The notes beneath the pieces are model-generated. The model saw only the letters and a program-made list of their open reading frames with translations. It was not told where the DNA came from and did no database searches. A stretch of 64,000 nt of DNA, from assembly GCA_018238155.1 (NCBI GenBank), contig JABCTZ010000046.1, forward strand, positions 160,001 to 224,000. Reading direction: 5' to 3'. Position numbers and translations under genes: made by a program. The DNA is from Candidatus Heimdallarchaeota archaeon. GTDB lineage: Archaea; Asgardarchaeota; Heimdallarchaeia; JABLTI01. Below, one piece after another: positions 1-64,000 of this stretch (position 1 is its first letter; each line of letters starts with the position of its first letter).

Positions 1-139
1 CTAAGTCAACCTCTTGAAATTCGATATTTGGTTTCGCCTTTTCAGCTTCAAAAACAATTTCTTTCAAATCAGAATTATCTTTTCCATCCTCAATCATAGA
101 ATCTGAACCATTTTCTTCGGCAGTATAATTTTTATTCAA
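1..139 (-). CDS. 5' part of a CDS running off the window edge (hypothetical, acidic N-terminus)
   Basis: Open frame from TTG at 139 (MNKNYTAEENGSDSMIEDG...IEFQEVDL) preceded by GAGG; no stop before base 1. Confidence 0.55.
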   Translation of the reverse strand, partial: MNKNYTAEENGSDSMIEDGKDNSDLKEIVFEAEKAKPNIEFQEVDL

Positions 140-311
140 GTTCGAGTCAATGCCTCATTAAAACAATTTAACCTATTTTGTATTTATTAGGCTTAGCTCT
201 TAAAGATTATTATATAGAAGAGTAAAAAAATTTCGTTTTATATTTTAGATTATTATCTCAATTCAATAAAAGACAAAAAACTGATATTAATTAAAGCTTT
301 TAGTACTAATC

Positions 312-1073
312 ATGGTACCAAATACTAATCTTTCAAAATATGTTCCCTATGAATTACTCTTAGATATTAATTCAAAGAAACTTAGTAAAGCAGGCGATAT
401 TGAATTAGATTTCGCTGTAAGAAAATTATTCGATATGAAAGAAGTTATTTACGATCAAAAATGGGTGAACCGACAAGAGAAAAATTTTGATTTATATTAT
501 ATGTATCGAGATTTAACACGAACACAAGACAAGGAAATCTTCCAAGAAAACAATGTTCGATTTGATGTTACGGTCATACCTCCTCAAACTTTAGGAAGTG
601 AATTTGTTAAAACCGCAGGTCATTTTCATCCCGATGCTAAAGAAGGAGTTGGTTTTCCTGAAGTGTATGAATTAATGTTTGGCGAAGGTATTTACCTTTT
701 ACAAAAAGATTCCATTGAAAATAATATCATTGAAATCATGATTGTAAAAGCAAAAGCAGGTGACCAAATATTAATCCCTCCGGGATATGGACACATAACA
801 ATAAACCCGTCAAAGACTGAAACGTTAGTTATGAATAATCTAGTAAGCTCTGCATTTAGCTCTATATACGGTTCAATAAAAGAAAAGCAAGGAGCAGCTT
901 ATCTCTTATTGAATAATGGCAGTTGGATAAAAAACGATCAATATACTGAAGAAATAAATATTCTGAAGAGAGAACCGGAAAAAATAGTGAACAAGCCCTT
1001 TTACTTATCTTTTATAGAAAGCCCAGATAAGTGGATATATCTAAATGAACCTTGGACTAAAAAGAATTGGTAG
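312..1073 (+). CDS. pgi: Cupin-type (archaeal) glucose-6-phosphate isomerase
   Basis: LYYMYRD, RFDVTVIPP, EFVKTAGHFHP, PEVYE, IPPGYGHITIN motifs of cupin GPI. Confidence 0.9.
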   Translation: MVPNTNLSKYVPYELLLDINSKKLSKAGDIELDFAVRKLFDMKEVIYDQKWVNRQEKNFDLYYMYRDLTRTQDKEIFQENNVRFDVTVIPPQTLGSEFVKTAGHFHPDAKEGVGFPEVYELMFGEGIYLLQKDSIENNIIEIMIVKAKAGDQILIPPGYGHITINPSKTETLVMNNLVSSAFSSIYGSIKEKQGAAYLLLNNGSWIKNDQYTEEINILKREPEKIVNKPFYLSFIESPDKWIYLNEPWTKKNW

Positions 1074-1092
1074 ATGGTAGGGAAGGATTTCT

Positions 1093-2112
1093 TTGGTGAA
1101 TGAGTCAAAAGTAGAAAAAGAACTAATACTTGAAGTAAAAGATCTTCGAACTTATTTCTATGGTAGTGATGACGTTGTGTGGAAAATATTAGATGGAATC
1201 AATTTCAAATTGCACAGAGGTGAGACTTTAGGTATAATGGGTCCATCCGGAGTTGGCAAATCCGTTCTTGCTCATTCTATTTTAAAACTAATAAAATGGC
1301 CCGGAAAAATAGAAGGAGGGGAGATATTCTTCAAAGGCAAGAACCTCTTCAATTTGGAAGAAGAAGATTTTGATGATTTACGTGGCAGAGAGATTTGTTT
1401 AGTAATGCAAAATTCCAGTAACAGTTTGGATCCACTAAGAGATATGACTTATGCAACAAGCCAACCATATAAGGTTCATACTGAAGATGAACATGAGAAT
1501 ATTGAAATTAAGACTCTAGTTATAAGTCAATTAGGTAAAGTTTCTCTACCAGAACCTTCTCAAACATCTGATAAATTTACTCATCAGATGAGTGGAGGAG
1601 AAAACCAGAGAGTAAAAATCGCTACCGCTTTGATTAATAATCCGACACTATTAATTGCTGATGAACCAGTATCAAATTTGGATGCTACCGTTGCTGGAAT
1701 GATCATAGAGTTACTTTATGAAATGAAGGTAAAATTCAAACTAACAATGATTCTCATTACGCATAATCTTGGAGTAATTGCCCAACTTTCAGACAAAGTA
1801 GCGATGATGTATGCAGGTAAGATTATTGAAATAAGTGATGTTGAAACATTCTATCAGAATCCTAAGCATCCTTTTACTCAAGGATTGCTCTATGCTTCAC
1901 CTAGTATGGCTCCTCGAGGAAAATTGAAACCTATTCCAGGAGAAGAACCCGATCCTAGAAAATATCCAACTGGTTGTCATTTTCATCCTCGTTGTAAATA
2001 TGCTATTGTGAAATGTTCAATAGATGAACCAAGCTTAGAGGAATATGACAAAAATCACTTTGTAGCTTGTTGGCGAACAAAAGATATACCAAAATTTGAA
2101 GCTGATTTTTGA
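1093..2112 (+). CDS. Oligo/dipeptide ABC transporter ATP-binding protein (OppD/DppD-like)
   Basis: Walker A GPSGVGKS, MSGGE signature, IADEP, THNLG, HPFT, Cys-rich C-terminus GCHFHPRC...VACW. Confidence 0.9.
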   Translation: MVNESKVEKELILEVKDLRTYFYGSDDVVWKILDGINFKLHRGETLGIMGPSGVGKSVLAHSILKLIKWPGKIEGGEIFFKGKNLFNLEEEDFDDLRGREICLVMQNSSNSLDPLRDMTYATSQPYKVHTEDEHENIEIKTLVISQLGKVSLPEPSQTSDKFTHQMSGGENQRVKIATALINNPTLLIADEPVSNLDATVAGMIIELLYEMKVKFKLTMILITHNLGVIAQLSDKVAMMYAGKIIEISDVETFYQNPKHPFTQGLLYASPSMAPRGKLKPIPGEEPDPRKYPTGCHFHPRCKYAIVKCSIDEPSLEEYDKNHFVACWRTKDIPKFEADF

Positions 2113-2163
2113 ATTATTACATCAATTTTATAGTAATATAGATACTTATAGTCGCTGATGTAA

Positions 2164-2880
2164 ATGAAAGTATTCAAAAATGCTATAGAAAATTTTCTTT
2201 CGAAAGAAAAAATAGGTAGATGTGATTTCCACACACATTCTTTTTTCAGTGATGGTGTACTTCTTCCAATGGAGCTATTACGTCGAGCATTTATTTTTGG
2301 ACATGAAGCATATGCTATCACGGATCATGTAAGTGCATCAAATTTAGATATTATACCAAAATTAACCAAAGATTGTGAACTTGCAATAAAACATTGGGGA
2401 ATACTTGCATTACCTGGAGTGGAATTAACTCATGTCCCTGCAAATGCTATTGAAGAAGTGGCAGAACAAGCGAGAGAGATGGGTGCATTTGTAATCGTTG
2501 TTCATGGAGAAACAATCTCTGAACCAGTCGAACCAGGAACAAATTTGAATGCAGCAAAATTATCAAATGTTGATATTCTCGCCCATCCAGGATTACTCTC
2601 TAAAGAAGAAGCGAGACTATGTAAACAGAACAATGTCTTTGTTGAAATTACTACGAATCCTTCACACTCTATTACAAATGGACATATCGCAAAAGTAGGT
2701 CTAAAAGAGAAAGTAAGTTTCATCCAAAATACTGATACACACAAACCAACTAGCATGTTATCCTATTCTCAAGGAGAAGATGTACTTTTAGGAACAGGAT
2801 TTCATTCAGACATTGTTTCTAAGATACTACAAGATAATGTTCGATCTTTAATTACAAAAATAGAAGATAAAATGTTCTGA
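2164..2880 (+). CDS. PHP-family (histidinol-phosphatase-like) hydrolase
   Basis: DFHTHSFFSDG, AITDH, GVELTH, VVHGET, LAHPG, NTDTH. Confidence 0.9.
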   Translation: MKVFKNAIENFLSKEKIGRCDFHTHSFFSDGVLLPMELLRRAFIFGHEAYAITDHVSASNLDIIPKLTKDCELAIKHWGILALPGVELTHVPANAIEEVAEQAREMGAFVIVVHGETISEPVEPGTNLNAAKLSNVDILAHPGLLSKEEARLCKQNNVFVEITTNPSHSITNGHIAKVGLKEKVSFIQNTDTHKPTSMLSYSQGEDVLLGTGFHSDIVSKILQDNVRSLITKIEDKMF

Positions 2881-2901
2881 AATTTGGAAGAGAAGAAGAA
2901 T

Positions 2902-3190
2902 TAGGGACGAGGAATTTAATCCCCGTCCGTTTAACGAGTGGGTGCCTTTGAAAAAAGTGTGACGAAGTTTTCCCCCCGCCTTGATATTATATTTCACTCG
3001 TTTCTTGGGAAACTCAAGATTTTTTTTATTGTGGAAGGGTTTTAAAGACATTCCTGCAAAAGGAATGTCCGCGTTTTTAAGATTCCCTTGTTTAATACCG
3101 AGGGATGAGGTATTTACAAGTATAACTATGTTGTGAATATTAAAAGGCGTTCTGGAAAATCGCACCCTACTATCTAGTAAAACCTTCCGT
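2902..3190. repeat. Cluster of GC-rich palindromes (REP-like mosaic or structured ncRNA) between convergent genes
   Basis: Hairpins GGACGAGG..CCCCGTCC (2905-2928), AACGAGTG..CACTCGTT, CTTGGG-AAA-CTCAAG, GACATTCCT..AGGAATGTC, TCCCTTG..CGAGGGA, GGCGTT..CGCACCCTAC, long-range GGAAGGGTTTTA/TAAAACCTTCC. Confidence 0.6.
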
Positions 3191-3236
3191 ATATTTATTA
3201 GCATTTGAAAAAAAATAGATGAAAAGAAAGAGAGGT

Positions 3237-3258
3237 TGGATTTCTAGCTAGAAATCCA
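3237..3258 (-). terminator. Palindrome + T-rich tract terminator
   Basis: Perfect palindrome TGGATTTCTAGCTAGAAATCCA just past the stop at 3267, followed by a pyrimidine/T-rich tract on the minus strand. Confidence 0.5.
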
Positions 3259-3266
3259 TAAACTAT

Positions 3267-4148
3267 CTAATTTTGAGACGTTTTCTCAATTTGAGATGCT
3301 GTAGGATCTATCTCTTCTTTAGGTGACGTACCCAATAGAGTTAATTTCCAGAGCATTAATAGCAAACTAAACAGAATGAACCCACCAGCGAGAAGTGCCG
3401 AGAAAGTCCAAATATCGCCAGTTTTTTCGAAGAATGCTTTTTCAGTTACTTGTTTAATTAATGTACTCCATATTATTGGATAAATTACAAGTGGAAGTAT
3501 AAGTGAAACTATTGAAGCAGTAATCTTCGTCCTTTGTATGTATCTTAAAGCTAGATAATGTGCTCCAAGAAGGATTATAGCTGCTAAAATAAGGAAGAGT
3601 ATATTTACAGCAAAACTATTGAATGTTTCTGCACTACCATATTGAGGTAAATTGACAGGAGGAACCATTACATCATCAACTTCTATACCTGTTCCTGGTT
3701 TTAGATAAGTATGTCTATGTATGGGAATATCGTGAATTGCCGGATAGACTAGCAGATAGTTAACAATACCACTTACAACTGATACTGCACCAGCTGAACC
3801 CAACATTATTCCAAATCTTGCAAATGATTTCTTCTTTGGGTCTAGACCCATTGATGTACCAAAAATAACTTCAGCAATAAATATCAAAGTAATTTCGGTT
3901 GGTAATAAAAGAGCTATCATGGAAAACATCGCACCTATTCCAGGCTTAGTAGCATTTCCTAATGGTGGATCGATTACTTCATCAGCATTCGTATCAAGAT
4001 TGGCGTCTCCTTGTACATTGTTCAAGGTAGGTGAAATGAAATCAAGACCATTATTTGCTACAACATGAGAACATCCGACATTCCAAACAACTAAAAATGC
4101 TATTGCTACCACAAAAAAGATCGTTTTAGAGATTGTACTTTTTCGCAA
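3267..4148 (-). CDS. Hypothetical polytopic membrane protein
   Basis: 293-aa ORF, N-terminal signal-like segment plus about 5 hydrophobic helices. Confidence 0.75.
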   Translation of the reverse strand: MRKSTISKTIFFVVAIAFLVVWNVGCSHVVANNGLDFISPTLNNVQGDANLDTNADEVIDPPLGNATKPGIGAMFSMIALLLPTEITLIFIAEVIFGTSMGLDPKKKSFARFGIMLGSAGAVSVVSGIVNYLLVYPAIHDIPIHRHTYLKPGTGIEVDDVMVPPVNLPQYGSAETFNSFAVNILFLILAAIILLGAHYLALRYIQRTKITASIVSLILPLVIYPIIWSTLIKQVTEKAFFEKTGDIWTFSALLAGGFILFSLLLMLWKLTLLGTSPKEEIDPTASQIEKTSQN

Positions 4149-4438
4149 CTTACTGTCCTTCCTATCTTTATTGATTATTTACTTTTACTAACTTATTTAG
4201 AGTTTACGATAATAATGCTGATTTATACCTTTTTCAAAGATTATAAGGTTATTTAATTAACTAATAATTAAAGTTATTTCAAATTATGGTTCATAGGTCT
4301 TTTGTAAGAGTGGAAAATTAATTGTTATCTAAAATGATAACTCTGGTCCTCTTATTCTCAACCAATCTCTTCTTTTTTGAAAGTCTGGACAAAAAACAGC
4401 TACTTCTTTCCAAAAGTTCTCTGAATGATTAGGATATT

Positions 4439-5005
4439 TTAGCATTGCAAATAATTCAGCAATTGCTTCACTAATTGTGCTGTTGCACCCCAAATTGTTC
4501 TTTCATTGTAATAGAAATACCACGTTTCAACTTCTTCATCATCGTCTATTAAGACTATTTTCTTCTCCCATTTCGAAGATTTACAAAGTTCGCTTAAAGG
4601 TACTTCAATAATTTCATCTACTTCCTCTTCATTTCTGATTATGGTAAACGGATAGTCTAACTTAGCAACAAAAGTAGAAAGAAGAATATTTGAGCTAGTT
4701 GTTTTTGTTTGATTCAATTCACCAATAATTTCAAACTTTGATGGTAAAATGCCTATTTCTTCTTCTGCTTCACGGAGAGCACATTGCAATAAGGAATCAT
4801 CGTCTTCATCTTTTTTTCCTCCAGGAAATGAAATTTGTCCTTTGTGTGTTCTCAATCCTTCTGTTCTTTTAGTAAAAAGCATATACAACCAGTTGTCTTT
4901 TTCAAAGATTGGCATAATAACTGCACCTCTTTTAGATCCATCATCAGCTAATTTTAATGGTTTTCTTTCTGAAAGAGAAGTAATTATATCACTGAAAGTA
5001 ATCAT
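4439..5005 (-). CDS. Nudix hydrolase, CoA pyrophosphatase (NudL/PCD1) subfamily
   Basis: LFTKR..LRTHKGQISFPGG, Nudix box ALREAEEEIG, EEVDEI, IWGATA. Confidence 0.92.
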   Translation of the reverse strand: MITFSDIITSLSERKPLKLADDGSKRGAVIMPIFEKDNWLYMLFTKRTEGLRTHKGQISFPGGKKDEDDDSLLQCALREAEEEIGILPSKFEIIGELNQTKTTSSNILLSTFVAKLDYPFTIIRNEEEVDEIIEVPLSELCKSSKWEKKIVLIDDDEEVETWYFYYNERTIWGATAQLVKQLLNYLQC

Positions 5006-5214
5006 TTCAATTCATCTTTAATGCAGAATAATAAGTTTCTAAACAGTAGTGATATTTATGTGAACTAATTTTTAAACTTTACAACACAAACAATTATTTT
5101 CCGCTTTAAAAAGAATAATTAAAACTACATACAAGCATTAATTAGAGAAACAACTTCAGACAATTACCAGCAAAGAGACTAGTTTGAAAAAATATCGGAG
5201 ATATCGATTTCATA

Positions 5215-6228
5215 ATGCAAAGTAATTCTACCAATTTCTATGATTTACTGCAAGATGGAATAAAAGCTCTTAATGACGAGAAATATGAACAAGCTCAAAA
5301 GTTTCTCGAAAAAGCGATTGACCTAGATCCCCTTTCAGTAAGTTGTTTGTACAATTTAGCGGTAGTATACTCAAATTTGGAACAATTTGAACGAGCGATT
5401 CAGAGTTACAAAAAGATCGTTGATTTAGAAGAAACGCCTACAAATCTATACAATCTTGCTTGCGAATATTATAATAACGATGCTTTTGAGAAAGCAATTC
5501 ACTACTATCAGCTAACAATAAATTTGGACCCCGAATACGTTCAAGCATTTGATGGGTTAGGAAGTAGTTACGGATGTATTGAAGAATTCGATAAAGCGAT
5601 TGAAAGTTATCGTAAAGCAATTGAAATGGAAGGAAACAATGCAGGATATCATAATAATTTAGGATGGGCATATGAACTTGCAGGAGAATATGAAATTGCC
5701 ATTATGTATTTTAAAAAAGCACTAGAAATTGATATTATGTTTGTAGATGCGTTACATAATCTTGGCTATGCATACTATTTTCTCAGAGAATATGAAAAAG
5801 CAGTTGATACTTTAGAAAAAGCAATAGAACTTGGAACGTTAAATACTGATACCTATATTAGTTTAGCATATGCATTTGAAGAATTAAAAGAAAACGAAAA
5901 AGCATGTGAAAGCTACCAACAAGCAGTAGAAGTAGACCCGAAAAATAATGAGACAAGATTTCTTTATGCAGAAGCATTACATCAAATTGGAAATTTAGAG
6001 AAAGCAATAGAACAATTAGAAATTATAACCAAAGAAGAACCGGAAAATCTTGATGCATGGAGAGAATTGGGTATTTGTTTTGATTCTATTAAGGAATATG
6101 AAAAAGCAAGTAGCTGCTTCAAAAAAGTGATAAATATAACAAATGGCTCTAGTAAAAAAACGCAAATACATATCAGAAAGAGCCAGATAAAAAAGAAAAA
6201 AAATAAGGATGAAAATCTCACAGAGTGA
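5215..6228 (+). CDS. Tetratricopeptide repeat protein
   Basis: About 9 tandem 34-aa TPRs (YNLA..Y, A...Y.KA..LDP); basic C-terminal tail. Confidence 0.92.
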   Translation: MQSNSTNFYDLLQDGIKALNDEKYEQAQKFLEKAIDLDPLSVSCLYNLAVVYSNLEQFERAIQSYKKIVDLEETPTNLYNLACEYYNNDAFEKAIHYYQLTINLDPEYVQAFDGLGSSYGCIEEFDKAIESYRKAIEMEGNNAGYHNNLGWAYELAGEYEIAIMYFKKALEIDIMFVDALHNLGYAYYFLREYEKAVDTLEKAIELGTLNTDTYISLAYAFEELKENEKACESYQQAVEVDPKNNETRFLYAEALHQIGNLEKAIEQLEIITKEEPENLDAWRELGICFDSIKEYEKASSCFKKVINITNGSSKKTQIHIRKSQIKKKKNKDENLTE

Positions 6229-6248
6229 GACATTCAATTATTTATTGT

Positions 6249-9200
6249 TTATTTTCTACGAGTAAATCGTCTATAGATAACCATTGAAGCACCAGCTAGA
6301 CCAAGTAATGAAAGCATTACAGAAATACCTATTCCAGTTGGTCCTGTTGTTGTTGGAGTGCTTGGAAAATCTTCAGGGTTCAATGGATCAGTACCATGTT
6401 CTACTTCGTAGAAATCATTGAAACCGTCATTGTCTGTATCGGGATCATTTGGTTTAGTTCCAAGTGCATATTCTTCTTCATTAGTTAAACCATCTTGATC
6501 TAAATCTAAAGCAGCATCATTATCATCATTTGGATCTAATCCGTAAAGAACTTCCCAATTATCAGGAAGACCATCCGTATCCGTGTCTGCAAGAAATGGA
6601 TCTGTGCCCCAGAAGTACTCTTCATAATTAGACAAGCCATCTCCATCACTATCAATTGCTCCATCTGTACTGTTAAGAGGATCTAATCCTTCATCAATTT
6701 CCCATTTATCAGGAATAAAGTCATCATCTGTATCCTCTTTAGTAGGATCTGTGAAATGAATATAAACTTCATCACCATCGGTCAAACCATCGTTGTCAGT
6801 ATCATCATCGAATGGGTCAGTTCCAGCAATGAATTCTTCTGCTGTTGTTAAACCATCGGTATCGTTATCTCCGCCTGAATCAAAAACTAACGGATTAAAG
6901 TTATAAAATATTTCCCAACCGTCCCAAGGAATATCATCATCTGTATCATTATCTGTAGGATCTAAACCAACGATATAACCTGTGTTATTAGCTCCAGGGT
7001 TGTTTGGAGAATAGTAACCGAGTGTTTCATTGCCATCTATTACATCATCACCGTCTGTATCAGCTTTTGCCGGGTGAGTAATGAAACCATCATTTCCAAT
7101 AATTACTTCTTCCTCATCAGGAATGAAATCATTATCAGAATCCAAATTGATTGGATCAGATCCATAAACATTAACTTCATCTCCATCTATGATAGTGTCA
7201 TCGTCAGAATCGATATCTAATAGATTACAGAATGTATCATTATCAAAATCAGATAATGGACTAATACCTCGTTCTAACCAATAAGCAATTTCTGGACCGT
7301 CTAGTAATCCATCGGCATCTGTATCATCACTATTTGGGTCTGTACCCCAGATATTCGTTTCACTGTAATCAGCTACAGCATCGAGATCCGAATCCTTACC
7401 AATAATTTCGAATGAATCCAGTGAATCAGCCACAAACACCAATGTATTTGATATAGTTAATTCGAGAGCTTCTCCACCATCATCAAAGTAAGCTGTTTTA
7501 GTGATATTACTTGCGGTTGTAATATTAATCAAAATGACTCCAGCATCTTTAGCTGCAACAAAAAGATCATTTCCATCTAATTTTAGTTTTGATAAATCAT
7601 AACCTGTAGTAAGTTCTGTGTCTGCAAGAACTATAGCTAGTAAATTAGAAATATTGTATAATTTCAAACCTGCAGTTCCATCCGCAATTGCTACTAAATC
7701 GCCAGAAGCATCTATTCCATTTGCAGCTACTGTTACTTGAGTTGCATCAATTGTTGGACTTGTTGGATCGGAAATATCAATAACTTGGAATCCCGAAGCA
7801 CCAACTGCAACATAAGCAAATGTTCCGTCGATAGCTATATCGTTTGGTTTTTCTGCAGTATCTAATGTTGTTTCCTCAAAAGCAGTTGAGGGTGTTGAAA
7901 TATCAACAATGCAAAGATCCTTACCTGTTACAGACATGTAAACGTAATTACCATCTATAACTATATTATCTGCTGCACCTACCGCTACAGTAAGTAATAG
8001 TGTTGGATTTTTTAAATCGGTAATATCAATTATCTTCAATCCACCACTCGTTGCACAGTAAACATTATCATCTTTTATATCAACATCAATGTATTGGTTT
8101 ACTTCATCTTCAAACTTCGAGAGCAGGACTGGGTTCAATGGATTAGTTATATTAATAATATCTATTCCAGTTAAACCTGCAGCCAAAACTGCAGTATTTC
8201 CTGACACAACAGTTGCACTAGGTTCTCCTGCGTATGTAATTTCGCTCAACACAATTGGATCAGATTTATCTGTTAAATCTATCACTTTGAAATCGAAATC
8301 ATTACATAAATAAATGACACTTGTTGCGGATACTATTCCATAAGCTTCCCCAGGAGAATATTGTTCCCTCCAAATATAATTTATATCAGAAATATTTGTA
8401 ATGTTCAATTGATACAAATGTCCACCTGCTCCTGTAGTCAGATAGGATCTCTTTGCAACATCCCATTCAAAAAACTCTGCATAACCGGAACTGATAGTCA
8501 TTTGACTTACATAAGTGATATTTGTTGTATCTGAATAATTGTAAACTTTTAGACCATTTGCCCCATCTGCAACATATAGAATATAGGCACTTGAATCAGC
8601 TGTCCTGGAATCTGTTGAACCATCTTTTAGAACATCAATAAGAATTGGACTTGTTGGTCTAGAAGTATCTAATACTAAAACACCATCTGCTCCGCACATA
8701 AGGAAACAAATATTATTCAAAGGCTCTGCTCTAATTGAGAAAACATTGAGTCCAGAGATACCAAATTTATCTGCTTTTATTTTTGTTAAATTGGATGCTC
8801 CACCTTTTATTGAGAAAATTTCTAAACCGTCCGAACCATCAGCCACATATAAGGTGTAAAAACCGATAAATGTTAAGTCTCTTGCTTCACCACCATCGTA
8901 AAATCCACCTACTTTTTCTATATTGTTCAAATTACTATAATCTATTACCTCTACACCTGTGCCAACATTTGCAGTATAACATAAATAATTCTCTGCAACA
9001 CCAGTATTAACAATTGCATTATTTGTTTCACCACCATCCCAGTAGTTTCCTACAACGAGAGGATCAGACTTGTTTGAAACATCTACAATGGACATTCCGC
9101 CACTTAATCCTGAAGTAAATAGAAGATCTGTTGTTACTCTTCCTTTTGTTACACGATAAGCATTCCCAAAATCTACATCGATTTGACCAATTTTTGTGAG

Positions 9201-9386
9201 ACCATCAGAAAGTGAATTTATTGAATATGTCGGTGGTAATTCGTCGTAAGCACTTTCTCTGATTTCATCTATTATTGGGAGATTAGCGTCAAATTTCCCT
9301 TTAGTACTTTGTAATAAGTAGGTAGAGGATAGAAATATTAAAGCAAGAACTCCTAAAGTAAATATCACATTTATTTTTTTCTTCAT
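6249..9386 (-). CDS. Cell-surface protein with LVIVD repeats and Ca-binding DTDxDG (TSP3-like) repeats, C-terminal membrane anchor
   Basis: Signal peptide; repeated LYVADG..GL..IDIS.P..P; many DTDxDGL.DG.E...GTDP repeats; Thr-rich linker, TM helix, RRFTRRK. ATG at 9386 preferred over GTG at 9395. Confidence 0.88.
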   Translation of the reverse strand: MKKKINVIFTLGVLALIFLSSTYLLQSTKGKFDANLPIIDEIRESAYDELPPTYSINSLSDGLTKIGQIDVDFGNAYRVTKGRVTTDLLFTSGLSGGMSIVDVSNKSDPLVVGNYWDGGETNNAIVNTGVAENYLCYTANVGTGVEVIDYSNLNNIEKVGGFYDGGEARDLTFIGFYTLYVADGSDGLEIFSIKGGASNLTKIKADKFGISGLNVFSIRAEPLNNICFLMCGADGVLVLDTSRPTSPILIDVLKDGSTDSRTADSSAYILYVADGANGLKVYNYSDTTNITYVSQMTISSGYAEFFEWDVAKRSYLTTGAGGHLYQLNITNISDINYIWREQYSPGEAYGIVSATSVIYLCNDFDFKVIDLTDKSDPIVLSEITYAGEPSATVVSGNTAVLAAGLTGIDIINITNPLNPVLLSKFEDEVNQYIDVDIKDDNVYCATSGGLKIIDITDLKNPTLLLTVAVGAADNIVIDGNYVYMSVTGKDLCIVDISTPSTAFEETTLDTAEKPNDIAIDGTFAYVAVGASGFQVIDISDPTSPTIDATQVTVAANGIDASGDLVAIADGTAGLKLYNISNLLAIVLADTELTTGYDLSKLKLDGNDLFVAAKDAGVILINITTASNITKTAYFDDGGEALELTISNTLVFVADSLDSFEIIGKDSDLDAVADYSETNIWGTDPNSDDTDADGLLDGPEIAYWLERGISPLSDFDNDTFCNLLDIDSDDDTIIDGDEVNVYGSDPINLDSDNDFIPDEEEVIIGNDGFITHPAKADTDGDDVIDGNETLGYYSPNNPGANNTGYIVGLDPTDNDTDDDIPWDGWEIFYNFNPLVFDSGGDNDTDGLTTAEEFIAGTDPFDDDTDNDGLTDGDEVYIHFTDPTKEDTDDDFIPDKWEIDEGLDPLNSTDGAIDSDGDGLSNYEEYFWGTDPFLADTDTDGLPDNWEVLYGLDPNDDNDAALDLDQDGLTNEEEYALGTKPNDPDTDNDGFNDFYEVEHGTDPLNPEDFPSTPTTTGPTGIGISVMLSLLGLAGASMVIYRRFTRRK

Positions 9387-9623
9387 AATTTTCACACCGT
9401 TTTTTGCTCAATTTCGGTTCGAATTATTTGTTATTACTTTTCACTACTATATTTTAATTTGTTAAGAGTTGATAAATTTTTTTATAATCTAATTCAACTC
9501 TTTTTCTTTTTAAGTATTTATTAGATTCAGATAAAAAGAAATTCTTTCAATTACTTAAGACTTTTTTCTAAAATGACCTATTGGGAAAACTACTTTGATA
9601 TGAGTTTCAATATTTGAGAGGAA

Positions 9624-9650
9624 CGGTGGGCAACTGTTATCACACCCTAT
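9624..9650. repeat. Degenerate REP-like palindrome
   Basis: CGGTGGGCA-ACTGTTA-TCACACCCTAT resembles the GGTGGGCA..TGCCCACCCTAC form of GTAG-type REPs. Confidence 0.35.
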
Positions 9651-9916
9651 GGACAAATACTTTCGTCAAACTCTTAACAAAGAGGTTTTATAGTGAGTAA
9701 TTGTATAGCTCTTTCTGACAGCAAAAGTCAAAAACCTACTCAAAATACTCCTGCTCCGTACCTCACATAGATTCAAAAAATCATTCTCACAGCTATTCTC
9801 TGTTGAAGTGTCAGAGATGAATTGCATCAACAAACTGATTGTAGTGACTGACAGTTTTGGATAAAGTATTTCAATATATATTGGAATAAGGAAATTATAA
9901 TAAGGAAAGGCATTAA

Positions 9917-10711
9917 ATGACAAATGAAACTCTACAACGAAAAATTATTTTTGAACTATATTATAAGGATTTAATTACTCCCAATGATAATCTAAATCAT
10001 TCTGTTAAATTGCTTGATGAAATAAAATCGAAAAAAGGGTTTGATTACAAAATTATCAATGAGCTAACCACAGAGCAAGAGGACGATTTGAAAGATGAAA
10101 TCCGTATTGCTGCCGGAAGATGGAAATATAAAGTAGTAACAAAAGGTGGGGGGGCTTTAGTAATCTCGGGGAAAAAAAAATTAAATTACCAACATGGGCC
10201 GATTTTAGTTATTAGAAAAAACAATAAGATAATCGAAGTTTTTCCACGGGGCGATCCAGGTTCCAAAGAAAGTAGATGGACTACAATTGATTTCTTACTC
10301 ACTTTTCTAAAAGAAAAAATTTCAGTAACTGAAGTATTTCGAGGTCAAATATTTTCAGAAGATGATCTGCGAAATTTGATAAAGAGCACCCCTGGAATTA
10401 TTGAGAAGGGATTAACGTATTTTGATATTGAAGTTGAAATTGATTCTTCACGAATAGACTTGGTTCTAATTGACAAAAAGAATCGTCATTTATTATTAGA
10501 ATGCAAATTAAATGCAACAGACAAGACAATTGGGCAAGTAACAAGATACAGCCTTGACCGTTATTCAGAAAAATTTACTCTTCCTAAAGAGAAAATTCGA
10601 CGGGGAATTGTTACTTTGAGTGTTACGGGGCAAATTGCAGATGCTTGTAAAGAGCAAAACATTGAATTGTATATTGTTCGCCTAAAAAATCTAGGCTTTA
10701 AAAATAAGTGA
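9917..10711 (+). CDS. PD-(D/E)xK nuclease with NucS/EndoMS-like C-terminal domain and unrelated N-terminal domain
   Basis: EDDLR..I...P..IEKGL, RIDLVLID, LLLECK, IGQVTRY. Confidence 0.8.
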   Translation: MTNETLQRKIIFELYYKDLITPNDNLNHSVKLLDEIKSKKGFDYKIINELTTEQEDDLKDEIRIAAGRWKYKVVTKGGGALVISGKKKLNYQHGPILVIRKNNKIIEVFPRGDPGSKESRWTTIDFLLTFLKEKISVTEVFRGQIFSEDDLRNLIKSTPGIIEKGLTYFDIEVEIDSSRIDLVLIDKKNRHLLLECKLNATDKTIGQVTRYSLDRYSEKFTLPKEKIRRGIVTLSVTGQIADACKEQNIELYIVRLKNLGFKNK

Positions 10712-10843
10712 TCTTTTTAGTTTATAAAGAATAATTAGACTTGTGCTATATCTTAATACAACAATACTATATATGAATTAATATAGGATATAAAACAAAT
10801 CTAAACTCATACTGAGATATAAAATTCTTTTCAGGTAAAGGTA

Positions 10844-11662
10844 ATGGACAAATCTGTATATAATTCTTTCAAATCGGCTCTTGAAAAAGTCAAAATTAGT
10901 GAATATGACGAAGCATTAGCTATTTGTGACAAGATTATCTCTGAAAATTGTCCCGTTTATAGTATTACTCACACTAATTCATTTAAGATAAGTGAATGGG
11001 AATTTTTTGATGACATCTCTTCTTGTGAGAAAAGTATATACAAAGATGTCAAATGTTACAAAGGATATCTAGCACTCAGCATGCTCTATAAAATTGCCGG
11101 AAACACAGACCGAAGAAAAATATTTCTTCAAAAAGCACTAGAGAGATCTATTACCGTCAACAGAATTTGGCGAGATTTTGGAGAAACTTCATTTCAATTA
11201 GGAAATGTTCGTGAAGCTTTACAAAAATTTCAAGAGGCAATTGCTTTGGATCAATACGATTCTGTTTCTTTTGAGGGAGTTGGTCTTTGTTATTATTATT
11301 TGGACGAACCTTTCAAGTCTTTAACACCTTTAAAGAGAGCATTAACATTAAGTCCAAAAAACCATGCTATAATGAATAATCTATCTTTCATTTTATCTGA
11401 AATTGGCGATCTAGATGATGCTTTGAACTTAATAAAAGAAGCTCTTGAACTTCATAACAAAAGTAATGTTTATTGGGACACTTATGCTTCAATCTTATTT
11501 CTTCAAGAAAAACATGAAGAATCATTAAAAATATTCGAGAAAATTCTTGAAAATGATCCTAAAGATTGGGAAATCTCTTGGGATATCCTAACTAGTATCT
11601 ATAATACATTAGGGTTGCATGTAAAGGCAAAGATAATAGAAGAGAAATTGCATCTCAAATAA
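10844..11662 (+). CDS. Tetratricopeptide repeat protein
   Basis: Several TPRs in the C-terminal two-thirds (WRDFG..., EGVGLCYY, NNLSFIL, WDTYASIL). Confidence 0.85.
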   Translation: MDKSVYNSFKSALEKVKISEYDEALAICDKIISENCPVYSITHTNSFKISEWEFFDDISSCEKSIYKDVKCYKGYLALSMLYKIAGNTDRRKIFLQKALERSITVNRIWRDFGETSFQLGNVREALQKFQEAIALDQYDSVSFEGVGLCYYYLDEPFKSLTPLKRALTLSPKNHAIMNNLSFILSEIGDLDDALNLIKEALELHNKSNVYWDTYASILFLQEKHEESLKIFEKILENDPKDWEISWDILTSIYNTLGLHVKAKIIEEKLHLK

Positions 11663-11682
11663 CTCTTCTCTGTCTATCTATT

Positions 11683-12081
11683 CTAGAAAGTCAAAGTTTT
11701 ATCACATTCATCCATTTTTAATAAAGCAGAATGTAATGAAACTATTTCAACACCAGAAACTAAATCCTCTGGTTTCAATCCAACCATGGTTAGAGAGCTT
11801 TTACAGGACATTACATTTCCACCAAAAGAAATCAACCCATCAAGAAGTTCCTCTGTAGTAAAACTCTCACCCTCAGATTCCTCTTTTTCAGGAGCGTTTT
11901 CATCAGGTTTTCTTGCTATTGCAACAGATTCTTGTAATAACAAAATGGAAATATCAAACTCCTCCATTAATAGTGTTAGAGCAACTCTTAACCCACCAAT
12001 AATTTTGTTACGATGAATGGGTTCATCTGGAGAATCAGTAAAAATAATAAAATATTTCGATGGAAAATTTTTCTCTGTCAT
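11683..12081 (-). CDS. DsrE/DsrF-like family protein
   Basis: GLRVALTL, ILLLQESV, CKSSL..GL..EDLVSGVE pattern. Confidence 0.8.
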   Translation of the reverse strand: MTEKNFPSKYFIIFTDSPDEPIHRNKIIGGLRVALTLLMEEFDISILLLQESVAIARKPDENAPEKEESEGESFTTEELLDGLISFGGNVMSCKSSLTMVGLKPEDLVSGVEIVSLHSALLKMDECDKTLTF

Positions 12082-12361
12082 ACTTACACATCTCTGTTTT
12101 AATTGTAAACGGAAAGTGGTCTTTTTAAAAAATTCTGTTATTTCAGATATTTAGTTATTCTATTTCCTTAACGCAATTTTGTTATTTAATTGTAAAAACA
12201 CCCAATTTTAACCAATTCTCTATTATATATAGAGACATTTATTCAAGTAAGATAAATTTTTTCAAAGACGATATTATTGGAAAAAATATAAATTGATATA
12301 TTATAGTACAAAAGAACAATATATCTGTAACCAAAATCTATATTCAGCAGGAGTTAGAACC

Positions 12362-12634
12362 ATGAAAATAATAAAATCTGCACAGGCGGGTTCATTAGAA
12401 TCTTGTGATATAATGATTACTGTTGACCCCACCACAAAAGGCTTGGGAATCAAAATCATTCTCGAATCTCCGGCAAAAACACAATTTGGTGCTTTAATTC
12501 TTTCAGAGATAAAAGAAGTAGCAAACAAACTCGAAATTAATGATGTTAAAATCACTGCAATCGATAAAGGAGCTCTCGGTTATTGCATTAAAGCTAGAAC
12601 AGAAACAGCATTAAGAAGAGGAGCAGGAGAGTAA
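12362..12634 (+). CDS. citD: Citrate lyase acyl carrier protein (gamma subunit)
   Basis: MKI.K.AQAGSLESCD (prosthetic-group Ser), QFG, DKGAL...IKAR..TA; ATG at 12362 after GGAG. Confidence 0.93.
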   Translation: MKIIKSAQAGSLESCDIMITVDPTTKGLGIKIILESPAKTQFGALILSEIKEVANKLEINDVKITAIDKGALGYCIKARTETALRRGAGE

Positions 12635-12640
12635 AAGAAG

Positions 12641-13552
12641 ATGTCCAAGAGATCAACAAAAAGAAATGATTCTCCAGTTAATCGCTTAAGAAGAACGAGA
12701 TTATATATTCCTGGAAATAATCCGGCGATGATCCAAAATGCAGTTGTTTATGGTGCAGATTCACTTATTTTTGATTTAGAAGATTCAATTTCGCTTGATG
12801 AAAAAGATTCTGCTAGACATTTAGTTAGAAATGCTCTTCTCACTTTAGACTTTGAAGCTTGTGAGGTAACTGTGAGAGTAAATTCATTAGATACAGAATT
12901 TTTCATCAAAGATTTAGAAGCAATTGTTCCAACAAAACCAGATGGATTGCTCTTACCAAAAACACAATCACTTGATGAATTAATTCGAGTAGGTGATTTA
13001 ATTTCTGAAATCGAGGAGAAGAACGATATTTCCATCGGAACAATAAAATTAATGCCTATAATCGAATCTGCGAAAGGAGTACTGAATGTTGAAAAATTTG
13101 CTGAAGCACCTCGAGTTATCGCACTTGGTATGGGTGGAGAAGATTTAGTGGCAGACATTGGAGCGAAACGAACCAAATTTGGTAGAGAATTAGATTATAT
13201 TTCTTCTAAAATTATTTTAGCTTGTGCAGCCAATAAAATCCAAGCAATTGATACAGTATTTATTGATGTAAATGATACAGAAGGACTTTACGAAGCATCC
13301 TTACGAGCAATTGAAATAGGATTCCAAGGAAAGAGTGTAATCCATCCAAGTCAAATTCAACATGTTCATAGAGCCTTTTCTCCGTCTCAAGAAGAAATTG
13401 AAAGAGCGAGAAGAATTGTAAAAGCATACAAAGATGCGAAGAAAAAGAGCCTTGGTGTTATCTCAGTAGATGGTCGAATGGTAGACCTTCCAGTAGTTAG
13501 ACGTTCTGAGAAAATTCTCAAATGGGCAGAAGCAAGTCAACAGAAGATCTAA
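12641..13552 (+). CDS. citE: Citrate lyase beta subunit (citryl-ACP lyase)
   Basis: LRRTRLYIPGNNP, FDLEDSI..DEKDSAR, VRVN, IESAKGV, GGED, GKSVIHPSQ, DGRMVD. Confidence 0.93.
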   Translation: MSKRSTKRNDSPVNRLRRTRLYIPGNNPAMIQNAVVYGADSLIFDLEDSISLDEKDSARHLVRNALLTLDFEACEVTVRVNSLDTEFFIKDLEAIVPTKPDGLLLPKTQSLDELIRVGDLISEIEEKNDISIGTIKLMPIIESAKGVLNVEKFAEAPRVIALGMGGEDLVADIGAKRTKFGRELDYISSKIILACAANKIQAIDTVFIDVNDTEGLYEASLRAIEIGFQGKSVIHPSQIQHVHRAFSPSQEEIERARRIVKAYKDAKKKSLGVISVDGRMVDLPVVRRSEKILKWAEASQQKI

Positions 13553-13571
13553 ACATTATGAGGAATTAGAA

Positions 13572-15134
13572 ATGAAATTTGTAACAAATATAATTGGAAG
13601 GTCTATTCCAGAGGAATTGTATGGCAAGAAATTAATACCATTTACTGGTAAAGGGAAAGGACCGTATAAAGAGAGAAAATATGCCCCGAAAATCAGAAGA
13701 ACATCACCTGGAGATTGTAAAGTACTAAAATCTTTACCAGAAGCAATTAAAAAAGGCGGGTTAGCAGATGGAGGTACAATTTCATTTCATCACCACTTTA
13801 GAAATGGCGATTTTTTATTAAACATGGTTTGTCATGAAATAGCAAAAATGGGTTTGAAGGATATTAGATTGGTTCCATCGTCAATTCAACCAATAAACAA
13901 CGAACTCTTACCATATCTCGAGAAAGGAATTATCACTCATATCAATTGTGGAACTTCGGGAAAAATAGCTGATGCAATATCTCGAGGGAAAATGAAGGGG
14001 TTATTAACAATAAGATCGCATGGAGGTCGTGCACGGTCAATTGAAAATGGTGACGTGGAAATTGACATTGCTTTTATTGCTTCACCAACAAGTGATGAGT
14101 ACGGAAATATCAATGGAGTCCATGGTAAAAATGCTTGCGGTTCTTTGGGATACGCGATGCCCGATGCCCAATTTGCAAACTACGTTGTAGCTGTTACCAA
14201 CACTCTTGTTCCATTCCCGAACAATCCGATAAGCATCAGTCAAGACCATGTAGATAGCGTTGTTTTACTGAAGAAGCCTATTGGAGATCCTGCAGGTATT
14301 GTTACAACTTCTTTACGTGTTACTCGTGACCCAAAAAACCTCAAAATTGCTCGAGATAGTATTGAAGTAATAAAAGCGTCAGGATTGCTTAAAGAAGGGT
14401 TATCATATCAAAGTGGCGCAGGAGGAACTGCACTTGCAGCTACTCAATATCTGAGTGAATATATGAAAGCAAAAGGAATAAAAGGTTCATTTGGAATGGG
14501 TGGAGCAACAGAAGCTCTTGTAAAAATGTTAGAAGATGGACTTTTTGATGCAGTATTAGATGTCCAAAGTTTTGATACATATGCTGTTCAATCATTATTA
14601 AATAATCCAAAACATATTGAGATGGGTGCAAGCCAATATGCAAATCCTTTGTCGTCAGGTTGTGCAGTAAATTTGCTTGACACAGTGATCTTAGGTTGTA
14701 CTGAAATTGATACAAAGTTCAATGTAAACACCTCCACAGAATCAGATGGCAGAATTATGCATGGTATGGGTGGGCATCAAGATACATCAGAAGGAGCAAA
14801 ATTAACAATTATTGCAGCTCCTTTACTTAGAGGAAGAATTCCAATAGTTGTTGATGATGTAATTTCAGTAAATTCTCCGGGAGAAAACATCGATGCCATT
14901 GTTACAGAACGAGGAATTGCAGTGAACCCAAAGTCTCAATTTTTCGAATTACTAACGAAAAACAAGAATCTCAATATCAAAAACATTGAAGATTTGAAGA
15001 AAGAAGCAGAAAAACTCGTTGGTGGAAAACCACTGAAACCAAAAGTGACTGATCGTATTGTTGCAATAATTGAATACCGAGATGGTTCTGTTTTAGATGT
15101 CATTTATCAAATTGAAAATTATACTAATAAATAA
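13572..15134 (+). CDS. citF: Citrate lyase alpha subunit (citrate:ACP transferase)
   Basis: TISFHHHFRNGD, RSHGGRAR, ACGSLGYA, QSGAGG, GGHQDT, EYRDGSVLD. Confidence 0.95.
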   Translation: MKFVTNIIGRSIPEELYGKKLIPFTGKGKGPYKERKYAPKIRRTSPGDCKVLKSLPEAIKKGGLADGGTISFHHHFRNGDFLLNMVCHEIAKMGLKDIRLVPSSIQPINNELLPYLEKGIITHINCGTSGKIADAISRGKMKGLLTIRSHGGRARSIENGDVEIDIAFIASPTSDEYGNINGVHGKNACGSLGYAMPDAQFANYVVAVTNTLVPFPNNPISISQDHVDSVVLLKKPIGDPAGIVTTSLRVTRDPKNLKIARDSIEVIKASGLLKEGLSYQSGAGGTALAATQYLSEYMKAKGIKGSFGMGGATEALVKMLEDGLFDAVLDVQSFDTYAVQSLLNNPKHIEMGASQYANPLSSGCAVNLLDTVILGCTEIDTKFNVNTSTESDGRIMHGMGGHQDTSEGAKLTIIAAPLLRGRIPIVVDDVISVNSPGENIDAIVTERGIAVNPKSQFFELLTKNKNLNIKNIEDLKKEAEKLVGGKPLKPKVTDRIVAIIEYRDGSVLDVIYQIENYTNK

Positions 15135-15175
15135 TTATTGAGAAACTTTTTTCTCAATAAAGCAATTTTTTATTT
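15135..15175 (+). terminator. Hairpin + T-tract terminator after citF
   Basis: TTATTGAGAAA-CTTT-TTTCTCAATAA perfect 11-bp stem followed by T-rich run. Confidence 0.55.
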
Positions 15176-15277
15176 TCACGGTGAAATCCTGGTTAAAAAA
15201 TTTAAGCATATAAAGACATGTTTATATTAGATTACAGTTATCTTTACCTTATATAAATAACGGGGAAATTTTTACTA

Positions 15278-15538
15278 ATGCCATTTATGACAAATAAAAA
15301 GAAACAATTATTGAAAGTGCTAATACTAGCAACTGCTCTCATACCAATTTATGTCATCTTTATGGCAATCTTTCAAGAAGGTCTTGCTGGACTTTCGATA
15401 TTTACATCGATTTATTCAACGATGATGATCGGCATTTGGACTTTGTATTATTTTGATGCTTTTGACAAAAATCCAACAATCAACAATACAAATGGCAAAT
15501 TAGCTTTAAATAATGAAGAAACTTTGAAACCAAATTAA
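15278..15538 (+). CDS. Small 2-TM membrane protein
   Basis: 86-aa ORF with two hydrophobic helices, AT-rich TATA-like upstream region, downstream T-tract. Confidence 0.65.
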   Translation: MPFMTNKKKQLLKVLILATALIPIYVIFMAIFQEGLAGLSIFTSIYSTMMIGIWTLYYFDAFDKNPTINNTNGKLALNNEETLKPN

Positions 15539-15677
15539 GTTTCAAGCATTTTCAAAATTTTTTTCTCATTCTAAATCAGCTATTTTTGTACCTTTTCTTT
15601 GTTTTTTTATTGACTGTATCAAAACATTAAATATGTTCAATTGGAATTAAAGATTAAAAGTAAAATGAATCGATTTA

Positions 15678-17648
15678 TTGAGGTTGATTATTATCACAAT
15701 AACAGAAAGAAAAGCTTCAAAACGAGAAATAGCACTAACAAAACAGCAAAAAGAAATTAGAGACATCCCAAATTCACATGTTAAATGGTTAATTCAACGC
15801 ATATTCAAACAAAAATTCAGTGCTATTTTTGTCATTGTTGCATCTATTCTGTCCATTTGTCTTAACATGACTCGCCCAATAATTATGGGACTTCTCTTTG
15901 ACAAGTTAGAGTATTGGTATGAATATCATGCAGAATTTGGTATTGAACCTCCACTATCATTATACCTTTCCAAAATATGGTTGAATGGAGACATAGCCGT
16001 TTATATGTTATTAGTTTTGATTCTAGGATTAATCGCTTTTATAATTAATATTTCTCTTGGAATACTAAATGAGCGAGTTGCCCAAAGAACTGAAAGAGAT
16101 ATTCGCAATGATTTTTATGCCTCAGTGCAAAGCAAATCAATGGCATTTCATGATACTGCTAAAGTTGGAGAGCTTATGTCTCAAGCAACTTTTGATGTAA
16201 GAATGATTAATGTAACAATTTCTCCTGGTTTACGTATGATCACACAAGCAGTCTTAACTGCAAGTATTGCAATAAGTTTAACTTTTTATTACAGTTGGAA
16301 AATAGGTTTAATTCTAATTGGTATGTTACCATTCTATATTTGGACTGTAAGGAATTACTCAATCAATATTAAACCATTAACTGAAAAGGTTCAAACCCAA
16401 TTTGGTATTAGTAATGCATTATTACAAGAAAACGTTTCAGGTATAAGAGTTGTCAGAGCATTTACTGCAGAGAGACATGAATATAAACGATTTTCAAAAG
16501 AAATCGACACTCTCAGAGATGATATTATCAATAGAGGTAAACGACAAGCATTCTATCTTGCTCCTCTCGTTCTCTCAATAACTATTGCCATTTCTCTAGG
16601 TTTAAGTGTATTTTTTATTCGCCAAGGGCAAATGACCGTTGGAAATGCAATAGCAATCAATGGGTCTCTTATTCAATTATATGATCCCACATTTATGCTT
16701 TCTTGGGTAGTTTATTTAACAAATATGGGCATTGCAGGTGCTAAGAGAATATTAGGAACAATGAAAGAAGAAAGAATAATACTTGAAAATCCTGATGCGA
16801 AAGAATTAGAGAATGTAAAAGGTAAAATTGAATATCGCAATGTAAACTTTTGTTATCACACCCATCGAAAGAAAATTGATAGTACTGAAAATAAAGAAAA
16901 CACGAAAAAAGTTAGAAATACTTTGCAAGAAGTCACTTTCTCTGCAAAACCAGGAGATATAATAGCAATCTTAGGACCTACAGGATGTGGAAAATCAACC
17001 ATCACTAAATTGTTAGCAAGAATGTACGATCCAGATTCAGGTGAAATATTAATTGATGGACACAACATAAAAGATGTTACAATAGAATCTTTAAGAAAAA
17101 ATATTGGCGTTATTGAGCAAGATGTATTTCTTTTTTCGACTACTCTAAAAGAGAATATTGCCTATGGTCTTAATAGAGATGTCTCAGATGAAGAAGTAAT
17201 AGAATTTGCCAAAGCTGCTCAAGCACATGAATTCATTCTCTCATTTGATGAAGGCTATGATACTATTGTTGGAGAAAGAGGAGTTACACTCTCAGGCGGA
17301 CAAAAACAAAGGATTGCTATTGCACGAGCCTTTTTAGCTGATCCTAAAATACTTATTCTCGATGATTCTGCGTCAGCTATTGATGCTGAAACTGAAGAGA
17401 AAATTCAGAAAGCAATGAACAATCTTCTGCAAAATCGCACTGTGTTCATAATCACCCACCGTCTTTCTACAATTAAACGTGCAAACAAGATTATTGTTAT
17501 GAGAAAAGGAAAAATCGTTTCTCAAGGAAATCACGACCAACTCTTAAAAATGAGTGAAGATTACCGAAGAGTATTTGGTCGGCACATAAATTTGCCGCCA
17601 ATTGAGACAATTTCTACAGAAGAATTAGTTACGGGAGGAACAAAATAA
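15678..17648 (+). CDS. Heterodimeric ABC exporter, subunit 1 (TMD+NBD, degenerate Walker B)
   Basis: 6-TM domain, GPTGCGKST, LSGGQ, ILDD; exact start uncertain. Confidence 0.92.
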   Translation: MRLIIITITERKASKREIALTKQQKEIRDIPNSHVKWLIQRIFKQKFSAIFVIVASILSICLNMTRPIIMGLLFDKLEYWYEYHAEFGIEPPLSLYLSKIWLNGDIAVYMLLVLILGLIAFIINISLGILNERVAQRTERDIRNDFYASVQSKSMAFHDTAKVGELMSQATFDVRMINVTISPGLRMITQAVLTASIAISLTFYYSWKIGLILIGMLPFYIWTVRNYSINIKPLTEKVQTQFGISNALLQENVSGIRVVRAFTAERHEYKRFSKEIDTLRDDIINRGKRQAFYLAPLVLSITIAISLGLSVFFIRQGQMTVGNAIAINGSLIQLYDPTFMLSWVVYLTNMGIAGAKRILGTMKEERIILENPDAKELENVKGKIEYRNVNFCYHTHRKKIDSTENKENTKKVRNTLQEVTFSAKPGDIIAILGPTGCGKSTITKLLARMYDPDSGEILIDGHNIKDVTIESLRKNIGVIEQDVFLFSTTLKENIAYGLNRDVSDEEVIEFAKAAQAHEFILSFDEGYDTIVGERGVTLSGGQKQRIAIARAFLADPKILILDDSASAIDAETEEKIQKAMNNLLQNRTVFIITHRLSTIKRANKIIVMRKGKIVSQGNHDQLLKMSEDYRRVFGRHINLPPIETISTEELVTGGTK

Positions 17649-19453
17649 TGTCTTGGTTCGGTGTCGGAAGAAGCGAAGAAGAAGATGAAACAAAGTTCAC
17701 AGACAGAGAGCTGACTGTGAAAATGTTCAAATATATTTCCCCATACAAGAAAGCAATTATTGTTACAACATTGATTATCGTGATCAATACATTTCTAACT
17801 CTTTTACCTCCAATAATCATCAGTTCATTGCTTGATCGAGCAATTATGGAAGGAGTTAACCACGATACCTGGATAATAATTGGTTTAGTCGGGGCAAATA
17901 TTGGTATTAATATTCTAACTTGGTTGTTAGGAGATTATCTCAGAGTTGTTATTACAATAAAAACAGTTAGTAAATCAACAAGAAATTTACGTATGGATAT
18001 GTTTCAAAAACTACAAAATCATGATTTTAGATTCTTTGATACTCATATTACAGGTAAAATCATGTCTCGAGTAATGAATGACACAGATACACTTCGAGAT
18101 ACGCTATCATTTATTACACAGCTAATTGGAAATGTTCTCTTAATACTTGCATCCGCAGGAGTACTATTTTATCTTAATTGGAAGCTTGCTTTGGTCTCAT
18201 TAGCAATGACTCCTGTAGTATTCTTGGTAATGTATATTTATCGTAAAATAGTAAGAAGAACAATGCTCAACTGGAGAAAAACCGTTGCAGCAGTAAACGC
18301 TGCCATGGGTGAAAGTATTTCTGGAATCTCAGTCAGTAAATCATTCTCCCGGGAGAAGAAGAATCTCATAGATTTCAAGAAGATTAACAATGATAATTAC
18401 AAAGCATCCTTTAATCGTGCACTCACCTTTGCAACAATGTGGCCAATAATTGGATTTTTACAAGTAATAATTCTTGTAGCACTTTTAACATATGGTGGGC
18501 ACCTATCAATTATGGGATTAGAATTAACCTCAGGGCAACTTTATGCTTTCACGCTTTACCTTTGGCGATTTTTCTTCCCATTAACTCAAGTAGCAAACTT
18601 TTATTCTCAATTTCAAGCAGGATTAGCAGCTATGGGTAGGATATTTGGTTTAATGGAAGTTGAGTCAGAAGTAAAGCAAGTTGAAGAACCGATAATCATA
18701 CCAGAATTTAAAGGAGAAATTGAGTTCAAAAATATGGATTTCTGGTACAATGAAAAAGAACCAATATTCAAGAATTTCTCCCTAAAAATAAAGGCTGGGG
18801 AAAAAATTGCTATTGTTGGTCAAACAGGAGCAGGGAAAACGACTCTTGCATCCCTTATCGCAAGGTTTTATGAGATTAAAGGAGGACAGATACTAATTGA
18901 CGGAGTAGATATGCGCGAGTTGCACATTCAATGGTATCGTCAACAAGTTTCTCTTGTACTCCAAGATAGCTTTTTGTTTGCAGGGTCAATAAAAGAAAAT
19001 ATCAAGTTTGGTAGAATCTGGGATAGCCCCACTGAAAAAGAAATCTTTGCTGCAGCAGAAGCAGTGCAAGCAACTGAATTTATTGAGGACTTCCCTGAAG
19101 GGTTCGAAACAGACGTGCTTGAACGTGGAAAAAGATTGTCTACTGGACAAAGACAATTGGTTACCTTTGCTCGAGCTTTACTTGCCGATTCAAAGATTTT
19201 GATATTAGACGAAGCAACAGCTAGTGTTGATGCTTACACTGAAGCAATGATCCAAGATGCTCTTGATACCATAATGGAGAATCGAACTTCAATTGTTATC
19301 GCCCATCGATTATCAACAATAAAAAATGTAGACAAAATCATAATGATAGAAAAAGGTGAAATTGTTGAAATAGGTAATCATAATCAGCTCCTCAAAAAGA
19401 AAGGAAAATATGCCGAGCTCTTTGAAACCTACTTCAAACATCAATCACTTTAA
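17648..19453 (+). CDS. Heterodimeric ABC exporter, subunit 2 (TMD+NBD)
   Basis: GQTGAGKTT, degenerate signature LSTGQ, ILDEAT, AHRLST; TAATG overlap with upstream gene. Confidence 0.93.
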   Translation: MSWFGVGRSEEEDETKFTDRELTVKMFKYISPYKKAIIVTTLIIVINTFLTLLPPIIISSLLDRAIMEGVNHDTWIIIGLVGANIGINILTWLLGDYLRVVITIKTVSKSTRNLRMDMFQKLQNHDFRFFDTHITGKIMSRVMNDTDTLRDTLSFITQLIGNVLLILASAGVLFYLNWKLALVSLAMTPVVFLVMYIYRKIVRRTMLNWRKTVAAVNAAMGESISGISVSKSFSREKKNLIDFKKINNDNYKASFNRALTFATMWPIIGFLQVIILVALLTYGGHLSIMGLELTSGQLYAFTLYLWRFFFPLTQVANFYSQFQAGLAAMGRIFGLMEVESEVKQVEEPIIIPEFKGEIEFKNMDFWYNEKEPIFKNFSLKIKAGEKIAIVGQTGAGKTTLASLIARFYEIKGGQILIDGVDMRELHIQWYRQQVSLVLQDSFLFAGSIKENIKFGRIWDSPTEKEIFAAAEAVQATEFIEDFPEGFETDVLERGKRLSTGQRQLVTFARALLADSKILILDEATASVDAYTEAMIQDALDTIMENRTSIVIAHRLSTIKNVDKIIMIEKGEIVEIGNHNQLLKKKGKYAELFETYFKHQSL

Positions 19454-19480
19454 TTTCTCTTTTTTTCCTGTTTAACTATG

Positions 19481-20431
19481 TTAAATCCAAAACATAATGA
19501 AAAAACCGATTACTTCAACACCAATGCAAGCAGTGACAATATTGAAAACTAGTAAATCGGTTTTCCAGTTTTTCTTCCACAGTAATATAAAAGCAACTAA
19601 ACCAATTAGCATTGATAAAACGATTGTTATCAAAAATGCCCAGATATTGAGATCATATAACAAGAAAACTATGAATAATATTCCTTCGATCAACAATATA
19701 CCTATCCAGTAAAATATTGTTGAAAGCTTCTTACCTAGAAAGACGGCAAAGTTTCTCTTTCCATGTTCAATATCATACTCTAAATCAGGCAATTCGTTTG
19801 CAATATGTGCTGGAAAACTTACAAAGACTATTATTGGCAGAATCCACAAATATTTCAAATCGAATCCTCCAAAAGTAATCCAAATATAAGTTGGAATTAA
19901 AGGAAACCCAAGCATAAAGGGAATAATACTTATCGGTTGATGTTTTGCATAGACATTATAAAAAATACCAACTAGATTTGCTCCTTGAACATAGAGAACA
20001 CCCCAAAAATTTGTTATCGACCAGAATCCCACTCCAATAGAAAATCCAGTAAACAATATAAAACATACTATCCCAAACCAAAATGCAAAAGTTGCACTTA
20101 CCCATTCATCACTAATAGCTTTACTTTTTTTATATAGTGAATCAATTTCTCTGTCAAGATAATCATTCTGTATCCCACAAAATGCTTGTTGGAAGAATAT
20201 AGTGAGTATTAAAAAAATCAAAGGAGTAATTGGAATTATTCCATTTGAGATATTTTGAAATAGTTCATCAAAAGTTCCATTGCCTTTCAATGTCAATATA
20301 GCTACACATGCTCCAATTGTGGTCCCGGTTATAACGGGGAGAAAATGCATTAATCTGAATGCACCAATAAAACCTTTTACAAATCTGAATCGATTATTTT
20401 GATAGGTAGTAATATCTGACATACTAGTCAC
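19481..20431 (-). CDS. UbiA-family prenyltransferase
   Basis: NDYLDREID and NELPDLEYD Asp-rich motifs, about 8 TM helices. Confidence 0.88.
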   Translation of the reverse strand: MTSMSDITTYQNNRFRFVKGFIGAFRLMHFLPVITGTTIGACVAILTLKGNGTFDELFQNISNGIIPITPLIFLILTIFFQQAFCGIQNDYLDREIDSLYKKSKAISDEWVSATFAFWFGIVCFILFTGFSIGVGFWSITNFWGVLYVQGANLVGIFYNVYAKHQPISIIPFMLGFPLIPTYIWITFGGFDLKYLWILPIIVFVSFPAHIANELPDLEYDIEHGKRNFAVFLGKKLSTIFYWIGILLIEGILFIVFLLYDLNIWAFLITIVLSMLIGLVAFILLWKKNWKTDLLVFNIVTACIGVEVIGFFIMFWI

Positions 20432-20502
20432 AAATTAGTTATTAAAATAACAGTATATTAATTTTTACTGTTAAAAATTAAACAGCAAAGTACATTACAT
20501 AC

Positions 20503-21483
20503 TTATAGCTTCATTTTTCTAATAATTATTGCGATAACAATTGTCACAACCAATATTGTGACCATAAATATCCAAAATGGAGCTGTTGTAAAGATCAACC
20601 CGGGATCTTGAGCAAATTCCTTAAAATTCACTCCACCAATTGATGCAATTAGATTTGGAATTGATATCACTGCTGTAAGTACAGCAATTAATCTCATAGT
20701 ATCATTCATTCGATTTGATGCAGATGAAAGATAAATTTCAACAATGCTACTCACACGATCTCGATAAGAAGAACTAAGATCATTCGCTTCCAAAATGTGG
20801 TCATAAACATCTGCGAAATATGTTTTTGCGGTCATACTGATTAATGGAGTATCATCAACAGCCAATTCCCTTAAGACTATTCTTTGAGGTCTTATTGCTT
20901 TTAAAATAATTAATATATTTGTTCGTAAGTCAAAAGTAGTATCTAGAACTTCTGTTTCAGGTTTATGAACAACAATTTCTTCAATATCTTCGATTAAATC
21001 TTCTATTTCCTCAAGTAAATCTAAATAGCTATCAATAAAAGTATCAATAACAACATAAGCTAAAAATGCCGCATGACGACCGATTATTCGAGTGTTTTTC
21101 AGCAAGATTTTATTATGAACAGATTTAAGGCTCATACCACCTCTTCGTTCTCGAATAGTAATTACAAAATTTTTCCCCAAATAAATAGCTATTTGATATT
21201 GATCTAATTCATTTTCTTCTTCTGGAAGTTTCCGAACACCAGCTAATATAATAAACAAATAATTGGGATATTCTTCCATTTTAGGGCGCTGATTAGCTTC
21301 TAAGCAATCCTCTATTGTTAATGAATGAAATTTGAATATTTTTTGAAGTGTGTTTAATTCATCTACTGATGGCTCAATGACATCAATCCAAATTACACCT
21401 AGATTCTCTTGAACAGCTTTTTCCATATCTAATTCGTGTAGAATTGAATCATTTTCGGAATAAGATAATATTCTTTTTATCAT
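20503..21483 (-). CDS. corA: CorA/ZntB-family divalent metal transporter
   Basis: WIDV..P, FHSLTIEDC, QRPKMEEY, YFADVYDH, NRMNDTMR, two C-terminal TMs with GVNF. Confidence 0.9.
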   Translation of the reverse strand: MIKRILSYSENDSILHELDMEKAVQENLGVIWIDVIEPSVDELNTLQKIFKFHSLTIEDCLEANQRPKMEEYPNYLFIILAGVRKLPEEENELDQYQIAIYLGKNFVITIRERRGGMSLKSVHNKILLKNTRIIGRHAAFLAYVVIDTFIDSYLDLLEEIEDLIEDIEEIVVHKPETEVLDTTFDLRTNILIILKAIRPQRIVLRELAVDDTPLISMTAKTYFADVYDHILEANDLSSSYRDRVSSIVEIYLSSASNRMNDTMRLIAVLTAVISIPNLIASIGGVNFKEFAQDPGLIFTTAPFWIFMVTILVVTIVIAIIIRKMKL

Positions 21484-21527
21484 TTTTGCACTTCATTATT
21501 ATTCAGTAATAAACTTGTATTTCAAGG

Positions 21528-21896
21528 TTAATCTTTTTGTTGTATTATTTCAAAGAGATTTTCATCAGGATCTTTTAACAAGAATGAAATAAACTGTTCT
21601 TGGACATAAATTTCAGTGTCTTGAGAAATTAATTCATTATCTTTACAATGTTGAAGAAAGCTAGCGATATCATCTACTTCTATTGCAAATACACCACCTT
21701 TTCTTATTGGAGCTCCATCATTGAGAGGTTCTGGATAAAGATAATAAGCGGTATTTGGTCCTCCATCTCGATAGCTGAAAATCAACAGCTTTTCATTTTC
21801 AACTAATGGAGATAGACCTAATTTAGTCATAAAAGATTTGGTTTGAGCTAAATCAGTTGAATGTAACCAAGTAGAAATGATTTTTGCTAATTTCAT
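21528..21896 (-). CDS. VOC/glyoxalase-family protein
   Basis: DL..TKSF..KLGL, FAIEVDDI, KDPDENLFEI; ATG at 21896 after GAGG. Confidence 0.8.
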   Translation of the reverse strand: MKLAKIISTWLHSTDLAQTKSFMTKLGLSPLVENEKLLIFSYRDGGPNTAYYLYPEPLNDGAPIRKGGVFAIEVDDIASFLQHCKDNELISQDTEIYVQEQFISFLLKDPDENLFEIIQQKD

Positions 21897-22290
21897 TGAC
21901 TTTTCCTCAAATTTTCTATCTACCTTACTCAAGACTTTTTTTACTTAAAAATAATTACCTTAAAGTTATTTTTTTTGTTAATAATTCTATATATTGATGT
22001 TAAAATCATGAGTGTTAATTGAAAAGATTAGTATAATCAAATTTTGATAAAAGCTCCGGAATATTATAAAAGAGAAGAAATAATAATCACTTCGTAAAAC
22101 ATCAAAAATAAAGGCTATGACATTTGCATACCATTAATTTTGAAGAAAAAGTTCAAATCAAAAGCTACTCTTTATTAAGATGACAACATAATCTTTTAAG
22201 GTAATCTTATCAATATTACTAAGTGTTAAATACCAATATTACTATAATAATTCAATATCTATGATTTACAAAACTGGACGTGAATAACAA

Positions 22291-22773
22291 ACGACAGAAA
22301 TACAATCAAATACGATAAAGAACAAAGATATTTCTGAAAATGTAGATCAAATATCTGCTGGTGGAGTTGTTTATCGTCAATGCGATGATAACAAAGTCAG
22401 AGTTGCTTTAATCAGAGATCAAAATACTCACAACTGGATTCTCCCAAAAGGTCGGATAGAGGACGGTGAAACTCTAGAAGATACATCAATTAGAGAAGTA
22501 AAGGAAGAAACAGGGCTCCAGGGTATTAAACTCGTTGAAAAAATTGGTAAAACAAACTATTGGTTTAGAACAAAAAGCAAAGATAAATTCACCAAAGAAG
22601 TTCATTTCTTCTTGTACGAAGATGAGACCTGCGAAGGTAAAATTCAGGTAGAAGCGGATCATTTTGACAAAGGTCAATGGTTTACCAAAGATGAAGCAAT
22701 TAAGAAAATAGGTTTCATTGCTCAACGGAAGATTCTTCATAAAGCCTTTAAATTAATTGAAGATGGAACATAA
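22291..22773 (+). CDS. Nudix hydrolase (Ap4A-hydrolase-like), missing from the ORF track; non-canonical or mutated start
   Basis: Hand translation gives ISAGGVVYR..WILPKGRIEDGETLEDTSIREVKEETGL..KEVHFFL, a complete Nudix box; frame is open from 22288 to TAA at 22773 with no ATG/GTG/TTG ahead of the box. Confidence 0.85.
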   Translation, partial: TTEIQSNTIKNKDISENVDQISAGGVVYRQCDDNKVRVALIRDQNTHNWILPKGRIEDGETLEDTSIREVKEETGLQGIKLVEKIGKTNYWFRTKSKDKFTKEVHFFLYEDETCEGKIQVEADHFDKGQWFTKDEAIKKIGFIAQRKILHKAFKLIEDGT

Positions 22774-23009
22774 TAATCCCTCTTTCTCCCCTTTTTACTT
22801 GTTTTATTCCAGTTATTGATTTCTTCAACAAAATAAAAGCCTAACTTCAATAAATATAAAAAAGGTTTTTTCATTCTATTTTGCAAATAAAAACACAGTT
22901 TAAGTCAAAAAAAGCAAAATAATGTGAAAAACTATTTATAAAGCAAGCTTCAAATAACAATTAGCTTCGGTGAAAAAACCCGAGGTAAAAAATTTGAGGA
23001 TAAAATATC

Positions 23010-23315
23010 ATGGATGAAACCTGTTCAAAATGTGGACTTCCGAAAGAACTGTGCATGTGTCAAGCAATAGCAAAAGAAGAACAAAGAATTAAAGTTCGAA
23101 TTGAAACTCGAAAATGGGGAAGAGAAGTAACGATGATAAAAGGACTCAACCCGAAAGAGGTTGACGTTCAAGCGTTAACTACTAAGCTTAAAAATAAGTG
23201 TGCTTGTGGTGGCACTTCTAAAGAAGGAGTCATTGAGCTTCAAGGTGACCACAGACATCGAATTAAGAAACTGTTAACTGCTGAAGGATATGATGAATCA
23301 AATATCGATATTTAG
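23010..23315 (+). CDS. sui1: Translation initiation factor aIF1 (SUI1 homolog)
   Basis: [38 protein letters not shown]. Confidence 0.95.
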
Positions 23316-23445
23316 TTATCAATATTCAAATGATATTTCACAGAAAATTTAGCAAAAGCTTTGAGTATCAATACAAAAGATTCTTTGTCGGAAGCCATAA
23401 TTTGGTTGGAATTCTTCCGACCTATTATCTTATTTTTCAAAATTG

Positions 23446-25464
23446 TCAATCTATTTTCATATAGCTATCTCCAGGAAGAATGGTTATTAATTCATCTAGG
23501 GCAGTTGCTTTTATTTTAGTCTTTGAAGCAAAATCAATATTTTTTATGAATTTTGCAACTATTTGTTTTGACATTTTACTTTTGATTGTTCCACCTGGTA
23601 CGACCTTAATGATTTTAAGCTTGTCTATGTCCTTCCTAGAAACCAATGCAGAAAATGGTCCACTTAAAACAAAAGCATTTTTTTCTTGAATCATAGGATA
23701 AACAGCTAATTCCAATGGAACATTTTTCAGAATATTTTTTGAGCCTTTAATTATAAAAGACCCTTTTGCTAGATATTCACCCGATGGCGCAGAAAACGTT
23801 ACTTGATCGGGTGTAACCCAAAATGTATCCTCAGCACTAACTCCATCTTTCCATGCTCTTGAATAGCAAACTGAGAACACTGCAGCTTCATCTATAGTAG
23901 ATTGTGGGATTGTTTTACCTTCGCCTTTAATTATAACAACAGCAGCACCATGGATTTCTGCATGGAGAAAAAGATCATCTTGGTCTAAATATCTCTTCAC
24001 GAGATCAAGATTAGTTCTTTGATCCTTTCCAGCAATCACCAAATGACCATCAGATGATTTAAACCAGTGGTACTTTTCAAACCATTCTTTCTTTCGTTTC
24101 TCGATCATTACTTTCTCTCTTTGAACTAATTCTTCATATCCTTCTTCGAGTTTCTTAATTCTTTCAGTTAATTCATCTATTTTCTTTTGTGCACCCGGAA
24201 TTTTGCTTTCAGATTTTTTCGCTTGCTTGTACATTGCACTAGCGTTCTCTGAACCTGTTTTAAGAAAATCTAAAACAACCTCAACGCCATCTAATTTTAC
24301 AATTACCGTTTTCTGTTTTTCTTGCACTTTTTTAAGGAGCCTTGCACCTTTCATTTCTTTTTTCTTGGCTTCATCCAATTTTTCTTTTATTTCTTTCCAG
24401 GGAATATTCTTATGACGAGCAGTTGTAATAGTTGATAAGAGTTCATCAATTTCACCAAGATAAAGGTACATTAACGCACCCTTTGCTTTCTCTTTCTCAG
24501 CAATTTTATTCATTGACTTTAGATGCTCTTCTTGTTTACGTTTTACTTGTACTATCTGAGCAACCCTTCTCTTTTCTGCCGTTAGCTCTACGTTAGAATC
24601 TTTATTGGACTCCATTGTGCTGAAATGTTCATCCAATGCATCACTAAAAATGTCTTGTTCAATTACCGTATCGTCTTTATATTTTAGCATTGGAAATGGA
24701 GTGATGTCAACCAATTCATTTGTTTCAGACTTTCGATAAGTTGTGGGATTAAATTCTCCTTTTGAAAGGGTTTTTCGCATTTTCTTTATTTGTTTAGTAA
24801 TGCTCTCTAATTGCTCATCAGTCATTTCTGATGATTTAATTTTAGGATCAACTTTCCCACGTAAAATCAACTCGAGAGAATAGTCCTTATTGATATTCAC
24901 TGTTCTAGAAAGAGCACTAACTATATCAGTATCTTTCTTATCCTTTAGCTCAGTTTTAACCCAATCTAAATCAGCTTCAAGTAAGTTCCTTCCAGAGGAA
25001 GGTGGAAATGCAAAATTAACCCCAGGGTGAATATCTCTATCTCTCATTTTCTTATAATGCTTAGCAACCAAGATACGATTCTCAGGACTGAGTAAAATCA
25101 AATTACCTTTCCCAAAAAGTTCGATAATAAGTGTATAAACACGTTCATGTGCTTCAAATTCTAAAACACAGATACGATCAAAATCGTACTGAGCTACGCT
25201 TTTGAGCCATTTACCTTTAATATGGATTCTAAAAACTTTGCAGAGACCTGATGGTTCGGGTGGGAAATTACGTTTAAATTTGGTGATATGTATTCTTTTT
25301 CCAGGTTCAACAACCAGTACTAGTGTCCCTTCTTTTTTCGTTCTAAATCTAAAAAAGAATATATCGTTAAGTTCAAATATGTTTTTAAGTTCACTACCAC
25401 CTATTCGGTGTGTAAGTTCAGCTATTACAGCATGTATATCGAAATTGGTCATATATGCTTTCAT
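23446..25464 (-). CDS. rqcH: Ribosome quality control protein Rqc2/NEMF homolog (NFACT)
   Basis: MTNFD, QYDFDRI, IELFGKGNLIL, WFEKYHWF.SSDG, AGKDQRTN, HAEIHGA, APSGEYLAKGSF; ATG at 25464 after GGTGA. Confidence 0.93.
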   Translation of the reverse strand: MKAYMTNFDIHAVIAELTHRIGGSELKNIFELNDIFFFRFRTKKEGTLVLVVEPGKRIHITKFKRNFPPEPSGLCKVFRIHIKGKWLKSVAQYDFDRICVLEFEAHERVYTLIIELFGKGNLILLSPENRILVAKHYKKMRDRDIHPGVNFAFPPSSGRNLLEADLDWVKTELKDKKDTDIVSALSRTVNINKDYSLELILRGKVDPKIKSSEMTDEQLESITKQIKKMRKTLSKGEFNPTTYRKSETNELVDITPFPMLKYKDDTVIEQDIFSDALDEHFSTMESNKDSNVELTAEKRRVAQIVQVKRKQEEHLKSMNKIAEKEKAKGALMYLYLGEIDELLSTITTARHKNIPWKEIKEKLDEAKKKEMKGARLLKKVQEKQKTVIVKLDGVEVVLDFLKTGSENASAMYKQAKKSESKIPGAQKKIDELTERIKKLEEGYEELVQREKVMIEKRKKEWFEKYHWFKSSDGHLVIAGKDQRTNLDLVKRYLDQDDLFLHAEIHGAAVVIIKGEGKTIPQSTIDEAAVFSVCYSRAWKDGVSAEDTFWVTPDQVTFSAPSGEYLAKGSFIIKGSKNILKNVPLELAVYPMIQEKNAFVLSGPFSALVSRKDIDKLKIIKVVPGGTIKSKMSKQIVAKFIKNIDFASKTKIKATALDELITILPGDSYMKID

Positions 25465-25478
25465 CGAGGTCACCAACT

Positions 25479-26141
25479 ATGGATAAAAAATCAAAGAAAG
25501 AAAAAGGTTCCTCAAAATCTAATAAGGAAATGCCATTAGACGAAGAAGTAGATTTGAGTGAATATGAGGAAACCAAACCAACAGATAAAGTAAATTACGA
25601 CGAATACGAGATTCCAGAAGATTTTGTTCCACCTGAAGATGAGATTGAAGAAAATCTAAATTGGTTCCAACGAAGAAGAAAAGCTCTCGGTGAGATGGAT
25701 AATTACCAAAGGCTTTACTGGATTAAAATTCTGAGTGGTATTATTACGGGCATGATTTTAGGTATTGCAGGTGCTCAAACAGCTTGGTGGATTATCTTGT
25801 TGGTCGGACAATACGCGATTATTACAGGTGGAGGCTACTTATTATTCAAATTAGAATGGAATGCAAAAGAAGTTCTGCTAAGTGGATTTTTCCCATATCT
25901 TGCATTATTTGTACTTTTTTGGACGTTAATGTTTACTTCATTTTATACTCCAACAATGAGTGATTGGATGCAATTATTATATGTTACAACAACTGTTAAT
26001 GAAACTTCTACAACTTACGTTTCAACATTCATTGAGTCTACAACTGCAGCAGGATTTCCAATACTTGAGATTGCTTTTATCACAGCCATGTGTTTAGGAT
26101 TATTACAGCATCTCCTGCGACGAAGAAGAGAATTAAATTGA
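25479..26141 (+). CDS. EMC6/Rab5ip(OPTI)-like membrane protein with C-terminal anchor extension
   Basis: LYWIKILSGIITGMILG...KEVLLSGFFPYLALFVLFWTLMFT 3-TM pattern; Thr-rich linker, GF motif, TM, RRRR; ATG at 25479 after GAGGT. Confidence 0.7.
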   Translation: MDKKSKKEKGSSKSNKEMPLDEEVDLSEYEETKPTDKVNYDEYEIPEDFVPPEDEIEENLNWFQRRRKALGEMDNYQRLYWIKILSGIITGMILGIAGAQTAWWIILLVGQYAIITGGGYLLFKLEWNAKEVLLSGFFPYLALFVLFWTLMFTSFYTPTMSDWMQLLYVTTTVNETSTTYVSTFIESTTAAGFPILEIAFITAMCLGLLQHLLRRRRELN

Positions 26142-26150
26142 ATATGTGTT

Positions 26151-26192
26151 TGAAGCAAATTAAATGCTTCATACAATTTTTCTGTTTTTTTA
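26151..26192 (+). terminator. Hairpin + T-tract terminator
   Basis: TGAAGCA-N7-TGCTTCA followed by TTTTTCTGTTTTTT. Confidence 0.45.
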
Positions 26193-26203
26193 ACTAAGAA
26201 AAA

Positions 26204-27319
26204 TTACTTTTTGGATACTTTTGGTAAAGAAATTTCAAGGGTGTTATTTGAAGTACTTCCATCCGGTATAGAAACAAATCCATCATATGAACGTAGAATT
26301 TCATTTACAACAAAAGGACCTAAACCTTGGAATGATTTTTCAGTTGTTGAACCTTTCATTTCTGAAGAACGAATAACATCCTTTTGATCATAAACCAATT
26401 TTGCTTGAAATGAATTAAAAGTCATTTTCCAATATTCCTTTCCATCTAATTCGATTTCATCAAAAGCTATTTTCATTTTGATTTTAGGACTAGGACTATT
26501 AAATAATGCTAATAATAGGATTTCTGAAATGAGGTGCGCGAGATTATTGTCAGCGTAAACATATTTGGGCTGGGTTAAATCAATCAAACATTCAAAATTT
26601 TTGTTTCTATAATCTTCTTTTAGGCGATTGAGCACAGAATTAATCGTTTCATTCAAATCTTTACTTTCAAGTTGTTGGCCGTTTTTTATTATTTGGCATT
26701 TCCGGATATTACGAGTTAATCGAGCATTTCTTCTTATTGATTCTTGGAATAATTGCAGAACTTTTGTCTGCTCTGAACTAGGATTAAGTTTTTGAATTTG
26801 AACCATTGTTAACAGTAAAGATTGATTCAATTCATCAACATTGTTAATGAGTAGGTCATTGAGGAAGCGAATCTCATTGTTAGCAATTTCAATATCCTTG
26901 AGGAATTTTCTATTTTGCGATTTAAGAGAAATTTTGTGGATAACTTCATCAAGAGTACTCAGAAGTTTATTTGAACTAACAGGTTTTTCAAGATAACCTG
27001 CAACTTCAAATTGCATTGACTTTATTGCTGAATCAATTGTCCCAAAACCAGTTATAATGATAAATTCTATGTCAGGGTTTATTGTTCTAAATTGCGAAAC
27101 TAAATCCATACCGTAAATATCAGGTAGATTTAGATCAATCATAGCAATATTGAAAGCCTCATCAGCAATGATTTGCTTTGCTTCTTCTCCAGTACCCACA
27201 CCAAAAACATTGGTAAAATTGTTTCTTTTAAGAACCTCCTCAAAAACATCACGAATATCAGCATCATCATCAATAATCAATATTTTAACTTCGGACCTTA
27301 TGAAACCATTCGAGCTCAT
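26204..27319 (-). CDS. Response regulator receiver fused to a degenerate histidine-kinase-like module
   Basis: ILIIDDD, IDLNLPD, ITGFG, EKP receiver motifs; C-terminal helical and HATPase-like remnants (VYADNNL, GLG.FVV..I) with no H-box His. Confidence 0.8.
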   Translation of the reverse strand: MSSNGFIRSEVKILIIDDDADIRDVFEEVLKRNNFTNVFGVGTGEEAKQIIADEAFNIAMIDLNLPDIYGMDLVSQFRTINPDIEFIIITGFGTIDSAIKSMQFEVAGYLEKPVSSNKLLSTLDEVIHKISLKSQNRKFLKDIEIANNEIRFLNDLLINNVDELNQSLLLTMVQIQKLNPSSEQTKVLQLFQESIRRNARLTRNIRKCQIIKNGQQLESKDLNETINSVLNRLKEDYRNKNFECLIDLTQPKYVYADNNLAHLISEILLLALFNSPSPKIKMKIAFDEIELDGKEYWKMTFNSFQAKLVYDQKDVIRSSEMKGSTTEKSFQGLGPFVVNEILRSYDGFVSIPDGSTSNNTLEISLPKVSKK

Positions 27320-27670
27320 TTATGAACATCCTTGAATCTAGATATGTGAGTATAATAGCTTTGCTAGATATTATCAATTTCCTCTTTCATTTCGGAGAAG
27401 AAACTAATATCTTTTAACGCTATCTATTATTGGTTTTTAAAACTTAGTTTTATAGCAATTCTATAAACTTTCATTGTATCAATCAATAAAGTAAGTAACA
27501 AAATAATAAAAATAACAAATAGAAGAAAAAGATAAACTACTCATTAGAAAGTAAAAAAATTGACTTTTACTTTAGAATTTAAATGTCATTCAGTAAAGTT
27601 ATTAAATGAAAAGTTCGATAGCTAAATCATCAATAAGCGATTTAATCGCTCATTTGAGGATGAATAAAAA

Positions 27671-28546
27671 ATGAAAAAATTAATGAAAATTACATTAGGA
27701 ATAGTAATTGCCAGTTTATTTATTGGAATGACCTTTGCTAAAGCAGATTTTTCTGTTACAACAGGTTTAGTAAATACTTACACAGTAAATGATTCTGAAT
27801 GGAATATTGTCTTTGATACAAATTCTAGTTCTGGAACAGGTTTTCAATTTGAAGACACACTTTTTGCAGAAGGAACTCAATTTACAGTCACTGTTGATGC
27901 ACAAACTAATACTACTGTAGATTATACAGTAAATGTTGGAGCTAAATCAGATACAAGTTCATATTCTGCCTTAGGCTTCGCTTTAGGTACAATATTGTTG
28001 TTAATCTTTCCAATATTAGTTTCAGCTGTAGTTCCAGATGGATCTTTTAATCAGACTGAAGCAGATATGGGATTAGGTTTAATGACATCAACATTTGTTG
28101 AACCTACCCTCGCAAATGAATTATTCTATCAATTTACTAATGAGACATTTGAAACAAGTATGTCAACCGGCATGTTAGGTACTGGATGGACTATTGATGA
28201 AATGGGTGGTACATTCGATAATGCTACGGATATAGCACTTTTCACATGGGTCTTTAATGGTAAATATGTAAATGCGACAACAAACACAGACGTTTCAGGC
28301 AAATATACCTACACCACAGCCTATGATCAAACAACAGGAGTAGTAATGGGAACCAGACTGGATTTCGATTACTCAGGGACAGTAGAAGGCTTAACATTTA
28401 AAATGGATTTCCTACAAGAAATTGAAATACTCGGTTATAATCTACCTGGTGGAGCTGGATTCATCAGTTTAGAGTGGTTCATTGTTCTTCCTGCTTTAAC
28501 CTTTGTTGGATTACTCGGTGCAGTAATTAAAAAAAGAAAACAATAA
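27671..28546 (+). CDS. Secreted, C-terminally anchored surface protein (choice-of-anchor S-like), paralog 1
   Basis: Signal peptide, many N-x-S/T sequons, YDQTTGVVMG, GF + TM + KKRKQ. Confidence 0.75.
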   Translation: MKKLMKITLGIVIASLFIGMTFAKADFSVTTGLVNTYTVNDSEWNIVFDTNSSSGTGFQFEDTLFAEGTQFTVTVDAQTNTTVDYTVNVGAKSDTSSYSALGFALGTILLLIFPILVSAVVPDGSFNQTEADMGLGLMTSTFVEPTLANELFYQFTNETFETSMSTGMLGTGWTIDEMGGTFDNATDIALFTWVFNGKYVNATTNTDVSGKYTYTTAYDQTTGVVMGTRLDFDYSGTVEGLTFKMDFLQEIEILGYNLPGGAGFISLEWFIVLPALTFVGLLGAVIKKRKQ

Positions 28547-28559
28547 AACAGTAAATAAT

Positions 28560-28594
28560 GCGTGAAAAAAATTCACGCTTATTTTAATTTTTTT
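28560..28594 (+). terminator. Hairpin + T-tract terminator
   Basis: GCGTGAA-N5-TTCACGC then TTATTTTAATTTTTTT. Confidence 0.5.
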
Positions 28595-28888
28595 GAATTT
28601 TTAAGAGATTAGCAAATTTTGAAATTATTCAAATTATCAATTTTATTATTTTCTCATGTTTATTTTTCGTTTTTGTTATAATTACTATCCTCCAAGAATA
28701 AATAATCCAAGCTAAATTAAATAAATTAACAGTAATTTATTCGAAAATTCTAACTAGTTAATCAGAATTCAATGTAAAAAAATACTTTTGAGTACCACAA
28801 AGTGACTTGTTTTGCTGTAGAAATATTTAATAAAAAAATAACCATTTATTAATTATCAAGCTAAATGATATTTTGGGGAGCAAACAAT

Positions 28889-29827
28889 TTGAAAAAATTA
28901 TTTAATATTTCATTAACAATATTATTTGTCAGTCTTTTTCTTGGAATGTCCTTTGTTAAAGGAGATTATGCAGTATTAGTAGGTACAGTAAATACTTATG
29001 ATGTAAATGATTCTGCATGGGACTTTGTAAGTGGACCAAATTCTAGTTCTGGAACAGGTTTTCAATTTGAAGGTCAAAAGTTTGCAGTTGGAACTCAGGT
29101 ATCAGTAACTGTTGATGCAGCAGCTGTAGACCAAATTGATTATACTGTCGATGTTGGGATAAAATCTGATACCAGCACAACTTCCTCATTTGTTTTTCTA
29201 GAACTTGGACTTATGTTATTCTATCCAATATTACTTTCCAGTGTACTTCCAGATACTTGGAATCAAACTGAAATTGATTTAGGAACAAATTTGATGGAAA
29301 TATTCTTTGTTGATCCCACACAAGCAAATGATTTCTTCTATGATTTTACAAATACAACATTTGTTTCAAGCGAAATCTCAGACCTTGAATGGACTTTTAC
29401 TGAAATAGGGGGGACATTTGAAATTGATAATAACATAGCAGTTTTCGATTGGACTCTCAATGCTCAAAATAAGAATGCAACTGCAAATACAAACTTCTCA
29501 GGCACATACTCATTCATTTTTGCTTATGATGAAACTACAGGAGAAGTTATGGGACACAAAATAGATCTTGATTACTCAGGAACAACAAAAGGTTCATTAT
29601 TAGACTTAGATTTTCTTCAAGAAATCGAAATGTTCGATTATGATTTACCTTATGAAATAATTTCACCAGAACCAAATACAACTGAAACATTTTCAAGTGT
29701 AATAGTAGGTTTCGAATGGTTAATTACTATTCCTGCTTTGGCTTTAATGGGATCACTTAGTGCAATACTCAAAAGAGAAAGTATTAAAATGTTAGATCTG
29801 TGTGAAAAAGATTCACACAAATTCTAA
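28889..29827 (+). CDS. Secreted, C-terminally anchored surface protein, paralog 2
   Basis: Collinear with 27671-28546 (NSSSGTGFQFE, YDETTGEVMG, DFLQEIE, GFEWL); TTG start at 28889 after GGGGAG. Confidence 0.75.
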   Translation: MKKLFNISLTILFVSLFLGMSFVKGDYAVLVGTVNTYDVNDSAWDFVSGPNSSSGTGFQFEGQKFAVGTQVSVTVDAAAVDQIDYTVDVGIKSDTSTTSSFVFLELGLMLFYPILLSSVLPDTWNQTEIDLGTNLMEIFFVDPTQANDFFYDFTNTTFVSSEISDLEWTFTEIGGTFEIDNNIAVFDWTLNAQNKNATANTNFSGTYSFIFAYDETTGEVMGHKIDLDYSGTTKGSLLDLDFLQEIEMFDYDLPYEIISPEPNTTETFSSVIVGFEWLITIPALALMGSLSAILKRESIKMLDLCEKDSHKF

Positions 29828-29948
29828 TTTTTTTATTAGAAAAATGAGAATAGCTCATTCCAAATTCATTCATATTGAGTTTTTTTTTCAAAAGATTATC
29901 GAGTTTAACTTTAAAGATATAAAGATAAAAAATAATGATGTATCACTT

Positions 29949-30620
29949 ATGTCAGATAAGAATGAGTATCACTTTATATGGTATGAAGGAAATGATAAAG
30001 AGAATATCTTTGGTATGAAAATTCTCGATATACGATCTTTTACACAAAATATGGTTACAACAACCAAGGACTCTAAAATCGCAGAAAACTTTGCTATCTT
30101 AGCAAAATCTAATGGTGAACAATATAAAGATAAGCTTCCAGAAAATCATACTACTATCAATTGTAATCTAAAATACTCTTGTAGAGGAATTGATACGGGT
30201 TCAATTTTTATTGCACCAGAAATGGAAACCAAATGGCATATATTCTATCATGATGATTTTTTCTTCTTTGTTCGAAGTTGGACTGGAGAGCTTGTTCACA
30301 GAGCTCACATCTCTTTTGAAAGCAATTCATTGATTATCCTGTCGATTGACTCCACTACAAATGAATTGAGATTTACTGACAGCGAACTGATAATTCGTGA
30401 AGTAGATTTCTTACTAAAATCTCATCTTTTTAGAATACTTACTCCTCATCCTGTTTCAAATGAAATGATTAAGGAAGATCCTCTTCGTATCGCAATTTCT
30501 TCTTTTAGTTTGTATGGCAAAAAAGCTTGCTATGCGAGTGCGGAAGATACAACTATTTTTACTTTTAAGAAATATATAGATATTGTACGGAGAACTCAAA
30601 ATAAAAAGGAATTTCAATAA
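29949..30620 (+). CDS. Conserved hypothetical protein (MExKW...RSWTG motif)
   Basis: FIAPEMETKWHIFY..FFFVRSWTG; ATG at 29949 preferred over the overlapping GTG at 29802. Confidence 0.65.
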   Translation: MSDKNEYHFIWYEGNDKENIFGMKILDIRSFTQNMVTTTKDSKIAENFAILAKSNGEQYKDKLPENHTTINCNLKYSCRGIDTGSIFIAPEMETKWHIFYHDDFFFFVRSWTGELVHRAHISFESNSLIILSIDSTTNELRFTDSELIIREVDFLLKSHLFRILTPHPVSNEMIKEDPLRIAISSFSLYGKKACYASAEDTTIFTFKKYIDIVRRTQNKKEFQ

Positions 30621-30764
30621 AGTTTTGAACACCTAACCAAAAGAAACAATTTCTTTAAAAATAAGAGATTCTATTACTAAATAGTATTAAATTCAGCAAT
30701 AAAATTATCAATAAAAGTTAGAAAGTTTATATAATAAACAAAGAAACAGCTTTGAGTGAGGGCT

Positions 30765-33752
30765 ATGAAGAAAAATAAAATCTATTGTTCCATTATTCTA
30801 TTTGTGTTTTTAACAACAGGGATTATTCCATTTATCTCGATAGAAAGTATAAATAAAACGAATGTGCATGATACAATAATATCAAGTAAATTTGTATTAG
30901 ACCAAAATAACGATAAAATCGATGATGAATTATCATCAAAATTAACGAATACTAATTATCAAACGGTAGATTTTGTATTGAAATATTACAAGACTATAAA
31001 TTCCATTGAAAAGCAAAAACTAACTAAAATGGGAGCACAAATTCTTGGTAACTCATGGGATTTGGGTAGAAGAATACATATTTCTGCCAACAGAAAGATA
31101 CTAAACGATTTAGCAAAAAGACCGGAAATATCGATTATTACAACTTCTGAACAAAGATTGATAATGATTGCTATAGATGGAAATGATTTCAGCGATTTAC
31201 ATTATTTGAAAAAATATCCTAATGTAGAAATTTTTTGGAATGTAGGATGCGCACTCATCCCTTACTACTCGGGTGTTGAAAACGATATTGCTAATCTCGG
31301 TTCATTCAATATGATTGTTGATGCAACGGATATTTACCTTCAAACTACTTCTCTACCCGACTCTTCAGATGATTTTTCAATATCTACTTTAACTAATGCA
31401 AATACGATTAATGCCTCAGATCTTTGGTCATTAGGTTATGATGGTTCAGGGATAAAAATTGGCAATATTGATACAGGTATAAATGCTGCCCATGTTGATT
31501 TCACTGGAAGAATTATTGCTGCTCAAAGTTTTATTTTGACGATTTACGGTTATACCGCTAATGATACTACAACAGCTGACCCTGACGGTCATGGTTCCCA
31601 CACTTCTGGAATTATTGCTGGAAATGGAACAGGCAACCCCAGTTATATTGGCATTGCTCCTGATTGTGACATTTACTTTGCTAAGGTTGGTACTTCAGCC
31701 ACTCTTCCTTCTGTAATTGCAGCCTTAGATTGGTTGCTCGAACAAGGAGTTGAGGTAATTAATTTTAGCTATGGAGGAACAGACTCAGCAGGATTAGATA
31801 TTGCTGAGATGGCCTTTAGAAATGCAGTGAGAAACAAAGAGGTTTTATGTTCAATATCAGCAGGCAATAAAGGAAATGACGGTTATTACACTGCTAGCTC
31901 TCCCGGAACAACTGATGATGTAATTACAGTTGGAAATGCAAATGAGGGGATACCTTCCCCAACTATTGTTTCATCTAGTTCAAAAGGACCTACTGCAGAT
32001 AATCATATGAAACCGGATTTAATGGCTCCAGGTAGCAATATCAGATCATGTGCAAGAATTGGCAGTGGATATTTATCAAAAAGTGGAACTTCTATGGCAG
32101 CACCACAAGTAACGGGTTCAATAGCTTTACTAATTGAAGCTTGCAAAGATAATGGTATTGATTATAATCCCGGTTTACTTAAGAGTGCTCTAATGAAAAC
32201 AGCCACTTTTATCACCCCTGTGACAACAAGTACTATTCTCGCTCAAGGCAGAGGAGTAGTTAACGTTGGAGCAGCGTGGAATTATATTCTAAAGTCTGTG
32301 AAAGAAGGTACAACACCAATTGTTGGTGCTTGTAATCCAGTTCAAGAACCGATGTATTACTGGACATCTTTATTACAAGGGCAAATAGCAGAACAATATG
32401 TAACGTGTGTATCTCCTTTTAGCTCAAATTTATCCTTGGAAGTAAGCGGTAGTGTAGCAGCATTTGTTACAATTAATGAAGTTCCACAAGAATTTACTTC
32501 AATAGCAAAAGTAACTTTCAGAATTCCTATAGATACCTCACTGGGATCTTATACCGGTCTTTTTACTTTCAAATATAAAACATACACACTAGATACCGTA
32601 GCTATAGACCTTACAGTAACAGCAAGTAATGGACATCATATGCTGTTAAATTATCAAACAACAGATTACAGCATTGACCACATGTATCGCCAATATAGTG
32701 AATTTACAAAAGATATTCTAAATAATGAGTACGTTATTAGCGAGCAGAATATTACCTTAGATAATTCAGTACTTGAAGACTATGATGCTGTCTGGTTACC
32801 GGATCCGTTTAACTATAAATATCCTCTAAGTGAATATGATAATTATTCTACTGTAATTACAAATCCCAACTGGGTCTCAGGTGAAATCAATGCATTAACG
32901 GACTTTGTTGCAAATGGAGGGTCAGTTTTCCTTTGCTTTTTAGGTCAATTATGGAATCCAGAAGCAAGTGTGATTAAAAATACAAATATTACAGCCGTAA
33001 ACGAATTTACAGATTTATATGGTATACATGTTCGTAATACAACTTGGACAGGATCATCTACAATTGACGTTAATACTGTTACAGACCACCCACTAACAGT
33101 TGGTGTTGATGCGATAACTCACTTTGGAGGATCCTTAGAACTCTCAGGTGATGCAATTCAATTAACTGAACTCTCTTTTGGGTCTAACTATGCAACTTGT
33201 GCAAGCACACAGACAAGTAGTGGTGGACGAGTAATTGTCTTAACGACTAATTTTGTTCTAGATACAGATGGTTATTTGGATCGTTATTCAAGTAACACTC
33301 AAAACAATCAATTTGGTAAGAATTTAATTCGGTGGGCAACTGCAAAACACCGAATTGAGAAAGTAAGTGCTATTGAAGAAAATGGGGTAATAACCTTAAC
33401 TTACAATTATTTGCATGGTCCTGGTGCAGATTTTGGTGGGTTTGTTGAAACGCCAACGGAAGGACAAGTAGATCTAGAATGGATTGAAATATCTACTGAT
33501 GTTTGGCAAACAAAATATTATTCTTCAGAAATTGGCACTCATTATTTCAATCCAGAATGTGGTGCTTCAGGCATTGATGATTACGATTATATTGAGTTAT
33601 ATGCAACCCAAACAGCGACATCACCAAATCCTACAACAACAATAAGTCCTCCAACAACTGAAGAGATAGGAATAATTACACTATCAATAATAATGGGTGT
33701 TTTTGGACTTGCTTCATTCATTACAATTTTGAGAAAAAGAAAACTTAGTTAA
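30765..33752 (+). CDS. Membrane-anchored S8 subtilase with C-terminal GIFT/DUF4350-like domain
   Basis: Catalytic IDTG, GHGSHTSG, SAGN, SGTSMAAP; DYDAVWLPDP..EINALTDFVANGGSV; Thr-rich linker, TM, RKRK. Confidence 0.92.
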   Translation: MKKNKIYCSIILFVFLTTGIIPFISIESINKTNVHDTIISSKFVLDQNNDKIDDELSSKLTNTNYQTVDFVLKYYKTINSIEKQKLTKMGAQILGNSWDLGRRIHISANRKILNDLAKRPEISIITTSEQRLIMIAIDGNDFSDLHYLKKYPNVEIFWNVGCALIPYYSGVENDIANLGSFNMIVDATDIYLQTTSLPDSSDDFSISTLTNANTINASDLWSLGYDGSGIKIGNIDTGINAAHVDFTGRIIAAQSFILTIYGYTANDTTTADPDGHGSHTSGIIAGNGTGNPSYIGIAPDCDIYFAKVGTSATLPSVIAALDWLLEQGVEVINFSYGGTDSAGLDIAEMAFRNAVRNKEVLCSISAGNKGNDGYYTASSPGTTDDVITVGNANEGIPSPTIVSSSSKGPTADNHMKPDLMAPGSNIRSCARIGSGYLSKSGTSMAAPQVTGSIALLIEACKDNGIDYNPGLLKSALMKTATFITPVTTSTILAQGRGVVNVGAAWNYILKSVKEGTTPIVGACNPVQEPMYYWTSLLQGQIAEQYVTCVSPFSSNLSLEVSGSVAAFVTINEVPQEFTSIAKVTFRIPIDTSLGSYTGLFTFKYKTYTLDTVAIDLTVTASNGHHMLLNYQTTDYSIDHMYRQYSEFTKDILNNEYVISEQNITLDNSVLEDYDAVWLPDPFNYKYPLSEYDNYSTVITNPNWVSGEINALTDFVANGGSVFLCFLGQLWNPEASVIKNTNITAVNEFTDLYGIHVRNTTWTGSSTIDVNTVTDHPLTVGVDAITHFGGSLELSGDAIQLTELSFGSNYATCASTQTSSGGRVIVLTTNFVLDTDGYLDRYSSNTQNNQFGKNLIRWATAKHRIEKVSAIEENGVITLTYNYLHGPGADFGGFVETPTEGQVDLEWIEISTDVWQTKYYSSEIGTHYFNPECGASGIDDYDYIELYATQTATSPNPTTTISPPTTEEIGIITLSIIMGVFGLASFITILRKRKLS

Positions 33753-33755
33753 TAT

Positions 33756-33790
33756 TTCTGAGAAATAACTTTCTCAGAATTTCTTTCAAC
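33756..33790 (+). terminator. Hairpin + T-tract terminator
   Basis: TTCTGAGAAA-TAAC-TTTCTCAGAA then TTTCTTTC. Confidence 0.5.
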
Positions 33791-33881
33791 GATTACTAAT
33801 ATGATTCTTTCTTTCTGTTACGACAGTAAAAAAGAATAATTATTCCATGATAAAATTGGATTATGAATTAACTATATTTAG

Positions 33882-34235
33882 ATGCATCAAGGTACTTGTG
33901 ATATATAGAAATGGCATGGAGAGAAAACAATATTGGAAATCGGTTGCATAGATATTGTGGGTGAGAAGAATAAAGAATATTACCAGGGTACTATCCAATT
34001 TATTATTGCTAAATTACTCTTTCATACAAAGAAATTATTAGATATCGATCCAAAATTAACTAACTCTCTCTTAATAGTTGACAAACTTAAAAAACAAACT
34101 GTCGATAAAGAAACTATCAATTTCCTGAAAGATAATTTAAGGAACGAGATGGACAAACTTCTTGACCATGCGAGGATTAGACAAGCAAGCGCAACGGGTC
34201 GGTATGTATTAGCTCTTCTATACTATTCAGAATGA
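33882..34235 (+). pseudogene. Probable gene remnant (helical protein C-terminus)
   Basis: ORF 33933-34235 lacks a convincing start; an in-frame ATG at 33882 is cut off by TAG at 33906, with further in-frame stops upstream. Confidence 0.4.
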
Positions 34236-34484
34236 ATATTCAAGCAAATATCTAAAATTTGAAATATTATAATTGAAAATTATCTCTTGAACCGGTCTCA
34301 AGAGATATTTTAATTGAGATAGATTTTCTATTTCTCGACCTTCTATTCATTAATCTATTCTCAAAATTATTTTAGTAAGAATTAAACCAGACGAGAACCA
34401 GTTTACTCAAAAGTATAAAAACATAGAAGAGATTTAGAAGAGCATTTAAAATACAAGAATGCAATAATATAGTGAGGAAAAAGA

Positions 34485-34757
34485 ATGGTTATACATATAA
34501 CTAAAGAAGAAGTAAAAGAATATGAAAAACTAAAAATAATTTCAAAATTATCACTTGTAAATGAAAAATTAGGGGTGTTTGAAGGGAAATACAAATGTTC
34601 GTTTGAAGAATTTGAAAAGAAAATAAACACACAAAGAGAAGAGGATTTTGAAATGTGGGATGATTACATAGAATGGACAGCTTACGTTGAAACAAAGAAA
34701 ACACTTACAAAGAAAATGGCTGAAATAGACAATGTACAAGATATTAGAATTTCTTAA
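34485..34757 (+). CDS. Putative antitoxin (partner of DUF6516 protein)
   Basis: FEGKY..SFEEFE...EDFEMWDDYIEW pattern; overlaps the downstream gene. Confidence 0.75.
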   Translation: MVIHITKEEVKEYEKLKIISKLSLVNEKLGVFEGKYKCSFEEFEKKINTQREEDFEMWDDYIEWTAYVETKKTLTKKMAEIDNVQDIRIS

Positions 34758-35070
34758 AACTTCACCAATTATTCAAGATTATGAAATATTGGATTTTGAA
34801 AGCGGAGAAAATTACTATTACATAAAAGGAAAAATCAACATCAAAAACAAAAGTACTCTTTTCTTCAGTCAACTTAGATCAGAAAATAAACACAGATATT
34901 CTTATCATTGGCAAACAAATGATGGAAAGCTAATAATAAGATGGGATAATGCACCACACCATAAACAACTGAAGACTTTTCCACATCACAAACACACACC
35001 AAAAATAGAAGAATCAGAAGAAATAACACTAGAAAAAATTCTAGAATATATTAAGAAAGAAATTGATTAA
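34732..35070 (+). CDS. DUF6516 (TumE-like) putative toxin
   Basis: RYSYHWQ..GKLIIRWDNAPHHK.LKTFPHHKH. Confidence 0.82.
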   Translation: MYKILEFLKTSPIIQDYEILDFESGENYYYIKGKINIKNKSTLFFSQLRSENKHRYSYHWQTNDGKLIIRWDNAPHHKQLKTFPHHKHTPKIEESEEITLEKILEYIKKEID

Positions 35071-35866
35071 GAATAGACATTTTCTTAGTAACTAGATTTC
35101 TTCTTCTAATTGATAACCTTTGAAGTAAAACAAGATTTCCTTTATTGTTTCAGCTTTAGTACCAAAAATATAGATATCTATAACAATTAAACCTCAGTCT
35201 GTCAAAAATTCAATTATTAGAGAGATTTTGGTTCTTGTTGTTGTTCTTCTTGGAATAACACCTCCACTTGAAACAGATATAATTTCTACAGGAGAGGTTT
35301 ATAATATTGTAAATCAACCCAATAAATCTCAGTTGTATCATAAATGCTTTCCAAAATAAACTTCTCTTTGTAGAAAGTAATTTTCGTTTTCAAGGCGATT
35401 TTCAGACTCAAATAAAAAGAACATATAACAATTAATCCAACAAGACCAGATTTAACGGTTATTGGTGTGCGTATTGTTTCACAATATGACTCTTCTCTTG
35501 ATTGCTGTTTTTTAAAAGATGAACTTTTAATCTAAGATGGTTCATGAAATGATCTATATCCTTGGACTAGGCATTTTAATGCGTTTTTCTGTCAAGAAAT
35601 CATCATCCTCACTTACTTGATATATGGTTGCAACCTAAATTATTTTTGCTTTTTTTTGTTGCCTAATAAGTGAAATGATCATCTCAATCTTTTCAGCTGG
35701 AAAATCACTCAATTATTACTCTCCCTAGATGGGATTTAAACATCAACCCAATAGCAACATTATCACTCTGAAATTAAAAACCCTTTTGATTCAAAGGAAA
35801 AAAAGAAGGAATCATCGTAGTATCCCATCTGACAACACTCAAAAGCAATATTACGAAATTAATCCG

Positions 35867-35970
35867 GACGAGGGCGAACTGCCCCCGTCGCGGGAAAAGG
35901 GAGTTTAAATAGGGGAGAGAGGTTTTTATGGGGAGAGTTCAAGATATAATAGAATTAGTTCTTGAACTCT
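35867..35970. repeat. GC-rich REP-like hairpin, G-rich tract and 11-bp inverted repeat
   Basis: GACGAGGGC-GAACT-GCCCCCGTC (same GGACGAGG start as 2905); AGAGTTCAAGA-N15-TCTTGAACTCT at 35934-35970. Confidence 0.5.
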
Positions 35971-36109
35971 TGATTTGATTTTAGTTCGTCATCCTTAAAA
36001 AACTTTTTGAAATGAAGTTGGTTGCGGTTATTTTTCCGCGTAAAACCGGAATAATTAAGTCGTTAACTTTAACAGTTTTTTTCCCTTTTTTGTTTTTGAC
36101 TGTTTTTTC

Positions 36110-36478
36110 TTACTCTAACATCACTTCTTTTTTGGAGTCATATGGCGGATTTACAATCATTAAAAACTTTAATTTTCTTCTTCCTGTATTGGTTATTTTT
36201 TGCACCGCATTTTCTGGAATGACTATTACATCTCCTTTTGCTATTTCATGTTCAAAACTATTGACTGTTATGATTCCCTTTCCTTCTATGATATAGTACA
36301 ATTCTTTCATTATCATTGTATGCTGTTTGTTACTTTCTTTTCCTTTTATTTCACCATATGCTAAACTATAATCCTTATTTATTTCTATTTCAGCGATCAG
36401 TGTTCCATCTGGACTTTTATAGCTATTCTGTTCATCCAAATCCTCAGGTAGTTTCATTATTTTCATTTTCTTATCCAC
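36110..36478 (-). CDS. Cupin domain protein
   Basis: H....ELYYIIEGKG, GDVIVIP....I.NTG...LKFL...PP. Confidence 0.85.
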   Translation of the reverse strand: MDKKMKIMKLPEDLDEQNSYKSPDGTLIAEIEINKDYSLAYGEIKGKESNKQHTMIMKELYYIIEGKGIITVNSFEHEIAKGDVIVIPENAVQKITNTGRRKLKFLMIVNPPYDSKKEVMLE

Positions 36479-36493
36479 AGATTTGTATATTTC

Positions 36494-36580
36494 TCAAGAA
36501 TTATTTTTGCTTCCAGTTTTATTGCTTAGTGGTTTCTTCTTTTCTTTGTTTGCATTTTTTCTCTTGGCAATTGTTATCAT
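36494..36580 (-). CDS. Possible 28-aa basic peptide
   Basis: ATG immediately after the NTPase stop: MITIAKRKNANKEKKKPLSNKTGSKNNS*. Confidence 0.3.
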   Translation of the reverse strand: MITIAKRKNANKEKKKPLSNKTGSKNNS

Positions 36581-37096
36581 TTATTCACAGAGTTTTGCTT
36601 GAATTATCTTACTTATTTTATTACGATTTTTTTCTGTGATATAATATAGCTCTGAGTCTTCTCTATTTTTCACTTCTTTAACGAAAGCTCCTCCTCCTTT
36701 CATTGTAATTGTTGCTACTACATTTCCTTTATCTAAACATTCTATTAATTTTTCTTTGAAGTTTTCTGAGAAAAGCTCCATCTTTCCGATTTCATCTATG
36801 ATAATTATATCTGCTTCTAAATTTAGCTCTGGCAGAATAATTCGTTCAAATTCATTTATATCAACAAAATATTTTCCTACTTTCCAACCCGTTTTAATAT
36901 TTGTATGAGCTAACACTCCTGGTTCCTCTGATTTTAAAGTCATTACTCTGAAACCAACTCGTATTCCGTTAGTATTCATAATTTCTTCTGTATAGAATCC
37001 TGCGAATGTCTTATTAGAGCAATGTGATATTAGTGCCTTGATTAGAGTTGTTTTTCCGGTTTTTGGATGCCCAGTTATTACAATGTTTTTTTTCAA
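36581..37096 (-). CDS. THEP1/NTPase_1-family nucleoside triphosphatase
   Basis: ITGHPKTGKTT, GFYTEE...RVGF, VGKYFVD, IIIDEIGKMEL. Confidence 0.92.
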   Translation of the reverse strand: MKKNIVITGHPKTGKTTLIKALISHCSNKTFAGFYTEEIMNTNGIRVGFRVMTLKSEEPGVLAHTNIKTGWKVGKYFVDINEFERIILPELNLEADIIIIDEIGKMELFSENFKEKLIECLDKGNVVATITMKGGGAFVKEVKNREDSELYYITEKNRNKISKIIQAKLCE

Positions 37097-37315
37097 TGAA
37101 TTACTTCCTTGTATTTAATCGCAATATATTATATACTTTTTTTGTTTATAATTATCCTTTTAACATGTACTTTAAAGACTTAAGCTTCAAAATGTTTTTC
37201 TATTTAATCATTGGAGCGTTTTTTTGCTTCGGTTGTTTCCAATCTTTTTAATAGAAGTAACTTCAAGTATTCTACTGTTTGTAAATCAATTTATGAGGAG
37301 CTTGTTGTTTAGACA

Positions 37316-37786
37316 ATGACAAAAACGTGCGTTAACTGTGGTGAAATAGTTAAAAAGACAGACATTTTCTGTCCTTTCTGCGGAGCAAATTCAGATAAAG
37401 CTCAACCTTCGATACAAGATACCAAAATGGGTGATAATTTTTGTTCTACTTGTGGTGTAGCCAATAAATCAAGTGCACAATTCTGTGCTGGTTGTGGGAA
37501 TACAATTGATAGTAGCTCTTCTTCTGCTTCTAGTTATGGCACACCAGCTAGTGCTGCAACAGATTCATCGGATCAAACAACGCACACACATGGAAGCTAT
37601 AGTACTGAACCATCAGATTCTACTCATAAATGGTATAAACCACCTAAACGAAAACGATCAGCAAAACATCCTGCTGAATGGTTTTTCTGGACAGGTTGGG
37701 GTCTTTATTTTCTAATTAGAGCTATTTTTTGGGTCCTCTGGTTTGTTATCAGAATATTTCTACAAGCAAAAGGTAGAAGATTATAA
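37316..37786 (+). CDS. Double zinc-ribbon protein with C-terminal TM segment
   Basis: Four CxxCG knuckles, Ser-rich linker, Trp-rich hydrophobic C-terminus. Confidence 0.8.
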   Translation: MTKTCVNCGEIVKKTDIFCPFCGANSDKAQPSIQDTKMGDNFCSTCGVANKSSAQFCAGCGNTIDSSSSSASSYGTPASAATDSSDQTTHTHGSYSTEPSDSTHKWYKPPKRKRSAKHPAEWFFWTGWGLYFLIRAIFWVLWFVIRIFLQAKGRRL

Positions 37787-37826
37787 GTGAATCTTTTTTT
37801 TATCATTTCATTATTCACTTACATGC

Positions 37827-38642
37827 TTACTCTAGTTTTGATGGTCTAGTCATTCGAAGTAATTCATAATTGAGCGGTATTTTTTCCTCATTTAATTTTT
37901 GAACGAGGTTTTCTTGTCCATCAAAAGTAATCTTAATATCACCTAGTTTTTTATCAGTAATGAACCCATTCAAAATTGATACAAAGTCAATAGCATATGA
38001 CGGATCCTTCAAAATAAATGGCATTGCACCTGGAAAACCGGGACTGAATCTGCAAAATCCTTTTTGTTGACCCATCACTTCATAGATTAATACATGCTGA
38101 TTCTCTCGAGTGAAATATTGTTGAATTTGAAATGGATTTAAACTAAATCTCAAAGAAATCATCTGAATTTCACCCCATTCAACGTGTCTACATCGTCCTC
38201 TAACTTTTTCTAACAAATGTTTCTTCGGAACGAGATATTGATAACTTTTGGTTTCAGTTGTGAAACCATATTTCTTATACAAATCTATTGCAGGAGTATT
38301 ATTCTCCAAAACATACAAGTAATATTTTTGACAAGCTTTCTTCTCTAAATAATAGATGCTTTTTTCAAAAAGTATAGAGCCATATCCTCTTCTTCTAAAA
38401 TCTGGATGGACACCTATTCGTGTTATATGACCTAAATTCCCATAAATACCAATTCTATAATATCCAATAAAATCTTTTGTTTCTTTGTGAATCATTACAA
38501 CAAAGAGAGAGTTTAACCCAGGCAAGCTACTGGAAAAAGATTCCTTTGTATAATGGTCATCTGGAAAAATCAGCTTGTCCATTGTATGGAATTTTTCCCA
38601 ATCTGTTTGAGTGAGGTCTCTCAGATAATAGTCTTCTTCCAA
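37827..38642 (-). CDS. GNAT-family N-acetyltransferase
   Basis: IGVHPDFRRRGYG, V...NTPAIDLYKKYGF. Confidence 0.88.
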   Translation of the reverse strand: MEEDYYLRDLTQTDWEKFHTMDKLIFPDDHYTKESFSSSLPGLNSLFVVMIHKETKDFIGYYRIGIYGNLGHITRIGVHPDFRRRGYGSILFEKSIYYLEKKACQKYYLYVLENNTPAIDLYKKYGFTTETKSYQYLVPKKHLLEKVRGRCRHVEWGEIQMISLRFSLNPFQIQQYFTRENQHVLIYEVMGQQKGFCRFSPGFPGAMPFILKDPSYAIDFVSILNGFITDKKLGDIKITFDGQENLVQKLNEEKIPLNYELLRMTRPSKLE

Positions 38643-38750
38643 ATTACTTCCTCGTACAAACGTTTACGTAATCCTCATTGGTTCCTTCTACCTTTAACTT
38701 TTTTCCTCTCAAAAAAAAACTTAAATCGGTAGATAAGAAGCAAAAATTAA

Positions 38751-39791
38751 TTATTCTTCAGTTAAACCAGGGAAATAATATTTCATACCACTTGAGTAAC
38801 TAGCGTCTTTTATTGCTAAGCCAGATTTTACGAATTTTTCCATTTCTTCTGAGGCTTTTTCTATAGACCAATTTGTAATCATAATGAGTTCTTCAAGAGT
38901 TATATAACCCTTCTTTTTTGCAAACCCAAGAATAATATTTGTTTCAGTTTCTGATGGATGCAGTTGAATCCAGAATTGTCCTTCTCTATCTTGCTTTAGT
39001 ATTAGCAAGCCTGTTTCATCCAAGGTAATCAAAACTTTTTGTATATCTTTAATTTCAGCTCTCACTCTTGGAAATTCTTCTTTTAAGCGTGAAAAAATTG
39101 CTCTCATAGCAATTGGTTCTGTTGAAGAACCGATGTCAAAAGTCATAATTATTTTCAAAAGAATATTGCCCAATTGGTCATAATATTTTCCTTTACCAAT
39201 CAAACGAGGTTTATCTAATTTTATGATTCCTTTTAATGCCCCTGCTCCTTCTGCAAATTCAAGTTCTTTGTTAAAAGAAAGCATTAATGATTCAGCAACT
39301 TCCTCTGAAGATTGAATGTTTACAGTAATTTTTTCTTTGTTTGAAAATAATTCAGACATTAATTGAATATCATTTAGAATCTGTTTTGCTAATGATTTTA
39401 TTTCATCTTTATCTTCAAAAATAATCAATGAATCAATACTTCCAAAGATTATTTTAAGATCCCAACACTTGCTAAAAATGATTAAATCAAATAATATAGC
39501 ATTGTTAAAGATATTTTTTCTATTTTTATCAGATGTACCAGGTCGAATTCGCACTTCCATTCGCCTTGATTGATCAATTAAAGTATCAATTCTCAATCGT
39601 AATTGGTTCATCAATCTTGCAATATCATTTAGGTGTTTGCTTGAGGTTAGAGAGTTTATTACTAAAGCTCGAATGTCAAATAATAACGTAGTTGAAACTG
39701 AATGTAATTTCTGTTCGTACACCTTTAATTTATAGAGACCTTTTGGTGTATCTACTAGATCTTGCAAAGCAGTAATTTTAGCATTGTCCAT
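38751..39791 (-). CDS. ESCRT-II Vps22/Vps36 (EAP30)-like tandem winged-helix protein with extra N-terminal helical domain
   Basis: YYDQLG..L, DIQKVL..L...GL, IL..AKKKGYIT...L...NWS.EKA...E..VKSGLA.KD......YYFPGL. Confidence 0.75.
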   Translation of the reverse strand: MDNAKITALQDLVDTPKGLYKLKVYEQKLHSVSTTLLFDIRALVINSLTSSKHLNDIARLMNQLRLRIDTLIDQSRRMEVRIRPGTSDKNRKNIFNNAILFDLIIFSKCWDLKIIFGSIDSLIIFEDKDEIKSLAKQILNDIQLMSELFSNKEKITVNIQSSEEVAESLMLSFNKELEFAEGAGALKGIIKLDKPRLIGKGKYYDQLGNILLKIIMTFDIGSSTEPIAMRAIFSRLKEEFPRVRAEIKDIQKVLITLDETGLLILKQDREGQFWIQLHPSETETNIILGFAKKKGYITLEELIMITNWSIEKASEEMEKFVKSGLAIKDASYSSGMKYYFPGLTEE

Positions 39792-39979
39792 TTCTACTAC
39801 CTATTTTTCTTATGTTGATATTAGTTGTGTGAATCTTTTGAATTCAATATTAAAAATATATTGAATTGTAAGTATTGGAACTACCATTCCTTTTTTCCCA
39901 TATTGGCTTTTCTAATGTTTTTTCTGAGTAAAAAAACTTTTTAATTTATAAATTAAATAATTGACATGTGGAGCTTACT

Positions 39980-40201
39980 ATGAGAAATTTAAACGATATC
40001 ATTAAATGTAAAGAAGCAAAAACAAAGAAATCCATTGGCGGTATTTTTGCAGCAATTGTTGTAATTGTTGTAGCAGTATCAATCTTTTCTGAAGGAGGAG
40101 CATTTATTGGAATATTATTTGGAGTAGGAATTTTAGCAGCAGTTTCAACTGGCGTTTATTTCTGGTTGAATGCCATAGATGAGCTTCCAGACAGCTTCTA
40201 A
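39980..40201 (+). CDS. Small 2-TM membrane protein
   Basis: ATG after GGAG; two Gly/Ala-rich hydrophobic helices. Confidence 0.65.
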   Translation: MRNLNDIIKCKEAKTKKSIGGIFAAIVVIVVAVSIFSEGGAFIGILFGVGILAAVSTGVYFWLNAIDELPDSF

Positions 40202-40451
40202 ATGCAATTTAATCATATTTCCCTCAGCTTTAGAGAAAAGAGCATGTCTAAAAATAACTTCAAAAATGGCGATTTTGTTATTCATGCCTTTGATTTTACT
40301 ATTTTTGTCTAAATAAACATATAAAAAGAGTCAATTAGGCATTTTGAATTTTAGGTCATAAAGATACGTTTATATTAGATTATGTTGTAGTTAACATAGC
40401 GTGCTTAATGCCATTTGCACGCCATTTTGAATATTGACTATCTCCTGTTTC

Positions 40452-40486
40452 GACGCGGGGTTTCTCTACTGAGGAATTCCCGCGTC
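40452..40486 (+). repeat. GC-rich REP-like hairpin
   Basis: GACGCGGGGTTTCTC-TACT-GAGGAATTCCCGCGTC, about 15-bp stem with G-U pairs on the + strand. Confidence 0.5.
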
Positions 40487-40571
40487 TTCAATTTCGAACG
40501 AATATTTTTTACAGATAAGGACTCAAAAAATTGATAACTCTATTTGTTTTAGCAGTACTAGGAAGATAACA

Positions 40572-41087
40572 ATGATTGATGTTGAAATCAAAGCAAAATG
40601 TGAGAATCATGATTTTATCCGATCTACTTTGCAAGATAAAGGAGCTTATTACAAAGGAATAGATCATCAAACTGATGTTTACTTTAAGGTTCAAAACGGT
40701 CGTTTAAAATTGAGGAAAGGAAATATTGAGGGTGCTTTAGTTTATTATGAACGGGAGAATATCAAAGGAATCAAAACAAGCAGTTACTCTCTCTATGAAT
40801 CGAAAGAACCTGAAATTCTTGAAACTATTTTGAAATCGTCACTTGGTGTATTAGTAGAAGTTGTTAAGCGGAGAGAAATGTACTACATTGACAACATCAA
40901 ATTCAACATTGATATTGTTCAAGGACTGGGAAATTTTATTGAAATAGAAGCAATAACTGAAAATTCTGATGATATAGAAGACCTAACTAAACTAGTTGAA
41001 AATTACTTGTTAGAATTTAAAATTAGAGAAGAGGATATACAGAGTCTCTCCTATAGTGACTTGTTATTAAACAAAAAGAATAGATAA
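40572..41087 (+). CDS. cyaB: CYTH-family (class IV adenylate cyclase-like) protein
   Basis: VEIKAK, QTDVYF, RLKLR, VKRREMY, GLGNFIEIE, SYSDLL. Confidence 0.88.
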   Translation: MIDVEIKAKCENHDFIRSTLQDKGAYYKGIDHQTDVYFKVQNGRLKLRKGNIEGALVYYERENIKGIKTSSYSLYESKEPEILETILKSSLGVLVEVVKRREMYYIDNIKFNIDIVQGLGNFIEIEAITENSDDIEDLTKLVENYLLEFKIREEDIQSLSYSDLLLNKKNR

Positions 41088-41119
41088 TAAAGTCTAGAAA
41101 CAATTACTGTGTGATTTTA

Positions 41120-41941
41120 ATGAATTTAGAATTGAAAGATAAAATAGTATTAATTACTGGTGCTACTGGTGGAATAGGGGAAGCTTCTGCGAGGTTATTT
41201 GCTAAGGAAGGAGCAGATGTCATTATTCATTATCATAAAAATAGAGAGAATGCTGAGAAGTTGACTTTAGAATTTGGGGAAGAAACTCTAGCCATTCAAG
41301 CAGACCTTGCTGATGAACATCAAGTTGTAGCTATGTTTAAGTCAATTAAAGAGAAAAAAGGCAGAATTGATATCCTAATTTGTAATGCTGGGATTTGGCC
41401 TGAAGAATATATTGAAATTGAAAAAATGTCCTTTAGCCGGTGGAGAAAAACGTTATCTGTTGATCTTGATAGTGTATTCCTCTGTTGCCGTTCTTTTGTT
41501 CAACAGTTAAGAGAATTCAATGGAGATTCTGCTAGTATCATTATTGTAGGTTCTACAGCAGGAGTTTTCGGAGAAGCAGGGCATGCGGATTACGCATCAG
41601 CAAAATCGGCAATTAGTTATGGTTTTACAAAAAGCCTGAAGAATGAGATTATTCAAGTTGCACCTCTTGCTCGTGTAAATGCTGTTTGTCCTGGTTGGAC
41701 TGTATCACCTATGACTAAAAAGTATCTAGACGATGAGAATGAAGTTACGCATGTTCTAAAAACTGTTCCATTAAAGAAACTTGGCGAGTCAGAAGATGTT
41801 GCTCATATGATTGTTATTTTGGCATCAGATAAAGCTTCAGGGCATATTAATGGTGAAGTAATAACTATTGCAGGAGGAATGGAAGGCAGATCTTTACATC
41901 TTCCTGAGGAAATTGATTTCAAAAAAGCGTTCAAAAGATAA
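41120..41941 (+). CDS. Short-chain dehydrogenase/reductase
   Basis: ITGATGGIG, CNAG, ST, YASAK, RVNAVCPG. Confidence 0.93.
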   Translation: MNLELKDKIVLITGATGGIGEASARLFAKEGADVIIHYHKNRENAEKLTLEFGEETLAIQADLADEHQVVAMFKSIKEKKGRIDILICNAGIWPEEYIEIEKMSFSRWRKTLSVDLDSVFLCCRSFVQQLREFNGDSASIIIVGSTAGVFGEAGHADYASAKSAISYGFTKSLKNEIIQVAPLARVNAVCPGWTVSPMTKKYLDDENEVTHVLKTVPLKKLGESEDVAHMIVILASDKASGHINGEVITIAGGMEGRSLHLPEEIDFKKAFKR

Positions 41942-42017
41942 CTAGCTTGTGTTTCAAATAAAAAAAAAGATGAAGGAAAGCTTTAACCTCTAATGCTAGA
42001 GGATAGAGCATTCTTAC

Positions 42018-45000
42018 TTACTCTTCTTCACTCGAGATAGAGGGTTTTATGTCATCAGCTTTTAAATGTCTTTGACAAACCGGACAAGAGCCTTTCACTT
42101 TTATCCACTCAAATAAATGCTCATTATGAGCAACATTTTCACAGTGGGGACATTTTGCAGTATCTACACCAAAACTAATTGGTAATTTACAAACTGAACA
42201 TTTTACCGTTTCTATACCGCAATTGGGGCATAAATCCTCTCCAAAAGCTTTTTCGACTCCACATGAAAAACATCGAATAAGTCTTCTGTCTAATCGTTCT
42301 TTTATGACCTCTTGAGCTGCAGGTATTACCATTTCTTTTGGTTGTACACCCAAACCAATGAGGTGAGTTATTTCTTTGATTATTCTATTCTTGTAGAAAT
42401 CTGGTGCGTATTGATAGGCATATTGTAGATGTGTTAATGAATTTTGTAGATCTTCTGAATCTTTGTAAGCTAGACCAAGATCTTCTGCTACAAAATAGAG
42501 CGGTATGGTCATTTCAATTCCCAATATTCGTCTACTTTGTTCACTTAAACCATTTAATATTTGAAATTCGTTTAGAAGTGCAGCAGCTTTCTTTTCTTTG
42601 TTTTTCATTTTACGTGCATCAACAATTCTATTTAGGGGGTCTAATATCCAATCTACAATATCTAACCATTGCTCATTCTTTAACACTACAAGTGATTCTT
42701 TTGCCTTTTGCCAAAATGTCAATGTATCGAAGAATTTTCCTTCCCAAGCTAGATTTTGCCCTTGGAGTAGTAAATCTCGAGCACGGTATCCATGGAATAA
42801 TTCTAATTTTTCAGGTTGATATTCTTCACTTATTTTAATACCCATTTCCCAATTTCCTGTTGCAGAGTACTCTTTTATTAAATTATCAATTGCCTTTGAT
42901 TTGAACCAAGGTAAATCCATTACTAATGGTTCATCATCAGTAAATTGTTTTCTAATTCTTTCCTTATTCACCTTATATGTAATAACCAAAAAGGCAAAGA
43001 ATAATACAACTACAACCGCTAGCATTATCCAAAGACTGTTCAATAAATCGACGGGTAAAATATGAAAGTTTGTTTTTACTTGCACTGTTGTTGTGAATTG
43101 ATAGGTTCCCACATTTGTAATCAGGGTTATTGTTATTAGTTCAGAATAAGTTTCTTCACTATAATTGTTTGTGAGGTTTATGTTCAAATTATAAGAAGAA
43201 TTGCTTGTTGAATTAATAGTGTAATTATATGTATTTGAACTTCCAGATATATCTGCCTCTATGGTAACATTAACATCAATCTCGATTTCTAATTGATTGG
43301 TAATATCTAATTGAATTGTTTGAGTAGTATTTTCCTCCTTTCTTAAAACAATTGGATCAGGTGGAAAAGTAGTTACAAATTCAGGTAAAGCAGTTATAGT
43401 CATCGTAAATGAATGCTCATCAATAACAATATCATCCATTAGAACTTGTATAACAATGTCATCATTCGTTACGTCTTCATCAAAACCAGTTAAATTTAGA
43501 ATTATCTGATTTGGTACTTCAGTTATTGTTTGATTTATTTCAGGATGGTTTTCTAGAAATGTTTTTACTGTAAAATCATCTCTTAATCGAACATTTCCAA
43601 GCAAATCATATATTTCAATTTGAACTTTATTTGCTTCATTCTTTATGAGAAAATGTGAATTTGCTGAGACTCTCATTGGAACATATTGGGACAAGTAAAA
43701 TTCAATATAATGATCTCCTTCACTGTCGTATCCTAACCAAGAGCCAATGTTGGCATAATCCAGGTTCAAGGATGCACAGGATTTTATCCTATAGGTACTT
43801 GATTGTCCTGAAGCAATTTCTTGTGAATCATTACTTGATATTACAGAATAATGGCTTCGAGTTAAACCCAGTAAGTCATATGTAGTCAAAATAATCTCAT
43901 CACTATCATCCAAGTCAATATCAGAAATTAGCCCATCAAATGACCATCCTGGAGATAAATCGAGAGACTTTATTGTGGGAGACCCAAATGTACCAGATTG
44001 ATAACTTACTGTTACACATGAAGGATAACTAAATGCACCAATATAATGAACACCAAATAATACAATACCGGGATTTTCACTTTCGGCAATATGATATAAT
44101 TTCATATTATAAGTCCTAAATGTTTCTGAACCAAAATTCATTTGAAAAGTAGACTCAAATACATATTCCCTGGTATCATTCTTAATTATTGAAATTCCTA
44201 TTACAAATGATTCTATGGATGTTGAATTTACTCCAGAGATTATAAAATTTAAAGTATCATATTCTTCGATATAATCCATTTTAAATTCTTCTAAATCATT
44301 TGCATCCCATTCCAATATCTGAGATAATTCATATTCATTACTCGTCTGATTATACTCATATTCTGCTAAAAGATAATAATCAGTGTTGGTTGTATTTTCC
44401 CCTATGACATAGATTTCGAAGAAATCATCACTATTCACATCAAAAACAATAAATTGATCAAGAGATCCAAATATTGATGCGTTAATAGCGATTGTAGCAT
44501 TTAAAGAGAAATATCCAGCATTGATTTCTAAAATATCTATCTCAAATCTATTTGATGTTGTTATTTCTTTCAAAGCAAAGACTGTTGGATTCTGGCGTGT
44601 ACTATCAAAGCTGGTATTGATTGATTGGCAATTCAAGTACTCTGTTTCAGCTAAAGAAGTATTGAGATATATATCAGATACAAAGGGTTCCGGATTCGCA
44701 ATAATTGTATCATCGAATTCTATTAACTGAAGCAATCCATGTTTGTGGTTCGTCTGGTTTTCAATTGATCCTACTGTAACATACCCTCCATCAAAACTAT
44801 TGCTAAAATCAATTGATTTAATCTCATTCATTAGATGAGAATCATTAAAACTTAAATCAGAAGTTTTTTGTAATAAATAATCTAGCTCTGTATCTTGATA
44901 TATTTCATAACTATAACTTTCAATTAGATTAGGATCTCTCAAAGAGAACTCTTGTCTCAAATTGTTAGTAACAGCGAATGCTATTGCTAACGAACTCAAT

Positions 45001-45056
45001 ATCAAAGACGAAATTACTAAATAACTTATGAGAATCTTTTTCACTAAATCACCCAC
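42018..45056 (-). CDS. Single-pass receptor-like protein: beta-rich ectodomain, TM, helical region, Zn-ribbon and RING-like C-terminus (putative E3 ligase)
   Basis: Signal peptide; DVNSDDFFEI and DIDLDDSDEII Ca-loop motifs; TM SLWIMLAVVVVLFFAFLVITY; CFSC..CPNC; CSVC-x-CPHC-x-HNEH-LFEW-x-CPVC. Start may be GTG at 45044. Confidence 0.8.
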   Translation of the reverse strand: MGDLVKKILISYLVISSLILSSLAIAFAVTNNLRQEFSLRDPNLIESYSYEIYQDTELDYLLQKTSDLSFNDSHLMNEIKSIDFSNSFDGGYVTVGSIENQTNHKHGLLQLIEFDDTIIANPEPFVSDIYLNTSLAETEYLNCQSINTSFDSTRQNPTVFALKEITTSNRFEIDILEINAGYFSLNATIAINASIFGSLDQFIVFDVNSDDFFEIYVIGENTTNTDYYLLAEYEYNQTSNEYELSQILEWDANDLEEFKMDYIEEYDTLNFIISGVNSTSIESFVIGISIIKNDTREYVFESTFQMNFGSETFRTYNMKLYHIAESENPGIVLFGVHYIGAFSYPSCVTVSYQSGTFGSPTIKSLDLSPGWSFDGLISDIDLDDSDEIILTTYDLLGLTRSHYSVISSNDSQEIASGQSSTYRIKSCASLNLDYANIGSWLGYDSEGDHYIEFYLSQYVPMRVSANSHFLIKNEANKVQIEIYDLLGNVRLRDDFTVKTFLENHPEINQTITEVPNQIILNLTGFDEDVTNDDIVIQVLMDDIVIDEHSFTMTITALPEFVTTFPPDPIVLRKEENTTQTIQLDITNQLEIEIDVNVTIEADISGSSNTYNYTINSTSNSSYNLNINLTNNYSEETYSELITITLITNVGTYQFTTTVQVKTNFHILPVDLLNSLWIMLAVVVVLFFAFLVITYKVNKERIRKQFTDDEPLVMDLPWFKSKAIDNLIKEYSATGNWEMGIKISEEYQPEKLELFHGYRARDLLLQGQNLAWEGKFFDTLTFWQKAKESLVVLKNEQWLDIVDWILDPLNRIVDARKMKNKEKKAAALLNEFQILNGLSEQSRRILGIEMTIPLYFVAEDLGLAYKDSEDLQNSLTHLQYAYQYAPDFYKNRIIKEITHLIGLGVQPKEMVIPAAQEVIKERLDRRLIRCFSCGVEKAFGEDLCPNCGIETVKCSVCKLPISFGVDTAKCPHCENVAHNEHLFEWIKVKGSCPVCQRHLKADDIKPSISSEEE

Positions 45057-45095
45057 TATAACTTTTATTATAATTCAATAATTCCAAAAAGGAAG

Positions 45096-47276
45096 CTAAT
45101 TAACTCCCTTTTTAGATTTTTTCCGTTTTCTTATAGAAACAAAAACGCCAATTATCATCAAAGATGTCAACAGTATGCCAAATGGAATTGGTGATAGTTG
45201 AGAGGCATAAGATCTATAATACGGATCGCCAACAGTTACTTCTTCAGGACCGTAGTATAGGGAAAATGCTCCAGAACGAACAATTTGTTCAACCCAAAAG
45301 AAATATTCACCATCGGTCAGTACAATATTCTCATATGTGCTAATTGTATCAATTAGAGTCCAATCGCTATCGAAAATAGTTACAGAAGCAACGAGTTCAG
45401 TATCGTAAGGCACAAGTGTAAAGAAACCACTTCCATCAGAAATTGCTATTTGTGCTTTGAATAATATTGTTCTTCTTAACTCTGAAATTATTGGTTTATT
45501 ATTTTCAAAGTATCCAAAAGTCAATATTTCATCTACTGAAGTCCATTTTACTTTGATAGATGAGCTGCTAGTATTCCCTTGAAGTGAAACCAAAAAGTTG
45601 TTGATATATGAAGTCTTGTTAATTCTAATGATTCTTTCTGTTGAAGTAGAGTATATTGTTGATACATCGAAATCACTAGCATCTAATTCAATACTTAGAC
45701 TTTGATCAGATTCAATCCAAAGATACCCAATGTCTGAATCTCTATTATAGCTTAAATAGGAATAAGTGTTATTGAAACTAAAGCTCAATCTCTTGGTTGA
45801 ATTATCCTTTATAAAAAGAAATTCAGTTATTGAATCCATAGATATAGGATAAACTGCAATAGTGATATTGAATATAATGGTCACACCAACATTGCTAAGA
45901 CCATCCATAGCCTCAATATAAAATGAAACTTTGTCTCCTTCTACAAGATTATCAAGAGTAGTATAATATGTATTATCTATTACATCTGTGAGTATCATAA
46001 AATGCCAAGTTGGACTATATGGTCCTGTAAGCGAATCGTAAGTATAGTACATATTTACTTGAGCTATTTCAGATATATCCATAACTGTAGCATATATTTC
46101 TAATTCATAATCATTGTTTACAATATTGTTTGCTATTGTTGAAACTGTTATGGATGGCGGTGCAAGATCTATAATGATCTCTTTCGTCAATTCAGAAAAA
46201 TGATACTCATCCCCTGTTCCAGTGTTTTCAGTCCAAGAGATATTGACATTAAGATCGACAAAATACTCTCTAACCAATTCCAATGTCCAGCCCTCTATCA
46301 ATTCAGGCAAGTCAATAGGATCAGTTCCAGATTGAATATCTTCCAAGTACACACATTCACCTTCAGTGTGATCAGCAATCCATTGAAATTGGTTTTCAAC
46401 TATGCCACTTATACCTGTGATTACAGAATTGATTATCACATCCTTCTCCTTTAGAGAAGTTATAACATTCACCAATTGAGTTCCGTTATAATAATCAGCT
46501 GTTGAACCTAACCCAACGATATTCCCAGGATCACAATCTTCATCTCCAACAATAATTGCTAATTTTGGAACATCTTCACGCCAAGACCAACTATTAATTA
46601 CGGAAAAAGCATCACCCCAAGGTTCAACACCACCAGTGGCTGTCAATTCATCAATCAGATTTAATACTTCATTGTGATTGGTTGTTAATTGAACGTAATT
46701 ATTCACACTTGAGGCAGGATATTCACTATATTTATCCCAACCATAAACTATCATACCAATTCGTAATGAATTTATATTATCTGATAAGCTGTTTACAACT
46801 TCAGTAAATTTAGCTTTTATTGAACTGATTTCATCACTCATGGATCCACTTGCATCAAAAACCAAAACTACGTCTGCAGCATTTTCATCGTCAATTTGAG
46901 TCAAATTGAGAATTACTTCTACATTTATCGTAGAATTTTGGGTTGGAGAAATCAAAGCTACTTCTTGATAACTAGAGTATGTTGAAGAAAATTCTGAAAA
47001 TTCTCCATCAAGAGTAAAATTAACTTTTACATTGCTTACGGGGTTTGTACCTGTATTATCCAAATAAATCTCAGCTAATGCTCCATTGTGTCTGCCAATT
47101 GATGTTTGATTTAATGTAAAATCGATCTCCAAATCTTCAAAACTATCGGGGGTCAGATCAATAGTTTGAGGGGAATCTGGTTTTATTGCATCACCCATAG
47201 ACAGACTCACTATCAAGCTCATAATAACTAGAAATAAGGTTATTTTTTGTGTTGGCAAGAGTTTTTTCATCGTCAC
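45096..47276 (-). CDS. Membrane-anchored vWA-domain surface protein
   Basis: Signal peptide; DVVLVFDASGSM MIDAS, LRIG, ATGG.EPWGDA, WRED.PK....GDE; C-terminal TM + RKRKK. Confidence 0.88.
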   Translation of the reverse strand: MTMKKLLPTQKITLFLVIMSLIVSLSMGDAIKPDSPQTIDLTPDSFEDLEIDFTLNQTSIGRHNGALAEIYLDNTGTNPVSNVKVNFTLDGEFSEFSSTYSSYQEVALISPTQNSTINVEVILNLTQIDDENAADVVLVFDASGSMSDEISSIKAKFTEVVNSLSDNINSLRIGMIVYGWDKYSEYPASSVNNYVQLTTNHNEVLNLIDELTATGGVEPWGDAFSVINSWSWREDVPKLAIIVGDEDCDPGNIVGLGSTADYYNGTQLVNVITSLKEKDVIINSVITGISGIVENQFQWIADHTEGECVYLEDIQSGTDPIDLPELIEGWTLELVREYFVDLNVNISWTENTGTGDEYHFSELTKEIIIDLAPPSITVSTIANNIVNNDYELEIYATVMDISEIAQVNMYYTYDSLTGPYSPTWHFMILTDVIDNTYYTTLDNLVEGDKVSFYIEAMDGLSNVGVTIIFNITIAVYPISMDSITEFLFIKDNSTKRLSFSFNNTYSYLSYNRDSDIGYLWIESDQSLSIELDASDFDVSTIYSTSTERIIRINKTSYINNFLVSLQGNTSSSSIKVKWTSVDEILTFGYFENNKPIISELRRTILFKAQIAISDGSGFFTLVPYDTELVASVTIFDSDWTLIDTISTYENIVLTDGEYFFWVEQIVRSGAFSLYYGPEEVTVGDPYYRSYASQLSPIPFGILLTSLMIIGVFVSIRKRKKSKKGVN

Positions 47277-47356
47277 TCGTTCCTTCCACTTTGAGATATG
47301 CTTTGATAATGAGCTACCTCCTTACATTCCTGTTTAACTTAATCATATTTCCTACT

Positions 47357-47407
47357 TGTGAACTAAATAGTTTTTTCTAACTGTTCACAAATTGTGACTG
47401 TTCAGTC
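47357..47407. promoter_or_regulatory. Putative operator with two (A/G)ACTGTTCA boxes upstream of the vWA operon
   Basis: AACTGTTCA 47379-47387, GACTGTTCAGTC 47396-47407, TCACAA-A-TTGTGA; same core at 61966 and 62272. Confidence 0.35.
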
Positions 47408-47530
47408 GCCATTTTACTATTCAATCATTAGTTCTTTGAATCAATTTTATATTTAAAAGTTTGTAATCCAAAGATAAGAGGTATGTAAACCAAAGGAGTA
47501 TATATTAAGCCCTTTTTTTTCGACTTTTTA

Positions 47531-48634
47531 TCAAAAGGTAGGCATCATTTTGATTTCAATACCATTTATTGTAAAATATCTCTTCATTAGATTAGCGGTC
47601 ATACAAGAATGAATTGGAATAATAAAGAGAATATCACCAACTTCTATTTGTTTTTGAAATTCTTTTGACGCATGAACAAGTCCATGTTCTTGACTAATTG
47701 ATTTAACGTAGGCGTTTGCATTTATTTTTCCCCAACCGCTTTTCGTTGGTAAAGTAACCGCACCATAGGTTTTTTGGTTTTCATTTATTAGTAAATGTTC
47801 TTTTGATAAATGAATACCTCCTCCATAGACAATTATCTCTTCACGTTGAGGATGTAGAGCTACTATTGGACATGCCAATGCTACAGCAATTTGATCTTCT
47901 GAACAAGAGCCCAGTTCTAGTTGAGACAGGTCATAAAAAACAAAATTGCCAGGACGAATTTCATCAATACCTATAAAATCATTGATAATGCTACAACTTG
48001 GTGTGTCACCAATTGAGAGTTTTACAATGGAAAATCCTTGCAGTAACAATCTTTCTTGAATATTTTTTAATTTTAGAATGGTATCTTCATAAATTTCTTC
48101 TATCTCTTCTTTTGATTTAGTTGAGTATGTATTTCCAGAATGAACTAATAACCCCTCAAAAAGTAAATTCTTAGTAGATTTTACTGTACGAATTAGTTTG
48201 GAAAGTGTTCCTTCATCATTCCAATCAATACCTGTTCGATGATATCCTGCATCTGTTTTGATCCAGAGATTAATTTGTGATGTAATATTTTCTTTGAGAA
48301 ATTCGATTACATCCAACGATTCAACTAGTAGGTTCAAAGTAATTTTTTTAGCTAATTTATTTACTCGAGCAATTTGAAGAATGTTAAACGGAAAAGCAAT
48401 AGTAATATCTTTCCAACCATTTTCTTCGAAATACTCAGCCATATCTATTGAAGAAACAGCAATTTTTTCTACTCCAAATTCTCTAAACCATTCACCCACG
48501 ATTGCAGATTGATGTGTTTTGAAATGGGGACGAAAAGCAACTTTGCTCTTGTTTGCTTTTTCAACCATTTTCCGGATATTTTTCTTTACTCTTACTTCAT
48601 TAATTACTAGGGTTGGTTTCTCAACAAATAACAT
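47531..48634 (-). CDS. Fold-type III PLP enzyme (D-serine dehydratase/D-threonine aldolase, DSD1-like)
   Basis: RPHFKTH (PLP Lys), RTG, HSG, GDTP, EIRPGNFVFYD, SQEHG, PIHSC. Confidence 0.88.
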   Translation of the reverse strand: MLFVEKPTLVINEVRVKKNIRKMVEKANKSKVAFRPHFKTHQSAIVGEWFREFGVEKIAVSSIDMAEYFEENGWKDITIAFPFNILQIARVNKLAKKITLNLLVESLDVIEFLKENITSQINLWIKTDAGYHRTGIDWNDEGTLSKLIRTVKSTKNLLFEGLLVHSGNTYSTKSKEEIEEIYEDTILKLKNIQERLLLQGFSIVKLSIGDTPSCSIINDFIGIDEIRPGNFVFYDLSQLELGSCSEDQIAVALACPIVALHPQREEIIVYGGGIHLSKEHLLINENQKTYGAVTLPTKSGWGKINANAYVKSISQEHGLVHASKEFQKQIEVGDILFIIPIHSCMTANLMKRYFTINGIEIKMMPTF

Positions 48635-48728
48635 AATTACTGCACCTACAAATAATTGTCCTTAACGTTATTTTAACATTATTTATTAAAATATGAAATA
48701 AAAAAAAGAGGTTAAAGAAGAAATGAAA

Positions 48729-50336
48729 TTATTTCTTCTTCTTTTTATTGATAACCATAGTGACAATACTTACTGCTACAAGTGAAACGATCACTGAAAC
48801 GATTGATAGAGGTGAAGGAGCAGTTACTGTTACGGTGGTAGTAATATTTACTTCTTCTGGCTGTGTTATATTGAGAGCGTAAGTTAATACTGCATCTGGA
48901 TACCAAGCTTTTGTTGCAGTAACAGTTAGTGCTTGTTTTGTTTCTGCTGTTCCAACTACTACTTCATAAACACCATTTGCTAAGAAGGTAGCAGGATAGA
49001 CATACCCATTGTAATTAACGATAACAGTTGCATCATCTACAGGCAAGCCTGCAGCATCAAAGACGAAGTATTGTAGTGTACAAGTTGGAGACCCCATTTC
49101 TTCACTCTCTACATCAATGAATAGTTGCGGTGAAGCATACGGGAGATAAACATGGATGTTTTCTTTTATCAGCACTGGAACGTAGTAAATTATAGGAATG
49201 AAAACTGGAATAATTATTGGTATGAAGACAAATCGAATTGGTTGATTGATAATATTAACAACGATATCAATTATGAATATCAATTGTATAAACCAGAATT
49301 CAAAGTGGAAAATGAACGTTAATTCCCAAATAATTATCGAGACAAAGAGAAATATTATCTCAATATATTCATAGACAATTACTATTTGTGATTCATATAT
49401 TTTAATTTCGAAAGTATAATAGATGATTACTATTAATAGCTCAACGATTGAGATGTAGAGAATTATTGTTAAATCCCAAATTAGAATCACTAATCGTTCG
49501 ATTAAGAAACCAAAGAACCAAGTTATTGAAATATAATCAAAAATCAGTACAAGCATAAAGCTATTGATACAAATTGACACTCCAGCATAACCAATTGTTA
49601 CACTATTACCATCAAAATCAATAGCAATAATTAGATCAGCATATATTGGTACAGGTAGTGGACCGAGTGGGAATGGTCCGTCAAATATTGGAACCAGATA
49701 ATCTATGTGCAAATAGCCTGCTCCGCCATTGAAATTCACGATGATTATACCAGCTGGTGTAATTATATCCCAAGTAGTTTCATTTAAACGACTAATCACC
49801 AATCCAGTTGGTCCAACACCGTCATTTATGATTAGATATCCACCTATCATTTCAACTGTATTCGTTAAGTCTGCAACCAAAAAGTCACCAGAAGTAGAAT
49901 TGAAGCTTATTTCTATTGGCTCACTACCAAAGATAGTTGTATTCCACTCATCGTTATTTGGACCTGAGCTGCTCAATTCAAAAGCCATATCTGGCAAAAC
50001 AACTGTTAGATGTTGTCCATCAACACTTGTTTCGAAATCAACATCAAATACCATTTCATCTGCTTGAGGTGACAAGCTAGGATCTAGTTCTGTACATAAA
50101 ACACCGACATTTGTAGCATTGTGTTCTAGTTGTAATTCATAAGTACCATTTAATAAGATAGTAGTCAATTCAGGTGTTTGTTCAATGACTTCAATGGTAT
50201 TCCCATCGTAATCATAGGTAGCATTTGGTGACACAGAATCATCAAATGTTGGTGGTAAAGCTGCATTTCCAGAGAAAGCTGGTAAAAATGCAATAAGCGA
50301 AATAATAAGAATAGTATATATTATTCGTTTCGTCAA
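48729..50336 (-). CDS. Secreted, C-terminally anchored protein with an extreme Ile/Phe/Val-rich segment and an Ig-like domain
   Basis: 535-aa ORF, strong GAGGAG before TTG, signal peptide, C-terminal Ig-like region (FVFDAAGLPVDDATV..NGVYEV), Thr linker, TM, KKKKK. Confidence 0.8.
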   Translation of the reverse strand: MTKRIIYTILIISLIAFLPAFSGNAALPPTFDDSVSPNATYDYDGNTIEVIEQTPELTTILLNGTYELQLEHNATNVGVLCTELDPSLSPQADEMVFDVDFETSVDGQHLTVVLPDMAFELSSSGPNNDEWNTTIFGSEPIEISFNSTSGDFLVADLTNTVEMIGGYLIINDGVGPTGLVISRLNETTWDIITPAGIIIVNFNGGAGYLHIDYLVPIFDGPFPLGPLPVPIYADLIIAIDFDGNSVTIGYAGVSICINSFMLVLIFDYISITWFFGFLIERLVILIWDLTIILYISIVELLIVIIYYTFEIKIYESQIVIVYEYIEIIFLFVSIIIWELTFIFHFEFWFIQLIFIIDIVVNIINQPIRFVFIPIIIPVFIPIIYYVPVLIKENIHVYLPYASPQLFIDVESEEMGSPTCTLQYFVFDAAGLPVDDATVIVNYNGYVYPATFLANGVYEVVVGTAETKQALTVTATKAWYPDAVLTYALNITQPEEVNITTTVTVTAPSPLSIVSVIVSLVAVSIVTMVINKKKKK

Positions 50337-50544
50337 TTTTTTTTTCTCCTCAATATTTCATCAATTTAAATTTAGAGTTCAATTATCAATCGTTATAAAT
50401 AATGTACTTATCTTTTATTACTTTTACTTTATAGCACTCTCAAAATTTCATTAATGCATTGATAATTTAGTATAAATATACCTTTATTCTATAAAATAAG
50501 AAAATAAAAAGATCTTGAAGAATAAACCTCTCAGAGGTCGTAAA

Positions 50545-51693
50545 ATGAAGTTTCTAATCTTAGGATCTGGTTATATGGGCAGAGCTGTCGCATATGATCT
50601 TGCACAAAGTAAAGATGTTGAAGAAATTCGCTTAGCGGATATTGACTTGTCTCAAGTTACAAAAGTTGCAGAATGGGTAAACAGTCCTTTGATAAAAGCC
50701 ATTGTAATGGATGTATCAGATAAAAATCAAGTATTAACAGCAATGGAAGGTATTGATTCAGTTATTGGTTGCATCTCCTACAAGTTCAATTATGATTTGT
50801 CAAAGCTTGCAATTAATTCTGGCGCAAATTATTGTGATCTCGGTGGAAATAATACCATAGTAAACAAACAATTCACACTTGATGATGAAGCAAAAGGAGC
50901 AGGTGTTACGATTATTCCTGATTGTAGTTTAGCGCCTGGAGTAGCTAGTGTTTTTGTTGCAGCAGGAACAGAAAAATTCGATTCTCTTGAAGAGATCCAC
51001 ATTCGAGTTGGTGGATTACCTCAGAATCCGAAACCGCCTTTGAATTATTCGTTGATATTTAATGTACAAGGATTAACAAATGAATATATTGAAATCGCAG
51101 AAGTGATTAGAGATGGGAAAATAACTCAAGTAGAGTCATTAACTGAAATTGAAGAAATAATTTTTCCGGAACCGTTTGGAAAATTAGAAGCATTTCAAAC
51201 ATCTGGAGGTACTTCTACCCTTCCCAAGACTTTCTTAGGGAAAATTAAGACACTTGATTATAAAACAATCCGGTATAAAGGTCATTGTGAGAAGATTAAA
51301 ACTATCCTAGATTTAGGCTTCAAAAGTGAAGAACCTGTTAAAATAAACGGTGGAACAACTACCCCCCGGGAATTTCTTGAGATGATACTTCTTAAGAGTC
51401 TAACGCATGAAGATACTAAAGATGTAACACTCTTACGTGTAGAAGTAATCGGTTTTGTTAACAAACTTAAAAAGAAATTTACTTTGCAGGTAATCGATTA
51501 TTTTGATGAAAAAAACAAAATTTCATCAATGATGAGAATGACTGCTTATCCAGCATCCATAATTGCTCAGATGATGGCAAATGGTATCATCAAAAAGAAA
51601 GGAGTAATAACGCAAGAATTCAACGTTCCATCGCAAATGATGATTGAAGAACTTCGGAAACGTAATATTCTAATAACTGAAGAACTGGAATAA
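50545..51693 (+). CDS. Saccharopine dehydrogenase / lysine 6-dehydrogenase family oxidoreductase
   Basis: ILGSGYMG, NYCDLGG, PDCSLAPG, RVGGLPQ.PKPPLNY, YKTIRY.GH, MMRMTAYP; ATG at 50545 after GAGGT. Confidence 0.9.
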   Translation: MKFLILGSGYMGRAVAYDLAQSKDVEEIRLADIDLSQVTKVAEWVNSPLIKAIVMDVSDKNQVLTAMEGIDSVIGCISYKFNYDLSKLAINSGANYCDLGGNNTIVNKQFTLDDEAKGAGVTIIPDCSLAPGVASVFVAAGTEKFDSLEEIHIRVGGLPQNPKPPLNYSLIFNVQGLTNEYIEIAEVIRDGKITQVESLTEIEEIIFPEPFGKLEAFQTSGGTSTLPKTFLGKIKTLDYKTIRYKGHCEKIKTILDLGFKSEEPVKINGGTTTPREFLEMILLKSLTHEDTKDVTLLRVEVIGFVNKLKKKFTLQVIDYFDEKNKISSMMRMTAYPASIIAQMMANGIIKKKGVITQEFNVPSQMMIEELRKRNILITEELE

Positions 51694-51715
51694 GATGCTA
51701 AGGAGAAGATTCTCC

Positions 51716-52174
51716 TTAAGCTAATTTTTTCTCTTTATAATCAATTACTAATGCCCTTTGTTCTGATGTTTCTAACGCACATGGTCGTACTTCTTTCAAG
51801 TTTTTAATAGCTTCCTCACCATCCTTAGGATTATAGAACAATTTTTCTGCAAGTGCCAACATCACTCCGGTTCTCCCACAACCAGCATGACAATGAACAA
51901 GAACTGGCTTTTTCTCCTCTTTAGCTTTTGAAAAAACCTCTAAGAATTGTTCTATTTGCTCTGTTTTTGGAACACCAAAATCAGTAATATATAACTCTAT
52001 ATGCTCAAAATCAGCCTTCAGAGTTGAATGTTCGGCTAATTTGTTTATCTCTTCTTCCAGAGAAATAATTACCTTTATTCCTTGTTTTTTAATATAATCC
52101 AAATTTTCTTGTGTTTTAGGTAATTCAGATCCATAAAGTTCATTTTCTTTGAAACAATAGAAGTCAAATGTCAT
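51716..52174 (-). CDS. Dual-specificity/tyrosine protein phosphatase
   Basis: ITDFGVP, VHCHAGCGRTG (CX5R), RPCALETSEQ; ATG at 52174 preferred. Confidence 0.9.
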   Translation of the reverse strand: MTFDFYCFKENELYGSELPKTQENLDYIKKQGIKVIISLEEEINKLAEHSTLKADFEHIELYITDFGVPKTEQIEQFLEVFSKAKEEKKPVLVHCHAGCGRTGVMLALAEKLFYNPKDGEEAIKNLKEVRPCALETSEQRALVIDYKEKKLA

Positions 52175-52200
52175 TTTCTTTACATCCTTTTTGCTTGAAT

Positions 52201-52770
52201 CTATTTTTTTTCGTTTAATCCCCAAAATCTTTTCTCTGCTCCTGCTGCTTCTCTTCTTTTCTTTATTGTTTCTGGATCAGCTAAATCTTCATCTTCATCA
52301 GGTTTTGTTTGGAATTTCTTTGATCGTATATAGAAGGAAATAACAATAAATAGGAAGATTACACCACCAAAAACAGCTAAAACAATATACACCGAATCAC
52401 TTGCACCTTGATTTAACAATATTAAATTAACTTCAAAATAACCTTCTGATGAACCCTCTGTTTCCAGAGAGAAGACTAATACAGTTACATTCACAATTTG
52501 GAATATTTGAGTTTCACCTTGAGCAATAGTTTTTGAAAATCCATTTACTGTTGCAGTAACATTTGCACCACCGTTAGAAACTGAAATACTGATAGATCCA
52601 TTATAATAATTATTATTTTCAATATTAAGAAATTCGACCTTTTCGTCATTGAGAAGAAATTCTTTTTTAGTATAACCACCTGAAACGAATGTGGAGATAA
52701 TTAATACAAAAATAACTATTAGAAATAAAATGCTCCTAGTTATTTGATTACTCTTTCTTCGTTTATTCAA
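52201..52770 (-). CDS. Hypothetical type I membrane protein
   Basis: Signal segment, small beta-rich ectodomain with sequons, TM, charged tail. Confidence 0.7.
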   Translation of the reverse strand: MNKRRKSNQITRSILFLIVIFVLIISTFVSGGYTKKEFLLNDEKVEFLNIENNNYYNGSISISVSNGGANVTATVNGFSKTIAQGETQIFQIVNVTVLVFSLETEGSSEGYFEVNLILLNQGASDSVYIVLAVFGGVIFLFIVISFYIRSKKFQTKPDEDEDLADPETIKKRREAAGAEKRFWGLNEKK

Positions 52771-52779
52771 AATCGTCCC

Positions 52780-54192
52780 TCAATCATTATTCTCTAATGA
52801 AGTAATTGATCCGAATTTCTCTGCCGTGTCAGTCATTTTCGATTTCTTGCCAGAATCTTCAACAAGGTCGAAGATAAATATATCTTCACCATCATCAGCT
52901 TTTATGACTGTAACAGTATCTTCTATTAGTTCTTGTTCTTTCATTTTAACTTTATTTTCTAATTCCTCTTTATTCATTATTTCTATAGCAAGTTTGCTTT
53001 TCTTTAGTAGATTAAAGAGAATTAAGCCCAAACGAGCATTTGTTTCGAAGTGCATTTCTACACAATTATGATGGTAAACTTCATTAGTTATTCTTGTTTT
53101 GTTATGAATTTTTGATACAAGAGACATACCTTCACCATTGTTCGGGATTTTAATATGGAAAGAGAAAGTTTCGAGAATGTTCAAGATTTGTTCTTTAATA
53201 TCTATTAAATGAATTTGATCTTTTGCACTAACCAATATCGGTTTTGTTCTTAATGCAGCTTCAACAATTGCTGCTTTCTCTTCAACGTTTTCTGCGATAT
53301 CTATTTTGTTCAACACTGGAATGAGGGGAATTCCTTCTGCTTGGATTGCTGTTAAAGTATTCATTGATGCTAACACTTTTCTAGTGATATTATCTTTCGA
53401 GTCATAACAATCAATTAAAAATAGAATTAAATCTGCATCTTTGATTTCTTTCAGTGTTGCATAGAAAGCAGCCATAAGAACATGAGGTAATCTAGAAATA
53501 AAGCCCACAGTATCTGTAACGAGAATCTTTCTCCCATATGATTCAAAACTTCTTGTAGTAGTAGACAAAGTAGTAAACATCTGACCACATACTTCTACAT
53601 CAGCCTTTGTTAATGCATTCATTAAAGTGCTTTTACCGGCATTTGTATAACCACAAATAGCAATTAAATCGAATCCTGAACTCACCCTTCTTTTTCTTCT
53701 TAGATCTTTTGCTTTTCTAATGTGATCAAGTTTCTTTTCAAGTTTTTTGATTGTTTTGTGACGAGTTTCTACTGATCGATGATCTTCGAGCCTTGACCCT
53801 CCAACCTTTTTTAAGGCAGCAAGACGAATTTGTGTTATTGCTTCCAAGGTTCCAGCTCTTCTGATAAAAATCTCCAGAATTAATTCAAATCTATCAATTA
53901 TTTCTACTCTCCACATCTTTCGTAGATTATCTAATTGATTTATTTCAAGTTTATTTTCAATAATTACAACATCAATTTCTAGCTCTTTCACTTTTCCTTT
54001 AATTTCTTTGGCTTTTCCCTTCCCAAATAAATATTCAGGATGTGATTTTTGGATATTTTGAGTAACTTTACCCACAACATGATATCCAGAAACATAGGCC
54101 AATTCAGAAAGCTCTGATAGATGATCCCCTTGTTTTCTATCAAGAATGGCTTCAACCAATAAAGCTCTTTGTGTCTGAGTTTTGCCGGACAT
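52780..54192 (-). CDS. hflX: GTPase HflX
   Basis: FGKGKA.EI, IDRFELILEIF..RA, GYTNAGKSTL, FTTLSTTTR, DTVGFI, NKID, SAK. Confidence 0.93.
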   Translation of the reverse strand: MSGKTQTQRALLVEAILDRKQGDHLSELSELAYVSGYHVVGKVTQNIQKSHPEYLFGKGKAKEIKGKVKELEIDVVIIENKLEINQLDNLRKMWRVEIIDRFELILEIFIRRAGTLEAITQIRLAALKKVGGSRLEDHRSVETRHKTIKKLEKKLDHIRKAKDLRRKRRVSSGFDLIAICGYTNAGKSTLMNALTKADVEVCGQMFTTLSTTTRSFESYGRKILVTDTVGFISRLPHVLMAAFYATLKEIKDADLILFLIDCYDSKDNITRKVLASMNTLTAIQAEGIPLIPVLNKIDIAENVEEKAAIVEAALRTKPILVSAKDQIHLIDIKEQILNILETFSFHIKIPNNGEGMSLVSKIHNKTRITNEVYHHNCVEMHFETNARLGLILFNLLKKSKLAIEIMNKEELENKVKMKEQELIEDTVTVIKADDGEDIFIFDLVEDSGKKSKMTDTAEKFGSITSLENND

Positions 54193-54366
54193 TTTGTGCA
54201 CCAAAATTTTGAGTTATCTTCAAGTATTAATTTTTCTTCACACAATAAAAGTTAGTTGATATCTCCTTTAAATAGATAATGAAAATGCTTCTTTAAAATA
54301 GTTTATTCATCAGTAAATAGTATTTTATATTGAAAACTATTAAATTCAAGCATTTATTACTCTAAG

Positions 54367-54762
54367 TTGAATGCCTTGAATAATAATAAAAATTCCCACG
54401 ATCCAGAAGCATATAGTAAAAAGCTTGAAGAAGTAAATATTCTTCTTGAGACAAAACCTGAAGATGTAACACTTCTCCTGGAAAGAGCTTCATGTTTAAG
54501 ACACTTGAACAAACTGAAAGAGGCATTTCAAATCCATCAAGAACTTTTTTCTCAATACCCAGATAATTTTGATTATGTATTTATGATGGGATTATTGTTA
54601 ATTGAATTCGATAAATATGAAGAAGCAATAAAATATTTTGATCAAGTGTTAGAACAAAAGCCAAATCATCGTGATGCAAATTTCAACAAAGGGTTAGCAC
54701 TTCAACGATTAGGAAAAAAGAAGGAAGGAGAAAAATACATGGAAAAAGCAATGGGTTTTTAG
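54367..54762 (+). CDS. Small TPR protein
   Basis: About 3 TPRs (EEAIKYFDQVL..PN..A.FNKG.AL..LG). Confidence 0.8.
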   Translation: MNALNNNKNSHDPEAYSKKLEEVNILLETKPEDVTLLLERASCLRHLNKLKEAFQIHQELFSQYPDNFDYVFMMGLLLIEFDKYEEAIKYFDQVLEQKPNHRDANFNKGLALQRLGKKKEGEKYMEKAMGF

Positions 54763-54842
54763 AATTTATTTCTAATAATAACTTTGAAATAAAGCGAAAG
54801 GTTACCATTTCAAGATAAACAATAATTACTACTCTTAGAGAG

Positions 54843-55916
54843 ATGAAATATATGAATAATCATGATACCAATGCCTTTGAATCTAAAATTGTTGTAAAAG
54901 CTAAATTGGCTCGCAAAAGTCTCAAAGATATCGTTAAAACCATCAAGAGTTTAAAAGTAAATTTTTATCCACTACCAGAAGCAGGCAAAGCAAGGAGAAT
55001 TGCTGCCTTAGATGGAGGTGGTTATTCAGAAGATTTCATTGGTATAACCGTTATGCCTGCCAGAGCTGCAGGAGCAATCTTTGAACAGGGAAAGGATCCT
55101 ATTTGGATAGAAGAAAATGATGTTGAAATTCTTACCATGGAAGATGACTCTAGAAATTATGGAGCACTTTTTAGAGATTTACTGGAGGTTAAAGTTGCTC
55201 TTCAATTAATGGAAAAGAAGCCGGATATTTTATTTTTAGATGGTTCGATTACCAATTTTGCTTACAAAGGAATACCACATAGTTTGAAATATTCTCTTGA
55301 CGATACTAGCTCAATAGAAGAGGGGAGCTATATTGATAAATTCCTTAACCTTTATCAAGAATTTATTCAGTCAGCCTATAAATTGATTACCAAATGCACA
55401 GAAAAAGAGGTTATTTTGGTTGGTGTTTCTAAAGACTCTCGAGCAGATATTCTTGGTAAGCATCTATTTGCTCAAAAGAAAAAACTCGCATTTAATGATG
55501 TCACTCTTGTAAATATTATAGCAAATGGAAAAACAGGATTTACAAAACCAATTGAATTTACTCCAACAATAAGGGAGCTCCGAAAGAAAATCTGGAAAGC
55601 TTCCGAAGTTTTTCAAGAAGAGAAATTCCAATCATTTTATTTGAGCTATTTTATCCTAAAGGAAGGCGGACTTCCAATACGAATTGATTCACTTATACCC
55701 CAGAAGAAATTTTTAAAGGATATTCAGAAAGCACTGGTAACATACCATGATGGAAGTGGATTCATTACGCCTGCGTATTTAACACATAACCGAGCACATA
55801 TGAAACAAGATCTGGGGCAGCGAATAATCAACTACATTGCCGAGGAAATTTTCGAAGAGTCACCAGAAATCTACAGAGCTTTCTTTACAAAGAAAAGAAG
55901 AGATGTTATCCAGTAG
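54843..55916 (+). CDS. nurA: NurA-family nuclease
   Basis: IAALDGG, LEV..A, LFLDGS, VGVSKDS, ND, YLTHNRA catalytic pattern. Confidence 0.85.
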   Translation: MKYMNNHDTNAFESKIVVKAKLARKSLKDIVKTIKSLKVNFYPLPEAGKARRIAALDGGGYSEDFIGITVMPARAAGAIFEQGKDPIWIEENDVEILTMEDDSRNYGALFRDLLEVKVALQLMEKKPDILFLDGSITNFAYKGIPHSLKYSLDDTSSIEEGSYIDKFLNLYQEFIQSAYKLITKCTEKEVILVGVSKDSRADILGKHLFAQKKKLAFNDVTLVNIIANGKTGFTKPIEFTPTIRELRKKIWKASEVFQEEKFQSFYLSYFILKEGGLPIRIDSLIPQKKFLKDIQKALVTYHDGSGFITPAYLTHNRAHMKQDLGQRIINYIAEEIFEESPEIYRAFFTKKRRDVIQ

Positions 55917-55999
55917 AAACCTCATTTATATCAGAATTACTAAAATAAAAGAAGTCCACTATCGAAAGGTATTTTATGGGAATGTGAAATTAATAGCGT

Positions 56000-56992
56000 A
56001 TGCTCAGAAAGGGTAAAGAGAAATCCAGAGTAATTCTTTTTTGTGGATTATCTAATGCTGGAAAAACGACAATTCAAAATATCTTTACGAAAGGTGATGT
56101 TTTCAAAACCGCACCTACGTTAGGCATTTCCCTTAATACGCTATCATTCAAAGATATGCATTTTAGAATTTTTGATCTTGGTGGACAAGAACGTTTCCGA
56201 GAAGAAATTACTCCTCTTCTGCCTTTTGCTGATATCATTGTTTTTGTTATGGATGCAAGTGATAAGAAACGGTTTGAAGAAGTCAATGGTGAATTTCGCA
56301 GAATTTTAAAACACACAGATAAGAAGCTCACTCCAATTTGTGTTCTTCGCCATAAATCGGACCTTAAGAAAACTATGAAAGAAAAATATGTTATAAATAA
56401 GTTAGGCTTGAAAGGCATTTTGAATCGACCTTGGGATGTTTTCAGTACAAGCGCAGTTACTCTTGATGGTTTATTGGACGTTTTCAAATGGATTTACGAA
56501 CAAACTAGTGGAGAGAAATTAGAATTCATTGTAGACAAGAAAAAAGAAGAAGATCATTCGTTTCATTTCCCATGTCCAATGAAAAAGGAATTCGAAAATG
56601 GAACTACTTTTTGTTTGAATCGCGATGAATTTATAGAAACGGAAGCAACTAATTTTGGTTTTCATGATGAAGTAAATAAAATGGTACTTAAAATTCTTCC
56701 AGATTTACGAAAAGAGGCAATTGAAAATTCTGGGAATGAAATTTGCCCTGATTTCTGTATAAAGAAAAATAGAGAAGAAATTTTGAGGTGCCCTGTTACG
56801 AAATATCAAATCGAAACTCGCGGAATAAAAGTAACTCTAAAACGATATGAAGATTCGCTAGTTTTATCGCAAATATATGGTGCGAAAATTGGTGAGGATT
56901 TATGCCGTGAGTGTATCTACAAAATAATTATTTCTCCAGACACTCTATTAAGTGAGGATGATCTGAGACAGTTAACCAAATCTTTCAAATAG
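56000..56992 (+). CDS. Arf-like small GTPase with Cys-rich C-terminal extension
   Basis: GLSNAGKTT, APTLG, FDLGGQERFR, IVFVMDASD..RF, HKSD, TSAV; C-terminal CP..FC..CPDFC..CP..CREC. Confidence 0.88.
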   Translation: MLRKGKEKSRVILFCGLSNAGKTTIQNIFTKGDVFKTAPTLGISLNTLSFKDMHFRIFDLGGQERFREEITPLLPFADIIVFVMDASDKKRFEEVNGEFRRILKHTDKKLTPICVLRHKSDLKKTMKEKYVINKLGLKGILNRPWDVFSTSAVTLDGLLDVFKWIYEQTSGEKLEFIVDKKKEEDHSFHFPCPMKKEFENGTTFCLNRDEFIETEATNFGFHDEVNKMVLKILPDLRKEAIENSGNEICPDFCIKKNREEILRCPVTKYQIETRGIKVTLKRYEDSLVLSQIYGAKIGEDLCRECIYKIIISPDTLLSEDDLRQLTKSFK

Positions 56993-57110
56993 ATAATTTT
57001 GTTTTTCTAATATTTATCAGTCAGTTTCTTCAGTAACAGATGAAGTTAAAAATCCAAGAATATTATTCTAATATAAATAGTATTTTTTAATTGAACCTTG
57101 AGTGACGAAA

Positions 57111-59879
57111 ATGTCTAGAAATGCTGAGTTTAGCTTCATGCTAATAGATATTGATTACAAAATTGACAAAAACGCATCATTTCCAACAGTTCGTTTATTT
57201 GGGAAGACCAACAAAGAAAATGTTTTAGTTAAAATAAAAGATTTTCATCCATATTTCTACTTGACGAAAAAAAACGGTTTGGATGAATTCATTGAGAAGG
57301 ATTCCATAGTTCGCAATTGGATTATTCGGAAAGAGGACGTTTCTAGGAAAAGGTATTTTGGAGGAGAGCAGATACAATTAGTGCAGCTCTTTGGTACTCG
57401 CCCAGAACAAACTCCAACTATTAGGCAAAGATTTCTTCGAGCAGGATTTGAAATTCATGAAGCAGATATACCTTTTGTTAAACGTGTTCTTCTTGATTTG
57501 AATGTTAGGTGCTTGAATGTAATAAAAGTAAAAGCAACAACGATTCAATTAAAAGACAAGAATATATTTCTTGAAGCAAAATACAAAAATATTCGCCCTG
57601 CTCATGAGGAAAAGATTTCCTCACTTGATTATTTCTATAAATTAAAAATAATGGCTTTTGATATTGAAGTAGATCATCAAACAGAAACTATTCAGCAACT
57701 CATAACTGAAACTAGAAAGAGAATCACAGTAATATCTTATGCGTTAGGAACAAACTCTCGAGAGTATAAGAAAAAAATATTCGTTTTAGAAAAAAATACA
57801 GACATAGATGAAAGAAGAGTCCTTTTGGAATTCCTTAATGATATTGCAAAAATTCAACCGGATGCTTTAATCACTTTTAATGGTGATAATTTTGATATAC
57901 CATATATCCTTGCAAGAATGGACAAATTAGGCATTGAAAATAAACTTTTCACACAATTTAGAGAAGAAGCGGTTTTTTACTCAAATAGACATCGAACATT
58001 CAGAATTAAAGGAAGAATATCATTTGATATATCACCTCGTACCTGGGGTATTCATCCCGTTTCAGGCAAGAAAAGCTTAGGAGATATTGCAGAAACAGTT
58101 TTGGATGAGGGAAAAATCGAAATTCAACGAACAACAGGAGAAATTTGGCATTCCGCGTATCTTGATGGTAATTCTGCAGATAAAGCATTGCTGAAAAAAT
58201 ATGCTATTAGAGATAGTGTGCTCACCTATCAACTCTTCTGGAAATTAGGCATACACGGTTGGTTTGAAGTAATACGATTAACTGGGTTTCCAGCGGGAGA
58301 ATCACCTGCAAGTACTGAAAGAATTCAAGGTGAGTTTGAATTAATGCGTTTTTGTTGTCTTAAAGGAGTACTTATTCCAATGGCTCCTAATGACAAAGAA
58401 GTTGTTCAAAGGTCAACTGACCGGAAAAAAAATCCTCATATGGGAGGAACGGTCCTTATTCCTAAAGGCTCCTTACATGTAGGAGTAATAATTAGTGATT
58501 TTAGAAGTATGTATCCTTCTGTTTGTGTTGCACATAATATCGGTGGAGAGTCCTTGAAAAAATTCAAGGAGATTGAAAGAGTAAATCCTCTCGAGATGTT
58601 CAATACTAAACCACAATCATGTCTTTCTTTGATGGAAGCCACATTGATTAATAGAAGGAAAGAAGTAAAAAACAAAATTAATAAAATCACTCAGAAAATT
58701 ACCAAAAAAACAGATAAAACAACTCTGATGAAATTACTAAACGATAAAGAAATACTCAATAAAGAACAGTATTCATTAAAAATCGTTGCAAATTCAATGT
58801 ATGGTGCACACAACTATATCCGCAGTCGCTTTTATTCCATCACTTTAGGAAATGCAATAACAAATATTGCTCGAACATATATTCTTAGAATGGAGAAATT
58901 GCTCCGGAAAATTTCCAAAGAAATAACTCCAGTTGAAATTGTTTATGGCGATACCGATAGCGCTTTCATCAAAATTCTTGATGAAGGTTTGGTTATAGAT
59001 GTCTATAATGAAAAGAATCCATCTAAGAAAAAGAAAAAAATGGCTAAATTATTATTATTAACTGATAAAATATTAGAAAATTTAAATAAACAATTTCCAG
59101 AAGCAATGGATTTAACATTAGAAGATTTTGCATATAAATTAATATTCAAACCAGGTCGTGCAAAAGCTTATAGCTATTTTAGTTTATTAGATAATCATCT
59201 GCAAATAAAGGGATTTGAAGCAGTAAGATCCGATTGGTCTTTTCTCTCTCGAGATGCGCAAAAGAAAGTTCTGGAACTTATTTTAAAAGAACCTGTTAAG
59301 AAAAGTAAGAAGCATGAGAAAAATATCGAATTTGTTGATCTAGGAGTAAAAAAAGCAACTAAATATCTAGTAAATTTATCCAAGGATATTTTACAAATGC
59401 CTGCAGAAGAATTACTAGAAAAAGCAATGGTACTATCCCCAATTAAAAAAGAACCAAGTAAATATAAAGCGAAAATGCCTGCGGTTCTTGCTTTCCTCGA
59501 TTTTGCAAAAAAAGAAGAGTTGGATCCAACTACAGAATGGAAGGAATATGATAAATTTCCATGGGTGATTACACCAGGAACAGGTTTGATTAGTGACCGT
59601 GCAAGACATCCAAAATATGCAACAGATATCGATCGAAATCATTATGTAACAGAAATTCTCCGTGCATCAGAAGGATTTGGTATCAAAATTTCATTACAAG
59701 ATATTAAGAATAAACTTACAATGGAACCTATTGATGAGATACTTAAAAGACTGCCAAAAAAATCTGCTGATGAGAGAGAATTCAGTGATACTTTTGACAA
59801 AAAAACAGCTAAGCAAAAATCGAAACAAACAAAATTAAGTGCATTTATTGTTGAAGAAGAAAATCAACACGATCATTAA
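57111..59879 (+). CDS. polB: Family B DNA polymerase (archaeal PolB-type, intact exonuclease and polymerase motifs)
   Basis: HEADIPF, AFDIE, FNGDNFD, YAIRD, DFRSMYPS, KIVANSMYG, YGDTDS, KGFEAVRSDW. Confidence 0.95.
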   Translation: MSRNAEFSFMLIDIDYKIDKNASFPTVRLFGKTNKENVLVKIKDFHPYFYLTKKNGLDEFIEKDSIVRNWIIRKEDVSRKRYFGGEQIQLVQLFGTRPEQTPTIRQRFLRAGFEIHEADIPFVKRVLLDLNVRCLNVIKVKATTIQLKDKNIFLEAKYKNIRPAHEEKISSLDYFYKLKIMAFDIEVDHQTETIQQLITETRKRITVISYALGTNSREYKKKIFVLEKNTDIDERRVLLEFLNDIAKIQPDALITFNGDNFDIPYILARMDKLGIENKLFTQFREEAVFYSNRHRTFRIKGRISFDISPRTWGIHPVSGKKSLGDIAETVLDEGKIEIQRTTGEIWHSAYLDGNSADKALLKKYAIRDSVLTYQLFWKLGIHGWFEVIRLTGFPAGESPASTERIQGEFELMRFCCLKGVLIPMAPNDKEVVQRSTDRKKNPHMGGTVLIPKGSLHVGVIISDFRSMYPSVCVAHNIGGESLKKFKEIERVNPLEMFNTKPQSCLSLMEATLINRRKEVKNKINKITQKITKKTDKTTLMKLLNDKEILNKEQYSLKIVANSMYGAHNYIRSRFYSITLGNAITNIARTYILRMEKLLRKISKEITPVEIVYGDTDSAFIKILDEGLVIDVYNEKNPSKKKKKMAKLLLLTDKILENLNKQFPEAMDLTLEDFAYKLIFKPGRAKAYSYFSLLDNHLQIKGFEAVRSDWSFLSRDAQKKVLELILKEPVKKSKKHEKNIEFVDLGVKKATKYLVNLSKDILQMPAEELLEKAMVLSPIKKEPSKYKAKMPAVLAFLDFAKKEELDPTTEWKEYDKFPWVITPGTGLISDRARHPKYATDIDRNHYVTEILRASEGFGIKISLQDIKNKLTMEPIDEILKRLPKKSADEREFSDTFDKKTAKQKSKQTKLSAFIVEEENQHDH

Positions 59880-59975
59880 TTTTTCGGTAAAAAACTAGTT
59901 TAACCTTTATTAGTAAACTATAAACATGTAAAACTAAAATAAAATGAAAAATAAAGGAGAAAAATAAGCAGTTAA

Positions 59976-60140
59976 TTAAATAACTGTTTGATCTTTGGCA
60001 ACTTTTTCTTTTCGTCTTTCAAGCGAGCTCTTCATTCCCTTTGCAACAAAATAGCCAATTATTATTGGAAGTGCAAAGACAACACCAAATAATATTGTTC
60101 CAAAAAATGCCCAGCCGATACTTGTTGGATTTCTAACCAT
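59976..60140 (-). CDS. 54-aa single-TM small protein (below the ORF-track cutoff)
   Basis: GGTG SD then MVRNPTSIGWAFFGTILFGVVFALPIIIGYFVAKGMKSSLERRKEKVAKDQTVI*; hairpin and T-tract downstream. Confidence 0.7.
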   Translation of the reverse strand: MVRNPTSIGWAFFGTILFGVVFALPIIIGYFVAKGMKSSLERRKEKVAKDQTVI

Positions 60141-60269
60141 AATTTACACCTATTGGTTCTTTGTGAATATATCTGATAAAAGACTCTAACTTATAAGAGT
60201 TTTTACTATTTTAAATTGTATTTACTCTTATAAAAGTAAAGTTATTATTTTCACATTTATTATTCTAAA

Positions 60270-60956
60270 TCATTCAACTACTAGAAGCAGTTCAACTAGA
60301 GAGGAGATGATATTATTACTCTTTTTTACTTTGACTTTATGAAGGTCATGTTTTCCAGTATTGACTGCAATTATTTGCATTCGGGCATTGTTAGCAGCTT
60401 CAATATCGTGTGGTGAATCGCCTAATACTAGGCAATGTTTAGGAACAATATTTACTTTTTTTGCTGCTTTTAGAAACGCTTGTGGATTTGGTTTTCCAAT
60501 TGTTATATCTTCTCCAGTAATAATTACTTTGAAATACTGATCCATTTTAACAGCTTTTAACATTTTCATTACATTGTACTTTGGTGTTGAGGATGCTAAG
60601 CAAAGTGGCATATCTATTCCTTTTAGATAATCTAATAATTTAATGGCTCCATCAAAAATAGGGATTCTATCTAGCAAATTGGAGAGAATCATTTCTTTTT
60701 TCAAAGCTAATTGTTCTAATTTCTTATTGTCTTTAGCTAGTTCAGGTATTAGTGACTTGAGAGTATCTTTTGGCGTTCGACCCATATTTTCAGCTATTGC
60801 CTCATAAGAGATATCCAATGCTATTTCAGTAAATAGTATTTCAAATGCTTGGATGTGTTTGTCAAGTGTATCAACAAGTGTTCCATCTAAATCAAATATT
60901 ATACATCGGATTTTCCATTGTTTTATTAGAGAGTCAATTCGAATCAAGTATCTCAC
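60270..60956 (-). CDS. HAD-superfamily phosphatase (beta-PGM/Gph-like)
   Basis: IFDLDGTLVDT, LASS, GKPNP, LGDSPHDIEAA. Confidence 0.92.
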   Translation of the reverse strand: MRYLIRIDSLIKQWKIRCIIFDLDGTLVDTLDKHIQAFEILFTEIALDISYEAIAENMGRTPKDTLKSLIPELAKDNKKLEQLALKKEMILSNLLDRIPIFDGAIKLLDYLKGIDMPLCLASSTPKYNVMKMLKAVKMDQYFKVIITGEDITIGKPNPQAFLKAAKKVNIVPKHCLVLGDSPHDIEAANNARMQIIAVNTGKHDLHKVKVKKSNNIISSLVELLLVVE

Positions 60957-61097
60957 AACATATATAATGAAAATTCCTCATATGCTTTAAATTTAATGCA
61001 AGTTGATTCTTTTTTCTCGCAAATGATTCAATATAATACTAAAAACTTTAAACTAGAGAATAAATCTTCAATTAGAAATCTTAGGTGGCTAGATGAA

Positions 61098-61763
61098 TTG
61101 ACTGAATCTTCTGAAAGACAAAACAACGATTTCATTGAAACTATTGATAATGATACAAATGAACCAGTAGATGATAAGCTTGAAATCAAAAACCCAGTTA
61201 AATCTTGGGATGAATTGAAATTTATCCCTAACAAAAAAAGATTTATTATTCTAACAATTGTCATGTCTCTTGTTGAGATTGGTGGATTCTTTATTTTTGC
61301 ATATGCCTTTTATAATTCTGTTGGCGATGGTATGCATGTATTAGGTTTGCTTTTACTCCCACCTCTTTTAGGGGTTCTTATTGCTTACTTTGTTCAAGAT
61401 AAAAAAGAAGCCGTAGGCATTAGTTCTATCAACGCAGTTGCATCTATCATACCTTTTATGATTATTTATTCATTAATTGAAACACTAATCTTTCCAGAGA
61501 GACTTTTTGAAGTGAATATCTATTTCTTTCTATTTCCACTTTTAGGATTGGCATTTCAGGTAACTGCTGCTTACACCATAAGTAGAACTAGAACTCTTTA
61601 TCGTTTATATGGAAATCCCGATATTCCTAGAGAAACTGATGAAGCAATGATTGCTGAATTGAAACAGAGTAGGATTGAAAGAGGTTTGGAATCTCCCCCT
61701 ATTGAAGAGGAAACAGATACTATTGTAAAAGAGAAGATTTCAGAAAAAATAGAGCAAGATTAA
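61098..61763 (+). CDS. Hypothetical 4-TM membrane protein
   Basis: Four hydrophobic helices flanked by acidic termini; TTG at 61098 after AGGTGG preferred over ATG at 60996. Confidence 0.7.
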   Translation: MTESSERQNNDFIETIDNDTNEPVDDKLEIKNPVKSWDELKFIPNKKRFIILTIVMSLVEIGGFFIFAYAFYNSVGDGMHVLGLLLLPPLLGVLIAYFVQDKKEAVGISSINAVASIIPFMIIYSLIETLIFPERLFEVNIYFFLFPLLGLAFQVTAAYTISRTRTLYRLYGNPDIPRETDEAMIAELKQSRIERGLESPPIEEETDTIVKEKISEKIEQD

Positions 61764-61952
61764 TCTTTCCAAAAGAGTAAAATGTTGCAAGGGAAATGGG
61801 CTTTATTTCCCAAGCAAATCTTAACTAATCAAGAGGGATAATTAACTTTCAAATTCTAGAATACCTTAAATGATTTCTATCGGTCAAATCACATCTTAAG
61901 GGGTTCTAACTATTAATATATATATACTCGAAAACAATTAAGTAGTCTGTAA

Positions 61953-62300
61953 GAACAGTTCAGCAAACTGTTCAGTATTATCTGAACGATTTCTTTCTAT
62001 TCTACTAAAAATAGTTCTTTTACCTGAGGTAGAAATTGAAAAAAAAAACGGTATTCATATCTTTGTTTGATTTAAGGAAATTACAATAAACAAGGAATAA
62101 GAATTTCTAATGGGAGACAGTGTGTGGACTTTTCCAAATCCCTTTACGAATCCTCCATATTAGCTTAGTTCCTATTCAGAGCTTTGATAGATCAAAAAAA
62201 CAAAACTTCTCTAAAGTTTGTTGTTATTTTTATTCAAATTCAAGTAAAACAGTTCCTACACACAGCACGCTAACTGTTCAGATAAATTCTGAACGATTAG
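61953..62300. promoter_or_regulatory. Duplicated palindromic operator-like motif
   Basis: AACAGTTC...AACTGTTCAG-N6/7-CTGAACGATT at 61954-61991 and 62248-62298. Confidence 0.5.
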
Positions 62301-62383
62301 CGAATGATTTTTAATTCAAAAACATCTATTGTTTCATTGAAAAAAACATTTGAGTAGAATTTAAACTTAAAGAGTGAAGAAAA

Positions 62384-63319
62384 ATGCGACCCAGAATTAG
62401 TAGATATTTGATATTTCTATTTATTACAAGTATATTGTTTTTTTCTCAAACCTTTTCTTACGTAGAAAAAGTTCTAGGGCAAACGAATTTAATTGAAGAA
62501 GATGAAAAATTTACCATCTTTGCAGGTAATCTTTACGATTTGGTTATTCCAAAAAAACAGGGTCCATCAGCATTTTTTAATTTCGATTCTTTTGGTCAAA
62601 TAAAACTTAAATTCAATTATATATCAGAATATGAAAGTTCAAATGTTTTTATGAATTCAATAAATAATCTTTATGGGAAAGGTTATTCTTTGGAGCATAT
62701 TGATTGGGATATTTTAGGTACATCAGATGCTTACAAGTCAAGCGTTAATTTTTCCAAAGCAAACCTAGATAGAAATGCCTCTTTACATCTATCATTCACA
62801 GTATTTAACCAAAATTCAACTGTTAATTTCTATGATATTGAATCTTTAAGTCAATCATTTATTGAACTAAATTTAACGAATTGGGATTTTAGTCCTGGTT
62901 CCCGAGGTATTGCACTAAATATCCAAACTCAACTTATGGATTCAAAAGATTATGTTCGTTTAGGACCATACATGGATTTTGAAAATGGATATTATTTGGT
63001 TAAAATAATTAGTGGCGAATATATATTCAAGATAAAGTTTACTCCACAAATAATTATCAAAACACAAAGTGGTGTTGAAGAATTTTACGAATCAATGTTT
63101 TTTGCAAATTATAATATTGGAGCTCTAGAATCTAAACCGGCAGATTTTTGGATTTCTGTACCATATCGAACTGGTATTTCACAAATCATTTTTAGCTTCC
63201 TTTGTTTCTATGAAATCACAACCAATCAAGGAGGTTTTGATTGGTTCAATTTATCTTTAATTATACTTTCAACAATTTGTACAATAATTATATTCAGGAA
63301 AAGGAGAAAGGAGAAATAA
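62384..63319 (+). CDS. Secreted, C-terminally anchored surface protein
   Basis: Signal peptide, sequons, GGFDW + TM + RKRRKEK. Confidence 0.75.
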   Translation: MRPRISRYLIFLFITSILFFSQTFSYVEKVLGQTNLIEEDEKFTIFAGNLYDLVIPKKQGPSAFFNFDSFGQIKLKFNYISEYESSNVFMNSINNLYGKGYSLEHIDWDILGTSDAYKSSVNFSKANLDRNASLHLSFTVFNQNSTVNFYDIESLSQSFIELNLTNWDFSPGSRGIALNIQTQLMDSKDYVRLGPYMDFENGYYLVKIISGEYIFKIKFTPQIIIKTQSGVEEFYESMFFANYNIGALESKPADFWISVPYRTGISQIIFSFLCFYEITTNQGGFDWFNLSLIILSTICTIIIFRKRRKEK

Positions 63320-64000
63320 TGATAAATAAAGAAAGCTTTTTCTTATTAAAAAGAAATTATTATAAATTTGTCGCTTTTGTGATAATCATAGGTACTGTTC
63401 TTCTAATCAATACTCAGTTAAGTAATTTCAAAAGTAATGCTATTGGTTTTGTTCCTTTAAATTACCATAGCCAAACTTTTGATCCTATTCTCCCTTTGAA
63501 ATTACAACCGAATTTAAATGAGAATCTAAATAGATTAATTTACAAAATAACTATTGATATTCAGACTAATGCTAGAGATGTTTTTGTTACTGCTCAATTA
63601 ACCTACCAAAATAATGTTAACATTTCCATTGAAAATATAATTTATATTGCAGACATTGAAACAATTTTAGTTGAAAGTAGAACCTCATCTTTCCAAATTT
63701 ATGATAACATAGGAGAACTGTTCTTTGAATGGACTCCAACATCAGATTTCCATTTGCTAAATATTACTTTAAGCAATCCAATTGAGTTCAATGAGTATTA
63801 CACTTTCTCAATCTCATATCTATTAGAAAACGCTATTTTATTCAACCAGGATTTTGAAAATAATTACATATTTCAATGGTCAATTATTAATGATGAGTAT
63901 GTTGATCAATTTGCTGTAATAGTTAATTTACCAGTCATTTTTTCTCTTGGTAATAATTCTATTGTTTCTGCCCTTGATCCAGTAGCTGATTATGTTTCTG
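63319..64000 (+). CDS. Secreted/membrane protein, truncated by the window end
   Basis: ATG overlapping the upstream TAA; N-terminal hydrophobic segment then beta-rich sequence; frame appears open to the window end. Confidence 0.7.
   Translation, partial: MINKESFFLLKRNYYKFVAFVIIIGTVLLINTQLSNFKSNAIGFVPLNYHSQTFDPILPLKLQPNLNENLNRLIYKITIDIQTNARDVFVTAQLTYQNNVNISIENIIYIADIETILVESRTSSFQIYDNIGELFFEWTPTSDFHLLNITLSNPIEFNEYYTFSISYLLENAILFNQDFENNYIFQWSIINDEYVDQFAVIVNLPVIFSLGNNSIVSALDPVADYVS

What the first reader, a model, noticed from the sequence alone, without database searches (positions are those of the whole stretch)
49140..49585. Surface protein with a ~140-residue Ala-free, Ile/Phe/Val/Tyr/Trp-dominated segment
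Seen: VSICINSFMLVLIFDYISITW...IWDLTIIL...IYYTFEIKIYESQIVIVYEYIEII...IWELTFIFHFEFWFIQLIFIIDIVV..PIRFVFIPIIIPVFIPIIYYVP contains no Ala and one Gly. An aromatic+acidic pair (WD, YE, YE, WE, FE) recurs, in places every ~8 residues, and is followed by Pro every 4 residues. It lies between a signal peptide/beta-meander region and an Ig-like domain with a C-terminal anchor. The beta-branched composition does not look like TM helices. Inference: a very hydrophobic beta-helix/solenoid or oligomeric beta-spike (8-residue repeats form the phage gp5/VgrG triple beta-helix), acting as a membrane-inserting, amyloid-like or hydrophobic-surface adhesin. I recognise no family for it.
Basis: partly seen in the sequence, partly recalled or inferred. 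Interest (0 to 1): 0.75.

Follow-up and report, generated by a model that had tools for sequence, protein, structure and literature searches.

The report
Ultra-hydrophobic beta domain in Asgard surface protein
A surface protein found only in a few Heimdall-group Asgard archaea has a strongly conserved ~140-residue stretch with almost no alanine or glycine, which is predicted to be a greasy beta-sheet rather than membrane helices, matches no described family, and has no known function.

Summary
The gene at 48729-50336 (-) encodes 535 aa. Residues 253-392 have 0 Ala, 1 Gly, 42 Ile and 17 Phe. This is the most extreme such window among all long ORFs of the 4.08-Mb genome.

It is the best conserved part of a small family of about 20 clusters at 50% identity, found in 4 of 18 genera of one Asgard class and nowhere else. 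It has the lowest nonsynonymous divergence in the gene. Relatives from 41-45% GC genomes also have 0-1 Ala/Gly in the core.

Two AlphaFold2 runs give an antiparallel beta-meander of short strands, with pLDDT 81-93 for residues 235-325. Several independent observations also argue against a transmembrane helix bundle:
- hydrophobicity has a period of about 2.25 residues;
- family indels fall in the predicted turns;
- a conserved charged or polar residue occurs at least every 12 residues;
- acidic residues outnumber basic ones 12 to 4.

One sheet face is purely I/L/F/W/V and the other is mixed.

My best reading (about 0.4) is an extracellular homo-oligomerisation core, a dimeric sandwich or trimeric prism, carrying a variable glycosylated head. 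Membrane insertion is not excluded. The gp5/VgrG octapeptide repeat is not supported. No Pfam, NCBIfam or PDB sequence match was found. The same kind of segment was noted once before in another genome.

The parts
48729..50336 (-). Whole gene: 535-aa type I membrane-anchored surface protein. Single copy in this genome.
   Evidence: orthologues at 31-68% identity
50346..50351 (-). GAGGAG Shine-Dalgarno-like motif 9 nt upstream of the TTG start. An A/T-rich TATA-like ATTTATAA lies at 50393-50400. Both are putative.
   Evidence: read directly from the sequence; not tested
50262..50336 (-). Signal peptide, residues 1-25: basic n-region, hydrophobic core, conserved LPAFSG.A.
   Evidence: AF2 helix 2-16; L18, P19, G23 and A25 are (nearly) invariant
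49587..50225 (-). Variable all-beta N-terminal ectodomain, residues 38-250, with N-x-S/T sequons.
   Evidence: AF2 pLDDT reaches about 80-92 over residues ~110-250 and is 42-78 nearer the N-terminus. Column identity is 0.38-0.70. pN is 0.18 against the closest orthologue.
49254..49580 (-). Ala/Gly-free hydrophobic beta-meander, residues 253-361. It has about 11 short strands of 5-7 residues plus one long amphipathic hairpin (336-361). Conserved acidic and aromatic residues sit at the turns.
   Evidence: AF2; 2.25-residue periodicity; face analysis; conservation; indels fall in turns
49137..49253 (-). Proline-punctuated hydrophobic segment, residues 362-400 (P366, P373, P377, P381, P387, P399). 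It ends in the conserved Y-[VL]-P-Y-A-S-P motif.
   Evidence: P373, P377, P387, Y397 and P399 are invariant. Distant relatives keep it in longer form. AF2 confidence is low here (pLDDT 22-60).
48858..49133 (-). Ig-like / macroglobulin-like beta-sandwich domain, residues 402-493.
   Evidence: VIA Z 10-11, rmsd about 2.1 A over 85-90 residues, to complement MG domains, CrdA and SlaB. Sub-threshold CarboxypepD_reg hit.
48810..48857 (-). Thr-rich linker, residues 494-509.
   Evidence: sequence; AF2 pLDDT below 50
48732..48809 (-). C-terminal TM helix, residues 510-530, and KKKKK tail.
   Evidence: AF2 helix 512-534. Lowest simple insertion energy in the protein, -1.2. No PGF-CTERM or Heimdall-CTERM match.

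Best explanation
The gene encodes a type I surface glycoprotein of a Heimdall-group Asgard archaeon. A signal peptide exports it and a C-terminal helix with a Lys tail anchors it. From the membrane outwards it carries a Thr-rich linker, an Ig-like domain, a proline-punctuated greasy strap, the Ala/Gly-free domain, and a fast-evolving glycosylated beta head.

The Ala/Gly-free domain is not a set of membrane helices. It is an antiparallel beta-meander of short strands whose turns carry conserved acidic and aromatic residues. One face of the sheet is made only of Ile/Leu/Phe/Trp/Val. A sheet like this cannot stay alone in water.

The most likely mechanism is therefore that two or three (or more) copies pack their greasy faces together. 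This would give a dry, interdigitated beta-sandwich or triangular prism. That rod would be the obligatory oligomerisation core and rigid stalk that holds the variable heads away from the cell.

Shown here: the composition, conservation, restricted distribution, beta prediction, sidedness and flanking domains. Inferred: the extracellular location of the domain, the oligomerisation and the stalk role.
For: - Conservation: this is the most conserved part of the family. Column identity is 0.66-0.83 across residues 261-400 (0.75-0.83 for 281-380), against 0.38-0.70 in the N-domain. pN is 0.063, against 0.18 (N-domain) and 0.38 (Ig domain), while synonymous sites are near saturation. There are almost no indels.
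- Ala/Gly exclusion is selected rather than a GC effect. Relatives from 41-45% GC loci also have 0-1 Ala/Gly in the 110-aa core, while the rest of those proteins is 8.5-13% Ala+Gly.
- Beta rather than helix:
  - The full-length AF2 run gives strands through residues 237-343.
  - The domain-only AF2 run with 50 sequences gives 16 strands and no helix, pTM 0.62, with pLDDT 81-93 for residues 235-325.
  - Hydrophobicity power is 4.3 at 160-180 degrees against 0.9 at 90-110 degrees.
  - Every indel in the family alignment falls in a predicted turn. This includes a polar 4-5-residue insert (THDGS, TLGGI or TFTGY in three relatives) at 267/268, which would sit in the middle of a putative helix.
- Sidedness: one face is I/L/F/W/V only and the other is mixed with S/T/E/K/Q/H/D/N.
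- Both faces are about equally conserved (0.69 and 0.73). That fits specific protein-protein packing better than exposure to fluid lipid.
- The fold class is an extended meander. Matches are CPAP/SAS-4 G-box (Z 10.4), MORN1 (Z 8.7, rmsd 2.8 A over 131 residues) and OspA (Z 8.9). Phage spike chains align over 57-100 residues at Z 6.5-9.4.
- The N-x-S/T sequons in the N-domain and the Ig domain, together with the signal peptide and the Lys tail, place both flanks outside the cell.
- There is no conserved gene partner.
Against: - No multimer prediction or experiment was available, so oligomerisation is inferred only from the chemistry of the monomer model.
- The mixed face is still about half hydrophobic, so a simple dimer or trimer would keep a greasy exterior.
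- The Sec translocon might integrate parts of the domain. Two regions have marginally negative simple insertion energies: windows starting at 289/291 and at 327, with values -0.2 to -0.9.
- The tight two-residue turns lack Gly and Asn, which is unusual for hairpins.
- AF2 confidence falls to 52-64 after residue 330.
- The alignment is shallow (Neff about 39) and a covariation test was uninformative.
Confidence: 0.4

Rival explanations
1. Membrane-active beta domain. The greasy meander, as a monomer or an oligomeric spike, inserts into a lipid membrane. This could be the cell's own outer leaflet, as a monotopic anchor, or the membrane of a partner or prey cell, for adhesion, lipid mixing or pore formation.
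For: - About 65% of positions 253-368 are strongly hydrophobic, and even the 'outer' face is half apolar.
- Trp/Tyr plus acidic residues sit at both strand ends, resembling interfacial aromatic girdles.
- The hairpin 336-361 alternates lipid-like residues (W.L.F.F.F.F / I.L.F.I.I.V) with polar ones (E.T.H.E / Q.D.N), as the stems of beta-pore formers do.
- The domain lies only an Ig domain and a short linker away from the membrane.
- Weak structural matches to phage membrane-piercing spikes and to porins.
Against: - Eleven of the 16 strands are only 5-7 residues long, too short to span a bilayer.
- AF2 does not close a barrel, and the porin matches have rmsd 6-7 A.
- Residue identities are very strongly conserved on both faces, whereas lipid-facing positions usually drift.
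- Twelve acidic residues would face anionic archaeal lipids.
- No transmembrane beta proteins are known in single-membrane archaea (general knowledge).
Confidence: 0.22
2. Ordinary polytopic membrane domain. The segment forms an even number (2-6) of Ile-rich transmembrane alpha-helices, and AF2 is wrong.
For: - Overall hydrophobicity is high (Kyte-Doolittle 1.3-2.4 over 19-aa windows).
- Two regions have slightly negative simple insertion energy.
- Ile-rich TM helices do occur in this low-GC genome.
- The topology allows an even number of spans.
Against: - The longest run free of D/E/K/R/N/Q/H is 12 residues, apart from the Pro-rich stretch with 4-5 prolines.
- There are 12 acidic against 4 basic residues and no positive-inside loops.
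- Small residues, which helix packing needs, are completely absent.
- The hydrophobicity periodicity is beta, not alpha.
- Two AF2 runs give strands with high pLDDT.
- Relatives carry a polar 4-5-residue insert inside the putative first helix, and an IKIKIKI-type amphipathic Lys-rich strand in place of residues 344-366.
Confidence: 0.12
3. Hydrophobic groove or surface for a greasy ligand. The I/F face binds or conducts lipids, hydrocarbons, sulfur or other apolar material, as Lpt or AsmA/TamB beta-jellyroll and 'taco' proteins do, or attaches the cell to hydrophobic particles.
For: - The sheet is one-sided greasy.
- Partial VIA matches to LptD, LptC and LptA (Z 5.8-7.2 over 70-92 residues).
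- The domain is placed between the membrane anchor and the outer head.
Against: - The Z scores are in the noise range for this tool.
- A ligand-contacting greasy surface would tolerate I/V/L/F exchange, but identities here are nearly fixed.
- There are no transporter or lipid-metabolism neighbours, and the context is not conserved outside the genus.
Confidence: 0.1
4. Higher-order amyloid-like assembly. The meanders stack face-to-face and edge-to-edge into fibres or a sheath on the cell surface.
For: - The composition is beta-branched and aromatic, both faces are apolar and conserved, and the meander has open edges.
- According to its cited structural paper, the closest fold (CPAP G-box) is a single-layer beta-sheet that recognises a proline-rich motif (PMC3776556; 4by2).
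Against: - Each chain is tethered by its own TM anchor and carries large flanking domains, which limits stacking.
- There are no Gln/Asn ladders and no imperfect-repeat signature as in curli or Fap.
Confidence: 0.08

Closest known systems
Single-layer beta-sheet domains: CPAP/SAS-4 TCP (G-box) domain (PDB 4by2, 4bxp; PMC3776556), MORN repeats (6t4r), central sheet of Borrelia OspA (6kk9)
   Same: The AF2 domain model is an extended, twisted antiparallel meander of hairpins. These are the best structural matches: Z 10.4 (rmsd 3.4 A over 127 residues), Z 9.8, Z 8.7 (rmsd 2.8 A over 131) and Z 8.9. The G-box binds a proline-rich peptide laid across the sheet (PMC3776556). Here a conserved Pro-punctuated segment directly follows the meander, which is an analogy only.
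   Different: There is no sequence relationship (Pfam, NCBIfam and PDB searches empty). Those sheets are polar on both faces and soluble as monomers. This one is Ala/Gly-free and greasy, extracellular and membrane-tethered.
Phage and T6SS membrane-piercing spikes (T4 gp5 C-domain, phi92 gp138, phiKZ central spike, VgrG)
   Same: Both have short beta strands of about 6 residues with roughly 8-residue spacing, and a prism with a hydrophobic interior is a plausible assembly. Spike chains align over 57-100 residues at Z 6.5-9.4, with rmsd 2.3-3.6 A for most of them (5.3 A for VgrG).
   Different: There is no VxGxxxxx repeat (0-1 Gly) and no significant offset-8 self-similarity. AF2 gives antiparallel hairpins rather than intertwined parallel strands. 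There is no baseplate or T6SS context and no viral relatives. The protein is a cellular, TM-anchored glycoprotein.
Archaeal membrane-anchored surface stalk proteins such as Sulfolobus SlaB (PDB 8qox_B)
   Same: Both have a Sec signal, beta-sandwich domains, an oligomerisation module and a single C-terminal TM anchor. The Ig-like domain here matches SlaB at Z 10.2, rmsd 2.0 A over 89 residues.
   Different: SlaB trimerises through an alpha-helical coiled coil (general knowledge). Here the candidate oligomerisation module is a greasy beta-meander. No canopy partner like SlaA is encoded nearby. The Ig match is generic.
Oleosin central hydrophobic domain with proline knot (from general knowledge; no paper retrieved)
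   Same: Both are exceptionally long uninterrupted hydrophobic segments containing conserved prolines in a non-polytopic protein.
   Different: Oleosins are about 70 residues long, rich in Ala/Gly/Leu, cytosolic-facing and embedded in lipid droplets. There is no sequence or fold evidence linking them to this domain.

Membership tests
gp5/VgrG-type triple-stranded beta-helix spike | Octapeptide repeat VxGxxxxx with Gly at each kink | tested here: not met
   0-1 Gly per 140-aa domain in all 25 aligned members. Offset-8 self-similarity scores 62 against 52 +/- 8.5 for shuffles.
gp5/VgrG-type triple-stranded beta-helix spike | Structural match to spike chains | tested here: inconclusive
   VIA Z 6.5-9.4 over 57-100 residues (9cuy_Y, 6orj, 9euf, 3pqh, 3pqi, 6u9e), which is within this tool's middling range.
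gp5/VgrG-type triple-stranded beta-helix spike | Homotrimer | not testable with these tools
   Only monomer AF2 was available.
gp5/VgrG-type triple-stranded beta-helix spike | Baseplate, tail or T6SS gene context | tested here: not met
   The neighbours are metabolic and housekeeping genes plus other surface proteins. The context is not conserved outside the genus. There are no viral relatives.
Single-layer beta-sheet domains (CPAP G-box/TCP, MORN, OspA) | Extended antiparallel hairpin meander | tested here: met
   AF2 gives 16 strands. VIA Z is 10.4, 9.8, 8.9 and 8.7, covering 127-139 of 181 residues. This is fold-level resemblance of a predicted model only.
Single-layer beta-sheet domains (CPAP G-box/TCP, MORN, OspA) | Sequence family membership (Pfam Tcp10_C, MORN, OspA) | tested here: not met
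   No Pfam hit in the domain at E <= 1. PDB profile search found nothing at E <= 10.
Single-layer beta-sheet domains (CPAP G-box/TCP, MORN, OspA) | Both faces polar and solvent-exposed | tested here: not met
   One face is exclusively I/L/F/W/V and the other is half apolar.
Polytopic alpha-helical membrane domain | Apolar segments of about 18 residues or more that can span the bilayer | tested here: not met
   The longest run without D/E/K/R/N/Q/H is 12 residues, excluding the Pro-rich stretch. Only 3 marginal 19-aa windows have simple dG below 0.
Polytopic alpha-helical membrane domain | Helical prediction and periodicity | tested here: not met
   AF2 gives strands in two runs. Hydrophobicity power is 4.3 at beta angles against 0.9 at alpha angles.
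Polytopic alpha-helical membrane domain | Positive-inside loops | tested here: not met
   12 acidic against 4 basic residues. The candidate loops read ER, EIKIYESQ, HFE and NQPIR.
Transmembrane beta-barrel (porin/OMP-like) | Closed barrel with strands of at least 9-10 residues | tested here: inconclusive
   Eleven of the 16 strands are 5-7 residues long. Porins match at Z 6-8 but with rmsd 5-8 A. An oligomeric barrel could not be tested.
Lpt / AsmA-TamB type lipid-transfer beta-jellyroll or 'taco' | Fold match and a hydrophobic inner face with a polar outer face | tested here: inconclusive
   LptD, LptC and LptA match at Z 5.8-7.2 over 70-92 residues. Sidedness is present but the outer face is only half polar.
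Archaeosortase-type sorted surface proteins (PGF-CTERM, Heimdall-CTERM NF045529) | C-terminal sorting-signal HMM | tested here: not met
   No hit for P0001. Only sub-threshold hits (14.3 and 12.1 bits against cut-offs of 24 and 24.5) in one distant relative, L010.

The most novel reading that the evidence does not exclude
The domain is a new kind of membrane-active beta module of Asgard archaea. In this reading an oligomeric, greasy beta-prism or beta-sheet enters a lipid bilayer, either the cell's own or that of a syntrophic partner. That would make it the first transmembrane or membrane-inserting beta structure in a single-membrane archaeon, and a candidate mediator of the intimate cell-cell membrane contacts invoked for eukaryogenesis.
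Probability: 0.2. Interest if true: 0.9.

Novelty: new variant of a known kind. Interest (0 to 1): 0.6.

Why it matters
Asgard archaea lack an ordered S-layer. The one cultured Lokiarchaeon imaged so far instead shows many uncharacterised surface proteins, which are thought to mediate the cell-cell contacts relevant to eukaryogenesis (PMC9834061).

This family adds a domain with chemistry not seen in described folds. It is a strictly conserved, Ala/Gly-free sheet, about 30% Ile, placed outside the membrane.

If it is an oligomerisation core, it is a new way to build a surface stalk and a natural example of an extreme dry beta interface. If it enters membranes, it would be a new class of archaeal membrane-active protein. 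Either way it is a compact, expressible target of about 180 aa for structural work.

Tried and rejected
I obtained genomic context through the genome search and the fetch from genomes instead.
- Foldseek of the full model against PDB gave only low-TM beta-propeller noise. Foldseek of the domain model against PDB and BFVD gave nothing at E <= 1e-3.
- VIA on the full model was dominated by the Ig-like domain.
- ESM Atlas returned no usable hit.
- Mutual-information covariation with APC correction (58 sequences, Neff about 39) was dominated by subfamily signal. Only 15% of the top 20 pairs lay near the AF2 ladder, against 2.6% background, so I treat it as uninformative.
- The internal-repeat test (offsets 8, 16 and 50) did not exceed shuffles.
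- A scan of viral contigs found no relatives.
- The literature searches found no description of this domain. The Asgard START lipid-transfer paper (PMC12139934) and the Asgard solenoid preprint are unrelated to it.
- I rejected a low-GC composition artefact: relatives at 41-45% GC keep 0-1 Ala/Gly.
- I rejected a frame or annotation artefact. Protein-level purifying selection is strong, with dN/dS about 0.1 in the domain against the closest orthologue.
- I rejected a conserved operon partner. Synteny holds only within the genus, and paralogues and distant relatives sit elsewhere.
Full report
**What is there.**
- The finding lies in a single ORF, window 48729-50336 on the minus strand. It starts with TTG, encodes 535 aa and is single copy in the 4.08-Mb genome.
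- A GAGGAG motif sits 9 nt upstream of the start, and A/T-rich TATA-like boxes lie further upstream (read directly, untested).
- The closest named relatives are hypothetical proteins of Heimdallarchaeota and Asgard-group MAGs.
- Window neighbours include an EAP30/ESCRT-II-like gene and typical housekeeping genes.

**Observation check.**
- Residues 253-392 contain 0 Ala, 1 Gly, 42 Ile, 17 Phe, 14 Val, 13 Leu, 9 Tyr, 4 Trp, 12 acidic and 4 basic residues.
- The rest of the protein is 13.2% Ala+Gly.
- Among all 3065 stop-to-stop ORFs of at least 150 aa in the genome, this 140-aa window is the most extreme. It scores 100 for IFVYWLM minus AG, while real polytopic membrane proteins reach at most 78. 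The only two scores in between are repeat DNA read out of frame.
- The aromatic+acidic pairs are present. The prolines lie at 366, 373, 377, 381 and 387.
- A strict 8-residue sequence repeat is not statistically supported.

**Conservation and distribution.**
- A word-seeded search of 5.8 billion proteins found 39 clusters, all about 530-550 aa and 31-68% identical.
- In a 25-sequence alignment the hydrophobic segment is the best conserved part. Column identity is 0.66-0.83 across residues 261-400 (0.75-0.83 for 281-380), against 0.38-0.70 in the N-domain. There are almost no indels, and every member has 0-3 Ala and 0-1 Gly.
- Against the closest orthologue, nonsynonymous divergence is 0.063 in the domain, 0.18 in the N-domain and 0.38 in the Ig domain. 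Synonymous sites are 44-57% changed. So this frame is translated and under strong purifying selection.
- A profile of the domain alone was searched against 1.84 billion representatives with no length limit. It found only 20 proteins.
- Some of those are 640-693-aa forms from other families of the same class. They have a longer N-terminal domain that does not align with this one, but the same module order: greasy domain, Pro-rich strap, Ig-like domain, Thr-rich linker, TM anchor.
- Among 83 species genomes of the class, the domain occurs in 13. These represent 4 of 18 genera, with none in two large families (0/31 and 0/22). It does not occur elsewhere in the phylum sample.
- Relatives from loci of 41-45% GC still have 0-1 Ala/Gly and 35-46 Ile in the 110-aa core, while the rest of the same proteins has 8.5-13% Ala+Gly and about 6% Ile. 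The composition is therefore selected and is not a low-GC by-product.

**Strands or helices?** Several lines point to strands.
- Full-length AF2 (25 sequences, mean pLDDT 67) gives short strands with two-residue turns from residue 38 through 343. After that come a low-confidence helix at 348-361, a disordered Pro-rich stretch, an Ig-like sandwich at 402-493 and a TM helix at 512-534.
- A domain-only run (residues 225-405, 50 sequences) gives 16 strands and no helix, with pTM 0.62. pLDDT is 81-93 for residues 235-325 and falls to 52-64 after about residue 330.
- The family-averaged hydrophobicity has its spectral peak at 160-180 degrees (power 4.3), against 0.9 at helical angles.
- The longest run free of D/E/K/R/N/Q/H is 12 residues, apart from the stretch with 4-5 prolines. 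Only three 19-residue windows have a marginally negative simple insertion energy.
- Acidic residues outnumber basic ones 12 to 4, so there is no positive-inside pattern.
- Small residues, on which helix-helix packing depends, are absent.
- All indels in the family alignment fall in AF2-predicted turns. One is a polar 4-5-residue insert (THDGS, TLGGI or TFTGY) at 267/268, which would lie in the middle of a putative first helix. Distant relatives also replace residues 344-366 with an IKIKIKI-type Lys-rich amphipathic strand.
- I put about 0.8 on beta rather than alpha.

**Fold class.**
- VIA-align of the domain model against 48,161 PDB representatives gives these best matches:
  - the CPAP/SAS-4 TCP (G-box) single-layer sheet (Z 10.4, rmsd 3.4 A over 127 residues; Z 9.8);
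  - OspA (Z 8.9);
  - MORN1 (Z 8.7, rmsd 2.8 A over 131 residues).
- Several phage, T6SS and contractile-injection spike chains match over 57-100 residues (Z 6.3-9.4).
- Porins and Lpt proteins match weakly.
- Foldseek finds nothing significant in PDB or BFVD. Profile searches of Pfam, NCBIfam and PDB sequences are empty.
- The model is thus an extended antiparallel meander and not a parallel solenoid.

**Sidedness.**
- I propagated side-chain orientation through the predicted hairpins. One face is exclusively I/L/F/W/V, for example W.L.F.F.F.F and I.L.F.I.I.V. The other is mixed, for example E.K.Y, E.T.H.E and Q.D.N, with roughly half apolar residues.
- The register across the two longer loops is uncertain.
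- Both faces are about equally conserved.
- The pair E310/K312 is swapped to K/E in the distant subfamily. This suggests a maintained salt bridge.

**Interpretation.**
- The signal peptide, the sequons in the N-domain and Ig domain, and the Lys tail place both flanks outside the cell.
- A one-face-greasy sheet about 75 A long cannot be stable alone in water.
- The near-fixed residue identities on both faces suggest specific packing rather than contact with fluid lipid.
- I therefore favour, at about 0.4, an extracellular homo-oligomerisation core. This would be a dimeric sandwich or trimeric prism, possibly strapped by the following Pro-punctuated segment. It would form a rigid stalk for the fast-evolving head.
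- The syntenic orthologue in one congener is only 36% identical while its neighbours are mostly 47-67% identical.
- Rival readings and my estimates:
  - membrane insertion of the sheet or spike: 0.22;
  - a true helical membrane domain: 0.12;
  - a lipid or hydrophobic-ligand groove: 0.10;
  - amyloid-like higher-order assembly: 0.08.
- None of these could be tested directly, because no multimer prediction was available.

**Context.**
- Gene order is conserved only within the genus. Paralogues and distant relatives sit in unrelated neighbourhoods, so no partner gene can be inferred.
- There are no viral relatives.

**Comparison and novelty.**
- The protein as a whole is a familiar kind: an archaeal type I anchored glycoprotein with an Ig-like domain.
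- The greasy meander has no sequence family and inverts the chemistry of the known single-layer sheets it resembles in shape.
- It fails the defining sequence feature of gp5/VgrG helices.
- I class it as a new variant of a known kind. There is a 0.2 chance that it is something categorically new, a membrane-active beta module in an archaeon.
- First readers of this scan noted the same kind of segment in another window of this genome and in one other genome.

Noticed in passing
window 42018-47276 (-): Two further surface proteins lie downstream on the same strand: a vWA-domain protein with a C-terminal TM anchor (45096-47276; Pfam VWA 1.6e-8) and a 1012-aa protein with no Pfam hit (42018-45056). 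Earlier notes of this scan read them as a vWA plus propeller-RING receptor pair. Both also evolve fast between congeners (26-43% identity).
   Followed up: partly
L023 8737-10389 (G082:C60), syntenic with window 48729-50336: The orthologue at the same syntenic position in a congener is only 36% identical, while the flanking cytosolic genes are mostly 47-67% identical. The gene diverges much faster than its neighbourhood, mostly outside the hydrophobic core.
   Followed up: partly
L010 1303-3309 (-) (G080:C540): A distant family member ends in PTPGFELGF..., with sub-threshold matches to NCBIfam Heimdall-CTERM (NF045529, 14.3 bits) and PGF-CTERM. Some relatives may therefore be archaeosortase substrates, whereas the window's protein has a plain TM anchor.
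   Followed up: no
P0054 residues ~489-525 (distant relative): The Pro-punctuated strap is replaced by a striking Trp-Pro run (VPWWPWWPWWWWPVW...). This shows that the segment is selected for bulky apolar residues between prolines rather than for a specific sequence.
   Followed up: no
window 38751-39791 (-): A stand-alone EAP30/Vps36-like (ESCRT-II) protein (Pfam E 1.4e-4, below the gathering score), consistent with an Asgard origin of the window.
   Followed up: no
window 51716-52225 (-): A small dual-specificity or Tyr phosphatase. Its best Pfam hits are the DSP-PTPase families (Tc-R-P 8e-19, PTP-SAK 8e-17).
   Followed up: no
L025 9525-11153 (-) (G090:C61): A 542-aa ORF of similar size lies directly beside the second paralogue of the family in that genome. 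It has no BLAST match to the window ORFs compared (36-60 kb), and I did not examine it.
   Followed up: no
genome contig C16 (outside the window): Long simple repeats read as LLLQ/FFS-type pseudo-ORFs scored next highest in the composition scan. They look like repeat DNA rather than genes.
   Followed up: no
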